Positions 1 through 64,000 of a DNA stretch of 64,000 nucleotides are shown one piece after another. The stretch is from Mantamonas sphyraenae STR306 (taxonomy: Eukaryota; Protista; CRuMs): NCBI GenBank assembly GCA_026936335.1, contig JAPMXV010000053.1, positions 1 through 64,000 of the forward strand, written 5' to 3'. How positions within the stretch are numbered: position 1 is the stretch's first letter; each line of letters opens with the position of its first letter. The notes below the pieces were generated by a model. It was not told the origin of the DNA and ran no database searches. It was given only the letters and a program-made list of their open reading frames with translations. Position numbers and translations under genes: made by a program.

Positions 1-190
1 CTAACCCTAACCCTAACCCTAACCCTAACCCTAACCCTAACCCTAACCCTAACCCTAACCCTAACCCTAACCCTAACCCCCTAACCCTAACCCTAACCCT
101 AACCCTAACCCTAACCCTAACCCTAACCCTAACCCTAACCCTAACCCTAACCCTAACCCTAACCCTAACCCTAATCCTAACTCTAATCCT
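1..190. repeat. Telomeric repeat array (CCCTAA)n, i.e. TTAGGG on the minus strand, degenerating at its inner edge
   Basis: About 30 tandem CCCTAA units from base 1. There is one irregular unit near 77-80, and variant units (CTAATC, CTCTAA) at about 171-190. Confidence 0.99.
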
Positions 191-587
191 GGTCCTCGAA
201 AACCCATTGTTGTGTAGTCGCATTTCCGGTCTAGCCCCAGGTGTTGCGTTCATCAGGGTGAACGTTTCCCAATTCTATGTTCTTGTGCGATTCTATCCTT
301 CTTAATTAGAGGTATGTTACATTATTGGTATGATGAGTCTGGTCTATGTCATGTGAGTTGTGCTTGTGTCTGCTGGCGGGTGGCTGACTTGGGTGGTGAC
401 ATGGGTGGTGACATGGGGCAGTGGGCAATGCGTGGGAGTGGAAAAGTCGTGTGTGAGTGGTCGTCGTCCTGCATCGCCGCGCAGTCAGCACTGCCCATCC
501 GCCTTCAACCAAAGTATCACCAACACCCACAACAACCTCCACCTGTCCAGCACAATCCACATTCACACCAGTACTACCACCACCATC

Positions 588-3500
588 ATGGACAAAGACT
601 ACTCAAACATTCCGAAGCAACAACACACACCCAACACCTACCCAGCGTGCGTTCTGCCTTCCACTCCGTTTTCTGACTGCCCGCTTCTCCCGCTTCCTTG
701 CCTCCTCCATGCCTCCGTCGCTTCGCTGCACTTCTCCCCTGCATCTCCACTTCCCCAGCATCACTGTGGCTGCATTCTCCGTTCTTTTCCGATCCCCTCT
801 CCCCTGTCACTGCCCTCCCAGTTGCCGGTTTCCCGGTCTGCCAATCGCCTCCGTTTTCCCTCTTTGCTCGTTCCGGCCTCCCTTCACCCCTGCTTCTGCC
901 TTGACGGCGTCCATCCCGCCTTCCACTCACCGGTCCCTCCCCACCCTGCCCCTCCCCGTGTCCCCACAGCTACGCGTACATGGTCCCTCCCATGGCTGCC
1001 CAGCCGTTTCCGAACATGATGCCCGTCTCTGGCGTACAAAACCCGTACCAGCACCCACAACCACCCATCATCTGGGTCCCTGTCAACACCCACACGCAGC
1101 AGCACCACGCATATGCTCATCAGGGCCACCCATACTACGCCTACCCTCCTCCGCCGCCTGCTCAGCCGCGACAAACCGCCCAGATGCACTTCGCTCAGAC
1201 TTCGTTCCACCCTCCGCCTACTCAGCCCACCACAAACCACAACCGCGTCCCCAAACGCATCAGCCCTGCCTTTGTCGGCATCACACGGACCACATCCACC
1301 ACCACATCGTCGTCGTCCTCACACCAGGCCACACGGCAGACTGGAGACAGCGACGACGACGACGCAGACCAAGACACACACACACATGAGACCGGCGACG
1401 TGGAGGACCTGATGTTCCTGAACTTTGGCCACCTTGAACCACGGTCGCCCTCCAGCAACCCAGAGTGGATGGCCGCCTCATGGATGGAGGCGTTTGTTGA
1501 AGACGGCGAGGCAAACAACGCAACCCAGCAGCACGTGGAGAACGAGTTGGAAACTCAGGGCAAACTCAGCTTTGCAGACACAGGTGATGCCATGGATGAG
1601 GAGTACATGCCGCAAGACAACAGCGACGACGACACAGACGACATGGAGCAGGAGGACAGGGACGAATGGCAGCCGAGGCGCACAAGTAGAGGCCGCACAC
1701 GACGACGCAGAGTCCACAGCAGTCGACATGCTGTTTCACAAAAGATGAAAGGCAGCGGACAGCGCAGGCTCAGGGTCACGGCTGGCAGTGGCACAGAGAC
1801 AGGAACGTCGAGCACACGGGCAAGGAGGGCCAAGAACGGAGACAACAGCGCAGGGAAGAAATCAATCGTGGAAAAGACGAAGAAGTTGCCAGATGGCGTT
1901 GTGCGCAAAGGGTGGACATGGGGACACAGCGACGAGCGCAGCCACAGCAACAAGAAGGAGCACATGGCACTGCTGAACCACATGCACACCCTGGCCAATG
2001 AGCATCCTATCGACGACATCCCCGACCTGACGACCCTGCAGGCGCGTGTTGTGGTCTGCCATGGCACCCTGTTGGGGCTGGTCCGACAGATTCAGCTCGC
2101 TCTGGGCAACATTCCCCTCTCCCAGGGTGACATGGTCTTCTGCCTCTCCCTTCTCGGCCGTGACACGGATCAACATGCGTGCAGCCTTGCCATTGACCAC
2201 GCTGGTCTGGCCATGGGTGTGACAGAGGCTGGGTTGAAGGTGTGCTGGCTGGAGGAACCACACGACCACGGTGACCCCAACTACGCCCTCCTCCACCTCC
2301 TCATGACAGAGATGGACACCCTTGGCGACAGGCCCCATCCCACGACCCGGAAGGAGCACGAGCAGACCCAGCTGTGGCTGCAGGAAGCACGACGCCCTGC
2401 TGACAACGACAGCGACCCGCACTGGACACAATGCGACTACGACCACCATCTTCCCACCACCAATGTGGAAGAGTGGCATCCTGAGTATGTGCGCACTGGC
2501 TGGAGCAACAAGGCCGACGAGCGTGGCAGCTGCACGGCGCGGGAGTTCCAGACGCTGCTGGCACACATGAAGGCACGCGCAGCCAAGCATCCTCGCCATC
2601 AGCTCACAAACGAGCTCCAGGCACTGCGTGAGCTGATCAACAACGGTAGCAAGCTGTCTCTGGTGCGACACATCATCCTGGCGCTTGGCAACGTTGGCGT
2701 GCCGCCTGTCGACCTGGCCTTCTTTCTCCGCCTCCTCAGGCCACGCCTCACCTACCAGCAGGTTCAAGTTGCCATCAGCAAAACCCTCAGCCGTGGAGTC
2801 ACCTCCCTCTCCCTCAAGATCGCCTGGTTGGACAACCCCAAAACCAGCGACGCCACACTGCACACCCTCCTGCACACCCTCATCGACCGCATCACACCTC
2901 ACATCACCACCCGTCCAATCACATACGACGCTGTCAGCAACCTCGACATCCCCGAGCTTGTTCTGCCCGAGCCCACAGAGGAGGAGAAGATGGCCATGGA
3001 GGATGGACTGCCAGATGGTGTTGTGCGCAGTGGCTGGACAAACTGGCGCAAGAGCGAGCGCAGCCATAGCAACGAGAAGGAGCATACGGCACTGCTGAAC
3101 CACATGCACACTCTGGCCAACGAGCATCCAATCGACGACATCTCCGACCTCATGACCCTGCAGGCGCGTGTTGTGGTCTGCCATGGCACCCTGTTGGCGC
3201 TGGTCCGACAGATTCAGCTCGCTCTGGGCAACATTCCCCTTTCCCAGGGCGACATGGCCATCTTCCTCACCCTTCTCGGCCGTGACATGGATCAACAAAC
3301 GTGCATTGCTAACATTCCCCACGCTGGTCTGGCCATGGGTGTGACAAAGGCTGGGTTGAAGGTGTGCTGGCTGGAGGAGCCACACGATCACGGCGACCCC
3401 AACTACGCCCTTCTCCACCTCCTCATGACAGAGATGGACACACTTGGCGACAGGGCCCATCCTACCACCTGGAAGGAGCACGAGCAGATCCAGCTGTGGC

Positions 3501-4156
3501 TGCAGAAAGCACGACGCCCTGCTGACAACGACAGCGACCCACACTGGACACAATGCGACTACGACCACCACCTCGCCACCCCAAGCAAGGTGAAAAAGTG
3601 GCATCCTGAGTCTGTGCGCAGTGGCTGGGCATCGCACTCTCCCTGCGACGAGCGAGGCAGCTGCACGGCGCGGGAGTTCCAGACGCTGCTGGCACACATG
3701 AAGGCACGCGCAACCAAGCACCCTCGCCATCAACACACACACGAGCACCATGCATTGCGTGAGCTGATCAACAACGGCAGCAATCTGTCCCTGGTGCGAC
3801 ACATCATCCTGGCCCTGGGCAACGTTGGCGTGCCGCCTGTCGACCTGACCTTCTTTGTACGCCTCCTCAGGCCACGTCTCACCTACCAGCAATTATCCCC
3901 TGCCATCGGCAACACCCTCGCCCGTGGTGTCACCTCCCTCTCCCTCAAGATCGCCTGGCTCGACAACCCCCAACCCAGCGACGCCACACTGCACACCCTC
4001 CTCCACACCCTCGTCGACCGCATCACACCCCACATCACCACCCGACCCACTACCCCCGCACTCGTCAACGCCTACCCCATCCCCTCCTTCACCCTCCCCA
4101 AGCGCAAAGACCTCTCCTCCTCCTCCTCCTCCTCCAAACGCCAACGCCTAGAATGA
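588..4156 (+). CDS. Subtelomeric protein of unknown function with a large internal duplication; join(588..646,970..4156)
   Basis: ATG at 588. An intron GTGCGT..CACAG (647-969) restores the frame (MDKDYSN...YPA|YAYMVPP). The N-terminus is P/Q/H-rich and acidic, with basic NLS-like runs. Two near-identical units of about 374 aa start near 1886 and 3008. Confidence 0.8.
1886..4045 (+). repeat. Intragenic tandem duplication, period about 1.12 kb
   Basis: LPDGVVR.GWT...LHTL.DRITPHITTRP occurs twice, with long identical nucleotide stretches. Confidence 0.95.
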
Positions 4157-4356
4157 ACCACGCTTCACTCCGCACTTTCATTCCCACCCACCAGTTCTGG
4201 TGGACTAGACCTGGAACCCTCTTTCAACGCTTTCCTCTGCTCCTCTTCACCCTCACAGGCCAGCATCCGCCGATACTGTACAATTGGCTGCCCACGGGCC
4301 GCAGCCACCCCAGCCATCCCCCAGCCATCCCCACCACGAACACGAACATCCCACCT

Positions 4357-7300
4357 TTATGTCTTCTGCACAGCGCTCACCCCGGAATGCACCAACCATT
4401 CCTCCACATCCGCCAACGAATCCACCCTTGAAAACATCTCCACCGCGTCCTCCTCCTCTTCCTCCTCCTCCTCATCCAACACCAGGCCCGCAGACGACCC
4501 TACCCACACCCCCCCAACACCAGCTTCCACGACGCTGCCCTCAACCTCAACCTCGCCGCTACCGCTCAATGCATCGCTTTCGCTTTCCGCCACGTCCACC
4601 TCCACCTCCTCCTCCTCATCCTCATCCTCCTCCCCATCACTACTAGAATGGGACATCCTGTCCCCCAACCCCTGTCGCCACTGTTGCACCATCTGCGACA
4701 CCATCTCCGACCCAATGCTCCTCCTCCGCGACGCCAGCACGTTCGCTGCCCGTCTGCGATCCAGCCGCGCCACTGCCTCCTCCAGCAATTCCTTCGACGG
4801 TTGGTCCACCCCGGCTCTCTTCTCCTTCTCCTTCCACTCCTCCAAGTTCTTCTCCAGAATCCGAAGCGATCGCAACATGCGCCCGCCCTCGCGCAGCACA
4901 AATCCAAACACCAGTCCCGTCACCACCGAGCAAATCGCACCGTACACCAACGAGGTGGAGTTCAAGTCCACCAGCACCACCATCACCAGCACCAACGCGT
5001 ACGAGCTCACGTAGAACACGCTCACTCCATCCACCAGCCGCGCGTGCAGCCTCACCGAGCCCCACACGCCCAGCGTACACACACTGGGCAGCACCATCGT
5101 CACCGCAATGCACAGCGACAGTACCACACCGCTGTCTGCGTGCCACCCCGTTCGAAAGCCTCCGGCCTGCATCAGCACAAACTGCAGCAGCGACGACAAT
5201 ATCAGCAGCGTGACCGCCGTGGGAAGGGCGCGACGCAAACTTTGCCCGTGCAGAAGCACCAAGGCGCTCAGGATCAGCCCGGCCGCCATTCCTCCGGATT
5301 CCCATTCAAAGAGCGACACCATCACCACCACCACGCCCATTTGCAACAGGTTCCGCTCCTCCACCTCCACCCCATCCACCCTCGGCTCTTTGCGCACCCG
5401 CTGCAACCACACCATGCCCGCAGACAGTCCCACCATCACTCCTGACATCCATACCATCGTTCCGCTCTGCCTGAACGTACCCAGACCGACCACAACCTTG
5501 ACAAGCTGGCCCGCCAATGTAGCGGCCCCCAGGATGCGCACCACCCGCCACTGCACCTCATCTTGTGTCAACCACAGTACCATTCCGTGCGGCAGTCCGC
5601 CCACAAGTTGCACCACGATGCTCACGGCAGCCGCTTCTTCGTATGTCCACCCGTGGCTCAGCCGCAGCACTGGGACTAGCAAGAGACCCAGCGGTGCTGC
5701 CGTCGCTCCTTGCATCATCATGCCCACACACGCCACCAGCACCACCCCCGTGTACTTGAGCCCCTTTGCTCCAATCGCCGCGCTCAGGTTGGTGTCAACC
5801 GCAATCGTGATGCTCACTATCAGCAGCGCCACGAGCCAAGCCACGCCAACCGACAGCAGTCGGTTGTCCTGCATCCACTGCACAGCTCGCTCAGGAAGGG
5901 TCCCCATCTGCACAGGTACCTGCTCTCCGAACGGCGCTCTCGCCCGCGATCCTCTCCTTCCCGTCGGGCGCCGACGCCCCATCAGCATCCCCGCCTTTGT
6001 TTCCAGGCCCATCAACGCCATCGCTTGCGGGATTTGAGCGAGTGTCGACTCGGGAATCATCATCAGCATGCGTCGCGTCTGCACCACCTCGTCCCCCATG
6101 TTTCGCAGCAGCGGAAACACAACCAACAGTCCCAGCAGCAGAAACACAACCACCATGTATCCGGTCAGTGTGCTCAGCGTCTCCCGCATGCGCTGGCTTG
6201 CCGCCTGCAACTCTGCTTCCGCCATCTTGTTCATCACATCCATGCTCGTTCCCAACACGCCGTCCATCGTCATCAACAACGACTGCAACTTCTCCACATC
6301 CACTCGCCCAGCCCCGGCTCCGTCGACCCACCATAGCAGCGCCTCCAGCGTCTGGTCCACCAACACGTACATCCCACCCGTGCCCACCTCTCGCTCCAGA
6401 GAGTCGTCACACGCCGCCACTGCGCACAGGTTCTGCACAAACAGCAGCTTCATCATCGACGACGCATTGCGCGTGCTCGCTCGAATCTGTACATCGGCCA
6501 GCGTGTCACGAATGTGCGAAACTGCCTTCCGCACCTTGCCCACCACTGCTTGATTCCCAGCGGATGGCCTCGATGCCTGTACGGCAAGCTCCACCAACAA
6601 CGGGCGCACCACTTCAACCGACGCCGTCAGGTTCTGACCCTTTTGCATGCTCACCACAGCCTCGTCCATTTCATGGTGAATAGCAGACACAATAGCCTGG
6701 CTGGTTACCACCACCACCACCATCACCACCAGTGCCGCCGTGTATTGCACGTGCGCCGCGCGGATGCGCGCAGAACTTGTTGGAGACCACATCACATTGC
6801 GCCGCGGCACCGCGTCGTACAGCACACTGTGTCCCCCCTGTGCGCGCACATCCACCTCCTCCTCCGCCGCCGCGTAGTCGCCCAACGTATGCGATAGCAG
6901 ACGATAGTGTTCCGTGAGAGCCTCTACAGCACGTTGTGGCACCTTGGCAAATGTTCTCAGCGTTTCTCGCTTCTCCATCGCGATTTGGTTCACTGTAGCG
7001 CGGAACGCAACCCATCCAGACACACACAGCACCAACAACAACCCAAAAACCATCCACTGACACATTTGGTCCGTCACCTCCAACGTGCTCGTCACCATCT
7101 TGGCTACTTGTGCCATCCCCACCTGCAGGCCGTCCACCAAAGCCCCCACGTTGGCCACCACATACTGGTACGACGCCTCGTGCAGCAAATCCGACCCACC
7201 CGTTCCCACAACCTCGCTCACGTTGAACGAGGCCATGCTCACAAGGCTTTGCGCAAACACAAGCAGCGCAGACCGCAGCGTCGTCGCACTAGTCGTCACG

Positions 7301-10300
7301 CTGTGCGTGCTCCCATGGAACTGCTGCGTCTTGACAGCCACACTGCCCAGCGCTTTCATCTCCTCCTCTAGGACTCTGTTCGTTGACGCCAACAGCGAGT
7401 TGCCAATCTTCACCAGACTTGTCCCGATCGTGCGCATGCGACTTTGCGCTCCGGCAAGCGAAGGAATGTCCTCCAGCGCCCCCAATAGCTCCACGTACGT
7501 CGCCCGAGACACATTGCTGCTAAACACAGCCGTCGACGTTCCGCTGAGCAGCGCCGTCTTCTGCACCTCCGCGTCCTCCGAACGTCCACATGTGGCCCCG
7601 TGGCTTACATACATGGGAAGTCTGTTCGTTGTACCTCCGACTTGCCGCATGGAGTCCATGTACCCGACCAGCGCCCCCTCCATCAACATGCCCATCACAA
7701 TGATTGCCAAGGAGAAGCCCACCACAGACCACGTCACCTTGTGCAGCTCCAGCACCCCACTGCCCACCTTCAACGATACTTTGGACACTCTGTTCTGCTT
7801 CTGTTGCTGCTGTTGCGTCCTGGCTGCAGAATGCCCTGCAAACTCCGCGCGCAAATCTTCCAGCCGATGCTGCAGCTTCTTGCGCGCCGTCCCTTCCGCC
7901 GCCTGCCGATCGCCACCCACCTTTCGCCGCCTGTGCTTGTCGCCACTCGGGTCCACAGGTTTCATCGGAACACCCAGCATTCGAATTGGAGAGGCGTGCT
8001 CCACCCCAAGCCGTGGCAGAGATGGAGATGTCCCCTCCCGTTCGCTGAGATCCGCCTCGCTCCCACTCTCACTCAAACTATTCCCCAATTCAGTCCCTTC
8101 GTCTGTCACAAGCGAAGATGTCGTTGGCGCACCTCCACGCAGCAATAGGCCCCCGTATTCCGGGTCTCGGATCAACACGTCCCCCATCAGGCTCGCGCCG
8201 CTTGTGGCCTCTCCACTCATTGACGTTCGCGAAGCTGCACGGCCCCTCGACTTGGGACGCGGCACAACGGGGCTCAACGTCACCGGGGACGACCTACGAT
8301 CACTGAAACGAGTCGTGGCCGCTGTGCTGTGTGCGCGCTGCCGTACCCCCATCCGACCGCTGCCCGTTCGCGACACAGACCGATTCGACAAGCCCGTCAG
8401 CGACCCGCTGCGTGACCCCGTACCCACGCTGTCCCTCACGGCAACCACCAGCGTGTTTTGGTGTGCCACCCATTTCACCGTCAGCACACACATGGCGTCT
8501 GCGCCCTTTGCGCCCTTCACGCTGCCATACGCTTCAATCTCCTCCCCGCTCTCCACGGCCTCCATCAGCACCTCTTGTTCGTTTTCAATCACCACCACCT
8601 GCGACAACGTGTCCAACGACACCTTCTCTCGACCCTTGCTCAGCCTCTTCCACGATCTGCTCACGCAGCTCAACGTGAGCTGCGAGCCTGTCACCAAACG
8701 GCCAAGCACATCCGCAGCTCGGAACGAAGCAAGCTCGCGTCCACGCTCCCCGCGGTCCTCCTTCCACAACGACAACCTGTACAGCTTGCGGTCTTGCTGC
8801 AAAGGACGCTCGCTCGCACTGTCGGATGACGCGGAATGCGGCAGCCTTGGCTCCGCCGCCACAGACAACCACGTGTCCGGCACCGCGTCCACATGGACCC
8901 ACACAAGCCGCATGTCTCCGCCACGCGTCACCGCCACACACTGCGAGCGCTCCCTCACTGCGCACCGCATCGACTCTGTCGTCCACCCGGGCAGCAGCCC
9001 TCGGATGTGCTTGCACACCAGTTCTTCGCTCCGCCATCCCAGCACCTGGTCGTCTTCAAGCACAACCACCTCGCCGTGCTCGTCCACCACCATGTTCATG
9101 CGTCGGTCTTCCTCTTCCGCATGGTTGTCGTGGCCCTCGCCGCTCATCACCACCGACTGCTGTGTCTGCAGCGCAACCTCCAACTCGGCAGCCTTGTTCA
9201 TCAGCAGCTCTGCAGCCTGGTGGTCCGACATCACGTCCTCCATGAATCGAGCGTATGCGCGGTACACGCGCGGCATACGCGGATTCCGCGTCAGGAGTCC
9301 CACGTACAGATCACGCACACGCTCCTGCCGAACCACAATTTGGCTCAACATCAATTCGACTTCACTCATGTCCAGTTCTGGCGACAACAGCGTGCTCCAC
9401 AGCTGCTCAAGCTGCTCCACGATGTCCATGTGCTCGTGGTGCGCCACGTTCAAGTCCTGCTGCAACCGCAGCTGCGCAACAAGGCTCTGGTGCTTGCCAC
9501 GGTTGTCTGCCTCGGCTGTGGCCATCTGCAGCAACCGCATGCTCTCCACATTCAGCATGAACGCCACGTCCAGGGCAGGCTTCAGCTGCATCACGCTGTC
9601 CAGATCCACCGCCGCTTCTCCTGTGCCCAAGTACGTCAACACGCGGTGGTAGCACAGCCACAGGTACGCGCTCTCGGGGAACATCTTCAGCGCCGCGCTG
9701 TACAGATTGAGCACCAAGTCCACAGCCTCGTCCCCCGCATTTTCATCCGCCAGCAGCGCCCGTGCCATCACCTCCACATGGAATGGGGTCTGCACGTCCA
9801 TCAATCGCCCTCCATACCGAAGTTTCATCGACGCAGAGTCATACACAACCCCGCTGTGCGCCACTTCTCCAACGGAGCCGAACGACTCCCTGCGTTCCAC
9901 GCTCTCCAGAGCAGACCCGTCCTCAAAGTCGTCCGCTTCCATGCCCCCCAATTTTGGTTCGCTGTACCACGACTTGAACCAGCGCTCGTACACCCGCTTC
10001 GTCCCGACGTAGCCACACGCACATGCGACCACTGTGCCTGCGAGCCACAGGCCAAGAAATCCCCACACGTCACTCGGTGAAGTCGCCACCGCCACACCAG
10101 CCCACAGAGTACCGGCCATCAGTGCCACGGACACCTGATTTGCCTGCAAGCTGTAGAACGGGAAAAGGTACAGCCTCGTGGCCAACAACACACCCATGGC
10201 CCCAATGTACGACCCCACGAACCACGACTTGACCACCGCTTCGGGTTCACTCCAGGGCAACACATACGCCAAGCACACCAGGCCCATGCGTGCGCTGACC

Positions 10301-11649
10301 CACAGCAGGTCTGTGCGCCCGTGCACGCGAGATGTGGCCATCTTGCTTTTCATCGATGTCTCAAAGTACGTCATGCGCCCAAGCGCGCCCGTGAGCACGT
10401 GCAGCACCAAAAATGCCATCGTTACCCAACGCCACTCGTTCAACGCATCCTCCGGATTCAGCGCACGCACAAGCACAGAGGCCACCGGAAGGAACCCTGG
10501 CGAAACCATCAACGGCAGCACTGTACGCAACAGTGCAAGCGGCCAGAGCACCACAAAGTAGTCTCGTGCGATCGACACCGCTGCGTACACCAGCAGCAAC
10601 TGCACAAGCCCCACCGCACACACACACACGGTGTACACCAGCACCCAAGAATCCACGCCAAAGTCGAACGAGATCGACACCAGCGACGCCAATTGCGATA
10701 GCAGCGCAAATACGCTATTCTCTCCGTATGACGCAGGCACCATGGCTGTGTATGTGTGCGAGTTCCGAGTGGTGAGCGTCAGATCTACTCTACCTCTCGC
10801 CGCCACTCTCTCGCAATCCACTCCAGCCCCACATGTCCACATCGCACCCAACCTGACCCATGCACATCCATGCTGTAGGTCCACCAAGCGCTCAGGAATC
10901 ATCCAACACCCTTCCCTCAACACTGCACACGGCCGATTCCACTTTCTTCCGCGCAGAGCTTTCCTTCCAAGCAGACCTTCCACAGCTCCCCCAAAGAAGC
11001 TTTTTCCACCTCCGAGCCACATGCACATCCGTCCATCTCGCACAGTCAGCACAAAAACACATACTGTGCTGGAGCTCATGCATACATGCAGCGTCCGAAG
11101 CCACCTGGTGCTCCGCTTTGCCCATATCGCCGCCTTTGCGGAACGCAGAACAAAACGCAGAATCCTTCGGCAATGCCATCAAGCGTCCGTGACGCAACAA
11201 ACCCCTGCGCAACATGCATACGGCCACATGCATCACTCGCATATTCATCGGAGACGCCCACAAGCACGTGCAAACAAGTCGCATGTACGCGCACGCACGC
11301 CCACACGCTTGGAACAAGCCAGGTTCCAGAACACAGAAAAAGCAGAGAAAAAATTTGCTTTTCCACACTGCAGAAAAGAGCCCTGTGTGCACCCTAACCC
11401 ACCTGGAATCAGTAGACTCAGCACCTGCAGGTGCTCCAACACCATGCCAGCATAAAGCAGCGGATTGGGCAACTGCATCTTCTCCTTCAGCACGTGCGCG
11501 ACCGTGTCAAGAAACACACGATTGGCAATCGACAACCACGACGTTCCCCAAACAGATTCGTCCATGTTTCCCCCCACAGGGGCCAGCCCAGTCCCGAGCA
11601 AGTCCACATCTCGTTTGGGCATCGGTCCCATCATGCCCACTCTGCTCAT
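4357..11649 (-). CDS. TmcB/TmcC-like multi-pass PAS-domain membrane protein with a C-terminal TauE/TSUP-like domain; approx complement(join(4357..10745,11403..11649))
   Basis: Architecture: N-terminal multi-TM block, TPR-like helices (YRAYARFMEDVMSDHQAAELLMNKA), a degenerate PAS (VVDEHGEVV..LGWRSEELVCKHIRGLLP), and paired TM-loop-TM modules ending in ..TFAKVPQ and ..TRRMLMMIPES. The intron GTGGGT..CACAG (11402-10746) is in phase. The start codon is uncertain and a hidden exon is possible. Confidence 0.7.
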
Positions 11650-11725
11650 GATGATCCACCGCAATTGAATTGCTCTTTCCCGCGCCGGCGCACCAAACTC
11701 TGCTTCCACCATGCTCAGAAATGAC

Positions 11726-13594
11726 ATGGCTGCTGACGCGCCACGCACTTCCATCCCCGTGAACGATTTCAGCTCCCGCTGGTCCGCTGTCCTGGCTGCC
11801 CCGCTCCCAGAATTGTCCGCAGAACACCAGGAACGCCTCCTCGGCACCAAGGCCGACATTGAGTACGTCGCTCCTTCCACCTCTCACGCACCTCACACAC
11901 ACCTCACACACACCACACCAATCACCGCCTCTGTCCCGCTGACTTCTCCGACCCCAACAACTTACGCCCCTCGCTCTTCCTGCCCTCACCCCTCACAGCG
12001 TATCTGCACACGTCCGCCTTCAAGCCGAAGACGAAATCGGCATTGCCATTCGCCATTTTCTCAAAGTATGTGTGCATGTGTGCATCCCCTCTCCCTTCGC
12101 GTCCACTCCAGACATCGCTGAATGCTCACGCTTTCCTCCCTCCGCCTCTCTCCACGTCCTTGCGTGCGCCCTTTTGCCTCCCCTTGCCGCCCACAGCGAA
12201 AGTACCCATCCGAGATGCAAGAGCTTCTTGAAGCGGGCGACACCGAAGAAGAGCTCTTTGGCTTCTCCCTCCCGGCCAGCAAACGCGCGCGTGTCCCCGA
12301 GTCCCAAACCCTCCTCGACCATGCCGACGTCGTGCGGCCCGAAACCCACGGCAACCGCGAGGAAACGCTCGCTCCGGGCGAGCTCGACCGCTTCTTTCCC
12401 ATGAAAACCTACCCAAGTGTCAACGCCAGCGAGGTCGCACGACGTGCCCGCGAAGCCGCCGCCTCCTCCTCCTCCTCCTCCTCTTCCTCCTCCTCCTCCT
12501 CCTCCTCCTCCTCCTCCTCCTCCTCCACCACCACCACCACCACCACAACCACCACCACAACCGAACCCCCCTCCCCCTCAACAAAACACACAAGAGAGCG
12601 CTTCCTCAACGAGCGGCCACTCCGACCCCCCACACGCAAAGACATCATCGAACGCCACAAGCTCGGCGACTACACCCAACTACGTCTCGAAGACTCACAA
12701 TTTGACACAAAGATCCCGCGCATGGTCGACCTCCTCGAGGTGCCCGAGGACTGCAACTTGCAGAGCGTCCTCATGGGCAACGAGTTTGCACGCGTCAAGT
12801 CCCACGCCGTGCGTATTGTCAAGCCCTCCTCTTCCGCATCCCAGGATGACCTCGTCGACGCAGACGAGGTTCTCATCACCGTCTCCCTCTGTCTCTCCCA
12901 TAACCCCAAGGTCCGTGGCACCAAACCCTCGCGTACCCGCGACCACGGCTACCAGGTCCTCGGCAGCACCCTCCTCACAGACCTCAAGGACATGCTCTAC
13001 TGCATCAACGACCAGCTCCTCGGTGGCCTAGACGAGCCCCACCATGCAGACGAGCTTGACAAGCGACCTCACCAATCCGGCTACTTTCTCATCGGTGACA
13101 CCTTTTACAACGACATGCGCGAAGGCAACACAAACTACAGCATCCCCATTCGCCGCTGGGCCGACGATCCCAAGCGCCGCGCCCGCTTCGGCCACTACAA
13201 GTTTGAAACCATGCAAGGCGTCCGTTTCCGCGACCTCACCATTGCCATGGGTGCTCCCACCCTTTATGTCCATCAAGGCAACTGCGAACACCACCTCATC
13301 TTCCACGACATCCGCAAGCTCCACCACAGCGACATCCAACGCGCAAGCGCCTACCCGATGATCGTCTACCAGCGCAAGGTCCGCCGCAAGCACTGCAGCA
13401 TCTGCGACGTCTACACAGCTAAGCACATCACCTTCAACGACAAGCTTGCTCCCACTTCTCCTGCATGGTTCTGCGACACTTGCTACTTCCAACTCCACTA
13501 CCGCTTCACCAGCCAACGCGACGCAGACGGCGGCGCCACCACACGCGGCACAGTCCTCTACCCCTTTGAGTACTACCGCTACGTCCACGAGTAA
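11726..13594 (+). CDS. SNAPC3: snRNA-activating protein complex subunit 3 (SNAP50); join(11726..11862,11999..12065,12197..13594)
   Basis: Motifs VLGSTLLTDLKDMLYC, SGYFLIGDTFYNDMR, YVHQGNCEH and the CSIC...WFCDTCY zinc finger. Two in-phase GT-AG introns. Confidence 0.92.
12463..12561 (+). repeat. (TCC)n followed by (ACC)n trinucleotide tract encoding poly-Ser/poly-Thr in SNAPC3
   Basis: Seen directly in the sequence. Confidence 0.95.
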
Positions 13595-13718
13595 ACTACA
13601 AGCCCAAGGATGCCCTGATGGTGTTGCACCTCATCCATGTGGCCAATCAATTCAATGATTCCTCGCTCCTTGGCTCGTCGTCACTGTCGCTCGCTCCATC
13701 CACTCCAACCAAACCGCC

Positions 13719-14337
13719 ATGTTTTCCAGACACTCCCCTTCCTCTTCAGCCCCGCTGCACTCTCTCCTCGACTCCAACAGCACCTCTGACTTTGTTTCCT
13801 CTGCTCTCCATGCTGCATCACTCGCCCACGACGAGCAGCAGCCGGTCGGACTTGCGGCCGTCGGAGCTTTGCACAGCACACACGTCGTCGCCTACGCTCC
13901 GCTCGACCCCGTGGAGCACCCGCACTACAACCCTGTCCGTGAGCGCATGCGCCAAAACCCATGGGTCCTCGTCCGTAAGTCACACTTCCGCCTCTTTTCC
14001 CCATCGTCTCCCGCCTTGCCTCCGGACGTCGCTCGTCCCCCGCTCCCCTGCCCTCCCCCGTCACCCACTCACCCCACTCACCCCACACACACATACACAC
14101 ATACACACGCACACAGTCGCCGGTGCCACCGGTGCCATCCTCATCGGTGGCCTCATCTCCTTCAAGCAGGGCAACAAAGTGCGCTCGCAACAGTTCATGC
14201 GCGCACGCGTCGTTGCCCAGGGTGCAACAATCACCCTCATGCTCTACAGCCTCGCTCAGATGCGCAACCAGGCTATCGAGGCACAAAACGAACAGCAGCA
14301 ACAACAGCAACAGGAGCAAAGCATCCAAAGCCAGTGA
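13719..14337 (+). CDS. HIG1-domain mitochondrial protein (Rcf1/HIGD2-like); join(13719..13974,14117..14337)
   Basis: RERMRQNPWVLV|LAGATGAILIGGLISFKQGNKVRSQQFMRARVVAQG. Intron GTAAGT..CACAG. The start codon is tentative. Confidence 0.85.
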
Positions 14338-14363
14338 CCTTCTTCTTTCTTCCGCCACCCACC

Positions 14364-15268
14364 CTACATCCTCGCCGTCATCCCCCCGTCCACAATGGCG
14401 CAGTGGCCAGTCATGTACAGAGAATCCGGCGACGCAAGCAGCAGCACAGCATCGGCAATCTCCTCCGCGTTCCCAAACCGCTTCAGCGGAATGTACCGCG
14501 AATACTTCTCCTCTTGATCCGCCACAATGTCGCTCATCCTCGTCCGGATGATCCCTGGGCACACACAGTTGATTCGAATCTTCCGCTTTGCATACTCTGC
14601 CGCCGCGCTCTTGGTCAGCCCCACCACGGCGTGCTTGCTTCCTGCGTACGCCGCGTTGAACTTGAACGCCGCTACGTGTGTCCCCATCCAAGTGTGTGCG
14701 TGTGTCCATGTCTGCGTCAGTGTCTCTTTCTCGTGCACCGCCCGGTTTCCGCGCACACAAACTCACTGATGCCCGCCACACTCGCTGTGTTCACAATCGA
14801 ATACACAGGATGCTCCGCTTCGCTGTTCTCCTTCTCCGCTGCCTCCTCCTCTGCCCACCGCTGCTCCATCATCTGTTCCACGATGTACTTCATGCACAAA
14901 AACACCCCCGTCACGTTGATGGCCATCACTCGCAGAAACTCCTGTGTGTCGTATTCGTGCGTCACCTGCAGCGGGCCTCGGATCCCGGCGTTGTTCACCC
15001 CAATGTCCACCCTCCCAAACTTCTCCACCGTCTTGGCCACCATTGCCTTGACGCTCTCTTCGTCCGTCACGTCTGTCTTCACAAACAGTGCCTTCCCGCC
15101 CGCAGCCTCCACCTCCGCCACCGTCTCTTTCCCCTCCCGCTCCAGCACATCCGCCACACACACTGCCGCGCCTCGCTCTGCCAGCTTCAGCGTCACCGCC
15201 TTGCCGATGCCCAGCGCCCCGCCCGTCACAATGGCAACCTTGCCTTCGAGGGTCCCTCTCTCACTCAT
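14364..15268 (-). CDS. Classical short-chain dehydrogenase/reductase; complement(join(14364..14671,14767..15268))
   Basis: Motifs [21 protein letters not shown] and IRINCVCPG. Intron GTGAGT..TAG. Confidence 0.95.
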
Positions 15269-15345
15269 CGCAATGCAGTTGCTTGCGACTGCGCCTGCAC
15301 CTCCACCGAAAACCCCCCTTTCAACTCCACCACCCTTGTTCCAAG

Positions 15346-17799
15346 ATGATGCAACCACCGATCATTTTGCTGCGTGAAGGTACGGATACCTCTCAGGGCA
15401 TCCCCCAGATCGTTTCCAACATCAACGCCTGCACCGCCGTCGTCGACTCGGTGCGCACTACCCTCGGTACGTTTCCCTCCTTCCACACAACCACCCATCT
15501 CTTCCACCACCATCCCACCCATCCCCATGCTCCCGCAACCGCCTATTCCACCCCTCCGCTCCCTTCCCTCCTGTCCTCCCACCCCCCCTCTTCCTCCTGC
15601 CTCCGCACCCTGCCCCCAAACGATCAGAAACGGCTCACCTTTTCCCACCTCTTGCACAGGTCCTCGTGGCATGGACAAGCTCGTTGTCAACCAGAACAAG
15701 CAGGTCACCATCTCCAACGATGGTGCCACCATCATGAAGCTGCTCGACATCGTTCACCCGGCTGCGTCCACCCTTGTGCAGATTGCAAAGAGCCAGGTCA
15801 GTTCCGCAACACCACACCCGCCCCTTTCCTCTCCTCCCTCCGTTGCCTACCATCTCCAACCTACCCGTGCCGCCTTGAACGCCTCCCTAAACGCTCGTCC
15901 TTTGCCCTCATCCCCTGCCCGCTGTCCCACCTCCCTTCCGCCGCGTCTGCCCTCCGTGTTCACTGCGCGCGCGCGAATTGCGAGGAAGGCGCGGCGAAGG
16001 AAAACCGCGCCAAAACACCACCCGCTCGCCCTGGCGCCAAAATCATCCACGTCCAATGCCCACATCCCGCACATATCCTGCACACCATGCTCACCTTGCC
16101 TCTTGGCACATCTCGCGCACGCAAACCTCCTCCCCACAGGACAACGAGGTCGGAGACGGCACCACCAGCGTCGTCGTCCTCAGCGGCGCATTCCTCAAGG
16201 AGGCCCAGGCCTTTGTTGAAGAGGGCGTCCATCCCCAGACCATCATCCGTGGCTTCCGCAGCGCCCAGGCTCTCGTATGTTGCCCCTGCCTCGCCTTCAC
16301 TCTGCCCAACTCCTTCACACACACACAGCCCACCCCGTCCAACATGCGGAATCCCGCGCTCTTTTTCCTGCCAAGTCCCTCCGACGCCCACGCACTTCTT
16401 CTCCTCCCTGCATCTCACACCTCCAACCGCGCTCCTCTCCACAACACACAGTGCCTCGAGCGCCTCGACGAGATTGCTGTCGAAACCTCCAAGGACGAAG
16501 AGTGCGTTTGTGTGATCACCCCGCACTCCGGGTCGCTGCCCCCTTCTCTTCCACTCACACACTCGGCCCAACCCCACCTCATCCCACAGCGAGCAAGTCA
16601 ACATGCTCCGCAAGTGTGCCGAAACAGCCCTCAACTCCAAACTCGTCGCCAAGAACCGCGAGTTCTTCTCAGAGAAAATCGTCGCCGCCGTCAAGCACCT
16701 CGACGACGACCTTGACCTCAGCCTCATCGGCATCAAGAAGGTCCAGGGTGGCGCTGTCGAGGACTCCCTCTACGTCGAGGGTGTCGCCTTCAAGAAGACC
16801 TTCAGCTACGCCGGCTTCGAGCAGCAGCCCAAGGCCTTCGACGACCCGCTCATTGCCGTCCTCAACATCGAGCTCGAGCTCAAGGCCGAGAAGGAGAACT
16901 CCGAGGTCCGTGTCGACGACCCCGAGAAGTATCAGTCCATCGTCGATGCCGAGTGGGACCTCATCTACCAGAAGCTCGAGAACATCGTCGAGAGCGGCGC
17001 AAAGGTCGTCCTCTCCCGCCTTGCCATCGGCGATCTCGCCACACAGTACTTTGCCGACCGCGACATCTTTTGCGCTGGCCGCGTCGAGGCTGGCGACCTT
17101 CGCCGTGTCTGCAAGGCCACCGGCGCCGTCCAGCAGACTTCCGTCAACGACCTCAACAACGATGTCCTCGGCACCTGTGCACGTTTCGAGGAGCGACAGG
17201 TCGGCGCCGAGCGCTTCAACTTCTTCACCGGCTGCGCAAACGCACGCACCGTCTCCTTTGTCCTCCGCGGCGGCTCCCAGCAGTTTATGGAGGAGAGCCA
17301 CCGCAGTATCCACGACGCCATCATGATTGTCCGCCGTGCCATGAAGCACTCGGACGTCGTTGCAGGCGGTGGCGCTGTCGAGATGGAACTCTCCCGCCAC
17401 CTCCGTGCCTACGCCAAGGAGCTCACAAACAAGCAACAGCTCGTCATCACCGCCTTTGCCCGTGCCCTCGAGGTTATTCCGCGCCAGCTCGCAGAGAACG
17501 CAGGCTTTGACTCCACAGACATCATCACCAAGCTTCGCTCCGCCCACGAGACCGAGCCCAAGGCAAACATGTGGTACGGCGTCGACATCGACAACGAGGA
17601 CATCTGCGACACCTTTGAGCGCAACGTCTGGGAGCCCAAGCTCGTCAAGCGCAACGCAATCGTTTCCGCCATCGAAGCTGCCACAACCATCCTCTCCATC
17701 GATGAGACCGTCACCAACCCCAAGAGCGAGCAGGCCCAGAAGAGCGACTACCCTGCCGGCCAATACGGCGGCGGACGCGGACGTGGAATGCGTCGCTAA
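15346..17799 (+). CDS. CCT7: T-complex protein 1 subunit eta; join(15346..15466,15660..15796,16140..16274,16452..16501,16590..17799)
   Basis: [54 protein letters not shown] and a GRGRGMRR tail. Four in-phase introns. Confidence 0.97.
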
Positions 17800-17923
17800 G
17801 CGCACCTCCCACACTCAATACAGCACACCCTCCAGACCTGCAACACCCCGAATCCTTCCTCCTCCTCAGCACACACCGCTCCCCCCCCCTCCCCGACCAA
17901 TCCGTTCTTCTGCCCCTTTCCCC

Positions 17924-20900
17924 ATGGACACCTCCCAACCAGATTGGCTCCAGGGCTTCCTTTCCCCAACCGCCACCAAGCGCATGAGCACTCGCTCCAC
18001 ACGCTCCACAGGCCTGGCCGAAATGAAACTGCGTTTCAAACGCGCCACCTCGTCCTCCTCCGCCGCCGCCTCCTCCTATGCCCTTCCCAACACCGACGAC
18101 GACGACGCAGACGACGACGACGACGATCATCTTACTCCTCGCACTCAAGCATTTCGCCAACACATCCAACGGCACATCCCACTGGCCTCGGAGCGCTTTG
18201 CCGGCCGCCTCCTCGCCTCCACCTCCACAACCACCACCTCCACGTCCTCCTCCACTTCTCCCACCTCCTCCTCCACCACCTCCCCTTCGTCAACCCCCTC
18301 CTCACCTCCTCCCTCCTCCCCGTCCTCCTCACGAGCTCCATCCCCACAACCTGCAACCACCACCACCACCTCCTCCTCCTCCTCCTCCACCACCACCGCC
18401 TCGCCTCCCTCCTCCCCGCCCTCTCCGTCCGACGACACCCCAAGATCCGTCAAAGCCCTCCTCCAGTCCTCTGAACAGCTCAACGTCCTCGCTGCTCTCG
18501 ACGAACGCGCCATCCACAAACTCCACGCCCACTTTGGCCCAAACCCAAACGCCTCCCCACGCGACAACGAATCACACTCCCTCGTGGACACACACACACA
18601 CACACTCGACCTCCTCCACTTTACATCCGCCGTCCTAGCCTCTATGGGCCTCTCTCGCACAGACCTCTCCGAAGACCACATCCCCACCATCCAACGTATC
18701 ATCACCCTCTTTCAACGTGTCGACATCATGGACACCGGCGTCATCTCCTGGTCCGATCTCCTCGACTTTATCACCACCACGCCCCAGGACACCGATCCCT
18801 CCGCACGCCAGGGCCTCACCTTTGTACGCACCCTATCCCCACCCATCCCCACCCATCCCCACCCCACTGACCCACCCTCCTCCCACTGACCCACAGTACC
18901 AATCCACCCCCTTTGTCGCCGAACTCGACACTCCCTTCTCCCAACTCTTCGCCTTGCCCACCTTTGCACACCTCGTCGCCTACGCCAACGGCTCCCTCTA
19001 TCTGTGCGACACAAACACAGGCGCCGTCCGCTTCCAAACAAAACTCCACGTCGCCCAGCTCATGGGTGTCGCTCATGTCCCTCGTGCTCACCATATCTAC
19101 GCATCCACTCCCGACAGTCGCATCCTCGCCTTTGACACACATCGCCACTCTGTTTCATTCATCCGTGCCCCAGACGTCCAACTCTGCCTCCTCTACCACC
19201 CTGCGCACGACCTCCTACTCTCCGGTGACAACAGGGGCCAGCTCGTAGCATGGAGCATCGCCAAGCGCGGCACACTCACAAAACGCGCCTCCAGCATGCA
19301 GTTTGACAAGTTCCACACAGACTGGCTCACCGTTCTCGCTCCATTTGACGACAACCACGTCCTCTCGGGCTCCCTCGACCACACCGTTCGCCTCTGGAAT
19401 ATCGAAGCACGCACCTGCCTTTTCACCTACACCGGCCACACAAAGCCCGTCACCTGCATCACCCGCCTCGACTACGACCCCATTGCACTTGCCTCCGCCT
19501 CCAAAGACCGATCCGTTCTCCTCTGGGAGTCCTCCAAAGCCCGTCCCGCCGCAGCCCTCAGAGGCCACGAAACCCAGATCCTCGGCCTCCACCCGGCTCC
19601 CACCTCGTTCCAGCTCCTCTCCTACGACGCCTACGGTGAACTCCGCCTCTGGGACCTCCGCAACAACTCATGCGTCCAGCACATTACCCTCACCCACGAA
19701 TCCAACGACGCTGTCCTCTCTCTCGCCTACAGCCGCGCAAACGCACAGCTCATGGCCAGTGGCTCCACAACATGGTTTCGCCTTCGTGCCCTCACTCCCG
19801 ACGACAACGCTCTCGCCTCTCTCAACTCCATCTCCCACGCCCTCGCATGCAATACCCACACTTCCCTCATTCTCACTGCAGGCCGCGATCTCTCCCTCTG
19901 GTCCCTCCTCGACGGCGCCGTCCTCAAGAGCGTCCCCAGGCTATGCCCGTCCGACATCACTGCCGCCGCACTCGACCACCCCAACGCACGCCTCCTATTT
20001 CTCGGTGACGTCGACGGCACCATCCACCTCTACGACAGCTGCGACGCCACCCCGCTCGGCTTTGCCTCCTGCTTCAACGATCCCCTCACACACATCCACT
20101 TCCAGTCTTCAGACGCCCTCGTCGTCGCCTCCGACTACGGCAGCGTGGCCGTCCTCTCACTCTCTCTCGCCCAAACCAGCTCCAAGTCCATTGACATTCT
20201 CCAGTCCCGCTCCTTCACCTCCAAATGCTCCTCCACCCCACTCTCCACGTACTCCCCCTCTCAGAGACTGCTCCTCCTCGTCGGCGAATCCAGCGAATCC
20301 CAAAACACATCCCCAGCTTCCACCATCGAGCTCTGGCAGATCGACTACGGCTCCCTCCTTCAAAGCATCCAACTCGACGTTCGTGTGCTCAACGCCTGCT
20401 TCTGCGACTCCATCCACGCGCTTGCTATCGCCACAAACTCGGGCTACCTCGACTTTTACGCCATCACCACCCTCCACCTCTTTGCACGCATCCAAATGAC
20501 AGAGTCCCACTCTATCGACGCCATGCACTTTATGCCCACCCACAGGCTTCTCGTCACCGTCCACGACGAGTCTCGAGTCTGCGTCTGGCACCTCGACCGC
20601 ATCATCCAAGACTTTCGCCAACACCACCCGTCCCTTTGTGCCTCCTCCCCTCCCAATGCCTTTCCACCCCTCGGCCAACCTCTCCATGAGTCCTCCTCAG
20701 CATCGTCCTCGTCATCCTCAGACATCGACGACACCGCCTCCGTCGCCTCCTATTCCTCCACCCCGCTCCCAAACATCGACATCTCGCCACGCATCCACAT
20801 GAACAACGCAAAGTTCTTCCAACGATGCGCCTTCGAACCGCTCAACTCCTCCCACATCAGCTGTCTCGCTGTCGTCGATCAGCCCCTCCCTGCCATCCTC

Positions 20901-22478
20901 GTCGGCGGCTACAACGGCAACGCCTCCCTCCACAGCCCCGACGATGGACACATCTACGGCCAGCTCAGCACCGTCACCTCTGTCGATTGGACTTTCCCCA
21001 TCACCGACCAGCTCGCCTCTGCTAGCCAGTGCGAGCACGCTCGACAACTCCTTGACCAGCTCCACCAGCTTGACGACGACGACGACGATCTGCACAGCCA
21101 ATCCAACCACTCCTTGCTTCCTTCCACACCCGTGATCGACCCACACCTCCAGCAAGAGGCTCTCCTGGTTGGACTCAGCCCCTTCTACAGCTATCTCCAG
21201 CGCAACAACATCGCCAAAGCCGACGAGCGCCCATTTTTCCTCCCCAAGCACAAAGACGATGCCGCGACAAAGACCATTGCCTCGTCCACACGCCGCACAG
21301 ACTCTCTCCTTGCAGAGTACCACGCGCGACGTGGCGACGGTCCACTCACAGCTCCTGCAAAACCCGTCGCCGCCTTGTCCACCCTCCTCGACGACAACGC
21401 AAACGCAACCCTCAGCACCCTCAAGGCCGTCAGCAAGTGGAAACCACGCCGCAAGAAGCAGATCAAGTTCACCTCCCGCGAAGTCCTCGACTACCACCTT
21501 GGCGTCCAAGGCAAACAGCCACTCCGCGAACAGCCCAAGCCGACCAAGCGTGAACTCGAGGTCCAACACCTTGTGCGCATGACTCCTTCCACCAGACGCA
21601 CCCTCACGCCCCTGTCCCCCGAGGAGGCCAGTGTCCGCGCGCGCGCACGCATGAAGAAAGTGGCACGACTCAACCTCGGCGTACGATCCACAGACAGCAC
21701 CGCTGCAGGCGCCACATTGTCTGCCTCCAGCCCACTTGCACGCCCCAAGGCTACTGCGGTCAAGCTCGAACGCAAAAAGAAGGCTTCCATCGACGACGCC
21801 CAGCGCAAGGTCCTTGATCGCAGGCAGCAGCGCGTTGAAAGCCCAGTCCTCATTCCCGCCGACCTCGAACCCGGCGCCCAGGCCTCTGCAGAAGCCATGG
21901 CACTACGCCTGCGCCGTCTCAACATCCTCGACGACGATCTCGAGCTCGATGCGGTCCGCCGTGGCAAGCGTGTCCAAGCTGACGGCGCCTCGGCCGCCGA
22001 CCTCGCTTTGCGCACTCCGAATGCCCAACCCTCAGCCGCTACGACTCCGGCCCTGTCTGAAGACGCCTTGCGCGTTGACATGCCCTGGAGTCCCGGCGTC
22101 GTTCTCTTTCACCAGAAGACGCCGCAATCGGACGATGCCTTGCGCCTCCGCCGCCGCTTGTTCGCCACAACGTCAACCCACGCCGTCTCGACCACCGCTT
22201 CACGAGATCCGTTGGTGAAAAACACAGCCCAGCGCAAGCGCGACGCTCAACAGGCCCAGAACAAAGCCGACGCAGCACGAAAGGAAAAAGCTCGCAAGCG
22301 CCGCGCACGACAGCTCACACGCATGCGCGAAGAACGCAAGCTGCGTGAAGAAGAGACCCAACAGCAAGAGCTCGAAGCTGCTCGCAACCTGCAAACGACA
22401 AAAGAAATCGAATCCCTGCGCAAACGACTCGAGTTTTTGCGCCAGCTCAATAAGTGGGACTCCAAACATGCAGATTGA
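17924..22478 (+). CDS. EF-hand plus WD40-repeat protein (WDR49/WDR64/EFCAB8-like) with a basic coiled-coil tail; join(17924..18823,18897..22478)
   Basis: EF-hand LFQRVDIMDTGVISWSDLLDF, and WD repeats (SGSLDHTVRLWNI, GHTKPV, GELRLWDL). Intron GTACGC..CACAG. Confidence 0.75.
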
Positions 22479-22484
22479 ATTATT

Positions 22485-23789
22485 TCAGATCGCACGGAAC
22501 GCCATTGGATCCTTTTCGGGCTTGCGGCACATGCCCCTGCGATACAACACGATGCCCACGGCAGCACCGACCACAGCCAGACACGAAATCACAACCGCCG
22601 CGACCACGCCTGGGTTTGTCGGCTCGGCCGAAAACACAGCAAGCCACACTGATCCCGTGTCGACCTGAACTGTCATGTTCTGTGCAGGGGTGCCCACTCC
22701 AACCACGGTGAAAAACTGCATCGAATCGCTTGTCACTTGCTGCTTGCTTTCCGATGCCTCCAGCCGCCGACCCTGCGTTTCCTGCCTTAATGCTGCCACA
22801 ACGTCCGATGCCACGCGTATGCGTGGCTCCAGCGCCATCCCTCGGTGCGTGTCTGCTGCCTCCTGCACATCCCGGGAATGAAGCGTCACCCGCCCCGCTT
22901 TCGCCGCCGGCGTGAATCCAGACTTTTGTTTCGCAAAGCCCAGCCGGGGCGGGCTCTTTGTCACGTCGTGCACAACCACGTTGCCAAGGAAAAAGGGCAC
23001 ACCCATCGAACAGTAGCTCGGGTCGTCGCTCACAGTCGTGACGCACACCTTGTTGTCCTTGTCCACATAGCTGTCCCACGGCACCTCCACCTCCACCCCA
23101 GAGCCCAAATCAAACGTGAGAGTAGGCTTGGAAGCCTGCAGCGTCCGAAAGTCCGCCTGGAAGCGTTGGTGCTGCACACTCGGCAGGATCAGACACGACG
23201 CCCCGCTGTCCACGTGGCACTTCATCGCGCTTGAGCTCGTCGTCTTGGCGCCCATCTTGAAGCTACCCACCGTCACGTAGTACTTCGTGAACGTTCCTGC
23301 TTCGTCTTTCACCACGTCCACAAACTGCGGCTCCGCCGCAACGCTCTCCGCCTCCCACCCTCCCAGCTGGAGCTCTCCCTTTTCGCTCTGCAGCGCCAGC
23401 GCAAAAATGTTGCGTTTCAGCAAGTTGCCCGTGTGGCTCGTGTTTGTGAGCGAGTACATCAACGGGAACGGCGTCAAGCTGTCGCTGACATTCCGCAGGC
23501 CAAAACCAACAATCCCGTCGTGCCGCCACGTGCCCTTGCTCTCTCGTGCTCCCCCGAACCCTCCCATGCTATTGTATTCGCCCAGAGCCAGTCTCTCCCG
23601 TGCCACGTAGCCTGTCAGCTGTGACGTGTCTGCGTACGACACCGCAAAGTTTTGGTTCTTTGCTGTGAACGAGCTCGAGGCTGCTGGATCAAATGGCTTG
23701 CCCTCCACCAGCGTAACCAGCGCCGCCGCCGCCACCACCACACACACAACCACCGCCCTTACAGCCGCTCCTGGCCCTTTTGCACTCAT
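22485..23789 (-). CDS. Pepsin-family (A1) aspartic protease, circularly permuted, with a signal peptide and C-terminal TM anchor
   Basis: One uninterrupted ORF in this order: signal peptide, FDPAASSSF, flap SYAD, DGIVGFG, GELQLGG, VDSGAS, MGVPFF, RLGFA, then FFTVVGVGTPAQNMTVQVDTGS, then a TM helix. Confidence 0.9.
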   Translation of the reverse strand: MSAKGPGAAVRAVVVCVVVAAAALVTLVEGKPFDPAASSSFTAKNQNFAVSYADTSQLTGYVARERLALGEYNSMGGFGGARESKGTWRHDGIVGFGLRNVSDSLTPFPLMYSLTNTSHTGNLLKRNIFALALQSEKGELQLGGWEAESVAAEPQFVDVVKDEAGTFTKYYVTVGSFKMGAKTTSSSAMKCHVDSGASCLILPSVQHQRFQADFRTLQASKPTLTFDLGSGVEVEVPWDSYVDKDNKVCVTTVSDDPSYCSMGVPFFLGNVVVHDVTKSPPRLGFAKQKSGFTPAAKAGRVTLHSRDVQEAADTHRGMALEPRIRVASDVVAALRQETQGRRLEASESKQQVTSDSMQFFTVVGVGTPAQNMTVQVDTGSVWLAVFSAEPTNPGVVAAVVISCLAVVGAAVGIVLYRRGMCRKPEKDPMAFRAI

Positions 23790-24113
23790 TCGCAACGTCT
23801 GGCGTGTTGGTTCCCTCCTCGCACCTCCTTTTCTTCCCACTCTCCTTGCCCACATGCTCTTTCATCCCATCATCCTCTCCTCTTCCTCGCTTCCCACCAA
23901 ACTGCCCACACAACGCCACCTCGACACATGCGCGACTTGACCCAACCGGATTACCTTTACGGAACAACCTTTTGTATCACACTTGTGTCTGACCTGTGCG
24001 GCTTACCTACACGTGCAATCGATCACACACAAACAACATACCAAAGGAACAACAACGCGACACACGTCCACACGTCCATTCAACGACACGAAGAAACACA
24101 ACGCACAAAAACG

Positions 24114-25100
24114 ATGGATCTCGATTTTGACGCCTTTCTCCTGGACGACCTCGTCACCACTGATCTGACCGACTCCCTCGACGCCCTCATGCCTCTCCAC
24201 GCCCAACTGGACCTGGAAGCAGACTGGACGCACGAAGCGGACACGGACAGGTGCGTTGCAACTTGCCCACCCGCAAACTCGGAACACGCGCCCCGCCTTC
24301 CCGCTTCCCGCACATGCAGCCCTCGCCTTCTCACGCCGCCTTGTCTGTTCGCCTCGCCTCCACGCAGCCTCGACGACGAGTCTGTGTACTCTGACGACAC
24401 CGAGCGTGTCGAACACAACGACGGCGACGGCATGGACCTCGACGACACCCAGGAATTCGTCCTCGGTGAAGCACCCCTTGTCGACGCCGTCATGTCCAAG
24501 GCTTCCAACGAAGCTTTGGAAGAGCTGCTGCGCCGCAACGCAGACGTGCTCCAGCACGACGACGCGCCTCTGCGTGTCGTGCGTGCCTGCCACGCTGGCC
24601 GTTCGTTTGCCAGCATCGAAAAGCCGCGTCTCGGTGCAGTCACTCTGGTGACGTCTCCCGACGCCTCGGCCCTCTTTACCAAAGCTTCCACTGGCCCAGG
24701 ACGCCTTGGTCATGGCTGGCGCAGCGATGGGGCCCAGCGCAAGCTCAAGGACAGCACCCTTCGCCACAAGTACTTTGTCAACACCGATGCAGACCTGCAG
24801 CACCAGAGCCTCCACGTCTGGTGGCTCACAGACATGCACGACCGCTTCCTCATGCACATGCTGCCCAAAGACCAGCGTGTGTCCAAGCGCAAGTTTGACG
24901 CCAAGGACGACCAGCCCGCCCTCACCATTGACCCTGAGGGTTGGTTCGTCTCCAATCCCGACTTTGACCTCGACGTCGGCTTCCTGGACGTCCTGTCAGA
25001 TCCCCTGCCCATCGACAACGATGCGTTTGACTCCTGCAGCTCGTCCGGAGCGAAGACCCACACGCCCCTTGTCGCTTCACCCAAACGCCGACGTCTCTGA
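24114..25100 (+). CDS. Putative transcription factor with a CG-1/CAMTA-like DNA-binding domain; probably join(24114..24250,24368..25100)
   Basis: Acidic and hydrophobic termini, a core of KPRLGAVTLV..LGHGWRSDG..KYF..HVWWL..FLMHM, and a C-terminal NLS (SPKRRRL). Candidate 117-nt in-frame intron GTGCGT..CGCAG. Confidence 0.5.
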   Translation: MDLDFDAFLLDDLVTTDLTDSLDALMPLHAQLDLEADWTHEADTDRCVATCPPANSEHAPRLPASRTCSPRLLTPPCLFASPPRSLDDESVYSDDTERVEHNDGDGMDLDDTQEFVLGEAPLVDAVMSKASNEALEELLRRNADVLQHDDAPLRVVRACHAGRSFASIEKPRLGAVTLVTSPDASALFTKASTGPGRLGHGWRSDGAQRKLKDSTLRHKYFVNTDADLQHQSLHVWWLTDMHDRFLMHMLPKDQRVSKRKFDAKDDQPALTIDPEGWFVSNPDFDLDVGFLDVLSDPLPIDNDAFDSCSSSGAKTHTPLVASPKRRRL

Positions 25101-25279
25101 TTTCAACAGGCGCAAGGCCGACAGCACACTTCACACACACACTTCACACAGCCACAGAGCCACAGAGCCCTGTCGCACCTTGTGTGTGTGTGTGTGCGTG
25201 AGTTCTGCGAGCAGAGTGTTGCCGTCGTGCCCGCCCGATCCAATACACACAATCGAAATCACCAACGAACCCCTCGCCC

Positions 25280-26754
25280 ATGTACGTTGCTCAATCTCTC
25301 TCCTTCCTCGTCCCCGGTCCGTGTTGCTGTTTGTCTTCCCCGACAGCGAGATTTTCTCGCCAGTTCCCAGATCTCCACAGCGGACAACCTCCGCACAAAC
25401 ACCACCGCCCACTCTCGGAAACCTCACCTTTGTCCACCACAAATCACCTCTCTCCCACTCACACACACACTGAAGGAGGAACACAACCACGGTCGCCACA
25501 GAGACAAACCAGGCGCAGCAGAAGCCGGAGACATCCACCAAAGCCCGCCGAAAGCACAACTCCGTTATCGGCTGGATACGCTTCTTCTGCATTTCTGCCG
25601 TCGTTCTCCACCACGCCACTTCGTTCTACGCCGCAGAAAACAACTACGGCGTCCAACAGTGGATCATTCAGCTCCTCTTCCTCCTCTGCGGAGCCACCCG
25701 CAAGTGGGGCCGCTCCCCTCTCCTCTCCATCCTCAAGAAGAACGGCATCCTCCTTGTCGCCATCTGCCTCGTCAACGTCATCGCCATTGGCATTGTCCAG
25801 TCGGGCGTCCCCCCTTCCCAGCCCCTCTCCTGGACCTTTGAGGCCATTGTCTTCCAGGGGTGGTTCATCCTCGCCATTGTCGGATTCATCGTCCTCACCA
25901 CGCCTCTTAAGAACGGCTATCCTTTCGCCTGGATCTGGGCTCCTCTCGCTTTCCTCCTCGTGGCAATCATCGCATGGAGCATTGGCATCTGGGCCCCCAC
26001 CGCAAACAACGTCGTCGCCGCCCTCTCCAAAGTCGTTGTCCTCCTCTACGCTGGCTTGGCCACCCAACTCCACGACCTCCCCTGGCCCCCTCTCCGCACC
26101 CTCGAAGCAAAGAGCTTCATCTGGATCGGCATGGCCATGTTCTGCGCTGGAACGTCCAGTCTCCACGCGCCCGACGCTCTCTGGACCCGTACACACATCA
26201 TCGTCGACTTTTTGGCCCTTGGATATGCCGCTGCTGACTGGTTCAACGACCCCAGCGTCCCTGCACGCTCGTTTGTCCTTCTCCTCCTCGTTCCGGCCGG
26301 CCTCATCGGTGCGAGCATCAAGTGCGCCGAACTCGAGCCCTTTATGTACTACGACCCCATTGCCGATCCAGACCTTCGCCTGCGCTTCATGCTTGGCGAG
26401 AGCATCTTTGCCACCCTTGCAGTCCACCTTGGCTCGGGCGACGGCTCAATCATGCCCATCCCCAACTTTATGCTCTACGCCTCCTACCTCGCTTTTGTCA
26501 TCCACACTCCCTTCTCTGTCATCGGAGGTCGCACTTGGGCCTGGCTTTGTATCCTCTTCTGCCTCGTCGTCACCGGCGTTGCCATGCACTGGCGCAACTT
26601 CCTTGCCCTCGTCCAGACAGGCTCATTCCACCTGCCCGACAACAAGCACACGGAGCACCAGGATGCAGACGACACTGCATCCAAATCCTCTCCTCCTTCT
26701 TCCTCTCCTGCCGACCGCAGCGAAGATCTTCACCAATTGTCCCCCACCGACTGA
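25280..26754 (+). CDS. Acyltransferase-3 (OafA/AT3) family multi-pass membrane O-acyltransferase; probably join(25280..25281,25476..26754)
   Basis: The frame is open from 25474, upstream of the tracked ORF. It contains RKHNSVIGWIRFFCISAVVLHH (R..H motif), QLLFLLCG, GWFILAIVGFIVLTTPL and SYLAFVIHTPF. The only nearby start is an ATG split by an intron. Confidence 0.7.
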
Positions 26755-26989
26755 ATGGACAACCCAATGGCTCGTCACCATCCACTCCCCTTTCCGTGCT
26801 CCTGTGTCCCTCCTCCTTGATTTCACATTCTTGCCCTGATGCCATCTCACTCGCGCATCCCCACCCACAACGAAACGTGCGTTCACGCACTCCCCTCACC
26901 CGCACCTTGCCCCCTTGCCCCCCTTGGCCAGAGCCATCCACTGACTTCTCCCCCACCACTCCAGCTCATCCCCACACACCCAACCAACA

Positions 26990-28795
26990 ATGGAAGACGA
27001 GTACGACTGCGTGATTCTGGGCACTGGCCTCAAGGAGTGCGTCCTTTCGGGCATCCTCTCCGTCCAGGGACTCAAGGTCCTCCACATGGACCGCAACAAC
27101 TTTTATGGTGGTGACTCGGCTTCCCTCAACCTTGCACAGCTGTTTGAAAAGTTCTATCCCAACGAAAAGGTGCCTGAGGAGCTTGGCCACAACCGCTACT
27201 GGAACGTTGACCTCATCCCCAAGTTCCTCCTCTCTTCTGGTCCGTTGCCCCTTTCTCTCCGTCCCTCTGCTCTCTCCGCCGCCCATGTCCCAATCCCCTC
27301 GTTGTCGTGTGGCAATCCCCATCAAAACCCCGTCCAATCACCCCTGCACTCTATTCCCCTCTACCTTTCCGCTCCCCGTCCATCATGTCTCTCTGTGCCA
27401 CGCCGTGCCCAGCGTGAATTCTCTCGCTCCCTCTCGCAAAATCGCTGACGTCTTTTCCGCCCCAACCTTGCCTTTTGCCGCCGTGCACACGCACACACAC
27501 CTTCAAACGCTTTCCCGTTCTCCAGGCAAGCTCGTCAAGATGCTCCTGCTCACCGGCGTCACCCGCTACCTCGAGTTCCGCGCCATCGACTCCAGCTGGG
27601 TCCTGAAGGGCAGCAAGGTCCATCCCGTGCCTTCCAACGACACCGAGGCCGTCAAGAGCTCCCTCATGGGCTTTTTCGAGAAGCGTCGCGCCCAAAAGTT
27701 CTTCCTCTACCTTCAGGGCGTCGACGAGGACGACGAGTCCACCTGGGGAGGTACGTGCATGCTCCGGTGCCCTGTACACAGCCATTTCCAAGAGGGTCTT
27801 TTCTTTTGCTCGCCTCCCTGTTGCGTTTCTCCACACTCCTCCCTCCCTCCACTCCATGCCAACTACCCCATGCACCCGCTCACACCCTCTCCCCCGTCGC
27901 CAATCCCTTCCTGATCCCCCCTTCATCAGGCATCAACATCAAAAAGGTGCCCATGGCCGAGGTCTTCAAGGAATACAGCCTCGAGGACGACACCATCGAC
28001 TTTATCGGCCACGCCATGGCTCTCTACCGTGACGACGCCTACCTGGAGGAGCCTGCTCTGGAGTGCATCAACCGCATCCGCCTTTACGTCAACTCCATGG
28101 GCCGCTACGGCAAGGGTTCCCCGTACATTTACCCCGCCTACGGTCTCGGCGAGCTGCCCCAGGCCTTTGCTCGCCTCAGTGCCATCTACGGCGGCGTCTA
28201 CATGCTCGATCGCTCCATCGACGAGATCGTCTACGACGACGAAGGCAAGGCAGTCGGCGTCAAGTCCGAAGGCGAGGTCGCCAAGTGCCGCTTTGTCATC
28301 GGTGACCCCTCCTACTTCTCCGACAAGGTCGAAAAGACCGGCCAGGTTGTGCGTTGCATCTGCTTCCTGACCCACCCGGTGCCCAACACCAGCGAGACAG
28401 CCTCTCTGCAGCTCATCATCCCGCAGAAGCAGGTCGGCCGCAACTACGACATCTACATCTCTGTCGTCTCTGCCGAGCACCAGGTCGCCAACAAGGGCTA
28501 CTGGATTGCCCTCGTCAGCACCACCGTCGAGACAGACGACCCCGAGAGCGAGCTGGAGCCCGGTTTCAACCTCCTCGGCGACATCGCTTACAAGTTCTTT
28601 TCCGTCTCCGACACCTACAAGCCCACCAACGCTGACGCAGACGACAACTGCTTCATCTCCGAGTCCTTTGACGCCACCACCCACTTTGAGAGCACCTGCG
28701 ACGACATCCTCCAGCTCTATGAAAAGGTCATGGGCAAGCCCCTTGAGCTCGATAGCGAGCTCCTCGAGAAGAAGCAGGAGGAAGAAGGCATGTGA
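26990..28795 (+). CDS. GDI1: Rab GDP dissociation inhibitor; join(26990..27239,27526..27750,27930..28795)
   Basis: ILGTGLKECVLSG, HMDRNNFYGG, WNVDLIPKFL, YGLGELPQAFARLSAIYGGVYML and SFDATTHFE. Confidence 0.98.
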
Positions 28796-28969
28796 TCTCT
28801 TGACATTTGCAAAAGCACGCTTATCGTTCATCCCGACCCAGCGAAAGAGTTGCCTGCTCAGGAGGGACAACACAAGCGAAACAAAAATCTCATTCTCTTT
28901 GATCAACTCGACCGTTCACAACTCCATTTGCATGGCTTTGCATTGCATCCCTCTACCATCACCTCACCA

Positions 28970-30356
28970 TCACCTGTTTTCCTTCTTCCCTCCATCGTCC
29001 TCCTCGTCGCTGTCGGAATCTCCGCCCGCCCCAAACGTCACCAGGTGCACCACATACCGCTTCCAATCCATGTTCTTCTCCCGAAACTCCAACCCATGTT
29101 CCTCGATTTCCTTTTTCGTCACATCGCTTCGCTCCACAAGTTCCATCAGCCGCGACGGGTCCTCATACCGTGACGGCAACATCTTCAAAAACATGATGAT
29201 GTCCTCTCCCGTCAGCTCCGTCAGCACACGAGCGCTCGATGTCATCAACCCAGCCGCGAGCTTCAGCAGCAGCAGCTCTCCCTCCAGGAAGAGCATGTCC
29301 CACACATTCCAAACAGATTGCAGCGGAAAGTTGTAAATGAACAGCGTCAAGAACCACTCGCTCGAAATCATCGACACCTCGATCGACTCTTTCCTCAGAT
29401 GTTCGATCAACTCGGGCTCTCGTGCCTCGACCAGCTTCTCCAGCTGGTAGTGGTATTGCTTCAGCTGCACATGGCCCTCCTTGTAGATGCCCATCAGGCC
29501 ATGGTCGACCATCAGCGCCTCAAACAACCAGAACGCATCCTCTTCGTTGGAATACATCAGCAGCACCGCCACAATGAAGTTCATCCCTTGCACATAACCC
29601 ACCTTTGGATGCTTGTTCGAAAACGCTCGCAGGATCATCTGAATGGACCGTTGCCCTGGCCCGTCTTCCTCTGCAAACTGTTTGTACTCTGGGAACGTGC
29701 GCCCCACATCTCTCAAGATGGCTCCCTCGTCCTCGGCCTCCTGTTGCTTCAGACGTTCGTACTCGTTCTCCTCCTCCGAGGCAAACCCGCTGTACCCTGC
29801 CAGCAGCTTCCACACCATCCCACGGAAACATTGCGGCACCCCTGCACAGCACATGTGCTGAAGCTGTACCCACACGCAACCACGTACCCATCCATCCATC
29901 CGCACATCCATTCCCACACACGCACTGTGTTAGCAAAAATGCCCGCCGCTCTGCCTTTCCCCTCTCCGGCCCACACGTCTCACCCCAAACGTCTCCTCCC
30001 GCCACGCAACCACTCACCAGAGCATATTTCTCGCGACGAGTCATCGCAAAGTTGGAGATGACCTGCATCCATGACTCCAGCTCCTCCTCGCTGTGCTCAA
30101 CCTTGCGCGTTTGTCGTCCATGAAGCCGGTGGTTCGACCACGGCCGTTCCTCTTCGTCCTTCACCACCACCATCACCTCGTCCTGACCGTCACTCAACAC
30201 ACGCTCTCCAAGCCCGTCCCCACTTTCCGACGACCCATCTGCCTCCAAGGATAGCTCGTGATGAGACTGCTCCTCGTCCACCAGCACCTGTCGTCCCCGC
30301 AGGAACGCTGCGCTCTCGTTGCTCGCTGCCACCAGGATGTGTCCGTTGCTACTCAT
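28970..30356 (-). CDS. TBC-domain Rab GTPase-activating protein; complement(join(28970..29863,30018..30356))
   Basis: GVPQCFRGMVW, ILRDVGRTFP (R finger), GYVQGMNF (Q finger), EEDAFW and WFLTLF. Intron GTGAGT..TACAG. Confidence 0.93.
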
Positions 30357-30463
30357 CTTGGCGAATTCTCACCCGACCAGCTTCTCCTTGTTTGCCCCGT
30401 CGCCGCAAGGACCTGAACACACCCCTCGCGCTCTTGCAACAACCGCAACCCCCATAGCCGACG

Positions 30464-33400
30464 ATGCAGCAAGAGGCGGACTTTGCTTGCGCCATCGACT
30501 ACAGCTACGGCTTTTCCTCACCCGAGGTCCAGTTCATCGACAACAGCATCATCTGCTACGTAGTCGGCAACTCCATCACTTTCATCTCCGTCGAAGACGG
30601 CTCCCAGTCCGTCCTCCACGGAGAGGGTCTCGGCATCGGTCCCTTTGCATGCAACCAGCGCCACAGACTCGTTGCCTACGCCGAAAAGGGCAACAAACCA
30701 AACATCTATGTACGTTCCTTTCGCGACTGTACACCCGTCGCCACAACCCGCCAAAACGACCGTTGCCTCAGCTCCTTTGGCCACCTCTACCCTCGCACCC
30801 ACCTGTTCCCTCCACCCCATTTCCAGCCCTCTGCCTTTGCACACATTCCACAGCCCCATTGCCCTCCCTCCCATCCCGTCAACCATGCCCACGTCCGTGC
30901 ACGTGGCCTTTGACGCAGCCCTCAACGCCGTTTTCCACACCCACACATCTCGCCTCCCTTTTTCCAACCCACCCATGTCTCACGTGTCTCTGAGCACACC
31001 TCTCCCATCCGCAAACCCTTCGGTCTTCTCACCCGCCTCCCCATCCCCATCTCCCCTCCCCCTTCCCGGCCACCCCCTTCCGTCCACACAGGTCTATGCG
31101 CATCTCGAAAACGGCGAGAACAACTGGTACGCCACCCTTTCCGGCGGCACCGAGCTCGCCTACCTCGATCTAGCCTTCTCTCGTGACGGCACACGCATCA
31201 TCTCCCTCGGTGACCTGCCCGACTACAATCTCGCCGTCTGGACCTGGGAGGACGAGTCCTGTCTCTTCCAGCCCATCTCCGTCGACGTCGGCCCCAGCCC
31301 TCGCGTCTCCTTCAACCCTCGTGACCACGACCAGTTTGCTCTCACCTCCGAGGGCCAGCTCACCGTCTGGAACATCGAACACACACATACGCAGTACACC
31401 CCCGTGCCCATCCACGGCTCCATGGACTCTATCGGCGGAGGCGACCTCCCCGCCATCACCTCCCATTGCTGGAGCGCAGAACATGACTACCTCTACTGCG
31501 GTACAGATGCTGCAGAGGTTGTCACCTTTGAGACGCAGACTGGCTACTTCATTTCCCAGATCCCCATCGAGGCCGACGAGCCAGGCATCATCCACAGCAT
31601 GCTTCTCACTCGCTCCGACCTCGTCATGTGTGGCCAAGACGGCACCATCCGCTGGTACTCTCTTCCCGATCTCGAGCTCAGCAAGTCCATCTCTCTGGGT
31701 CCCCTCGACATCCGCTCTGCAACTTTCTCCACAGACTACCGCACACTCGTCCTCGCCACCGCTCAGCGCACCCTTCACATGGTCCTCCTTCCAGACTCTG
31801 ACGAAGAGCCTATCAACGTCTGCCAGCTCTGCGACTACCACCAGGGCCCCATCACAGGCCTCGACTGCTTCGACGAACAGAGCTTCCTCCTCGTCACCTG
31901 CGGCCATGACGGCACCTTTCGCGTCTGGGACTACATTGCAAAGCAGCTTCTCAGCAAGCTCGAGTTTGACGGCCACCTCTGTGCCCTTTCCTGCTCCGCT
32001 GCCACAAATGTCGTCGCCTGCGGCTCCCAAAACGGTGTCCTGCGTCTCTTTGACATCACCGACCCACTCGACCCAAATATGATCCACCGCATCAAACTTC
32101 ACGACGGACCCATCACCCACGTCAAGTTTGACCCCATGGGCAACTACCTTGTCTCCACGGGCGACGACAAGCATGTGTTTTTCCTCGACGCCCACCCCAC
32201 CGCTGCCTTCAAGGTCATTGGCTACGTGGAAGTCTCATCACACGTCACAGACATCAAGTGGCACATCGACCAGGAGTACGAGTACTACCAGCTCTACGTC
32301 GCATGCGACAACGGCGACGTCTTCCGCTTCGAACCACCCGGTGTCCAGACTGCCTCTGCAGACAACTCCTACCTTCTTGCAAACGCAGACGTGCAAAAAA
32401 GCCTCCTCAAGATGCAGTATCCGGGCTACGCCATCGACCTCAAGCCCGCCGAAAAGTTTTCCAAGGGCACACACTTCTTTGCCGTCGACAAGACCAAACA
32501 ACTCGTCTACTACTCCATGCCCGACGAGACCCAAGACCCTGAACTCATGGATGACAGTGACGTCGTCGGCCCCGAGGAGGTTTTCGAGGCCCACCACAAG
32601 CTGCCCACTGCCTGCGTCGTCTCTCCGTCCAAGGCCGTCATTGCAACTGCCGGCAGGGATGGCGTCATCACCCTGCGCAGCACAAGTGACCTCCACTCCT
32701 CCATGAAGTGGCAGCGCCACGACCCGTTCATGGGCGGCGTCAACCACGTCGCCTTTTCCCAGGACGGCAACTACCTGTTTTCTGCTGGACAGGACGGCCT
32801 CCTTCTGTGCTGGACACTCGACGACGGCAGCAAGTTCCGCCCGCAACCGCTCGTCAAGCGCGACACACAGTTCACAAGCATGCCCGAGATCACCGAGCCA
32901 GACATCGAGCCCGAGCAAGAGCCGCACTTTCTCCAGCTTCACACTCAGACCCAGCTCCAAGAAGAGGAGGCGCTGTATGCCAACAAGAAGAACGAGATCA
33001 AAAGCAAGGTGGCAGGCCTGTCCCAGGAACTCGCTGACATGCTCGACGAAAACGCTCGCCTGCCCGAGATCGACCAACTCGACCCCTCCGAGTTCATTAT
33101 CGACTACGAGGAGCGCGATCGCCTCTACGAGCTCGGCATGGAACGCGTCCAAGAGTTCCGCTCTACCATCGAGCTTGAAAACATGGCCCGCGAGCTCCTA
33201 TCCTTCCGCCTCAAGTCCGAGTTTTGGGACAGCATGGATGTACCCCAGGCTTCCATCTTGGCCTTCCGCTCAGACGAGCGTGTCTCCAACTACGTGCTGC
33301 CCAAACAGGATCCAGCCCACCTCGCCACGATCGAGAAGATCAAGACCATGCGCCGCGTGGAAATCCAAGAGTTCAACTCTCGCGAAGCACACAACAAGCC

Positions 33401-35675
33401 CTCGCTACTTGCGCTCACAAGCACGGCAAGCGTGCCTGGAGACCCGTCGGACGATGCAGACGGCCCCTACGGATCCGAAGCTGGCCCCAGCGCATCCCGC
33501 TCCGCGGCCACGTCCTCGCGCAGGCGCACAGGTGTTGGTATGACCCCTTCCGTGTCTGGTGCCTCGCGCAGTGATGAGGAGGACCTGGAAGAGATGATTC
33601 TGGATGAGGAGGAACATCAGGAAGAGGAGGGCGACCTGCTCTACGACGACTACGAGCTGTACACATCCACACGCAAAAAGATCCAGATCCAGCTGCTGCA
33701 CATGCTTATTCGCGATCGCAAGGCCAAGTTCAACGTCCTGTTTGAAGAGACTATGGACAGCAAACGAGGCGACCTCGCAAAGATTGCCGAGCGCAACCAC
33801 CGCATCCGCAAGATCATGGATGACCTGGGATGGAATGAGCCCATCAAGCAGTTTGAATTGCAGCCGGAGGAGATTCCAGACTCGGTCCTCACAGTGCAGC
33901 CGTGGGAGGTAAATGCGCAGGGCGACAAGTCGCGCGCGCAAATGGAAGAGGAGCGCCGCAAGCGCGAGGCCGAGAACGCCAAGGAAGAGAAGGACGACGC
34001 AGGGGACCGTGGCCTGCGCATGATGATGGGTGGACGCCTGGACGCCCAAGGCGACGACACGGCTCTGGAAGACGAGTTGGTCAGGCCCGACTGGATGAAC
34101 AAGCCGGTCGAGGAGATGAGCGACGAGGAGAAGCAACTCGTGAAGGAGTTCAAGGAGAAAGAGGCAGCCATTCTGTTGGAGAGGGAGAAACGGCGCAAGG
34201 CGCACGAAACGGAGTTGCGCAAGCTGCAAGCGTCGATCGAAGATGTGTGCGGGCAGTTTGATGCTCGCCTGCACCAGCTGTTCCTGCTCAAGATTGACAC
34301 AGACCAGAGCATCTATGAGCTGGAGTTTAAGATCATCAAGTTGTCGCAGGCGCTGCTTGCGGAAGAGAACTTCCAGGTGCGCACAAAGGAGCTGGTGACC
34401 AAGATCACGGAGCTGCGAGACAGGCGCAACTCGCTCCTGGCGCGCAAGAACGAGTTCCAGCGCGAGGTGGAGCGGTACGAAAAGAACTTTGCGGAACTCA
34501 AGGCAAACGACGCCAACCTGAACAGCTCGTTCAAGCGCGACTTTGCCGATCAAGGTGAAATGGTGGACGTGTTGTACAGGTTGTACCGGCGCAAGCCGAA
34601 GAGCAACAAACACCAGGCAAACCTGGAGGAGATTCAGCAGGCGGCGAACGGAGCGGACGATCCGTTCGCATACGTCGACGCCGAGGAGCACCTCGCGCGC
34701 TTGGATATCCCAGATCCTACGGCCATCGACCGACCAGACGGCATCGAAGACAGCGTGTGGGAGCGGCTGATGCAGGCGCGCATTGCTCGACTGGACAGCG
34801 AACAGGAGCTGCGTCTGCACGAGCAGGAATTGGACCAGATGCACGCGTACTTGGACCGGCTGGAAAACGAGGACCAGGAACTGCAGCGAGAGATGGAAGC
34901 GGTGCTGCGACAAACGGCAGACTTTGAGACGGAAAAGATGCGCGAGCGTCTGAACCTGGACGTGCTGCTGAAGTTGAAGCAGGGCCAGGTGGAAGTGGGC
35001 CAGAACGTGGTCACGACCGACTACACTGACAGCGTGTACATCCCCGTGGGTCTCGTGCGCAACTTGAACGACAAAATCATCGATCTGGGCACCCTGCGTG
35101 TCAAAGCCATGCAGCAGAACATGAAGATCCGCAAGCAGATCCACGACGTGGAGTGGGAAAACCAGTTCCTGGACCTGAAGGCGGAGGAGCTGATGGCCAA
35201 GATCTCGGACATCCAGCTGCTGCGTGTGACTAAGCAGCTGCAAAGCCTGATCAAAGGTGGCGACGAGGCAAGCCAGGACGCAGAGGTGAAGAACCTCGAA
35301 AAGCGCTCGGAACACGCTGCACGCTCGCACGACCACAAGGTGAAGGACAAGAAGCGAGCGTTGAAGAGGATGATGCGCCTGATCGAAGAGAAGAACATGG
35401 AGAACCAAAGGCTCGATGAACAGCTGGCTCAGCTGGACGTTGACGTGAACGAGCGCCAGCAGCTGGTGGAAATCCAGGAGATGCACGGCAAGGGCAGCAC
35501 GAGCAAGACAAGCGAGACTCGTATGAAGGAAATCTCGCAGATGCGCTCGCTGAAGGAGATTGCCAAGGCGCAGAAGGAGGAGATTGCCTTTCTCAAGAGC
35601 GAACTCAGTCGCCTGCGGCAAAAGACCTTTCCGTCGTTCCAGGTGGCCCGCAAGCGCAACGACTTTGTCGGATGA
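30464..35675 (+). CDS. CFAP43: Cilia- and flagella-associated protein 43 (WDR96); join(30464..30709,31092..35675)
   Basis: N-terminal WD40 propellers, long coiled coils, LKLKQGQVEV, LLRVTKQLQ and terminal LRQKTFPSF. Confidence 0.88.
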
Positions 35676-35729
35676 GACTGAACGGTGCACAACATTCTCT
35701 GGGAGAAGAAATGAAGGCACCGCACCTTT

Positions 35730-37965
35730 TCATTCGTCCCGTGAAGGCGCTCGGCTGCTCCGCTTTTTGAGCAGGACGTCGTTCACCTGGGCCACTAGGG
35801 CCTTGTAGGTGTCGTGAAAGAGAAGGATAGGGCCTCGGCGACGATTGACCTCGACCAGGTACATGTCGCCCTGCATGACCTCGAAAATCTGCACGATAAA
35901 CACCACGTTTTCGACACCACCGACGACACACTTGAGCTGCTGGTGCGGACGAGTGGCGTAGGGAATACTGAGCGAATCGAGGGCCTCTTGCAGACGCTGC
36001 TGCAGCTTGTCGCATGGGGTTGCGCTGAGGAAACAAGTGCGGCGCTTGACGTTGTCGTTGCCGCGGACCACCATACCGGTGACATTCTGGGAGGTGAGCA
36101 TGTTGAGGAGGTCAAACGCGTTGACAGAGTACGGATGTGGCTCGTCAGTGCCGTCGTCGTCGCTGTCGTCGTCTGAGCTGTCGTCGTCGTTCTTGCCGAG
36201 CTCTTTCTGCACAACCTCGCGGCTGAGGCGGCGGCTGTGCACACGATTTCTCTCCAAGAAGTTGTTGACATGGTCTTTTGCGCTAGGAGATGGCAGGGAA
36301 TCCTCGTTGTTGAGAGCCAACTCGTTGCTACCAGCCGATGACTCGCGTCGATTCTGCTGTTGGAAGATGTTGCCAGCGCTGTATCGACGTCCTTTTGCTT
36401 TGATGGAGGCCAGCGAGGGCGGTGAGAGAGCAGAAAAGAAGCCACCGCCACCACTAGAGGCACCGCTTGCTGTGGAACTTGCGCTGGCTGTGCTGCCGCT
36501 GCCGCTGCCGTTGCTGCCTCCGGTGCTGCGGCTGAATCTGCTGGATGCGCTATTGCTGTTGCGGCTGCTGCTTCCGTCACCAGCTGATCTGACCACGTCG
36601 ACCGTGAGGTCTGAAAACTTTGAGGAAGAGCGCACGGCCTCGGATGCGCTGCTCGTCAGATCGGAGACGTCTGCGCGCGGTGGACCGTCGGTTGATTTTG
36701 AGCTTCGGTTCCTGGCTACTAGGTGCGTGTCAGAAGCCTCATCCTCGCCGCTGGAATTGCCCTCGTCTGTGTCATCCAGAGAAGAGGTGTTCAAAGTGAC
36801 AGAGATGTTTGCGATGTCGTCGTGGTCGCTTTCAGAGTCACCGCCACCAAGTTGGTCGTCGTCCTCGTCTTTGTCGTCGCCGGTGACCAACAGGTTGCAA
36901 CGGGTGTTTAGGGTGGAATTCTGGATACTGTTTGTGTCATCGTTGTCGTCGCCATCAGCAAAGCCCTCCATGAACCATTCGCTTTCGAAGAGATCGTACA
37001 CGGACCAGCGATGTGCCGGGTTGAGGGTGAGGAGGCCATCGACGACCTCGCGTGCGTCATCCGAGATATACTTGGGAAAGCGCATGGTACGCGTGGTGAT
37101 TCGGCGGATTAGCTGCGCCTCATTGTCGTCCATGAAGGGCAGAAAGCCACACAGAAAAACAAAAAGGATGATGCCACAGCTCCACATATCTGCGCTCTCG
37201 CCGTCGTATTTCCCCACAGTGAGCACCTCGGGGGCGGCGTAGTGGATTGTGCCACACATGGTGGACATGAGCAGAGTTTGCCCTTCCGCGTCCATGGCCT
37301 CCTTGCTGAAGCCAAAGTCGCTGATTTTCAGGTTCTGGTTCGTCGGGACGCACAGGTGATTCAGTTGCACACTTGTGTCAGGACGATGCAGACACATTCA
37401 ACGCATAGCATCACAACGCCAAGTCAAAGCGGCAGTGCACTGGCTGTGTGTGGGGGGTGGAATGGGGCACAAACACAGAATGGTTACACTGAAAGTCGCC
37501 GACTTTGCTTCGAGGCCGCGGAGGCCAACTTACGTCCTTCTCGTCCAGGAGCAGATTCTCAGGCTTGAGGTCACGATGCACAAAGCCCTGTTGGTGAAGG
37601 TAGTGGACGCCTCGGATGAGCTGCTGAAAGAAGTGGCGAGCGGTGTCCTCGGGGAAACGGCGCACATCGACAATTCGGTCAAAAAGCTCGCCACCCGTGC
37701 AGAGCTCCATGACTATGTACATGTGGGAGCGTGTGTCGATGAGTTCGTAGAATTGGACAAAGTGTTTGTTGTTGAACTGGTGCATTATGTCAACTTCTTG
37801 CCGGATGGCCTTTTCAAGGGAAGGGTCACGCAACCTGCGCTTGGCGACGACCTTGATGGCGTACACGTCTGAGGGAGATCCGATGCGATGAGCATGCTTG
37901 ACCACTCCCCAGGTACCCTCTCCGATGGTACGACCAAGCACATACTCGCCTATCTGCTTGGGCAT
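35730..37965 (-). CDS. SNF1-related CIPK-like Ser/Thr kinase with a NAF motif and a long acidic/Ser linker; complement(join(35730..37334,37534..37965))
   Basis: GEGTWG, AIK, HRDLKPEN|NLKISDFG, CGTIHYAAPE, then VNAFDLLNM and a KA1-like C-terminal domain. Confidence 0.88.
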
Positions 37966-38010
37966 GCGGCGGAAAACAAGTCTGCGCCAGCTGGGGCAAC
38001 GACGCCCGCA

Positions 38011-41000
38011 ATGTCCACTGCAGCCGAGACCGCAGCAACACAAGCGACAGCGAGCAGTAGCAACAGCGTCGACACGAGCAGTGTGGATAGTGTCACGCAA
38101 CACATGATTTCCCTGTGCAGCGGAGTCGTCGAAAAGCCGTACTCGATTGCCGACGAAGCTGCCCGGCTCACTCTCACCGTACGAGGCGAGTGCAGCCAGC
38201 ACGAGCAGCAACTGGATCCGAACGAAGAGAAACTCAAGCATCTCGTGGACGTGTTTGTGGACAATGATCTGGACACAGGTGTGCGCGTGGTGAGTGGTTC
38301 GAGTGTTTGTTTCAAGCGCCCATCCTTCGCCCTCGGCAATGTCCACGTGCCTCTTTCCGGTCGCAGCTTTTCCGCTGCCAGGTCTGTGCACGGGGACTCA
38401 GCTGTGGCCATGTGTCTCTCCCTGGATTGCCGACACTATATAGTGCACGGTCAAGTACATTGCAATTGCGCGTGATGGCATGCACTGACACATACGCCGA
38501 ACACGTTGCCTGGCCTCCGCCGCAATTGTGTACGCCGCGAAAAGACGGCCTCCGTGTTTCTGCGACACTACTTTGTGCACGAGTGGAAACACTACCGAGT
38601 GGAAATCCACCAGCACATGCTCACCGTGGTCATCCCCAAGCTCGAGGAGCTCCTGGACAACCAAGACACCCTGCTTCGCCGCGCAGCCGCTGGCCTGATC
38701 GGCCGAGTCCTCGTCGCCGTCGGCGCCAGCCACGCACACACAGAGATCATGCATTTTACCCAATCACTGCAAACGCGTGCAGAAGACCTCGCTTGGATTG
38801 ATGGCGTCACCTATATGCTCACAGACGTGAGTTTTTCACAGCGCTCTGCTGCGCGAGTCTCGTTCTCGGCCACATACTCACACCACCTGGATCTCGCATG
38901 GTTCGCTGTGCACAGCTATGCGACGAGTCGGACGAGTCGTTGCAGCAGTACTTTGATCAGAACGCAGCAAGCACATTCCAAAATCTTCTGGCCGAGCCCA
39001 TCTTTTCGCTGTTGGATCACGACAATCTGAGTATTCGCCTCAACGCTGTGCGCTGTCTCAACGGCGTGCTTGCCAGCGTCGTTGCGTTTGATTCTCACAT
39101 TTTCAACACCGCACGTACGAAGCTGGCCAAGCTGTTCCGTGTGCTGGATGCACAAGGCGAGGAGGTGAATCCCAGTGCCCTGCTGGAAGGGGCCGTCCTC
39201 AGCATCCCCGACGATTGGCACACAGACGAGACCAATCACGATCTCATCTCCTCCATTTGCCTCATGAGTGCGGCCCTGCTCGCTGTGGGTGACCCCCACG
39301 ACGAGGCCTGGTCCGAGGTGCACAAGCGCATTCTTCTGTTTGCCGGCACCGTGTACTGCAACAACTCAAACGTGTTTGTCAAGAGTGAAGCGGGCGAGGT
39401 CTTGCTCGACTTTTTTGCCAACCTGCCCTATGGCCCCGTGTTTTTCCCGTTCCTCTCTGCCATCATGGAAAACACCAAGCCCGGCGGCGTGGGCGACCTG
39501 ACCACAATGCGTGCCATGGAAGGCCCCGCCTCCATCGCCCTTACCGACAGCATAGAGTCGGTGAGCAACTCTGCGAATCAGCCAAGCAGCAGCGGACACA
39601 GCAGTGGAGGTGCCGGTGCACAGGATATCGACGCAGACGTCGAGATGTCCTCGTCCTCGTCCTCGTCTTCCTCGTCCTCTTCCACGAGTCGAGAGGATGG
39701 CGAGGCTGACGGTGCAGCAACCCTTCTCACTGTCCCCGCAGAGACTGTTCTGGAGTACATCCTGCCGCATCTCAACGTGTACGAAATGATCGCGTTGGGC
39801 AACACATGCTCAAGCATGCGCTCAGTGTGCTCGCGCCCCATGGCCTGGAAAGAGCAGTTTGAGCGCACGTTTGGACCCGTGAACGATGAGCTACTGCACT
39901 ACAAAGCAGGCCACGACTGGAGGCGCCAATTTGTGCTGGCCGCCTCCAACTCGGACCACACGCAGTTTGGCGTGCGCCCGCTGTCCGCAGGATCCATGGC
40001 CATCCTGTTCAACCTCAGTGACGCACTCGTGATGAGCGGTAGTTTGGAATCGCTCAGCATGGAAGGTTTCATGCAGCTGGTCAAAGCCATCAACAGCAAA
40101 ATTACCAAGTACCTTGTGTACGACGAGAAAGAGACTCCCGAGGAGGAGCGGCTCACATGGCAAGAACGGTGCATTGGCCCATGCGTGATTGCTTCCATGC
40201 CGCGCGTGCTGGAAGTCGTGCTCATGCGCAGCCCTCCTGCGCGTGCCCGCTTCCACAACCTTTACCTACCCGCCCTCATGGACGCATTCACCGACATGGA
40301 GCAGCCGGTTGCACTCATGGAAGCCAAGATGACGGCCATTGCGCAGTTGATGCAGGTGCTGAATCCCAACGACTACGTGAAGCTCGAAATGGTGGACTTT
40401 CCCGCACAGTGGGTCCAGGCTGCCGTCAAGCACATGGAGGAGTGGATGGAGATGGGTGGCTCGCCTCGTCACTTGCGCGTCGCCATGGAGTCCATTTTCA
40501 CGGCTGTGCCCCACATGGGAATGTTCCTGTACTCGACCGACTCCATCGGTTTGCTCGAACAATACTTCGTGTCTCTGGTCGTCGACGACGACGTGAGCAA
40601 GGCCGAACTCGCGTGCTTGTCGTTGAAAGCCATGACGGAAGCCGATACGGTGACGGGAAGCAACCCTGTGGTCACGACGATGATGCAGATGCTGGCAAGC
40701 CTGAGCAGTGGCGGCGTGCAGTCCATGTCGAACCAAACCAAGCGAATTGTGAGCCTATACTTGGAGGCCCTCACCCCTGTCGTGAGTGATTCACTGCTGG
40801 AAGAGTTTGGGGTGGACATGCTCAAGGTGTTGGCCAACTTGGTGGTGAACATTGAGGTGCAAACCAGCACGGAGGTGCTGGATGACGATTGGACGCCAGA
40901 GCACATCAAGGTGCCCGATTTGACCAATGTGGTGTTTACACTCACCGACGAGGAGGATCCAGAGGACATGCTGCTGCCCGAGCAGCTTTCGGATCACAAT

Positions 41001-42233
41001 GACCTGCTGGGCATGCTGTTGGACTGCATGTATGCGTTGCTCCAGTCCATGGTGCGTGCTACGGCCGAGGAAATGCTGGACCCGCAGGTGTTTGAACCGT
41101 CGCAGTACATGGATGTAGACAAGGTGATGGACGTGGTGGAGAGGGCGTTGGACTCGAAGGAGGAGAGCGTGGTGCAATCTGCGCTGGAGATGCTGGGCAC
41201 CATGGGCAAGTTCTTTCCGGCTGTTGTGCAGCCACACGCAGACAAGTACTTGCTCAAGGTGCTCCGCACAGTGGTACTGTCCACCAACCCCATGCTGGTG
41301 TCCAACTCGGTGTGGGTGCTCGCCGAATGGTACAACCGCAGCTCGCTGGGGAGCGCGCCGCAACTGGCCAACCACTTGAACAATGTCATCCGCGCGTCCC
41401 TGTATCTCCTTACGACCCCGATGGGCATCATGCATCGCGTGTCCAACAATCTGACAATGCTCCTGGGCGTGCTGATGTTGAACAACGCAGATCAGGTTCC
41501 GCAACAGGCTTCCGTGACTCGTTTCCTGGCGGTGCGCTGCACCTTCCTGTGCGCTGTCTCGTCATCGGCGGTGGGCGATGCAGAAATGCGCAGCTGCATG
41601 AAGGGCACCTTCTCGGCAATCGCGCACAACCCGCACTTTTATCTGGCGATGCCGCCCGGGATGCAGCACAAACTGTTTGAAGAGTTTGCCTTTGCGATGA
41701 TGGACTTTATGGACGCCACAGTGAACGGTGTTGTGACGCCACCAGAGATCGAAGGCGAGCTTGTGCACATGTGCAGCATGCTGAACGCGCTGCGCGCTCA
41801 GCAGGCGTCCAACGTGGACGCCCACGCATACGAGATTATTTTGCAGATGCTGCTGGAAACACTGCCTCTGGACACTGCCATCATCAACACACAAGGCTTC
41901 ACGCCTGCATATCTCAAACAGGTCGTGTCGAACACTGAGGCCTTTGCAGAAGGAGACGAAGGTTTGGATTCGTGGCCGGATATGCAGCAGCTCATGGCAG
42001 AATTTGGTGAGGCCCTCAATAATGATCATTATCCTGGGATGCCTGGGATGCCTGGGATGCCTGGAATGCCTCCACAGATGGGATTCCCGGCGTGGAATCA
42101 AGATCTGTCGCAAGAGTCGCAATTTAACAACCCGGCATTGGGAGCAACCGACCAAGACGACGCCGAGCTGTACGGAGATAGTGAAGATGAGGAAGATGAA
42201 GAGGAAGAGGAGGAAGAGTCTGCGTGGGATTGA
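38011..42233 (+). CDS. Divergent transportin-1/karyopherin-beta2-like HEAT protein with an inserted F-box; join(38011..38289,38545..38826,38916..42233)
   Basis: Colinear resemblance to transportin HEAT repeats: DGVTYMLTD|LCDES, LLDHDNLSIRLNAVRCLN, VRPLSAGSMAIL, VVQSALEMLG, VSNSVWVLAE, NNLTMLLGVL. F-box LLTVPAETVLEYILPHL..LGNTCSSMRSVC..W. Confidence 0.75.
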
Positions 42234-42289
42234 ATGAGTGAAGGGTTCCGCCCCACCCCCCAACAGAACAAACCTTTGCTGCAACACAA

Positions 42290-44694
42290 ATGGACCAGGT
42301 GAGTGTGTCTTGCACAAGAAAGGGAACATGGGTGCGGTAGCATGCTTTGGTGGCGCTGACACAAACTGGTGGTGTTCAGGACTCACTGCTGCAGTATGCG
42401 CTCACAAAGCTGCTGGGCAGGTTCCTGAACAATGAGTTGGAACCCGGCCAGTTGAGTGTGCAGATGGCTGACGGCACCGTCCACATGCGAGATCTCGATC
42501 TAAACACCAGTGTAAGTGGAACCATTGTCGGTACAGTGTGTGAAAGTGAGCGCATAAGTAAGAAAGGGCGTGCAAAAGGCAGGCCCATTTTGCTGACTGG
42601 GTTTTTGGCAATCCTTCCGTCCACGAATACGCAGGTTTGGAACGAAATGATGGCGCGACAGCCTGTTCATCTGCTGTGGGGCTACTTTGGAAGCGTGAGA
42701 GCACACATCCCGTGGCGCAGCCTAGACTCGGAGAGCTGTCGCGTAGAGATTGAAGGTGCTCACTTCCACGTGGCCGTGGAACAAACCCACCCGGATGGCA
42801 ATCAGACCTCGTCCAAGGAGTACGGTAAGTGAACGAGAGCGAAACGTACAAAGAGTGTGCACACTTTCGCGAGCTTTGTGATAGGGCGTGTCTGCACCCA
42901 GTGGTGCGTGCGGTGGCTAACCCGTCGGCGTTGCTCTCCGTTGCGTGTCCTGTGCAGTGAAAGCGATTCTGGAGACGACACTGCAGGACCAAGGTCAGTA
43001 CGAGCTAGACAGGGAACAAGAAGAGTCACCCATGGATGAGGAGTCACCCTTTGCGTTTGGAGACGACGACGAAGACGTGGACGCTGAGGCGGAAGGACAG
43101 GCACGACGAACAAACAGGGCACGAGTACGAGCCAAGCACGGGGCAGGAGCCGTGGAGACACTCATGCAGGCGCTGGAGCAGGCGGTGTACAAAGCGGAGT
43201 TGCATCTGAAGGACGTGACGGTGCAGGTGGAGGTGCAGGACGGAAACGAAACGCACTACCTCGCCGTCCACCTGGACGAGCTCCATCTGCACGATAAGAC
43301 GGGAGGAGGAGGAAGCAGTGTTACCAACGGCGGTGGTACACGTGGAGTGTCATATGGCCTTGGAAGTGCAGTTTTGCGCAAGGACGTCCGCTTTCGCGGC
43401 CTCAGCGTACACACCGCAAACTCCGCCGTCGAGGGGGTACAGAAGGCACAAAGCAGTGCAAAGGATCCAACCATTCTGGAAGATGTCTTTGGCAGCCAAG
43501 GCGACGAGGAAAACGTGCAGGTGTTCACAGAGGCGACGGGAGAAGACTCGGATGACGACGAGTCTTTGGAATCGTACGACGACGACGACGACGATGAGGA
43601 GGTGTTTGAGGACGCGACGGATGACGTGATCTGGGCCAATCTGCCGAGTAGCACAAAGAAACGGTGGTCGTGCGTGTCGCGGGGCACGATGGTGCTGGCG
43701 ACGGATCCAAGCGTGGAGGAGCTGATTTCGCTCAAGATCCGACGCCCTGGGGTGCAGTCGTTCACGATCCCGTTTGTGGAAGCAGATGCGTCGCTGGATA
43801 GTCTGTTTGCCATGGTGACTGCGAACGAAGCAAAGCGCCTGGGGGCTATTCTGGCGCTGATCGGACAAGCCATTCGGGACAAGCAGGCCACGGTGCAGTG
43901 GCACGACCAGGAAGGAGACGGAAATGGCGTTTCCGGCGCAGCAGACGTGGTCGTGTCTAGCCGCAAACCAATCCACACACCGACGAAGGAGCAGCGCAGC
44001 AACGAGGCGAGCTCGTCGCCTGCCCGCGAGGACGTGCTCGGAGAAGGCGTGGTCAGCAGTCGTATGCTGGGTTCGAGCATGATTTCCATTGCCGGGTTGG
44101 GACCCATGGGCGGTGGAGAGAACACGACAGAACGCAGGCAACAGGCGGGAGGGAGCGACGAAGGCGGAGTGCCAGGTGCTTCCCAGGTGTTGCACTCGAT
44201 AACTGTGCGTGCAGCAACGATGATGGTGTTGCTTGTGAGCGACAGCGTTGGAGCAAGCGAGAAGGAGGAAGAGTACAGCGAGGCGCTGGAAGCCCGAGCT
44301 GCACGCAACCGAGAGCGTACATTGGCATGGGGTGCGCTCTTGGACCGCGGCATTGACCAGACGGGGGAAACACATGAGTTTTTTGCGTGCCACACGTTTG
44401 CTCTTCATCTACGGCGGCTGTTTGTGAAAGCGGTGAACTTGGCTGGGCAGGATCGGATGCAAGTGCGCGTTCAGGACGCATGGATGGATGAGTATGTGTA
44501 TACGGATGCATACGGAGCCGATGCTGCCGACGGGCGCTGGGAGGGGGACAGTGCATACCTGAAGCAGAGCATCTTTCGATTCGGCAAGCTGGATGTCGAG
44601 AAACCGGCTGGCGAGGACGATTTGGATGCTGAGCTGGACGTGCTTACGGGTAGTTTGGGTAGCGCTACATATGTGAGATCGGGGGAGAATCAAC

Positions 44695-44727
<33 letters not shown>

Positions 44728-47700
44728 GTTCGGCCCAAAACCTGATGATGAACTTTGTGAGCGAGCATTCAAACAGCGGTTCAGGGAACCGCGTGAGGAA
44801 CACCAACACGAAACTTGGTGTTCAGCTTGCACCTGTGCTGTTTTTCTTTGACGGGCGATCGATTGAACGGCTCCAGCCGTTCCTGGGTCCCGGCCAGGGC
44901 GATGTGTTGAGCAACGTGCAAACAGAACTCGTTGGCGGGCAGCCTGAGAGCTCTCCAGGTGGGTCTCGAAGCAGCAGCCAGGGCGCAAAGATGGAGACGA
45001 CAGAGGATGGCGGGATAACTCTGGAGCTCGAGTCGGAGAGCGAAAGCGACTCGGCGATGTTCACCCCTGTGGGTGGTGAGAAGGAGGCTCGGCATGTATC
45101 TTTCCACATGAGTCAGATGGACATCCTACAGGACCTTGAGGAACGAAGCCAGGCCGCGGAACGAGCAGAGGCCCAGGCTGAAAAACAGCGCGGAAGCGCC
45201 GCAGGGCGTTCGCGGCGTCGTGTGTACAAACGGCTTACGTCGATGCAAGTACAGTGCGCAAAGGTCCAATTTGTCATGCGTGTGGCGTTGAAACCGCAGA
45301 TGAGGTACCGGAGCCATGATATGGCCATGGCAGTTGTTATGAACGAAACGCGTGCGCGAACTCAGTGGACGGAAGCACAGCTTGTGAAGCTGCACTGGGA
45401 TGTCGTCGTCGACACCATGGGCATGTACCTGTTGCAAGGGTCTGGCGTGGCGCAGGAACGCAAGACGCCGTTCCTGAATGCCCAAGGGATGTACGGTGGC
45501 GATGGACGCTGGAACGAGCCCGAGTTTGCCCTGGATTTGGTGTTTGACCACGATGCTGTGGCGCGGCAAAAGCAAAGCGGGGACGACAGGACAGTACACA
45601 TTCGCACTGGGCAGAATCAAAGCAGCAGCAGCAGCAGCAGCGGCGGCAACAACAACAAAAGTGGTCGCGGTGGTGGAGATGGAGACGTACTGGAGTCGGA
45701 CTCGGACAGCGAGCTGTGGGAGGAAGAGAGCGAGGAGAGCGAGGAGAGCGATGGAGACAGTGTGGAGGACAGTGGCAGCGTCAAAAGGACTCGGCGCACG
45801 GGCCGCCGGTTCGGTGAGCAGCCGATCACACACAACGCGCTTCTGGAAGATGAAGAGGGCCGCAACAGCCTGGAGGAACTTGTGGGGAGGTGCATGGGAC
45901 ATTCAGACTATGCAGTCGACGCCACGTTGCCACGCGTGGACATTGACCTGAACAAGCGCGAATACGACGCGCTGATGGTGTTGATCGACCTTTTGTCGTA
46001 CACACAGAGCGAAATCAACAAGCGCAAGCTGAGCGCAGAGTTTGAGCCTGTGGAAAGCGAAGCGGGAGTGGGCAGTGGCATGGAAGCAGGGCAGGAGGTT
46101 GGAACGATGCAAGACATTGTGAAATCGCAGGAGCAGGAAGAGCCGGCGGGTGGAATGCGGCTGTGGGAGCAACGAGAAGAGCTGTCGAGCGGTACGAGCC
46201 GCGGGAGCGAGGAATGGGACGATGGGGAACAAAGCGAGGATGAACTGCAAGGGCTGAGCGCAGCGATGGGATCCGCGATGGCAGGCAGCATGCACAGGGT
46301 GGATGCGGAAGGGGAAGGGAAGCGTGCATGGTCACGAGCGTCGTCACGAGCGTCGTCTCGTGCCACGTCACCCACATCGCAAGCCACATCGACTTTCCTA
46401 GACTCGTTGCGCGAGTCGATGGACTTTGGTGCATCTGTGTCCAACTTCAAGCAACAGCACGGCCTGGACGGGGAGGAATTGGAGTGGCAGGAGAGCTTGC
46501 CGAGCATGCTGAGCCTGCGTGTGCACAGCCGGTTGGTTGGCATGCGGTTGGAGGAAACGAAACACTGGAGTCGCGAGCGGCGGCTGAACGGGTATGAGGT
46601 GATGCTGCAGAACGTAGACATGTTCCAGGTGGCACAGTTGCAGCAGCAGGAGTGCAACCACCTGTACATCGAGGCTGAGGAGATCGATTTGATTGAGACC
46701 ATTGACGCGCCTGGAATCGGCCCTGCGCAAACTCTGAGCACGCTGCATATGTGTGTGCCTGAGCACAGCTCACGCGGATTGTCTGTGGCATACATTGTGC
46801 ACACTCCGTTGGCACGCATCAAGGACGTGACGGTGGACATTACCTTTCGCGGTCTGTTGCTGGAACATCACAGTGGCTCCGAGTGGCTGTTCCACTTGAT
46901 CGACTTTATGGTTGCCCCGGACGAGGCGGAGCTGCTGGAAGGGGACGATGACGAGGAGGGGGAGAGTACAGGGGCCGAGGCGGCAGTTGGAGCCGGTGCG
47001 GGCGCAGAAGCGGTGGTGGACGACGAGGACGACGAGGAAGACGAAGACGACGAAGACTCGCGCATTGTGACGACCAAGATTGATGTGCTGTTTGAAAACA
47101 CGTCGATCCAGTACCACCCATACCGGTTCTGGGACGCGTGCACGATTGTGGTGCTGGACCAGTTCCGTGTGACCACGACGCTGGTTCGTTCGGTGCCCAT
47201 TCTAAAGCTGCACTTGTTGGGAACTCGCATCTCCGTGCTGCTCATCGACGACATTGGCGCGTTGACCGAAGTTGAGGAAGGGCAGGAGCGCGTGGGACTA
47301 CGCACGTATTGGGGTGACCATGGCTTTGTGCACATGGCCGACATCGACCTGGCGAACGTGGTGCTCACGCGCACGAAATTGATGGGTCCAACACACCCGG
47401 CGATGACAATTGAGCTTGTGAGCGAGATGAACGTGGACGTGTACTCGTGCGCAGACTCGTTCCAGACGCTGCTGGGTCTGTTTCTGCACTGGTTCAACTC
47501 GCGAGACATCATGCTGAAGTTTCCCGAGGAGTATGTCAGCGCCATGGTGCAGGAGAGCATGCGCGACGACGCAGGCGCTGGAAACGTGGAGCTGCAGGTG
47601 AACCTGGAACAGCTGGATGCTCAACATCGATCTGCGCTGGTGCAAGAGGTGGATGCGTCTGGGATCAACGATCAGCCTGTGAAACGAATCCGAGGGGATG

Positions 47701-50087
47701 CCATGGCCGGCCGAGGCGTGGTTGTGGATGACTACATGCCACAGGCACGTGGCGCGGCTGGAAGAAACAGTCGCAACAAGGACGAGCAGGAAGCCGGAGA
47801 TGACAACATGTCGGTGGTGTCGTTCGATGGAAGTGTTGCATCATCAGGGAACGCCTTGGGCATGATTCTGATCGATGAGTACGACGCAAGAAGTGCATCG
47901 GACACCAGATCGGACAGGCCTTCGGGAGGCCTCTCACCACAAGTCTCCACGCATGCAAGAAACGGCAAGGCGGGCCAGGAGGAAGAATCGTTGATTGATG
48001 TGGACTGGAACTTTTTCGATCGGCGAACTGCGGCCGCACTTGAGGACAAGGCACGAGGTGCGGAAGTGCCACGCGCACAGGCGTCAAGTGACGTCAAGCG
48101 AGGCAAAAGTGTGCTGGTTGGAAAGGAGGGGGCACACTTTGCAGAGGTGGACGCAGCAGGATTTGGCGTGGTGACTGCTGGGCAAGCAGCACCATCTCAG
48201 CGGAAGGGAGCCGGCTCGTATGTGGACACGCAAAGATACTTGTTGTATGAAGATGAGGAACAAGGAGTGTACGTGTTGCTTGACGACGATGTATTGGCGC
48301 AGAGCAGCCGGGCCAAGGGGTCTGCGTCGCACCGTACATCGAGCCGGCGAGCGCGAAAGCGTGCGGCCAAACGTCGCCGACAACGGGCAGCGCGAGCAGC
48401 TCGGCGCAAGAGAGAGCGAGCGATGAGTAGCAGTAGCAGCAGCGGAGGGAGCAGCAGCAGTGGCAGCAGTGGTGGAGGATACTCGAGCGATGAGCTTGCG
48501 CCGGAAAGGTATGTGAACTTTGATCCGGAGAACATGGGATTCGATTTGTGTGCGTTTGTGCGCGAGTATTACATTACCAAGCCACACCCGCTGGAGGAGA
48601 GCAAGACGGATTTGCCCGCACGGTATCCGAACCCAGTGGCGCAGTTCTCGCTGCAGGGAATCAACGTGTCGTGGCGCATGTACGATGGCCTGGATTGGGG
48701 CGAGCGGTCGCAAGTCGGTCTCCAAACCATCGACACAAGTGCAGTTGTGCCGCAGGCACGTGAGCGGCAGGAAGAAGAAGGAGGTGAGGACGACGACGAC
48801 GGAGGCAAGAGAAAGGCGGAAACCGGGGAAGCCGAGTTTGTGACGGTGGACACCGAGGCATCGAGCATCAAGCGCACACGGGACACTGAGAACCACTTGC
48901 GAGTGGACATTGGGAACCTGGGAGTGATGGTGTACGAATTTGAACCTGGGCTGCTGTATGTGTCGCGGCTTGTTGTGACGATGGAGACGCTGTATGTGGA
49001 GGACTGTGTGAGCACATCACACTGGAAGGGGATGGTGGACAACTGGAAGGCAACGGCATGGCCGCGAGACCCCGGTGCGCCGCAGTTCCGCATGGAGATG
49101 GACACGGTGAAACCAAACGGACCGAATGGGAGCAAGGAAACAAGGCTGAAGCTTGCGCTGATGCCGCTGCGCGCACGTGTGGATCAGGACGCGCTGGACT
49201 TGTTGATTCGCAGCGTGACGTTCCCCAGTGCGCCCGTTATTGTGCCGTCTGGGTACCAGGAGAGCGAGGCGTACTTCCAGTTGTTCAAGTTCCGGCAGAT
49301 GCACGTCAAGGTGGACTACAAACCGAAGCATGTGCAGTACAGCCAGCTGCACTCGCAACCGGCCGAGGCCGTCAAGCTGCTCATCCTGGAAGGGGCCGAG
49401 TTTGACCTGGCCCCAATCCATGCCAACGGATTGACGGGCTGGGATGGAGTGCTGGAAGCCATGGTGGACACCTGGGTGCCGCATATCACGTCAACCCAGG
49501 TGTATCAGTACCTGTCGGCTGTGCAGCCGATCCGATCCTTTGTTCGTTTGTCGCAAGGGGTGGCAGACCTGGTTGTACTTCCTGTGCAGCAGTATCGCAA
49601 GGACCAGCGTCTGGTCAAGGGATTGCAGATGGGCACGCGTTCATTTTTGAAGACGGTGACGATGGAGGCCATCAATATCACCAACCAGATGGCTGTGGGT
49701 GCACAGACACTGTTGGAAGGCGTGGATGGCTACCTGGAAGGCTCCAGCGGCGGCGAGGCGAACGAAGCACAGAACTCGTCGTCCAGTTCGTCGCGAAGCA
49801 GGTATGCACGCCAACCTCTGTCGACGAGAGAGGGCATGAATGCAGCGTATGACAGCGTGGCGCGTGGACTGGATGACGCTGCGAGAACAGTGTATTTCGT
49901 GCCGCTGGAACAGTACCGAAAGGAGGGCGTGGGCAGCGCGGTGGGATCTCTGGTGAAGGGCGTGCCTGTGGCAGTGATCAAACCGATGATTGGCGTGTCG
50001 GAGGCTCTGTCCAAGGCGTTGTTGGGCATGCGCAACCACCTGGATCCGGAGCTTCAGTCAGAGGTGGCGGCCAAGTACAAGCGCTGA
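42290..50087 (+). CDS. ATG2: Autophagy-related protein 2; join(42290..42298,42380..42511,42635..42824,42958..50087)
   Basis: Chorein-N (LQYALTKLLGRFL, IPWRSL), CADSFQTL, PLRARVDQDAL, VDYKPK and the ATG_C region (KPMIGVSEALSKALLGMRNHLDP..KYK). Confidence 0.93.
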
Positions 50088-50105
50088 CGGATGGGGAGTG
50101 CAAAT

Positions 50106-51969
50106 TCATTCGTTCGCGGCAACCAAGACGATTTCAGAGCACTTTTCGTAGACGCGACGGTACAGCTTGTGCCAATCGAGGAGGTCGCCGCGGACGCGAG
50201 CAAAGTCCACCATTTTGAGCTCTTTGGTCATGAGGTAGATAGTCACAGTAAAGTTGAGAGAGCCCTTGTTGGTACTGGTGGAACATTTGAAGGTGTAACT
50301 GTTGTCATCGAGTTCGTACTGTGTGGAAAACTCGTCAAGGATGTTGCTGACGGTGCGGATGATGTCCTCGACCTCGCACTCTGAGGAAAACTTGGTGAGG
50401 CGTTTGACCTTTTCGGTTTTTGCACCCCCCTGAAGCATGCGCGAAAGGTCAAACGCACCAGACATGGAGATGAGGTCAAAGGCAGTGAGTTTGAGCGGGC
50501 CAGAGGAGCTGCTTGAGGAAGACTCTGTGCTCATCTGCTCCTCCTCGGCCTCTTCAAACTCTGTGTCCTCCTGCACTTGCTCCTTGAGTAGCTCGACATC
50601 GTCTTGTTTGTCCTCTTGCGGAGAGTACTTGCTGTAGATTCGGGGTGAAAGGGAACAGGAGGGCGCGGGTCAGCGAGAGGAAAGCGAAAACGGTGTTGTC
50701 GCACCAACCAGCGAAGCACATACACTTGGAACCACGGGTGCTCCTTGATATCTTGTAAGGTGGCTCTGTTTTGCGGTTCCGGATCGAGAATCATCGCGAG
50801 GAGTTCTGCGGCGTGTAGCAAGGGGACAGCGACAAAGAAGGGTGTCAGGACGCACGGGGAGGGAGAGATGTGAGGATGGCAGGAGGGGGATGGGGAGGAC
50901 AGGAGGACATACCTCGTGTCTCGTTGCTGAACCAAGGTGGACACTTGTAGTCGGCCTCTTCAATCTTGCGGAAAAGTTCGTCGGTGTTGGATTCTTCAAA
51001 GGGAAGGACTTGGGGACGGGCGAAGGACGGGGTTAGGGTGAGTGTGTATGTGGCAAAAGGGAAATGGGAAACGAGTGACAGGGTGGATGGGGCAGGCACA
51101 CACGTACAACCAGCGAGAAATACATACAGGATGACGCCACAAGACCAAATGTCTGCTGCGGCGCCATCGTAGCCGCTGTGGCTGAGCACTTCAGGGGCAA
51201 CGTAGTTGGGTGTGCCACAGGTGGTGGTGAGCAGGTAGTCGCTATTTTCGCCTTGCTGGAGGGCTGACAGGCCAAAGTCACTGATCTTCAGCGTGCCGTC
51301 CTCATCCAAGAGCAAGTTCTCGGGCTTGAGGTCGCGGTGAAACACCCCCTGGCGATGGCAGTACTCCACACCCTCTATCAGCTGCTGGAAGTACTTTCGG
51401 CTCGTGTCCTCGCTGAAGCGTCCCTCGTTGACTGGAGGGTAGGGTGGTGCATGAGGAGCAAGGGTGCACGTTGCTGAGGGTGTGAGGCCAAGTGCCAGGA
51501 ACGGTCGTGCGCAAACCGGAAAAAAACGCAGGGGCGGTAGAGTCGGATGGAGAGAAGGCAGGGAGGAGGAAATCAAGTCGGTTGCGATTTGGAACAGATG
51601 GGCATGGGTGGCAACGGCGTGGTGGCAGATTGGGAAAGAGGGGGAACCCGTGGTGGGGTGGACCAACGTACCAAGTTTGTAAAAGAGCTCGCCACCGTTG
51701 ACCAGCTCCATGACGAGATAGATCTTTGTGTGGGAGACAAGGACGTCCAAGAGGTTGACGACGTGACGCTGTCGGATGAGTTTCATGATTGAGATCTCCT
51801 TCTTGATCTGCTCGCTCATGTTCTGCTGGAGAATCATCTTTTTGTCGAGAATCTTTATGGCCACGGGTTGGTTGCTCTGTGTGTCGACGGCATACTTGAC
51901 CTTACCAAAGGTGCCTGTGCCAAGCACCCGTCCGAGGTTGTACTTGCCAACCCGCTTGATCACGGACAT
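50106..51969 (-). CDS. CBL-interacting (CIPK-like) kinase; complement(join(50106..50631,50724..50805,50913..51008,51108..51431,51672..51969))
   Basis: RVGKYNLGRVLGTGTFGKVK, EQIKKEISIMK, HRDLKPEN, TTCGTPNYVAPEV, GYDGAAADIWSCG, and NAF-like LTAFDLISMSGAFDLSRM. Four in-phase introns. Confidence 0.92.
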
Positions 51970-52035
51970 GCGGCCAGTGACAACGAACGGGACCCGGGAA
52001 ACGTTGCGCCGCGGGACGCAACACCGTCCCCGTGC

Positions 52036-53263
52036 ATGTCTTCGTCTTCTTCGAGCCTGCTGCGCCGCACCAGCAGCAACGCGGCAGAAACATCCTCGGC
52101 GTCGTCGACAACGACGTTGTCCAAAATCGATGACGGGTCGCGCGACTACCGTGTGTTCCTTGTGGACAGCGACGACGGGACGTTCCAGGTGCCCACCACC
52201 AACGAGCGCGAGATGGGCCGGTTCATCAAGCTGCCGCGGCCCGGTTTGGCCAAGGGCACGCGTGCTCTGTACTTGCTGAGCAACAAGGATGTGCTGTTGG
52301 AGGTGCAGGCGCTGCGTCCCGAGTTTGCTGCCTGGTTTGTCAACCAGACTGTACAAAAGAGTAGGTGGATGCAGTGTGTTTGGTTGTCCCGAATGGTTAT
52401 GGTCACACGCCTTTATGGACGCGAATGTAGCGTGAATGGTTCGCCCGTCTCGCAACTTGGCAAGGCAGGGGGAAGCAGATGTGTGTTGTGTGATCAGCGC
52501 AGGTTGATCACACCAAGCTGACTCGTGCGGACGTTCCCTTGCAGACGGCAACATGCATCTGTGCACGCCGATAGACCTTTCATTCGTTATGCTGCCGCTT
52601 CTGGAAGAGGAGAAGCGGGCTTCGTCGTTTGTGTCAGCAGAGACGATGCTGTATGAGCAGGACGACGTGGTGTTTCGCGAGCTGCTTCGGTGTCCGGCCT
52701 TGCCAAAGGCGCTGGCACGCATCTGCGAGGTGGACCAGAGCCACAGCGACGCACAAGGCAATCCCATGGCCATGTACCGTCTGGACAAGGACAAGGTGAT
52801 GAAGTGGCTGCAGAGCAAGGTGAAGACGGTTGCGTTGAAGTATGCTGCGACGACGGGAGCCAACGCAGTGCGCAGAGCACAGAGTTCGAATGTGGTGTGG
52901 CGAAGTGCACAGATGTCCAGCCAGGGATCGATGGGTTCGGCGCTTACGAGCACAGAGGCCATCACCCTTGCGGTGGGGATGGTGTGTGAGTACCTGGACA
53001 CGCTGTGGGCGGACGCCCTCAAGGCACACTTCCACATGGAGACCAGCAAAGACAAGGCGGCAAAGGCAAAAGCAAAGGCAAAGACACAGAGCAGCACGAG
53101 CGAACGCAAGAGGGAGGAGATGGAGAGCGAGGAAAGCAGCAGCAGCGAGTCAAACTCGCAGGAGCCCAGTCGCAAGAAACAGCGCGTGGTCAAAGTTGTG
53201 AAGGAGGTGAAGCCGTTGCCAAAGGGACAAAAGACAATGATGTCGTTCTTTGGAGGAAAATGA
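52036..53263 (+). CDS. RNASEH2B: Ribonuclease H2 subunit B; join(52036..52360,52545..53263)
   Basis: LLEVQ..AWFVNQTVQK|NGNMHLCTPID, YRLDKDKVMKWLQSKV and a C-terminal PIP box (QKTMMSFF). Confidence 0.9.
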
Positions 53264-53301
53264 ACAATCAAGCGCCGGCGCGGCCATTCTGAAGTTCACC
53301 G

Positions 53302-53922
53302 ATGTCGCAAAGTGGTGGCAGACGCCCCAACGCACGCCAGGTGAACCGCACGGCGCGTTTCATCACAAAGCTGTTGCGACACACGGCGGAGGAGGAGGGA
53401 CTTGCGATCGATAACAACGGTTGGGTGGACGTGGAGGAGTTGCTGGAGCTGCTGACGGTGAAACGGCACACGGCGGACCTGGAACTGGTGCAACAGATTG
53501 TGGAAGACGACAAAAAGGGAAGGTTGCAGTTGGAACAGGTGGACGAGTTGCAATGGCGGATTCGAGCCAACCAGGGTCACAGCATGAAGAGCGTGTCGAT
53601 GGAAAGCGACTACAAACGGATCACCGACGCGTCCGAGTACCCGACGGTGGTCCACGGCACGTACTATGCATGCGCAGACGACATTCAAAAGGATGGGCTC
53701 AAGACAATGGGCCGCAATCACATTCACATGGCCAAGGGCCTGCCTGGGGAGGATGGGGTCATCTCGGGCATGCGCTCCACCTGCGAAGTGCTCGTCTACG
53801 TGGACATTGAGGCGGCCATGGAAGCCGGCATCGAGTTTTACGAATCTAACAACGGCGTAGTGTTGACCACAGGGGTGGATGGGGTGCTGCCGCCGGAATT
53901 CCTGCGCTTCGAAAAGCGATGA
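53302..53922 (+). CDS. TPT1: tRNA 2'-phosphotransferase (Tpt1/KptA)
   Basis: LLRH, DDKKGR, IRANQGHS, HGT, RNHIHMA, SGMR and SNNGVVLT. Confidence 0.96.
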   Translation: MSQSGGRRPNARQVNRTARFITKLLRHTAEEEGLAIDNNGWVDVEELLELLTVKRHTADLELVQQIVEDDKKGRLQLEQVDELQWRIRANQGHSMKSVSMESDYKRITDASEYPTVVHGTYYACADDIQKDGLKTMGRNHIHMAKGLPGEDGVISGMRSTCEVLVYVDIEAAMEAGIEFYESNNGVVLTTGVDGVLPPEFLRFEKR

Positions 53923-53957
53923 GTGAATTGTCATCTCTCTCCTCCAACGTGTTCTGT

Positions 53958-55853
53958 TCATTCGCTCTTGGCCTCGCTGTTGCTGTTGCTGCTGCTGCTG
54001 CTGCCCTTTTGTTTCTGCTTGAGCTTGAGCATTTGCTGCTGGTAGGTCTTGACCTTTGCAAGGAGGCCCTTTGCGTGCTCGTCCTCGGTAAAGTGCTTGC
54101 GGACGGGTTCGAGGAGCAGGTTGACGTAGGTTGCGGCACAGGCCTTGAGAACCTTGGGATGCACGGCTTCGTTGACAAAGTCAGCCTCGAGATCCTCGTA
54201 GTGGGTGTAGGTCTTGTCGCCGCCCTCCTCCTCGCTACGCTTGACCTCGACTTCGACAAAGGAGTTGAAGACGATGTGCTTCATGTAGTCGAGCACAGGG
54301 TTGTCCTCGACGACGCCAGCAGGGCAGAAGGCGCTGTTCATCTTGCGCTCCACCTCCTTGGCGGTGTCCTCCATGAAGATGGCCGAGTCCGGGTCGCTCT
54401 TGCTCATCTTGGCTTGGCCCTCCTTGAGGCCCATGAGCATGTGATGAGACAGGATGATGGGCTTGTTCTTGCGCTTGATGACGTCGCAGTACTCACGCGC
54501 AAGCATGTTGACCTTGCGCTGGTCCATGCCGAGCTGGCAGATGTCCGCCTTGAGGTGGAAGATGTCTGCGGCCTGCATGCACGGGTAGAAGATCTGCGAG
54601 GCACTAAGGTCATCGCTCTCTGCACGGCCCATAATCTGGCTGCATCGCTTGACACGGGCCAGGTTGTTTGCGCGGGCGATGTTGAGGACGCGGAGCCAGT
54701 ACTCGGAAGCGTGGTCTGTGATGTCGTCCGAGCTCCACACAAACTTGACGTTGTTCATGTCCATGCCACAGGCCGTCCAGACCTCAATCATGTACTCGCC
54801 CACGGTGCGGATCTTCTTCAGGTCGCCACCCATCTTGTTGTTCATGAGGGCAAACCAGTCGGCCACCCAAAACACAAAGGTGCACCCGACCGACGTCAGC
54901 TTGTTGACGTTGATGGCCTTGAGGATGCCCTGTGCAATGTGCACACGGCCGGATGGCTCAAATCCGTCGTACGCAATGGGGTTGGGCTTGTTGGCCAGGA
55001 GGTTGCGCAGCTCTTCAGGCTGAATGCACTCTTCGGCCACCGAGAGGGCGAGTCCGACCTTTTCGTCGAGGCTGCGTCGAAGCACAACGACGGCGTGCAC
55101 AACCAGCCACGTGGGAACAACACAGACACAGACGATGTGAGAGAGGGCATGAGGGACGTGAGAGGTGTCAGCGTGGTGATGGTTGGAGGGTAGGAGAGGC
55201 GGGCACTTTGGGGCGGTGGTTTCAGGGCAACGTACGACAGCTCATTGGGGTTGACACGCTCGATGAAGTTGGCGACAACCTCGCTGGCGGCCTCTTCTGC
55301 GGCCTGGGCCACTTGGGCATTGCTGGACATGCCTTCGGAAGCGGCCTTGTCGGTTTCGGAGCCCTTGGTTTGCTTTGCCTTGCCGTCTTTGCCCTTGTTG
55401 CCTCCCTTCTTGCCCTTCTTTCCCTTGCTCTTGACGTCGTCACGGTCAGGCAGCTTGGGCAGCATCAGCTGCATCTGCTGCGAAGCAATCTTGCGCAGCG
55501 CCGACGCGTCGCCCTCCACGTTCAGACGGTTGATCACCTCCTTGGCGCCGTCGACGAGGGTGCCGTATTCCTTCCTGGATTCGACGAAAACGGACCGAGG
55601 CGAGGCGCACAGAGACAACAGCGCAGACACACGGGGAAAGGGGGGAGGGGGGGAGGTCAGTATCCAAGTGGCGGTGGCCATGGAGCAGACAGTGAAGCAC
55701 GTGTATGCGAGGCACTCACTCGTTCTGAGTCACAATGGGTCCTTTGCCCGTGTTCTGAATGGCCCAGCCCTCCTTGGCGCCCAAGTCGTCGATGACTTGC
55801 CACATCTGCAGAGCCAGCTCCTTGGAGAACTGAAGTTCGTCGGTGCTGGACAT
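53958..55853 (-). CDS. YARS: Cytosolic tyrosyl-tRNA synthetase (HIAQ type) with an N-terminal extension; complement(join(53958..55071,55236..55574,55720..55853))
   Basis: AYDGFEPSGRVHIAQG, YPCMQAADI, QLGMDQRK and KMSKS. Two in-phase introns. Confidence 0.94.
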
Positions 55854-55960
55854 GTTGTGGTTGTGTGTTCCTCGAGTGGGATGTGGTGGCCCCGAGTGCG
55901 CCAAGAAAACCCGCACACACACACACGCACCCACACACATACACACACACACACACACCA

Positions 55961-58900
55961 ATGAGCACCGAAGACGCATTTGCATTTGTTACTGTCATCC
56001 GGCGGGACAACCGGGATGGCCAGGCGTTGCCCTTGACGGACACGATGGACATCATGTTTGGCCGGTGAGTTGGACCGTTTGAATTGTGGCGCGATCCTGC
56101 GCGGGACGCTGTGTGGCACGCAAAAAGGGAGAGGGTCCGTGCAGGTTTGCTGACGCGCACACATGTGTACATACACATTCACCTTTTGCCACAGAGCCGC
56201 GGATGTGGATGTGCGCATCCAACTGAAAAACGTGAGCAAGAAGCACGCTCTGCTGGAGGCGGACGACATGGGCCACCTTTTCCTCGCCAACCAGAGCAAG
56301 CGCAACCATACCTACGTGAACGGCAAGGCCATTGGCGAGCGCACTCGTCTCAACGACGGAGATGTGTTTGCCATCGGCGACCGCAAGTTCCGCATCGACT
56401 ACGGTGAGTGTGTGCAAACACCCCAGTTCAAACTGGGTTCTGACACCTGGCCGTTGCCGAAAAGCGCGCGCAAAAAAAGTCCGGCCACACATCTTGCCTG
56501 CTCACACCCACACCACTTTCCTCCCCAACTCACCTGATACTCCATGCAATACTGTGCCAAATACCCACTCATCTGCATCTTCCCGTCACCTACCACAGAC
56601 AAGAACTTCCTCAAGTACCTGAACAAGCTGGAGGAGTCTGGCGACAGCTTTGTGTTTGCTTCACCAGTCCCCAGCAGCAGCGCCAAGAAGGGCAAGAAGG
56701 CAGCACGCCGCAGCAGCTCGAGCAACGAAGAGAACAACGCAGCAAGCAGCAACATGGAAGCCAGCGATGCGGCGGAGGCTGAGGAGGTGACGATGGCCCA
56801 GAGGCTGCCGACACCCCTCCGCAAGGACATCCAGAAGCGCAGGCAGTCTGTGTCGCTGGTGGAGGCCGCCATGATGGAAGAGGCCAAGGAGCAGCAGGAG
56901 GAGAGCGAGACGCAGCAGCGTAAGTTGAACACCCCGCTGCGCGTCGAAATCACAGCTGCAGCCAGCAAGGCCAGCCAGCGCCGCCGCGACCGTGAAGCCA
57001 AGGCACGCGAGGAACAAGAGCAGACTGTGGCCACAATCGACGTGGAGCTGGACGACAAGGAGCCGCACACACCGGAGCCGCAACAGAGTGCACCGGCCAA
57101 GAAGAGCAGCAGCAAGAAGCGATCGGCCAAGAAGAAGAAGAAGAAGACGCTGCCTACGCCCATCCGCGCCCAGATCCAGGAGCGCCGCCACTCGCCGCAG
57201 CAGGCCGAGTACGAGGTGGAACTGGACCAGTACGAGGAACAGGTGCGTGAGGAAGAGGAGAAGGAGGACATGATGGAGACCGAGGAGGCAGCCGCCGTTG
57301 AGGACTCGCTTGCAGCGCAGTTTGGAGCGGCAGCGGCCGAGGAGGACGAGGACGACACTGAAGACGAGGCGGAGCACTTTGTCACTGCGCCGTCGACGCC
57401 AGCAGAGGACCAGGCACAGTGGGAGGAAGATGGCGAAATCGATTGGGAGCAGGACGCAGCCGACTGGACCGAGCCGGTGATCCGCAAGACGCTCAAGACG
57501 CCGCTGGCAAAGGAGATCCGCCAGCACATCTTTTATCCGGACAGCACGCCCGAGAACACACCCGAGGCCCCCAAGCAGAACGGCATGGCCACCCCCAAGC
57601 AGCACATCTTCTTTTCACCGGCATCCGAGGCCGACAGCGAGGCTGAGTGGCTGGATGACACCGACACGCTGGCAGTGCGCCATGCCGTGCGCGGACGCAA
57701 GGCCCTGGCCACGCCGGCACGTGCCATGGTGGAGTCGCGCCGCCTGTCTGCCCTGAACGGCAACGCCACGGGCGAGGCTGACGAGTGGAGCGACGACGAG
57801 GCAGAGGAAGAGGACGCAGAGGTTCTGGCCAAGTGGAATCTGGCGGCTCACCCAACGCCCGTGCGTGACTCTGTGCAGAAGCGTCGCCAAACGTGGGGCA
57901 GCACTGCCGACGAGGTGGAGGCATGGAGCGAAGACGAGGCCGACGCCGAGGCCGACGCCGAGCCCGAGCAGCAAGAAGAGGAAATTGTGGAGCAGACGCC
58001 GCCAGGCAAGCGAGGCAAGCGTCTGGCCACGCCGCTGATGAAGGCCATCCAGGCACGCCGCATTTCCGGCTCGGCCAAAAAGTCGAGCAGCAAGAAGAAA
58101 CAGTCGACGGCGCAGCGTCGCAAGCTGGCGACGCCGATGCGCAAGGCCATCGAGGCCAAGGAGGTGCAGCTGAGGAAGCGCACACCCAGCAAGGCCAAGG
58201 GCAAGGCGGTTGAGGAGACGCAGGAGGAGCAGGAGGCGCCTCTGCGACGCAAGCTGGCCACCCCGACACGCAACCAGATTGTGGAGGAGTTCAAGAAGCG
58301 CACGATGCGCAAGAAGGTGATGAGCCAGAATGCCAACCGCACACCCATCAAGGAGCAGGTGGAGAAACGCCAGAGCCGCTCAGGCAACAAGAACGGCGGA
58401 CTCAGCTCGCCTGGGTTCAAGGCGGAGATGGAGAAGCGACGCCAGTCGATCCGTGGCAGCGAGGGCAAGACACCCGAGCGCAGCTCACAGGACGAGGACG
58501 AGGACGAGGACGACATGATGGACAGTCCCATGGCCACGTCTGCGCGCACGTCGATCCCCACGCCGGTGCGTGAGGAGCTCAAGACCAAGTTTGCGGACGC
58601 TGCGGCACGCAAGCGCAAGGAGATGGACGCCCCCGAGGATGATGCTGAAGCTGAGGCCGAGGTCGAGGAGACAGTCAGCAACAAGCGCCAGCGCGTCGAG
58701 GTGGAGGAAACGGAGGACGAGGTTCCCGAGGCCCAGGAGGAGGAGGTGGAGATCGAAGAGAGCGAAGAGATCGAACAGGTTCCGGAAATTGCTGAGGAAG
58801 AAGCAGCCAAGGAGGCTGAGGTTGAGGCTGAGGAGGAGGCTGAGGTTGAGGCTGAGGAAGAGGTGGAGGTTGAGGAAGAAGAGGAGCCTGAGGTGATTGA

Positions 58901-59758
58901 TTACAGCAGCTGGAAGGTGGTCGACCTTCGCAAGCAACTCAAGGAGATGGGTCTGGCCACGGCTGGCAAGAAGGCCGTGCTCGTGGCTCGCATTGAGGAG
59001 GCCATGGAGGCCGGATCCGAAGATGAGGCCGAGGTCGAGGCCGAGGTCGAGGTCGCAAGCAAGGAAGAGATGGAGACGGAAGAGGTCGCCTCCGAGGTCG
59101 AGGCCGAGGCTGAGGACGAAGAGGCAGAGCCAGAGTCAGAGCCAATCGACTTTTCCGCTCTTCGCGTGCGTGAACTGCGCGAGGAGCTCAAGACACGCGG
59201 ACTGGACACCACGGGCAAGAAGGCCGTGCTTGTGGCACGCCTGGTTGAGTTTGAAAGCACCCAGGCTGAGCCCGAGGCGGAGGTCGAGCCCGAGGTCGAG
59301 CCCGAGCTGAGGCTGAGGCTGAGGCTGAGGTCGAGGCTGAGGTCGAGCAGGAGCCCGAGGTGGACTACAGCTCGTGGACCGTGGCCAAGCTGCGCAAGGA
59401 GCTCAAGTCGCTGGGAGCCTCCACTGCTGGCAAGAAGGCTGAATTGGTTGCCCGTCTGCAGCAGGGTGTCGCGACGGAAGCCGAGGAAGAGCAGGATGTG
59501 GAGGAGCAGAACGATGAAGAAGAAGAAGAAGAAGAAGAAGAGATCGTGGACTACAGCAGCTGGAAGGTGACTGAGCTGCGCAAGCTTGCCAAGCAGCTCA
59601 ATGTCAGTGCCGGCGGCAAGAAGGTGGACATCATCAGCCGTATCCAGCAGGCCCAGGGCAACTCCAGCCAGTCCGCTGCAGACGATGACAACAGCGACGA
59701 TGACGAAGACGAGATGGTGGTCGAGGTGGCCACCCGTCGCACGCGTCGCCGCCGCTGA
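55961..59758 (+). CDS. Ki-67-like FHA protein with TP repeats and four SAP domains; join(55961..56064,56195..56403,56599..59758) with an apparent 1-nt deletion near 59306
   Basis: FHA (FGR|AADVDVRIQLKNVSKKH..TYVNG..LNDGDVFAIGDRKFR), about 10 L-x-T-P-x-R/K repeats and four SAP motifs. The frame changes inside a GAGGCT repeat. Confidence 0.8.
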
Positions 59759-59803
59759 AGGGAATGAACTGATGGCAGGTCCGCACACGCACACACCAAA
59801 AAC

Positions 59804-62800
59804 ATGAGCACGTACGTTGCATGCACACACGCACCCATTCGCACAAGGCTGGCAATCCACCCGTACACTTCTGACACGTCGCCCTCCACCTCATGCCCGG
59901 CCAACAACTCGCGACCCCCGTTTCCGCTAGCAGGCGAAACCACCGGAAAGCCACGATCTCGCCCGAAAGCGAACCGCAGGTTTATATGTTTTCATCGACC
60001 GACGGCAGACGCCACGACCAGGAAACAGTGCCTGCGTCGCAATTGTTGAAGTACGACAAGAAAGCAGACGATGTGGTGTCCCTCATCTGGTCCAGCGACC
60101 CGGCGGTGCAGGTGAGCGAACTCATGGACCAGTTTGAGTTTGCAAGCGACGCCCTCACTGCCACCGTCGACCGCACGTACATGGGCACAAGCACATCAAC
60201 TGTGCGGGCGTATGATAACCACTCCATGCAGCTCGTGCAGAACCTCTCTGGCCTTGTCGAGAGCGTCGTCGCCGTTCACGTCGTGGGCGAGGATCTCGTG
60301 GTTTTGGAACACAAGTGCGACTTTGCGCGTGTGTACAACGCCGCAAACGGCAAGCTGCGTGGCAACGTGCGCATCTTTCCAGAAATCGATGAGCTGAAAG
60401 ACCACAAGCGCCACATGAGCTCCCGTCTCGTCATGGAGGCCTGGTCGGCCAAGAGCAACTTCTTTGTGAGCGGCCTAACCCCTCTCGACCACTTTCAAGA
60501 CCAGTTCCAAGGTGACTTTGCAAACGAACGCAACATGGACCGCTGCTTCGTCGCCTGGCGCACCTTCAACCTCGCCTCGAGTGGCCATGATGAGGTTTAC
60601 ACGCAGCTCCAGCTCGTCGATCTCTCCATTTTTGATCAGGCTCTCCACGAACGCAACGACCTCACCGACGCACAGGAGAGCCAGGGCAACAGCAGCAGCA
60701 ACAGCAACAACGACTCCGCCATCAATGATTACGATGATGATGTCGATGACGATGGTGTCGCTTCGTCCACACAATCCAACAGCTCCACCGGCGCAACTGC
60801 CTCCGAACTCCTCGAGGAGGAGGCCGCCGCGCAGGAGGAGGCTGCCAAGGAATCGGGCAACGAGAAGCGCAAACAACTCTTGCAAACCATCCACAGCCGT
60901 GCAAGCATGCGTCAAGCCGACCAGGAGTCTGCGATTGACGCCATGGTTCCCTGCTCGGCCTTGCCCGAGCTCGAGGAACGCCAGCTTGCCTGTGTCGTCT
61001 GGGATGCCGTCAACCAAAACCTCGTCATTTTGTACGAGAAATCCCTGACCACATACCATGTCACCTTTGAAGGCTCTGCGGGCCACCAGCTCACGTTTGT
61101 CGACACCAGCTGCAACCTGGAACTCAATGACCGCACCTACTCCCGCCTCAACATGGTCGGCTACCACACTGCACATGTCCACCACATGAGCCGACCCTAC
61201 ACCACCGTGCTCGTCCGTCCCGTCGCGCTCTCAGGCAACCAGGAATTGCAAACCAGGGAGGCTTCCTTCCTACTCCAATGCCAAGGCGCCGCCGAAGAAG
61301 CAACGTACATCCCTCGGCGGTTGGGCAACCGAACCCTGTACGTGGGCTTTGTGGACCGTTTCCTCGTCGGTGTCTTTGAGGAAGGCCTCTCCTTGAACGA
61401 CGTTTCCTTTACCGATGAAGACGGCCACTGGCCACAGGTCAAACTTCCTCTGGGCATCGTCCGTGGCAGCACCCCGATCGCAGCCGCGCTGGGTGACCAG
61501 GTGCTCGTGTGGAACTCCAAGAACCCATTCTCGGCGCAGGCATTGCGCATTGGACGCCACAAGGAGTTCAAGGGCATGCTTGTGCTCTCCAGCGACCCTT
61601 CTTCTCCCTTTGCCACCGTCAAGGCCTCCTCCATCATGTGCTACACACGCTTCCGCCGCACCGAGTGGCACCCTCGCCACCATTCCTCCTTTACGCCAGC
61701 ATTCCGCAGGCAGGTCTTTACCATCCTCTGCATGGGCTGGCGTGACGAAGAAGGCGTGCCCCTCCACGAAGAGGATGTCGATGAGTGTGACTTTCCCTGG
61801 TTCCAACTGCCCCAAGAGGTCACCTTCCGCATCATCTCCCACCTCGCACGATTCCCGCTCTCCCGCACGGGCCAGCTCAACATGCTCCAGCAGTCTTCGG
61901 GCGAACCCACCATCGGCTTGCTCAAGAAAGGCTCGCCTTCAGTGCTCCCGGGCGCACAATCAGGCGGCGGCAAAAAGGGAGGCCGGTCTCAAAGATCCTC
62001 GACGGCCTCCACGTCGGACGTGCCCGCAGGTGTGTCTCCAGCCGACGTCCTCCAAGGGGTGTCCCAGGGCGACAACTTTTACGACGTCTTCTTCAACGTC
62101 ATGCCTACCTACGCCGAGACCCCAGCCGTAGGCCCCCCGGCACCTGAAGATGGTCAGCCGAACAACACAGAAGAGTCGGCCACGGCGTCGCCAAGCAAGG
62201 TCAAGCCCAAGAAGGAGTTTCAGTTCTCCCTCAAGTCGTCTCCTTCTGACCGCTCCACCAAGCGTTCTTCGGGGGCCGCTTTTCACGCGGTTCCAAGGAC
62301 AGCACCAAGTCAAGCACTACCAGCACAACCACCACGTCCACAGCCACCGTCGCTGCAGACGTCGACATGCCCGACCAGACCAGTGCCAAGACCTCTCTCG
62401 ATGCCAGCCCGCAGCAGGAGCAGACAACCCCGCCCGGTCGCTTCGCCAAAAAGCCATCTCCCGGCAACCTCGCCAAGGACCCGAGCGCAACATTTTCCAG
62501 CGGTGGATCCGGTGGACGCTTTCTCCAAGGGCTCGGGTGGACGCTTCTCCAAGGGTTCGGGCGGACGCTTCTCCAAGGGCTCGGGCGGGCGCTTCTCCAA
62601 GAAGGATGACAAGGCAGACGAAACCACCTCCACCAACGGCCACTCTAACTCCACCTCTGTACAACTGCAAGGCCAGAGTGCATTGGGCACCACCACAGAC
62701 CCACTTGCCAACAGCAACAACACAAAGGCAGAAAGCAGCACCAGCACCGGCAACACAAACACCGAACGAAAGCGCTCCACCTCAGCCCACTCCACCAACG

Positions 62801-62851
62801 CAGAACCCTTTCTGGCAAAGGTGATGTACATCATGCAGGTGTCAACACAGT

Positions 62852-62853
<2 letters not shown>
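59804..62853 (+). CDS. Uncharacterised protein with a degenerate beta-propeller-like N-half, a W-x-P-x-x-H..LP-x-E box and a low-complexity tail; possibly join(59804..59811,59931..62853)
   Basis: A 986-aa ORF with typical codon usage, containing WHPRHHSSFTPAFRRQVFTILCM...LPQEVTFRIISHL. The 5' and 3' exon structure is uncertain. Confidence 0.55.
62521..62600 (+). repeat. 24-nt coding minisatellite (FSKGSGGR, about 3.3 copies)
   Basis: TTCTCCAAGGG(C/T)TCGGG(C/T)GG(A/G)CGC repeated in tandem. Confidence 0.9.
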
Positions 62854-62854
<1 letters not shown>

Positions 62855-62893
<39 letters not shown>

Positions 62894-62914
62894 GTGTGTG
62901 TGTGTGTGTGTGTG
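62855..62914. repeat. (TG)n microsatellite between convergent genes
   Basis: Seen directly in the sequence, with one interruption. Confidence 0.95.
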
Positions 62915-62988
62915 CGTTGCAACAAACAAACAACCATCCTCATGGGTTGGCGGCATCAGTTCAACTTCATTTGGCACGCTGGAACGGA

Positions 62989-64000
62989 TCAAAGTTCGTC
63001 CTTGGCCTTCTCCTCGTCCGCCTGCACCTCCTCCACATTGTCGGCGTCGGCAGCAGGCGTGTCCTCAGTTTCCTCGGGCACGTCCTCCTCCTCGGGCACG
63101 GCGGCGTCGGCCTCCAGGTTCAGGCCGAGGTTGATGATCTTTGTGATGCGTGTGGCAAACTTGGCCGGATCCTCGACCTGGAAGCCCGAGGTCAGCAGAG
63201 CCGTCTCGTACATCAGCTGGGCCAGGTCACGCGTGTCCTCGCCCACAGAGCCGTCGTCCACGCGGGCCTTGAGCTCAACCAGAATCGGGTGCTTCGGGTT
63301 GATCTCCAGCGTCTTCTTGCCCATCAGGTACGACTGGTCCGACGAATCGCCCAGAGCCTGTGCCTTGACAATGCGCTCCATGTTGGCACTGTAGCCAAAC
63401 TGCGAGGTCACAATCACCGCAGGCGACTTGTGCAGGCGGTTGGTCACCTTGACTGCCTCCAGCGTGCCGTCCAGGTTGTCCTTCAGCCAGTCCGTGAGCG
63501 GCTTGTACTCCTCGCTCACCTCCTTTTCCTTTTCCTTCTCCTTCTCGTCGTCGTCCTCGGGCAGCTTCAGACCCTCCTTGGTGGCGTTCATCAGCTTCTT
63601 GCCCTGGTACTCCGTCAGGTGCTGCACGCAGTACTCATCAATCGGGTCAACAAAGTACAGCACTTCGTAGCCGCGCTTGATCAGGCGCTCCACAAACGGC
63701 GAAGTCTCCACCTTGCTCAGCGTCTCGCCCGCCACGTAGTAGATGTTCTCCTGCTTCTCCTTCATGCGCTCCACATACGAGTCCAGGCTGATCTGCTCGC
63801 CGTCGCTCTTGCTGCTGTACCAGCGCGTCAGCTTGGCAATGCGCGTGCGGTTCGGCGAATCCTCAATGATGCCAAACTTCAGGTTGGCGCCAAACTGCTT
63901 CAGGAAGTGCTTGTACGCCTCTTCATCCTTCGACAGGCGCTTCAGCATCTCCAGCGTCTTGCGCACCACCTTCTTCTTGATCACCTTGAGCATCTTGTTC
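62989..64000 (-). CDS. HSP90B1: Endoplasmin/GRP94 (ER Hsp90), 3' part only
   Basis: LKVIKKKVVRK, SPFVERL, DPIDEY, GYSANMERI, LEINPKHP and C-terminal KDEL. Confidence 0.97.
   Translation of the reverse strand, partial: NKMLKVIKKKVVRKTLEMLKRLSKDEEAYKHFLKQFGANLKFGIIEDSPNRTRIAKLTRWYSSKSDGEQISLDSYVERMKEKQENIYYVAGETLSKVETSPFVERLIKRGYEVLYFVDPIDEYCVQHLTEYQGKKLMNATKEGLKLPEDDDEKEKEKEKEVSEEYKPLTDWLKDNLDGTLEAVKVTNRLHKSPAVIVTSQFGYSANMERIVKAQALGDSSDQSYLMGKKTLEINPKHPILVELKARVDDGSVGEDTRDLAQLMYETALLTSGFQVEDPAKFATRITKIINLGLNLEADAAVPEEEDVPEETEDTPAADADNVEEVQADEEKAKDEL

Follow-up and report, generated by a model that had tools for sequence, protein, structure and literature searches.

Introduction

Pepsin and its zymogen pepsinogen, cathepsin D and renin (MEROPS A1A; PF00026) are the closest described relatives of the Mantamonas sphyraenae protease reported here. 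They share with it the fold, both D-[TS]-G motifs, the psi-loop Gly, the flap Tyr, a signal peptide and a prosegment-type strand. The D-[TS]-G motifs and the psi-loop glycines, which lie in a hydrophobic-hydrophobic-Gly motif in each lobe, form the catalytic core of the fold (PMC11313796). The pepsinogen prosegment is part of a six-stranded sheet (PMC4077824), and in plasmepsin X the mature strand has been proposed to replace the prosegment strand upon activation (10.1101/2021.09.24.460453). BACE1, BACE2 and plasmepsin V-like enzymes share type I topology, a C-terminal TM helix and a small residue at position 39 with the proteins described below, but they keep the canonical order, and their anchor follows the C-lobe rather than the Asp32 strand. 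Cathepsin D and cardosin A demonstrate that the fold works as two chains, with Asp32 borne on the light chain of cathepsin D. Both are, however, synthesized in canonical order before cleavage within a surface loop or an insert, and their Asp32 chain is unanchored.

A rearranged pepsinogen has reportedly been engineered by Lin, Koelsch, Loy and Tang (in Protein Sci, 1995). This artificial protein, ‘sin-pro-pep’, is said to carry an internal prosegment and to self-activate to two chains; its cut reportedly lies between the lobes, not at the 45-50 loop, and it has no anchor. In the papers found, circular permutation came up for aspartic proteases in one case only: swaposin, the plant-specific insert of phytepsin-type proteases (PMC3320104; PMC13552848). 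What is permuted there is the inserted saposin domain rather than the protease. No description of a natural permuted pepsin was found in a literature search covering few subscription journals, and the main text of the CIRPIN survey makes no reference to pepsin. Few enzyme folds have been studied as well as that of pepsin, and the family presented here adds about 240 natural permutants with one cut point. It is a real and conserved topological variant of A1, apparently undescribed so far. Databases label its members plain A1 or hypothetical proteins, so that domain-level annotation hides the re-ordering.

Chain order and locus

The window, the whole 64,000-nt stretch of M. sphyraenae DNA that was analysed, encodes on its minus strand a protease whose chain runs from a signal peptide through pepsin ~50-326 (with Asp215), a 57-aa linker and pepsin 1-42 (with Asp32) to a TM helix and a short tail. 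The body comprises the second half of the N-lobe and the entire C-lobe. The moved piece is 42 residues holding one of the two catalytic Asp, now beside the membrane anchor. The features are as follows.

22485..23789 (-), whole CDS, 434 aa plus stop, intronless; single ORF, no internal stop
23700..23789 (-), predicted signal peptide, aa 1-30; hydrophobic core and V-E-G before the cut, from hydropathy and sequence alone
22926..23699 (-), body, aa 31-288, equal to pepsin ~50-326; opens with KPFDP from 23699; Pfam 43-314 and structural alignment to pepsin 53-326
23634..23636 (-), flap Tyr52, equal to pepsin Tyr75; alignment to proteinase A
23505..23513 (-), N-lobe hydrophobic-hydrophobic-Gly motif I93-V94-G95, within DGIVG; psi-loop partner of the moved Asp32
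23202..23210 (-), catalytic motif D194-S-G (pepsin Asp215); Ala next, where most members carry Thr218
23193..23195 (-), Cys199, first of a family-specific Cys pair, candidate new disulfide; family alignment
23043..23045 (-), Cys249, second of the family-specific Cys pair; family alignment
23001..23009 (-), C-lobe psi-loop Gly motif S261-M262-G263
22932..22946 (-), RLGFA, the strand closing canonical pepsins; sequence and family profile
22755..22925 (-), internal linker, aa 289-345, probable former prosegment by motif enrichment in family linkers; mostly low pLDDT
22809..22823 (-), RIRVA, candidate prosegment first strand; DSSP of the model gives a strand (pLDDT about 67), then a helix (<50)
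22761..22769 (-), RRL, candidate processing site, 3 residues ahead of mature pepsin residue 1
22626..22754 (-), moved segment, aa 346-388, equal to pepsin 1-42; Pfam 1-32, family profile and three modelled strands
22653..22661 (-), catalytic motif D377-T-G (pepsin Asp32); Ala384 in place of Trp39
22542..22610 (-), TM helix, aa 394-416, 17 residues past Asp32; hydropathy 2.74, helix in model
22488..22541 (-), basic cytosolic tail, aa 417-434; 6 K/R in 18 residues

The Pfam Asp profile (PF00026) matched the protein with 91.5 bits (curated cut-off 19.9) in two stretches: profile positions 43-314 on aa 31-287 (whole-protein E 9e-26), followed by positions 1-32 on aa ~358-389 (E 1.8e-4, region scanned alone). 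Sequence matches in the PDB show the identical swap. The N-terminal part of a profile built from the family corresponds to human pepsin 49-324 (E 2e-35), and its C-terminal part to human pepsin 1-42 (E 2.6e-8). The two pieces tile the pepsin fold with the Cys45-Cys50 loop as the sole omission, and the canonical order of prosegment, Asp32 lobe and Asp215 lobe is reversed. These results support a circular permutation that involves the entire enzyme and places its termini at the lost loop, and we file the protease as a permuted variant of A1, not as an ordinary member. Compared with pepsin, the family has the prosegment and residues 1-42 placed behind residue 326, lacks Trp39 and the Cys45-Cys50 loop, has a different Cys pair in the C-lobe, and bears a TM anchor after residue 42.

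The original prediction had proposed this permutation from an intronless ORF with both catalytic motifs intact, with new termini where the Cys45-Cys50 loop is missing and a TM helix and short tail after the DTG. All of this held: the Pfam, PDB and family-profile matches and the collinear homologues agree on the order, the body starts at pepsin ~50 and the moved piece ends at 42, and every motif it had located (KPFDP, DSG, RLGFA, DTG and others) was verified in place. It had also anticipated the two PF00026 matches in swapped order.

Only about 320 bases separate the protease ATG from a divergent neighbour gene (window 24107-25100, +), which was very deeply covered in sequencing run X3. This neighbour contains an in-frame 117-nt GT..AG intron at about 24247-24365, read through by the ORF caller, and its second half resembles by eye a CG-1-type DNA-binding domain; a Pfam scan of the gene gave no match. 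On the other side, the stop of a WD40 gene (window 18717-22478, +) lies 6 bases from the protease stop. A single X3 contig spans both, and the 3' ends of the two genes probably overlap.

Homologous proteins and distribution

The original prediction treated the gene as a single case and suggested looking for the same motif order in other protists. Such a search instead placed the gene in a large family. An exhaustive HMMER search of 1.84 billion representatives returned 63 permuted proteins among the best 150 matches, and a second search with one permuted homologue added 107 proteins, 106 of them permuted and none canonical. Altogether about 240 permuted relatives were found besides two further Mantamonas copies, forming 63 clusters at 50% identity. 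A word-indexed protein search with the window protein gave no match, and the ESM Atlas returned generic aspartyl-protease clusters only.

The named sources include Guillardia, Hanusia, Rhodomonas, Teleaulax, Hemiselmis and Baffinella, all of which are cryptophytes and some of which have several copies. The others are Andalucia godoyi, Ancoracysta twista and Cochliopodium minus, a jakobid, a member of Provora and an amoebozoan, respectively. The remaining matches are mostly environmental contigs without an organism name, and transcriptome matches may include prey. No permuted match was named as animal, fungus or plant, most matches carrying no name. Prokaryotic and viral contigs searched with one homologue, a query that reaches close relatives, yielded none. 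An apparent archaeal member from an Asgard MAG (P0201 / L026, L027; MGB1592005.1) was rejected as probable eukaryotic contamination, since it falls in a 90% cluster with a Teleaulax protein and adjoins YABBY/HMG-box and ion-channel genes. Five other permuted sequences (P0134, P0141, P0150, P0031 and P0087) seem to lack the full Asp32 motif and may be wrong gene models or inactive copies.

The M. sphyraenae genome, a Falcon assembly from PacBio and Illumina reads (PMC10492846), was searched for paralogs over its 25,061,354 bases in 78 contigs. Two divergent permuted paralogs, about 30% identical to the window protein, both carry the two Asp motifs. The first (G000:C35:357104-358258, -; L002) is a single ORF with 34% identity. 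The second (G000:C57:~74365-76750, -; L024) contains introns, and its motifs were located frame by frame; it has a long acidic linker, and His replaces the flap Tyr. Canonical A1 genes are also present in this genome. One (G000:C20:209500-210666, -; L004) is cathepsin D-like with a Cys-rich saposin-type insert in the C-lobe, here in a non-plant genome. Another (G000:C16:38107-38781, -; L007) is TM-anchored; in the tree its partner is a Plasmodiophora protein, and its position is close to the permuted family.

An RNA-like contig from run X3 covers 21500-23720 and crosses the permutation junction with zero differences and zero gaps. The run is listed as ‘DNA?’; its RNA-like traits are a GT..AG joint in the next gene and a lack of cover between the two divergent genes. 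Could the order be an artefact of assembly or gene model, either a scrambled locus or a tandem gene pair read as one? All sequencing runs come from the study that produced the genome and are hence not independent of the assembly, which is the one point in favour of an artefact. Against it stand the ungapped X3 contig, the three paralogs on three contigs, and about 240 collinear homologues from unrelated samples, some of them genome assemblies (e.g., Guillardia JH992973.1). The homologues already refute an artefact, the chance of which is negligible, and misassembly, a doubt raised with the original prediction, is excluded. An upstream exon containing a DTG, a second such doubt, is unlikely in view of the gap to the divergent gene and of the homologues: no complete permuted homologue has an Asp32 segment upstream of the body. 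Nor was a relic of that segment found in the long N-terminal extensions of cryptophyte members.

Predicted structure and catalytic residues

AlphaFold2 models of the window protein (pLDDT 86.7, pTM 0.83) and of the homologue P0011 (pLDDT 87.4, pTM 0.86) were obtained. The body of the window model adopts the bilobed pepsin fold, with aa 30-289 superposing on pepsin 53-326 (Z 23, rmsd about 2.2 over 246 residues). The best fold match is a tie between BACE1 and other pepsins; the structural searches used sequential aligners, and these alignments cover the body only. The moved segment forms three strands with pLDDT 89-97. We estimate that pTM would be near 0.65 were the body alone rigid. A short segment of such high pLDDT, together with a pTM above the body-only estimate, suggests that the segment is packed against the body, and we infer from the model that it is docked with Asp377 and Asp194 paired in one active site. 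Covariation between moved segment and body was noisy at an effective depth of 91; the pair V94-V385 is plausible and was not counted as evidence.

The two models differ at the linker. In P0011 the mature strand is formed and the linker is intact and disordered, and in the window model a linker strand at aa 323-327 (pLDDT about 67) appears instead of the mature strand. The models look like two states, one with the mature strand and one with the linker strand in place.

Both catalytic motifs are intact in 230/233 permuted sequences, a count that leaves out P0055, a tandem double pepsin misfiled as permuted. The psi-loop Gly is present in 99% of members in the N-lobe and 96% in the C-lobe, and the flap residue is Tyr in 81% and Phe in 16% (97% together). 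Position 39 is Ala or Gly in 83% of members, Trp39 being lost family-wide. The conservation of both catalytic motifs supports strong selection on them, and the retention of the catalytic residues at 25-35% overall identity indicates that family members are probably active enzymes.

The window copy deviates from the family at several points. Thr218 is replaced by Ala, its mature strand is degenerate and its branch in the tree is long. Its N-lobe motif I-V-G95 is complete, and its C-lobe motif S-M-G263 retains the Gly but begins with Ser, a non-hydrophobic residue. Ala218 is found in active renin, which works nearer neutral pH, and Ala39 in active BACE1. It is improbable that this copy, though permuted in fold, has little or no catalytic activity and acts instead as a binding protein attached to the membrane. 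The family-wide loss of Trp39 would fit such a copy, as would Ala218, the degenerate strand and the long branch, but the renin and BACE1 cases weaken the two substitutions as arguments, and both Asp, both psi-loop Gly and the flap Tyr are all retained. Where members of the pepsin fold are known to be inactive, it is the C-lobe Asp that they have lost (PMC11313796).

Linker and activation

The original prediction described the stretch between body and moved segment as prosegment-like. Family linkers range from 27 to 256 aa (median 55, against 49 aa for canonical prosegment regions) and show little sequence conservation. The pattern of the prosegment first strand occurs in 28/60 family linkers (4.5 expected), compared with 18/41 canonical prosegments (3.7 expected), and the pattern of the mature N-terminal strand stands immediately ahead of the moved segment in 36/60 (4.6 expected); these strand patterns were selected after data inspection. 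A motif trained solely on canonical prosegments, though muddy, scored the linkers above all 300 shuffles, an enrichment weaker than that of the patterns but independent of them. A1_Propeptide was not among the 25 families that a Pfam scan listed. The tripeptide RRL occurs in 9/60 linkers (15%; 1.4 expected), and in the window protein and several others it lies just ahead of mature residue 1. Furin-type and general dibasic sites showed no enrichment in family linkers. Taken together, the linker sequences support derivation of the family linker from a prosegment. The description fits the family better than the window copy, which misses the strict prosegment strand pattern and whose mature strand is degenerate. 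RVTLHSR and RIRVA in the window linker are only candidates for the prosegment strand.

The reading that we favour, with a probability of roughly 0.6, is that the window protein is an active membrane-anchored A1 protease of the secretory pathway or cell surface, one of a group of natural circular permutants of single origin, in which a cut in the internal prosegment yields two chains. After removal of the signal peptide, the C-terminal segment would insert its strands into the N-lobe, and Asp377 and Asp194 would form an ordinary two-Asp site. The linker would act as the old prosegment, its first strand occupying the place in the sheet that is later taken by the mature N-terminal strand. As this is the arrangement of pepsin-type zymogens, the uncut protein is probably a zymogen too. 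Cleavage of the linker, either autocatalytic at low pH or by another protease at RRL-like sites, would permit the strand swap and leave a non-covalent two-chain enzyme whose short chain bears Asp32 and the anchor. Of 47 representatives, 40 have a TM helix after the segment, and for half of them its distance from Asp32 is at most 20 residues. The anchor would exit the N-lobe a few residues past the Asp32 strand and hold the cleft near the membrane, which suggests membrane-near substrates. The family bears on how an anchor at the Asp32 strand alters substrate choice near the membrane.

The permuted protease might instead work as a single chain, the linker being a relic that bridges the old termini and can remain uncut. 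We regard this as unlikely but as a serious competitor: linker length is highly variable and its sequence poorly conserved, no convertase site is conserved, and the P0011 model has its mature strand placed with the linker uncut and disordered. On the other hand, the prosegment-strand pattern is as frequent in the linkers as in canonical zymogens, a pattern that a mere spacer would not need, and in several members RRL sites are concentrated immediately ahead of mature residue 1. On the sequences and models at hand, two-chain activation appears more likely than a single-chain enzyme, by about two to one. With this family one can ask by experiment whether a prosegment is able to act as chaperone and inhibitor from within the chain, and whether it must be excised or merely displaced.

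Phylogeny and origin

A quick tree was built from 42 permuted rows, put back in canonical order, and 60 canonical rows; one canonical row (L007) consists of two reading-frame pieces joined by X. It places 41 permuted rows on one side (SH-aLRT 90) and leaves the long branch of Cochliopodium without a firm position. A tree in which all 42 permuted rows are held together lies 40 log-likelihood units above the free search (p-AU 0.95). Deep forks are poorly supported, and a single origin of the permuted family fits the tree best, short of a proven clade. The same cut point, an LQLG motif, Ala/Gly at position 39 and the Cys199-Cys249 pair are common to the family and agree with one origin. Both Cys are present in 236/240 sequences and were lost jointly in P0002 and P0113; judged by this pattern, the pair is probably a new disulfide.

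The family is probably old. That CRuMs, cryptophytes, a jakobid and an amoebozoan all have members implies that the family either arose very early and was lost many times or was transferred between protists, and its spread over these groups and Provora bears on the protease set of early eukaryotes. It is possible, though we lean against it, that a permuted, tethered family dates from or near the last eukaryotic common ancestor, was lost in animals, fungi and plants and expanded in cryptophytes, with activation giving two chains and one Asp on an anchored chain of ~90 residues. If so, protease activity would be tied to the membrane by construction.

The original prediction attributed the permutation to tandem duplication and trimming. 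A signal-[pro-A-B]x2-TM gene that lost its first pro-A and its second B would have exactly the observed order. Fission and re-fusion would give the same order, and tandem duplication is the simplest route. The proposal is favoured by linkers that keep the prosegment strand motif and the mature N-terminal strand; against it, no duplication intermediate was found among the permuted and canonical matches. Two tandem double pepsins with four DTG motifs (P0055 and P0145) were considered as intermediates and rejected, as they group with canonical enzymes. The two halves of P0055 are identical, and it may be an assembly duplicate. Among the canonical rows, which were picked by likeness to the query and include no labelled BACE or plasmepsin V rows, those nearest the family carry a small residue at position 39, and in several of them the chain ends in a TM helix.

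Follow-up and report, generated by a model that had tools for sequence, protein, structure and literature searches.

The locus at positions 38011-42233 of the window, by which we mean the whole stretch of 64,000 nt that was analysed, raises the question of whether the scaffold of a nuclear import receptor has been turned into a substrate receptor of a ubiquitin ligase. The initial annotation described the encoded protein as a homologue of transportin (karyopherin-beta2) with an F-box inserted in the acidic H8 loop. We examined the gene model, the F-box, and the two HEAT arches on either side of it.

Gene structure and domain layout

An uninterrupted ORF of 1111 codons was found at 38898-42233 on the forward strand, its frame being open for 3,333 nt, and two upstream exons at 38011-38289 and 38545-38826 join it in frame via GTGAGT...AG introns. 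One predicted gene with three exons and about 1,290-1,300 codons is the best explanation of this arrangement. Putative exon 1 (38011-38289, +; 93 codons from the ATG at 38011) showed a coding-type GC content by codon position (0.62/0.43/0.66) and no domain match, Pfam giving only noise. It is followed by putative intron 1 (38290-38544, +; GTGAGT...AG), in which the GC content by position is flat (0.59/0.55/0.58); an alternative in-frame acceptor at this intron would place the start of exon 2 at 38584. Putative exon 2 (38545-38826, +; 94 codons; GC by position 0.68/0.35/0.72) encodes generic HEAT repeats, and the removal of putative intron 2 (38827-38915, +; 89 nt, GTGAGT...CAG) keeps the frame, joining ...YMLTD to LCDES... 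at the junction. Direct reading of the sequence confirmed this junction, which had been proposed earlier, and all strings quoted in the initial annotation are present. Exon 1, exon 2, and the ORF were searched separately, as unjoined pieces, in the analyses described below. The start codons of exon 1 and of a divergent kinase gene are 42 bp apart.

The third exon encodes the remainder of an N-terminal HEAT arch (38916-39470, +; ORF aa 7-191), a disordered, Ser-rich, net-acidic linker (39471-39713, +; aa 192-272), the F-box (39714-39878, +; aa 273-327), and a helical extension which includes DWRRQF (39879-39965, +; aa 328-356). These are followed by a C-terminal HEAT arch with about 27 helices predicted at low confidence (39966-42020, +; aa 357-1041), inside which lies a transportin-like block (40995-41636, +; aa 700-913), and by a low-complexity tail with the stop codon (42021-42233, +), where PGM repeats precede an acidic run. 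The tail contains 21 Asp+Glu in 70 aa and was disordered in the AlphaFold2 (AF2) model. The whole protein would begin with an N-terminal HEAT arch (about 380 residues) and continue through an 81-residue linker to the F-box with its helical extension, and from there through a C-terminal HEAT arch of about 650 residues to the acidic tail. The GC content at third codon positions (GC3) was 0.72-0.78 throughout the gene, with the coding pattern running through all parts, and no GT[AG]AGT-type donor was found between 38916 and 40781, a stretch that includes the linker and the F-box. As far as the sequence can tell, the F-box segment is probably exonic: it is an in-frame domain with no donor-like site nearby.

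The internal F-box and its predicted partner

The initial annotation had recognised an F-box in LLTVPAETVLEYILPHLNVYEMIALGNTCSSMRSVCSRPMAWKEQFERTFG (ORF aa 276-326; 39723-39875 of the window). Both Pfam F-box models remained below their gathering scores, PF12937 (F-box-like) giving 17.3 bits with the whole ORF, 21.4 with the segment alone, and 22.4 in the genome scan against a cut-off of 24.3, and PF00646 giving 13.4 bits against a cut-off of 20.5. In contrast, when 20 F-boxes from this genome, each scoring 43-61 bits to PF12937, were made into an HMM, it matched ORF aa 273-327 at 32.5 bits, while the maximum in 500 shuffles was 6.8. When the isolated segment was compared with Pfam, the top three matches were all F-box families. 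A phmmer search over 1.84e9 representative proteins returned two sole matches, P0001 and P0002, at aa 229-351 and 275-342, one of which, P0001, scores above the cut-offs of both Pfam F-box models and is itself a bona fide F-box protein. Compared in an alignment of 23 sequences, the query kept the invariant residues (P and W) as well as the near-invariant ones (E and L), in the form V-P-A-E...L...W.

An AF2 model of the segment, computed with an alignment, had a pLDDT of 78 overall and of 90-95 over segment residues 11-50. It contained the three helices of an F-box (H12-22, H25-32, and H36-42), a result that leans on the alignment of F-boxes, and the extension after the F-box was predicted as a long helix (model residues 61-82, pLDDT 59-76). 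Almost all of the first 49 Foldseek matches in the PDB were F-box chains, most of them from SKP1 complexes, and FBXO31, Fbw7, FBXO3, Fbx4, and Skp2 were superposed with an rmsd of 1.0-2.1 Å over 44-53 residues (E-values 0.06-1). The internal F-box is genuine, and the claim made for it earlier is borne out by a profile score far beyond chance, the match to P0001, the core residues, and the modelled fold. Since no close copy occurs in the same genome, the nearest F-boxes being merely 27-34% identical, it is not a recent copy.

The genome contains SKP1 (C35), cullins at 6 or more loci, and no fewer than 73 genes with an F-box. Modelling with SKP1 was carried out in ESMFold2 with the last exon of the SKP1 gene (74 aa of a multi-exon gene). 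The co-fold with the F-box reached an ipSAE of 0.57, which falls in the weak band, as compared to 0.02 for the best control; the runs agreed in at least 91% of contacts, and the pLDDT of the partner was at least 68. Of 78 solved complexes, 51 reached the mark used for co-folds, as did 2 of 108 mismatched pairs, and scores of 0.60 or less comprised only 5 of the 78 solved complexes and all 4 passing mismatches of 180. Solved SKP1-F-box complexes remembered by the model may also contribute to the score. The predicted interface on SKP1 consists of helices H5-H8. This modelling weakly supports the F-box as plausibly SKP1-competent.

Relationship of the HEAT arches to transportin

The two arches differed in their similarity to transportin. 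The N-terminal arch was all-helical in its exon 3 part (AF2 model) and looks like generic HEAT. Exon 2 gave sub-threshold Pfam matches to ARM_TBCD_2nd (E 0.001), HEAT_IPO9_c (0.007), and HEAT (0.055), and Pfam HEAT was matched at ORF aa 34-57 (E 8e-4). No Ran-binding IBN_N domain was detected: none turned up when exon 1, exon 2, and the ORF were each compared with Pfam at E ≤ 1, and a genome scan with PF03810 found nine other loci and none at C53:38011-39500. In hhalign against the transportin profile, exon 1 scored at shuffle level, and exon 2, aa 7-195, and aa 350-700, each taken separately, were at or barely above shuffles. Residues 6-91 of the ORF showed a weak colinear match to about residues 155-237 of transportin.

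The C-terminal arch aligned over aa 700-913 to positions 663-858 of the 922 positions of the transportin profile. The probability in hhalign was 81-87% (score 54-55; shuffles 17±3, maximum 30), and HMMER --max gave 34.8 bits with its filters off, a match that was lost under default filters. A genome scan with the transportin alignment likewise missed this locus, which did not pass the first filter of that scan. Homology to transportin is detectable over some 200 residues of the roughly 1,300, at a level found between karyopherin families; for scale, the genome's real transportin scored 38.9 bits (87.5%) against an importin-beta1 profile, close to the values just given. A lineage-matched importin-beta1 profile gave 3.7 bits (0.3% probability) with the ORF, and thus the composition of the lineage does not explain the transportin score. 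Single-sequence comparisons with 14 HEAT/ARM proteins of the genome were less informative: BLASTP gave about 25-27 bits for all without discrimination, hhalign was also non-discriminating, and the genome's own TNPO1, the best match in this panel, was merely slightly best in phmmer. Pfam TPR_SYO1 was matched at aa 674-811 (E 6e-4). An identity as SYO1/HEATR3 was rejected, the score of 20 bits being below the cut-off and weaker than that of the transportin profile, and an identity as TBCD was rejected as well, there being no TFCD_C match.

Wider searches did not place the protein. The AF2 single-sequence model of the ORF was all-helical with about 39 helices, and its low confidence (pLDDT 40.6, pTM 0.28) made it unusable for a fold search of the HEAT part. 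No chain of the PDB was matched by phmmer at E ≤ 10, a word-indexed homologue search with the whole ORF gave nothing at E ≤ 0.001, phmmer over the 1.84e9 representatives gave no match to either HEAT arch and no orthologue, and a search of the genome itself gave no paralogue. In the databases and the genome searched, this is an orphan gene of an unsampled protist lineage, with no orthologues and no paralogues. A EukProt transcriptome of a relative shows 51-63% identity in karyopherins.

Similarity of this kind could also arise from a generic fusion of an F-box with HEAT repeats, without karyopherin ancestry and with the likeness reflecting a shared canonical HEAT consensus, in a lineage where F-boxes have been shuffled onto many scaffolds. 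Several results agree with such a fusion. When the genome's own transportin and its nearest relative were left out of the profile, the score fell to 16.4 bits, near the 12.6-15.4 bits of non-karyopherin HEAT proteins; GCN1 matched the same region of the transportin profile at 28 bits; and the NNAxWAxGE-type motif scored equally in importin-alpha, CRM1, and a DUF4042 HEAT protein. The language-model neighbours of the N-terminal arch, which lacks a detectable IBN_N, were HEAT fragments of TBCD, mTOR, GCN1, and CAND1, and the genome contains other F-box fusions, among them a cytochrome-P450-F-box ORF at C10:144859-147672. However, the importin-beta1 result given above speaks against a mere consensus effect, as do three further comparisons. 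In the reverse search over 133 karyopherins, the top four ranks went to transportins of different eukaryotes (MWU p 2e-5); hhalign gave 2% for three HEAT proteins of the genome that are not karyopherins; and the ten nearest language-model neighbours of the C-terminal arch were all clusters of the importin-beta family (score 0.93). The data supported a greater similarity of the C-terminal arch to transportin than to importin-beta1 or any other HEAT protein in the comparison, and we regard the fusion without karyopherin ancestry as rather unlikely. The earlier suggestion that the HEAT part is closer to transportin than to generic HEAT proteins is supported for aa 700-913, but not for the N-terminal arch or aa 350-700.

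The opposite possibility is a working, Ran-regulated transportin paralogue with the F-box in its H8 loop, in which PY-NLS-type cargo or the state of Ran would be coupled to ubiquitination by SCF. The linker described between the arches is real in composition and in predicted disorder: its 81 residues contain 23 Ser, 12 Asp+Glu, and 3 Lys+Arg (GC3 0.73), no donor-like site occurs in it, and AF2 predicted no secondary structure (pLDDT about 28). If aa 6-91 are equivalent to about residues 155-237 of transportin, the linker begins about 100 residues further on, at the place of the acidic H8 loop in the transportin profile. The C-terminal arch block stops close to the profile's end, and the predicted helices, about 40 plus those of exons 1-2 in a low-confidence AF2 model, come near to 20 repeats. 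The best WNLRK-type window also lies directly after the F-box, with a match inside the shuffle range. No other window of the protein matched WNLRKCSAAALDVL better than FGVRPLSAGSMAIL (ORF aa 357-370), but the score of 17.0 is within the shuffle range (95th percentile 19.9), and a PSSM scan for an H8B-type (WNLRKCSAAALD-type) motif after the F-box gave nothing above shuffles. A longer post-loop motif found its best fit ahead of the linker, at aa 160-195 (marginal, p about 0.02-0.03), which would shift the insert by about one hairpin. The spacing would fit a placement of the F-box in the H8 loop, but the insertion point could not be mapped to this loop.

The three transportin motifs named in the initial annotation match the consensus of a real transportin alignment, but none was individually significant when they were tested one by one by PSSM scan. 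The statement that transportin HEAT motifs follow in order was not confirmed: the third motif (VSNSVWVLAE, aa 801-810) alone is inside the statistically supported alignment, and the first is in a colinear but weak alignment (0.4-8.7 bits). FLSAIMENTK, which had been compared with helix H8A, is at aa 185-194.

As the initial annotation had proposed to check, the genome was searched for a separate canonical transportin, and one is present on contig C13. Loci of importin-4, KAP120, importin-5, exportin-5, and importin-alpha were checked first as candidates. The transportin-1 orthologue at G000:C13:70464-73020 matches human TNPO1 at E 1.1e-89 over residues 226-884 and has its own acidic H8 loop. 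Its presence rules out that the F-box/HEAT gene is the organism's own transportin; the gene is therefore not the orthologue and is at most an old, very diverged paralogue. Together with the post-loop motifs and the failure to detect an IBN_N or Ran-binding region in exons 1-2, this canonical transportin makes a working, Ran-regulated paralogue improbable.

A probable lineage-specific F-box protein with a karyopherin-like scaffold

The reading we favour, and consider somewhat better than an even bet, is a lineage-specific F-box protein with a distant karyopherin-like HEAT scaffold rather than a working transportin. The F-box would most likely dock on the C-terminal helices of SKP1, which would bring the protein into a SKP1-cullin-RBX1 ligase. 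The C-terminal HEAT arch may bind the substrate, with the N-terminal arch possibly acting as a second jaw. Given the faint but specific likeness to transportin and the F-box, we see in the protein a probable new type of substrate receptor for a ubiquitin ligase, not a working import receptor. The C-terminal arch would be a very distant relative of the C-terminal arch of transportin (Kap-beta2), and with such distant kinship the protein may best be seen as an old, fast-evolving karyopherin-like scaffold that gained an F-box; alternatively, an F-box protein may have captured such a scaffold. The stronger form of this origin, proposed earlier, is an ancient transportin paralogue that became an SCF receptor by insertion of an F-box in or next to the inter-arch loop, with the sensing of NLS-like signals or Ran coupled to ubiquitination. 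A real F-box in a HEAT solenoid and a specific, weak transportin likeness agree with a divergent paralogue serving as an SCF receptor, but the homology extends over about 200 residues, and we give this form little chance. That such a protein would link NLS recognition or the state of Ran to ubiquitination is no more than conjecture.

The layout can be compared with those of known proteins. With transportin-1/karyopherin-beta2 (TNPO1, Kap104), the best-scoring family among those tested, it shares a HEAT solenoid of comparable size that is helical throughout, an extended disordered and net-acidic segment separating the N-terminal from the C-terminal arch, and about 200 residues of the C-terminal arch that align in order, near the C-terminus. 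It differs in the lack of a detectable IBN_N/Ran-binding N-terminus, with no significant similarity outside aa 700-913, in the F-box and helical extension (about 85 residues) after the linker, and in its intron positions, which are not common to both. With Skp2, Fbw7, FBXO31, and FBXL17 it shares a three-helix F-box with an LP...W core that is followed by a helical linker and then by a large repeat domain at the C-terminus. Unlike in these classical receptors, the repeat domain is HEAT/karyopherin-like instead of LRR, WD40, or Kelch, the F-box is internal, with about 460 residues (HEAT arch and linker) before it, and the Pfam F-box scores are sub-threshold. ARABIDILLO-type proteins of plants, which have an N-terminal F-box followed by LRRs and then ARM repeats, likewise combine an F-box with alpha-solenoid repeats of the ARM/HEAT clan, but with the F-box at the N-terminus and not internal; no relationship in sequence to the present gene was found. 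The P450-F-box ORF resembles the present gene as a lineage-specific joining of an F-box to an unusual partner domain and has no sequence similarity to it beyond the F-box.

An artefact of the gene model is very improbable. In one version two genes would share a frame, a HEAT protein being followed by a second protein, with F-box and HEAT repeats, that begins at Met250; this ATG is situated 23 codons ahead of the F-box, which would then be N-terminal as is usual. In the other, an in-frame intron free of stop codons would remove part of the linker or F-box. The open frame of 3,333 nt would leave the supposed upstream gene without a stop codon, and the even GC3, the lack of a donor, and the well-formed in-frame F-box also stand against an artefact.

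F-box proteins are defined by what the F-box is attached to. To our knowledge, no F-box protein has been described in which a karyopherin-like HEAT superhelix serves as the receptor domain, or in which the F-box is buried between two HEAT arches; a literature search found no described F-box/HEAT or F-box/karyopherin protein. If the transportin ancestry is false, the gene would be one more case of heavy F-box domain shuffling in an unsampled protist lineage, of interest mainly for annotating the genome. If the protein were an SCF receptor derived from a transportin paralogue, it would directly link the recognition of nuclear-import signals to protein degradation. If the transportin ancestry is true, the scaffold of an import receptor can be re-used to select substrates for ubiquitination, and the gene would provide a natural test case of how the cargo-binding surfaces of karyopherins evolve new uses.

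F-box and ubiquitin-ligase components

The gene at 38011-42233 (+) was annotated initially as a transportin homologue carrying an F-box within its H8 acidic loop. Using the numbering of the ORF at 38898-42233, it encodes an N-terminal HEAT arch (its exon 3 part, aa 7-191), a linker (aa 192-272), the F-box (aa 273-327) and a C-terminal HEAT arch (aa 357-1041). Pfam F-box matches were all sub-threshold (PF12937, 17-22 bits, cut-off 24.3), and the top three Pfam families of the isolated segment were all F-box families. Run exhaustively over 1.84 billion representative proteins, phmmer found two matches, which cover aa 229-351 and aa 275-342; P0001, one of the two proteins, clears both Pfam F-box thresholds. 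An HMM made from the genome's own 20 best F-boxes scored 32.5 bits at aa 273-327, with 500 segment shuffles reaching at most 6.8 bits. Both invariant residues (Pro and Trp) of a 23-sequence F-box alignment are kept in the query, as are the near-invariant Glu and Leu. AF2 run with, and relying on, the F-box alignment gave three short helices (pLDDT >90), then a fourth, and finally a long helical extension. When this model was searched against the PDB with Foldseek, almost all of the first 49 matches were F-box chains, mostly from SKP1 complexes and including FBXO31, Fbw7, FBXO3, Fbx4 and Skp2; the best superpositions had an rmsd of 1-2 Å over 44-53 residues, with weak E-values for so small a domain. 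Together, these results demonstrate that the F-box is real. Since the closest F-boxes within the genome are only 27-34% identical, it is not a recent copy of any of them.

Besides SKP1, which has a paralogue close by, the genome holds at least 73 F-box genes and a minimum of six cullin loci. Because the SKP1 gene is multi-exon, the co-fold with aa 270-365 in ESMFold2 used only the final exon, whose 74 aa comprise the F-box-binding helices H5-H8. The ipSAE was 0.57 (best control, 0.02), with contact agreement among runs of at least 91% and partner pLDDT of at least 68. Among solved complexes, 51 of 78 reached the mark that was applied, as did 2 of 108 mismatched pairs; scores of 0.60 or less came from just 5 of the 78 solved complexes but from all four passing mismatches (of 180), and the value of 0.57 gives weak support. 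Such a pass may also reflect memory of solved complexes. Given the high prior of the motif, SKP1 binding by this F-box is predicted to be likely.

On contig C35 (+), 4.5 kb separate the two SKP1-type genes: the canonical one (38361-38504) has several exons and scores 105 bits to the Skp1 domain, and the other (33786-33926), a diverged paralogue, scores 53 bits and carries an acidic tail rich in Lys and Glu. Unusual F-box partners occur in this genome; for example, in a 938-aa ORF on contig C10 (144859-147672, +), a cytochrome-P450 match at aa 373-477 is joined by an F-box at aa 765-804.

HEAT arches and their relation to transportin

The karyopherin set of the genome is normal, comprising CRM1, CAS, importin-7-like, importin-9, importin-4, KAP120, importin-5, exportin-5, importin-beta1 and, found on contig C13 when a separate canonical transportin was sought, transportin-1 with an acidic H8 loop (E 1.1e-89 to human TNPO1 residues 226-884). 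Because this canonical gene exists, assignment of the HEAT/F-box gene as the transportin orthologue was rejected. The C13 transportin (L022:2279-2518) keeps the acidic loop without about 30 of its profile positions, and its post-loop motif has diverged (MKLSRRRYAGLALEML instead of WNLRKCSAAALDVL). The nearest database relative of the conserved karyopherins is one EukProt transcriptome (transportin 51%, importin-beta1 63% identity), and the next are below 40%; the lineage is very poorly sampled.

With single exons as separate queries, no homologue of the ORF outside the F-box was detected in the databases, including the 1.84 billion proteins searched by phmmer, and no paralogue was found in the genome. 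Single-sequence AF2 of the ORF was all-helical and unreliable (pLDDT 40.6). A profile of 14 transportins (the genome's own and 13 homologues) aligned by hhalign over columns 673-867 of 938 with aa 701-913 (probability 81-87%, score 54-55), compared with 17±3 (maximum 30) for 70 shuffles, 23 for the reversed sequence and ca. 28 (probability 2%) for three HEAT proteins of this genome that are not karyopherins. HMMER with filters off found the same region as one domain (34.8 bits); this match disappears with default filters and, with the genome's transportin and the closest relative of that protein left out of the profile, drops to 16.4 bits. A lineage-matched importin-beta1 profile, constructed in the same way, gave only 3.7 bits (0.3%) on the HEAT/F-box protein. 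Since it gave 38.9 bits (87.5%) on the real transportin, the distance between the HEAT/F-box protein and transportin is about that between transportin and importin-beta1. When aa 690-920 were compared with 14 transportins and 119 importin-beta1s, the top four were transportins from different eukaryotes (17.7-11.3 bits), with medians of 7.5 for transportin vs 2.8 for importin-beta1 (Mann-Whitney p 2e-5, the sequences being related). In a panel of 14 HEAT/ARM proteins from this genome, the own transportin matched best (10.3 bits). As a lead only, the language-model neighbours of aa 355-1010 were ten importin-beta-family clusters, including transportin-1 (score 0.93).

A fusion of an F-box with generic HEAT repeats that have no karyopherin ancestry is a less probable alternative to this distant relationship. 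GCN1 matches the same transportin-profile positions with 28 bits (C18:200469-202703, -; a 2298-codon frame, GCN1-like by TPR_IMB1 and HEAT_EZ), which warns that this region draws canonical HEAT repeats. The N-terminal arch had sub-threshold, generic HEAT matches only in Pfam, and its language-model neighbours were fragments of TBCD, mTOR, GCN1 and CAND1. When exon 1, exon 2, aa 7-195 and aa 350-700 were each aligned to the transportin profile by hhalign, the scores stayed at shuffle level or barely exceeded it. The proposed transportin homology was supported in part, for aa 701-913 and not for the N-terminal arch or aa 350-700. The initial annotation's import-receptor/SCF hybrid, coupled to Ran or NLS recognition, is improbable: its prerequisite, a Ran-binding N-terminus, was looked for and not found, and neither Pfam nor the genome profile scan detected IBN_N in the gene.

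As to the proposed placement of the F-box in the H8 loop, the region aa 6-91, covering the LCDES/KICED motif, aligned weakly to transportin residues ca. 155-237 (profile 0.4 bits; single transportins 8.7 and 3.8 bits), and the linker starts about 100 residues past this anchor, as does the acidic loop in the profile. Greedy hhalign also put the linker on the loop, at near-zero confidence. This spacing fits the placement, but the flank gives no confirmation: FGVRPLSAGSMAIL, the protein's top WNLRKCSAAALDVL-type window, scored inside the shuffle range, and the longer post-loop motif (WNLRK...ENL) fitted best at aa 160-195, just ahead of the linker (p ca. 0.02-0.03, uncorrected), which would move the insert by about one hairpin. 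The insert probably sits between the two HEAT arches, at a position consistent with the H8-H9 region of a transportin-like scaffold, and the mapping is no finer.

Gene model and neighbouring genes

The window belongs to a eukaryotic assembly of 25 Mb in 78 contigs. Reading the DNA directly, we found an uninterrupted frame of 1111 codons (38898-42233, +), with exons 1 and 2 upstream and in frame. Exon 1 (38011-38289, +) is followed directly by a GTGAGT donor; exon 2 (38545-38826, +; alternative start 38584) ends in ...YMLTD before another GTGAGT donor; and a CAG acceptor precedes exon 3, which begins at 38916 (+) with LCDES.... Each exon segment, linker and F-box included, has coding-type GC by codon position (high, low, high), both introns are flat, and no GT[AG]AGT-type donor was found in 38916-40781. 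A three-exon gene is thus predicted, and an artefact of the gene model is very improbable.

A divergently oriented Ser/Thr protein-kinase gene of two exons (35730-37968, -) lies head-to-head with this gene, with the N-lobe in 37411-37968 (-) and the C-lobe and a long Ser/Asp-rich tail in 35733-37397 (-). Because its start codon is only 42 bp from ATG 38011, a further upstream exon is not likely, and the 5' UTRs would be minimal or overlapping. Downstream lies ATG2 (autophagy-related protein 2; 42347-50087, +), with a 2380-codon ORF, a C-terminal ATG2_CAD match (E 2e-132) and a likely N-terminal exon at 42347-42832.

Proposed role of the HEAT/F-box protein

Literature searches brought up no F-box protein whose receptor domain is of HEAT or karyopherin type, and none in which the F-box stands between two HEAT arches; plant F-box/Armadillo proteins are presumably the nearest known architecture. 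We consider it most probable, with moderate confidence, that the HEAT/F-box protein is an SCF substrate receptor. The F-box would dock on SKP1, and the large, distantly transportin-like C-terminal arch would hold the substrate, perhaps together with the N-terminal arch.
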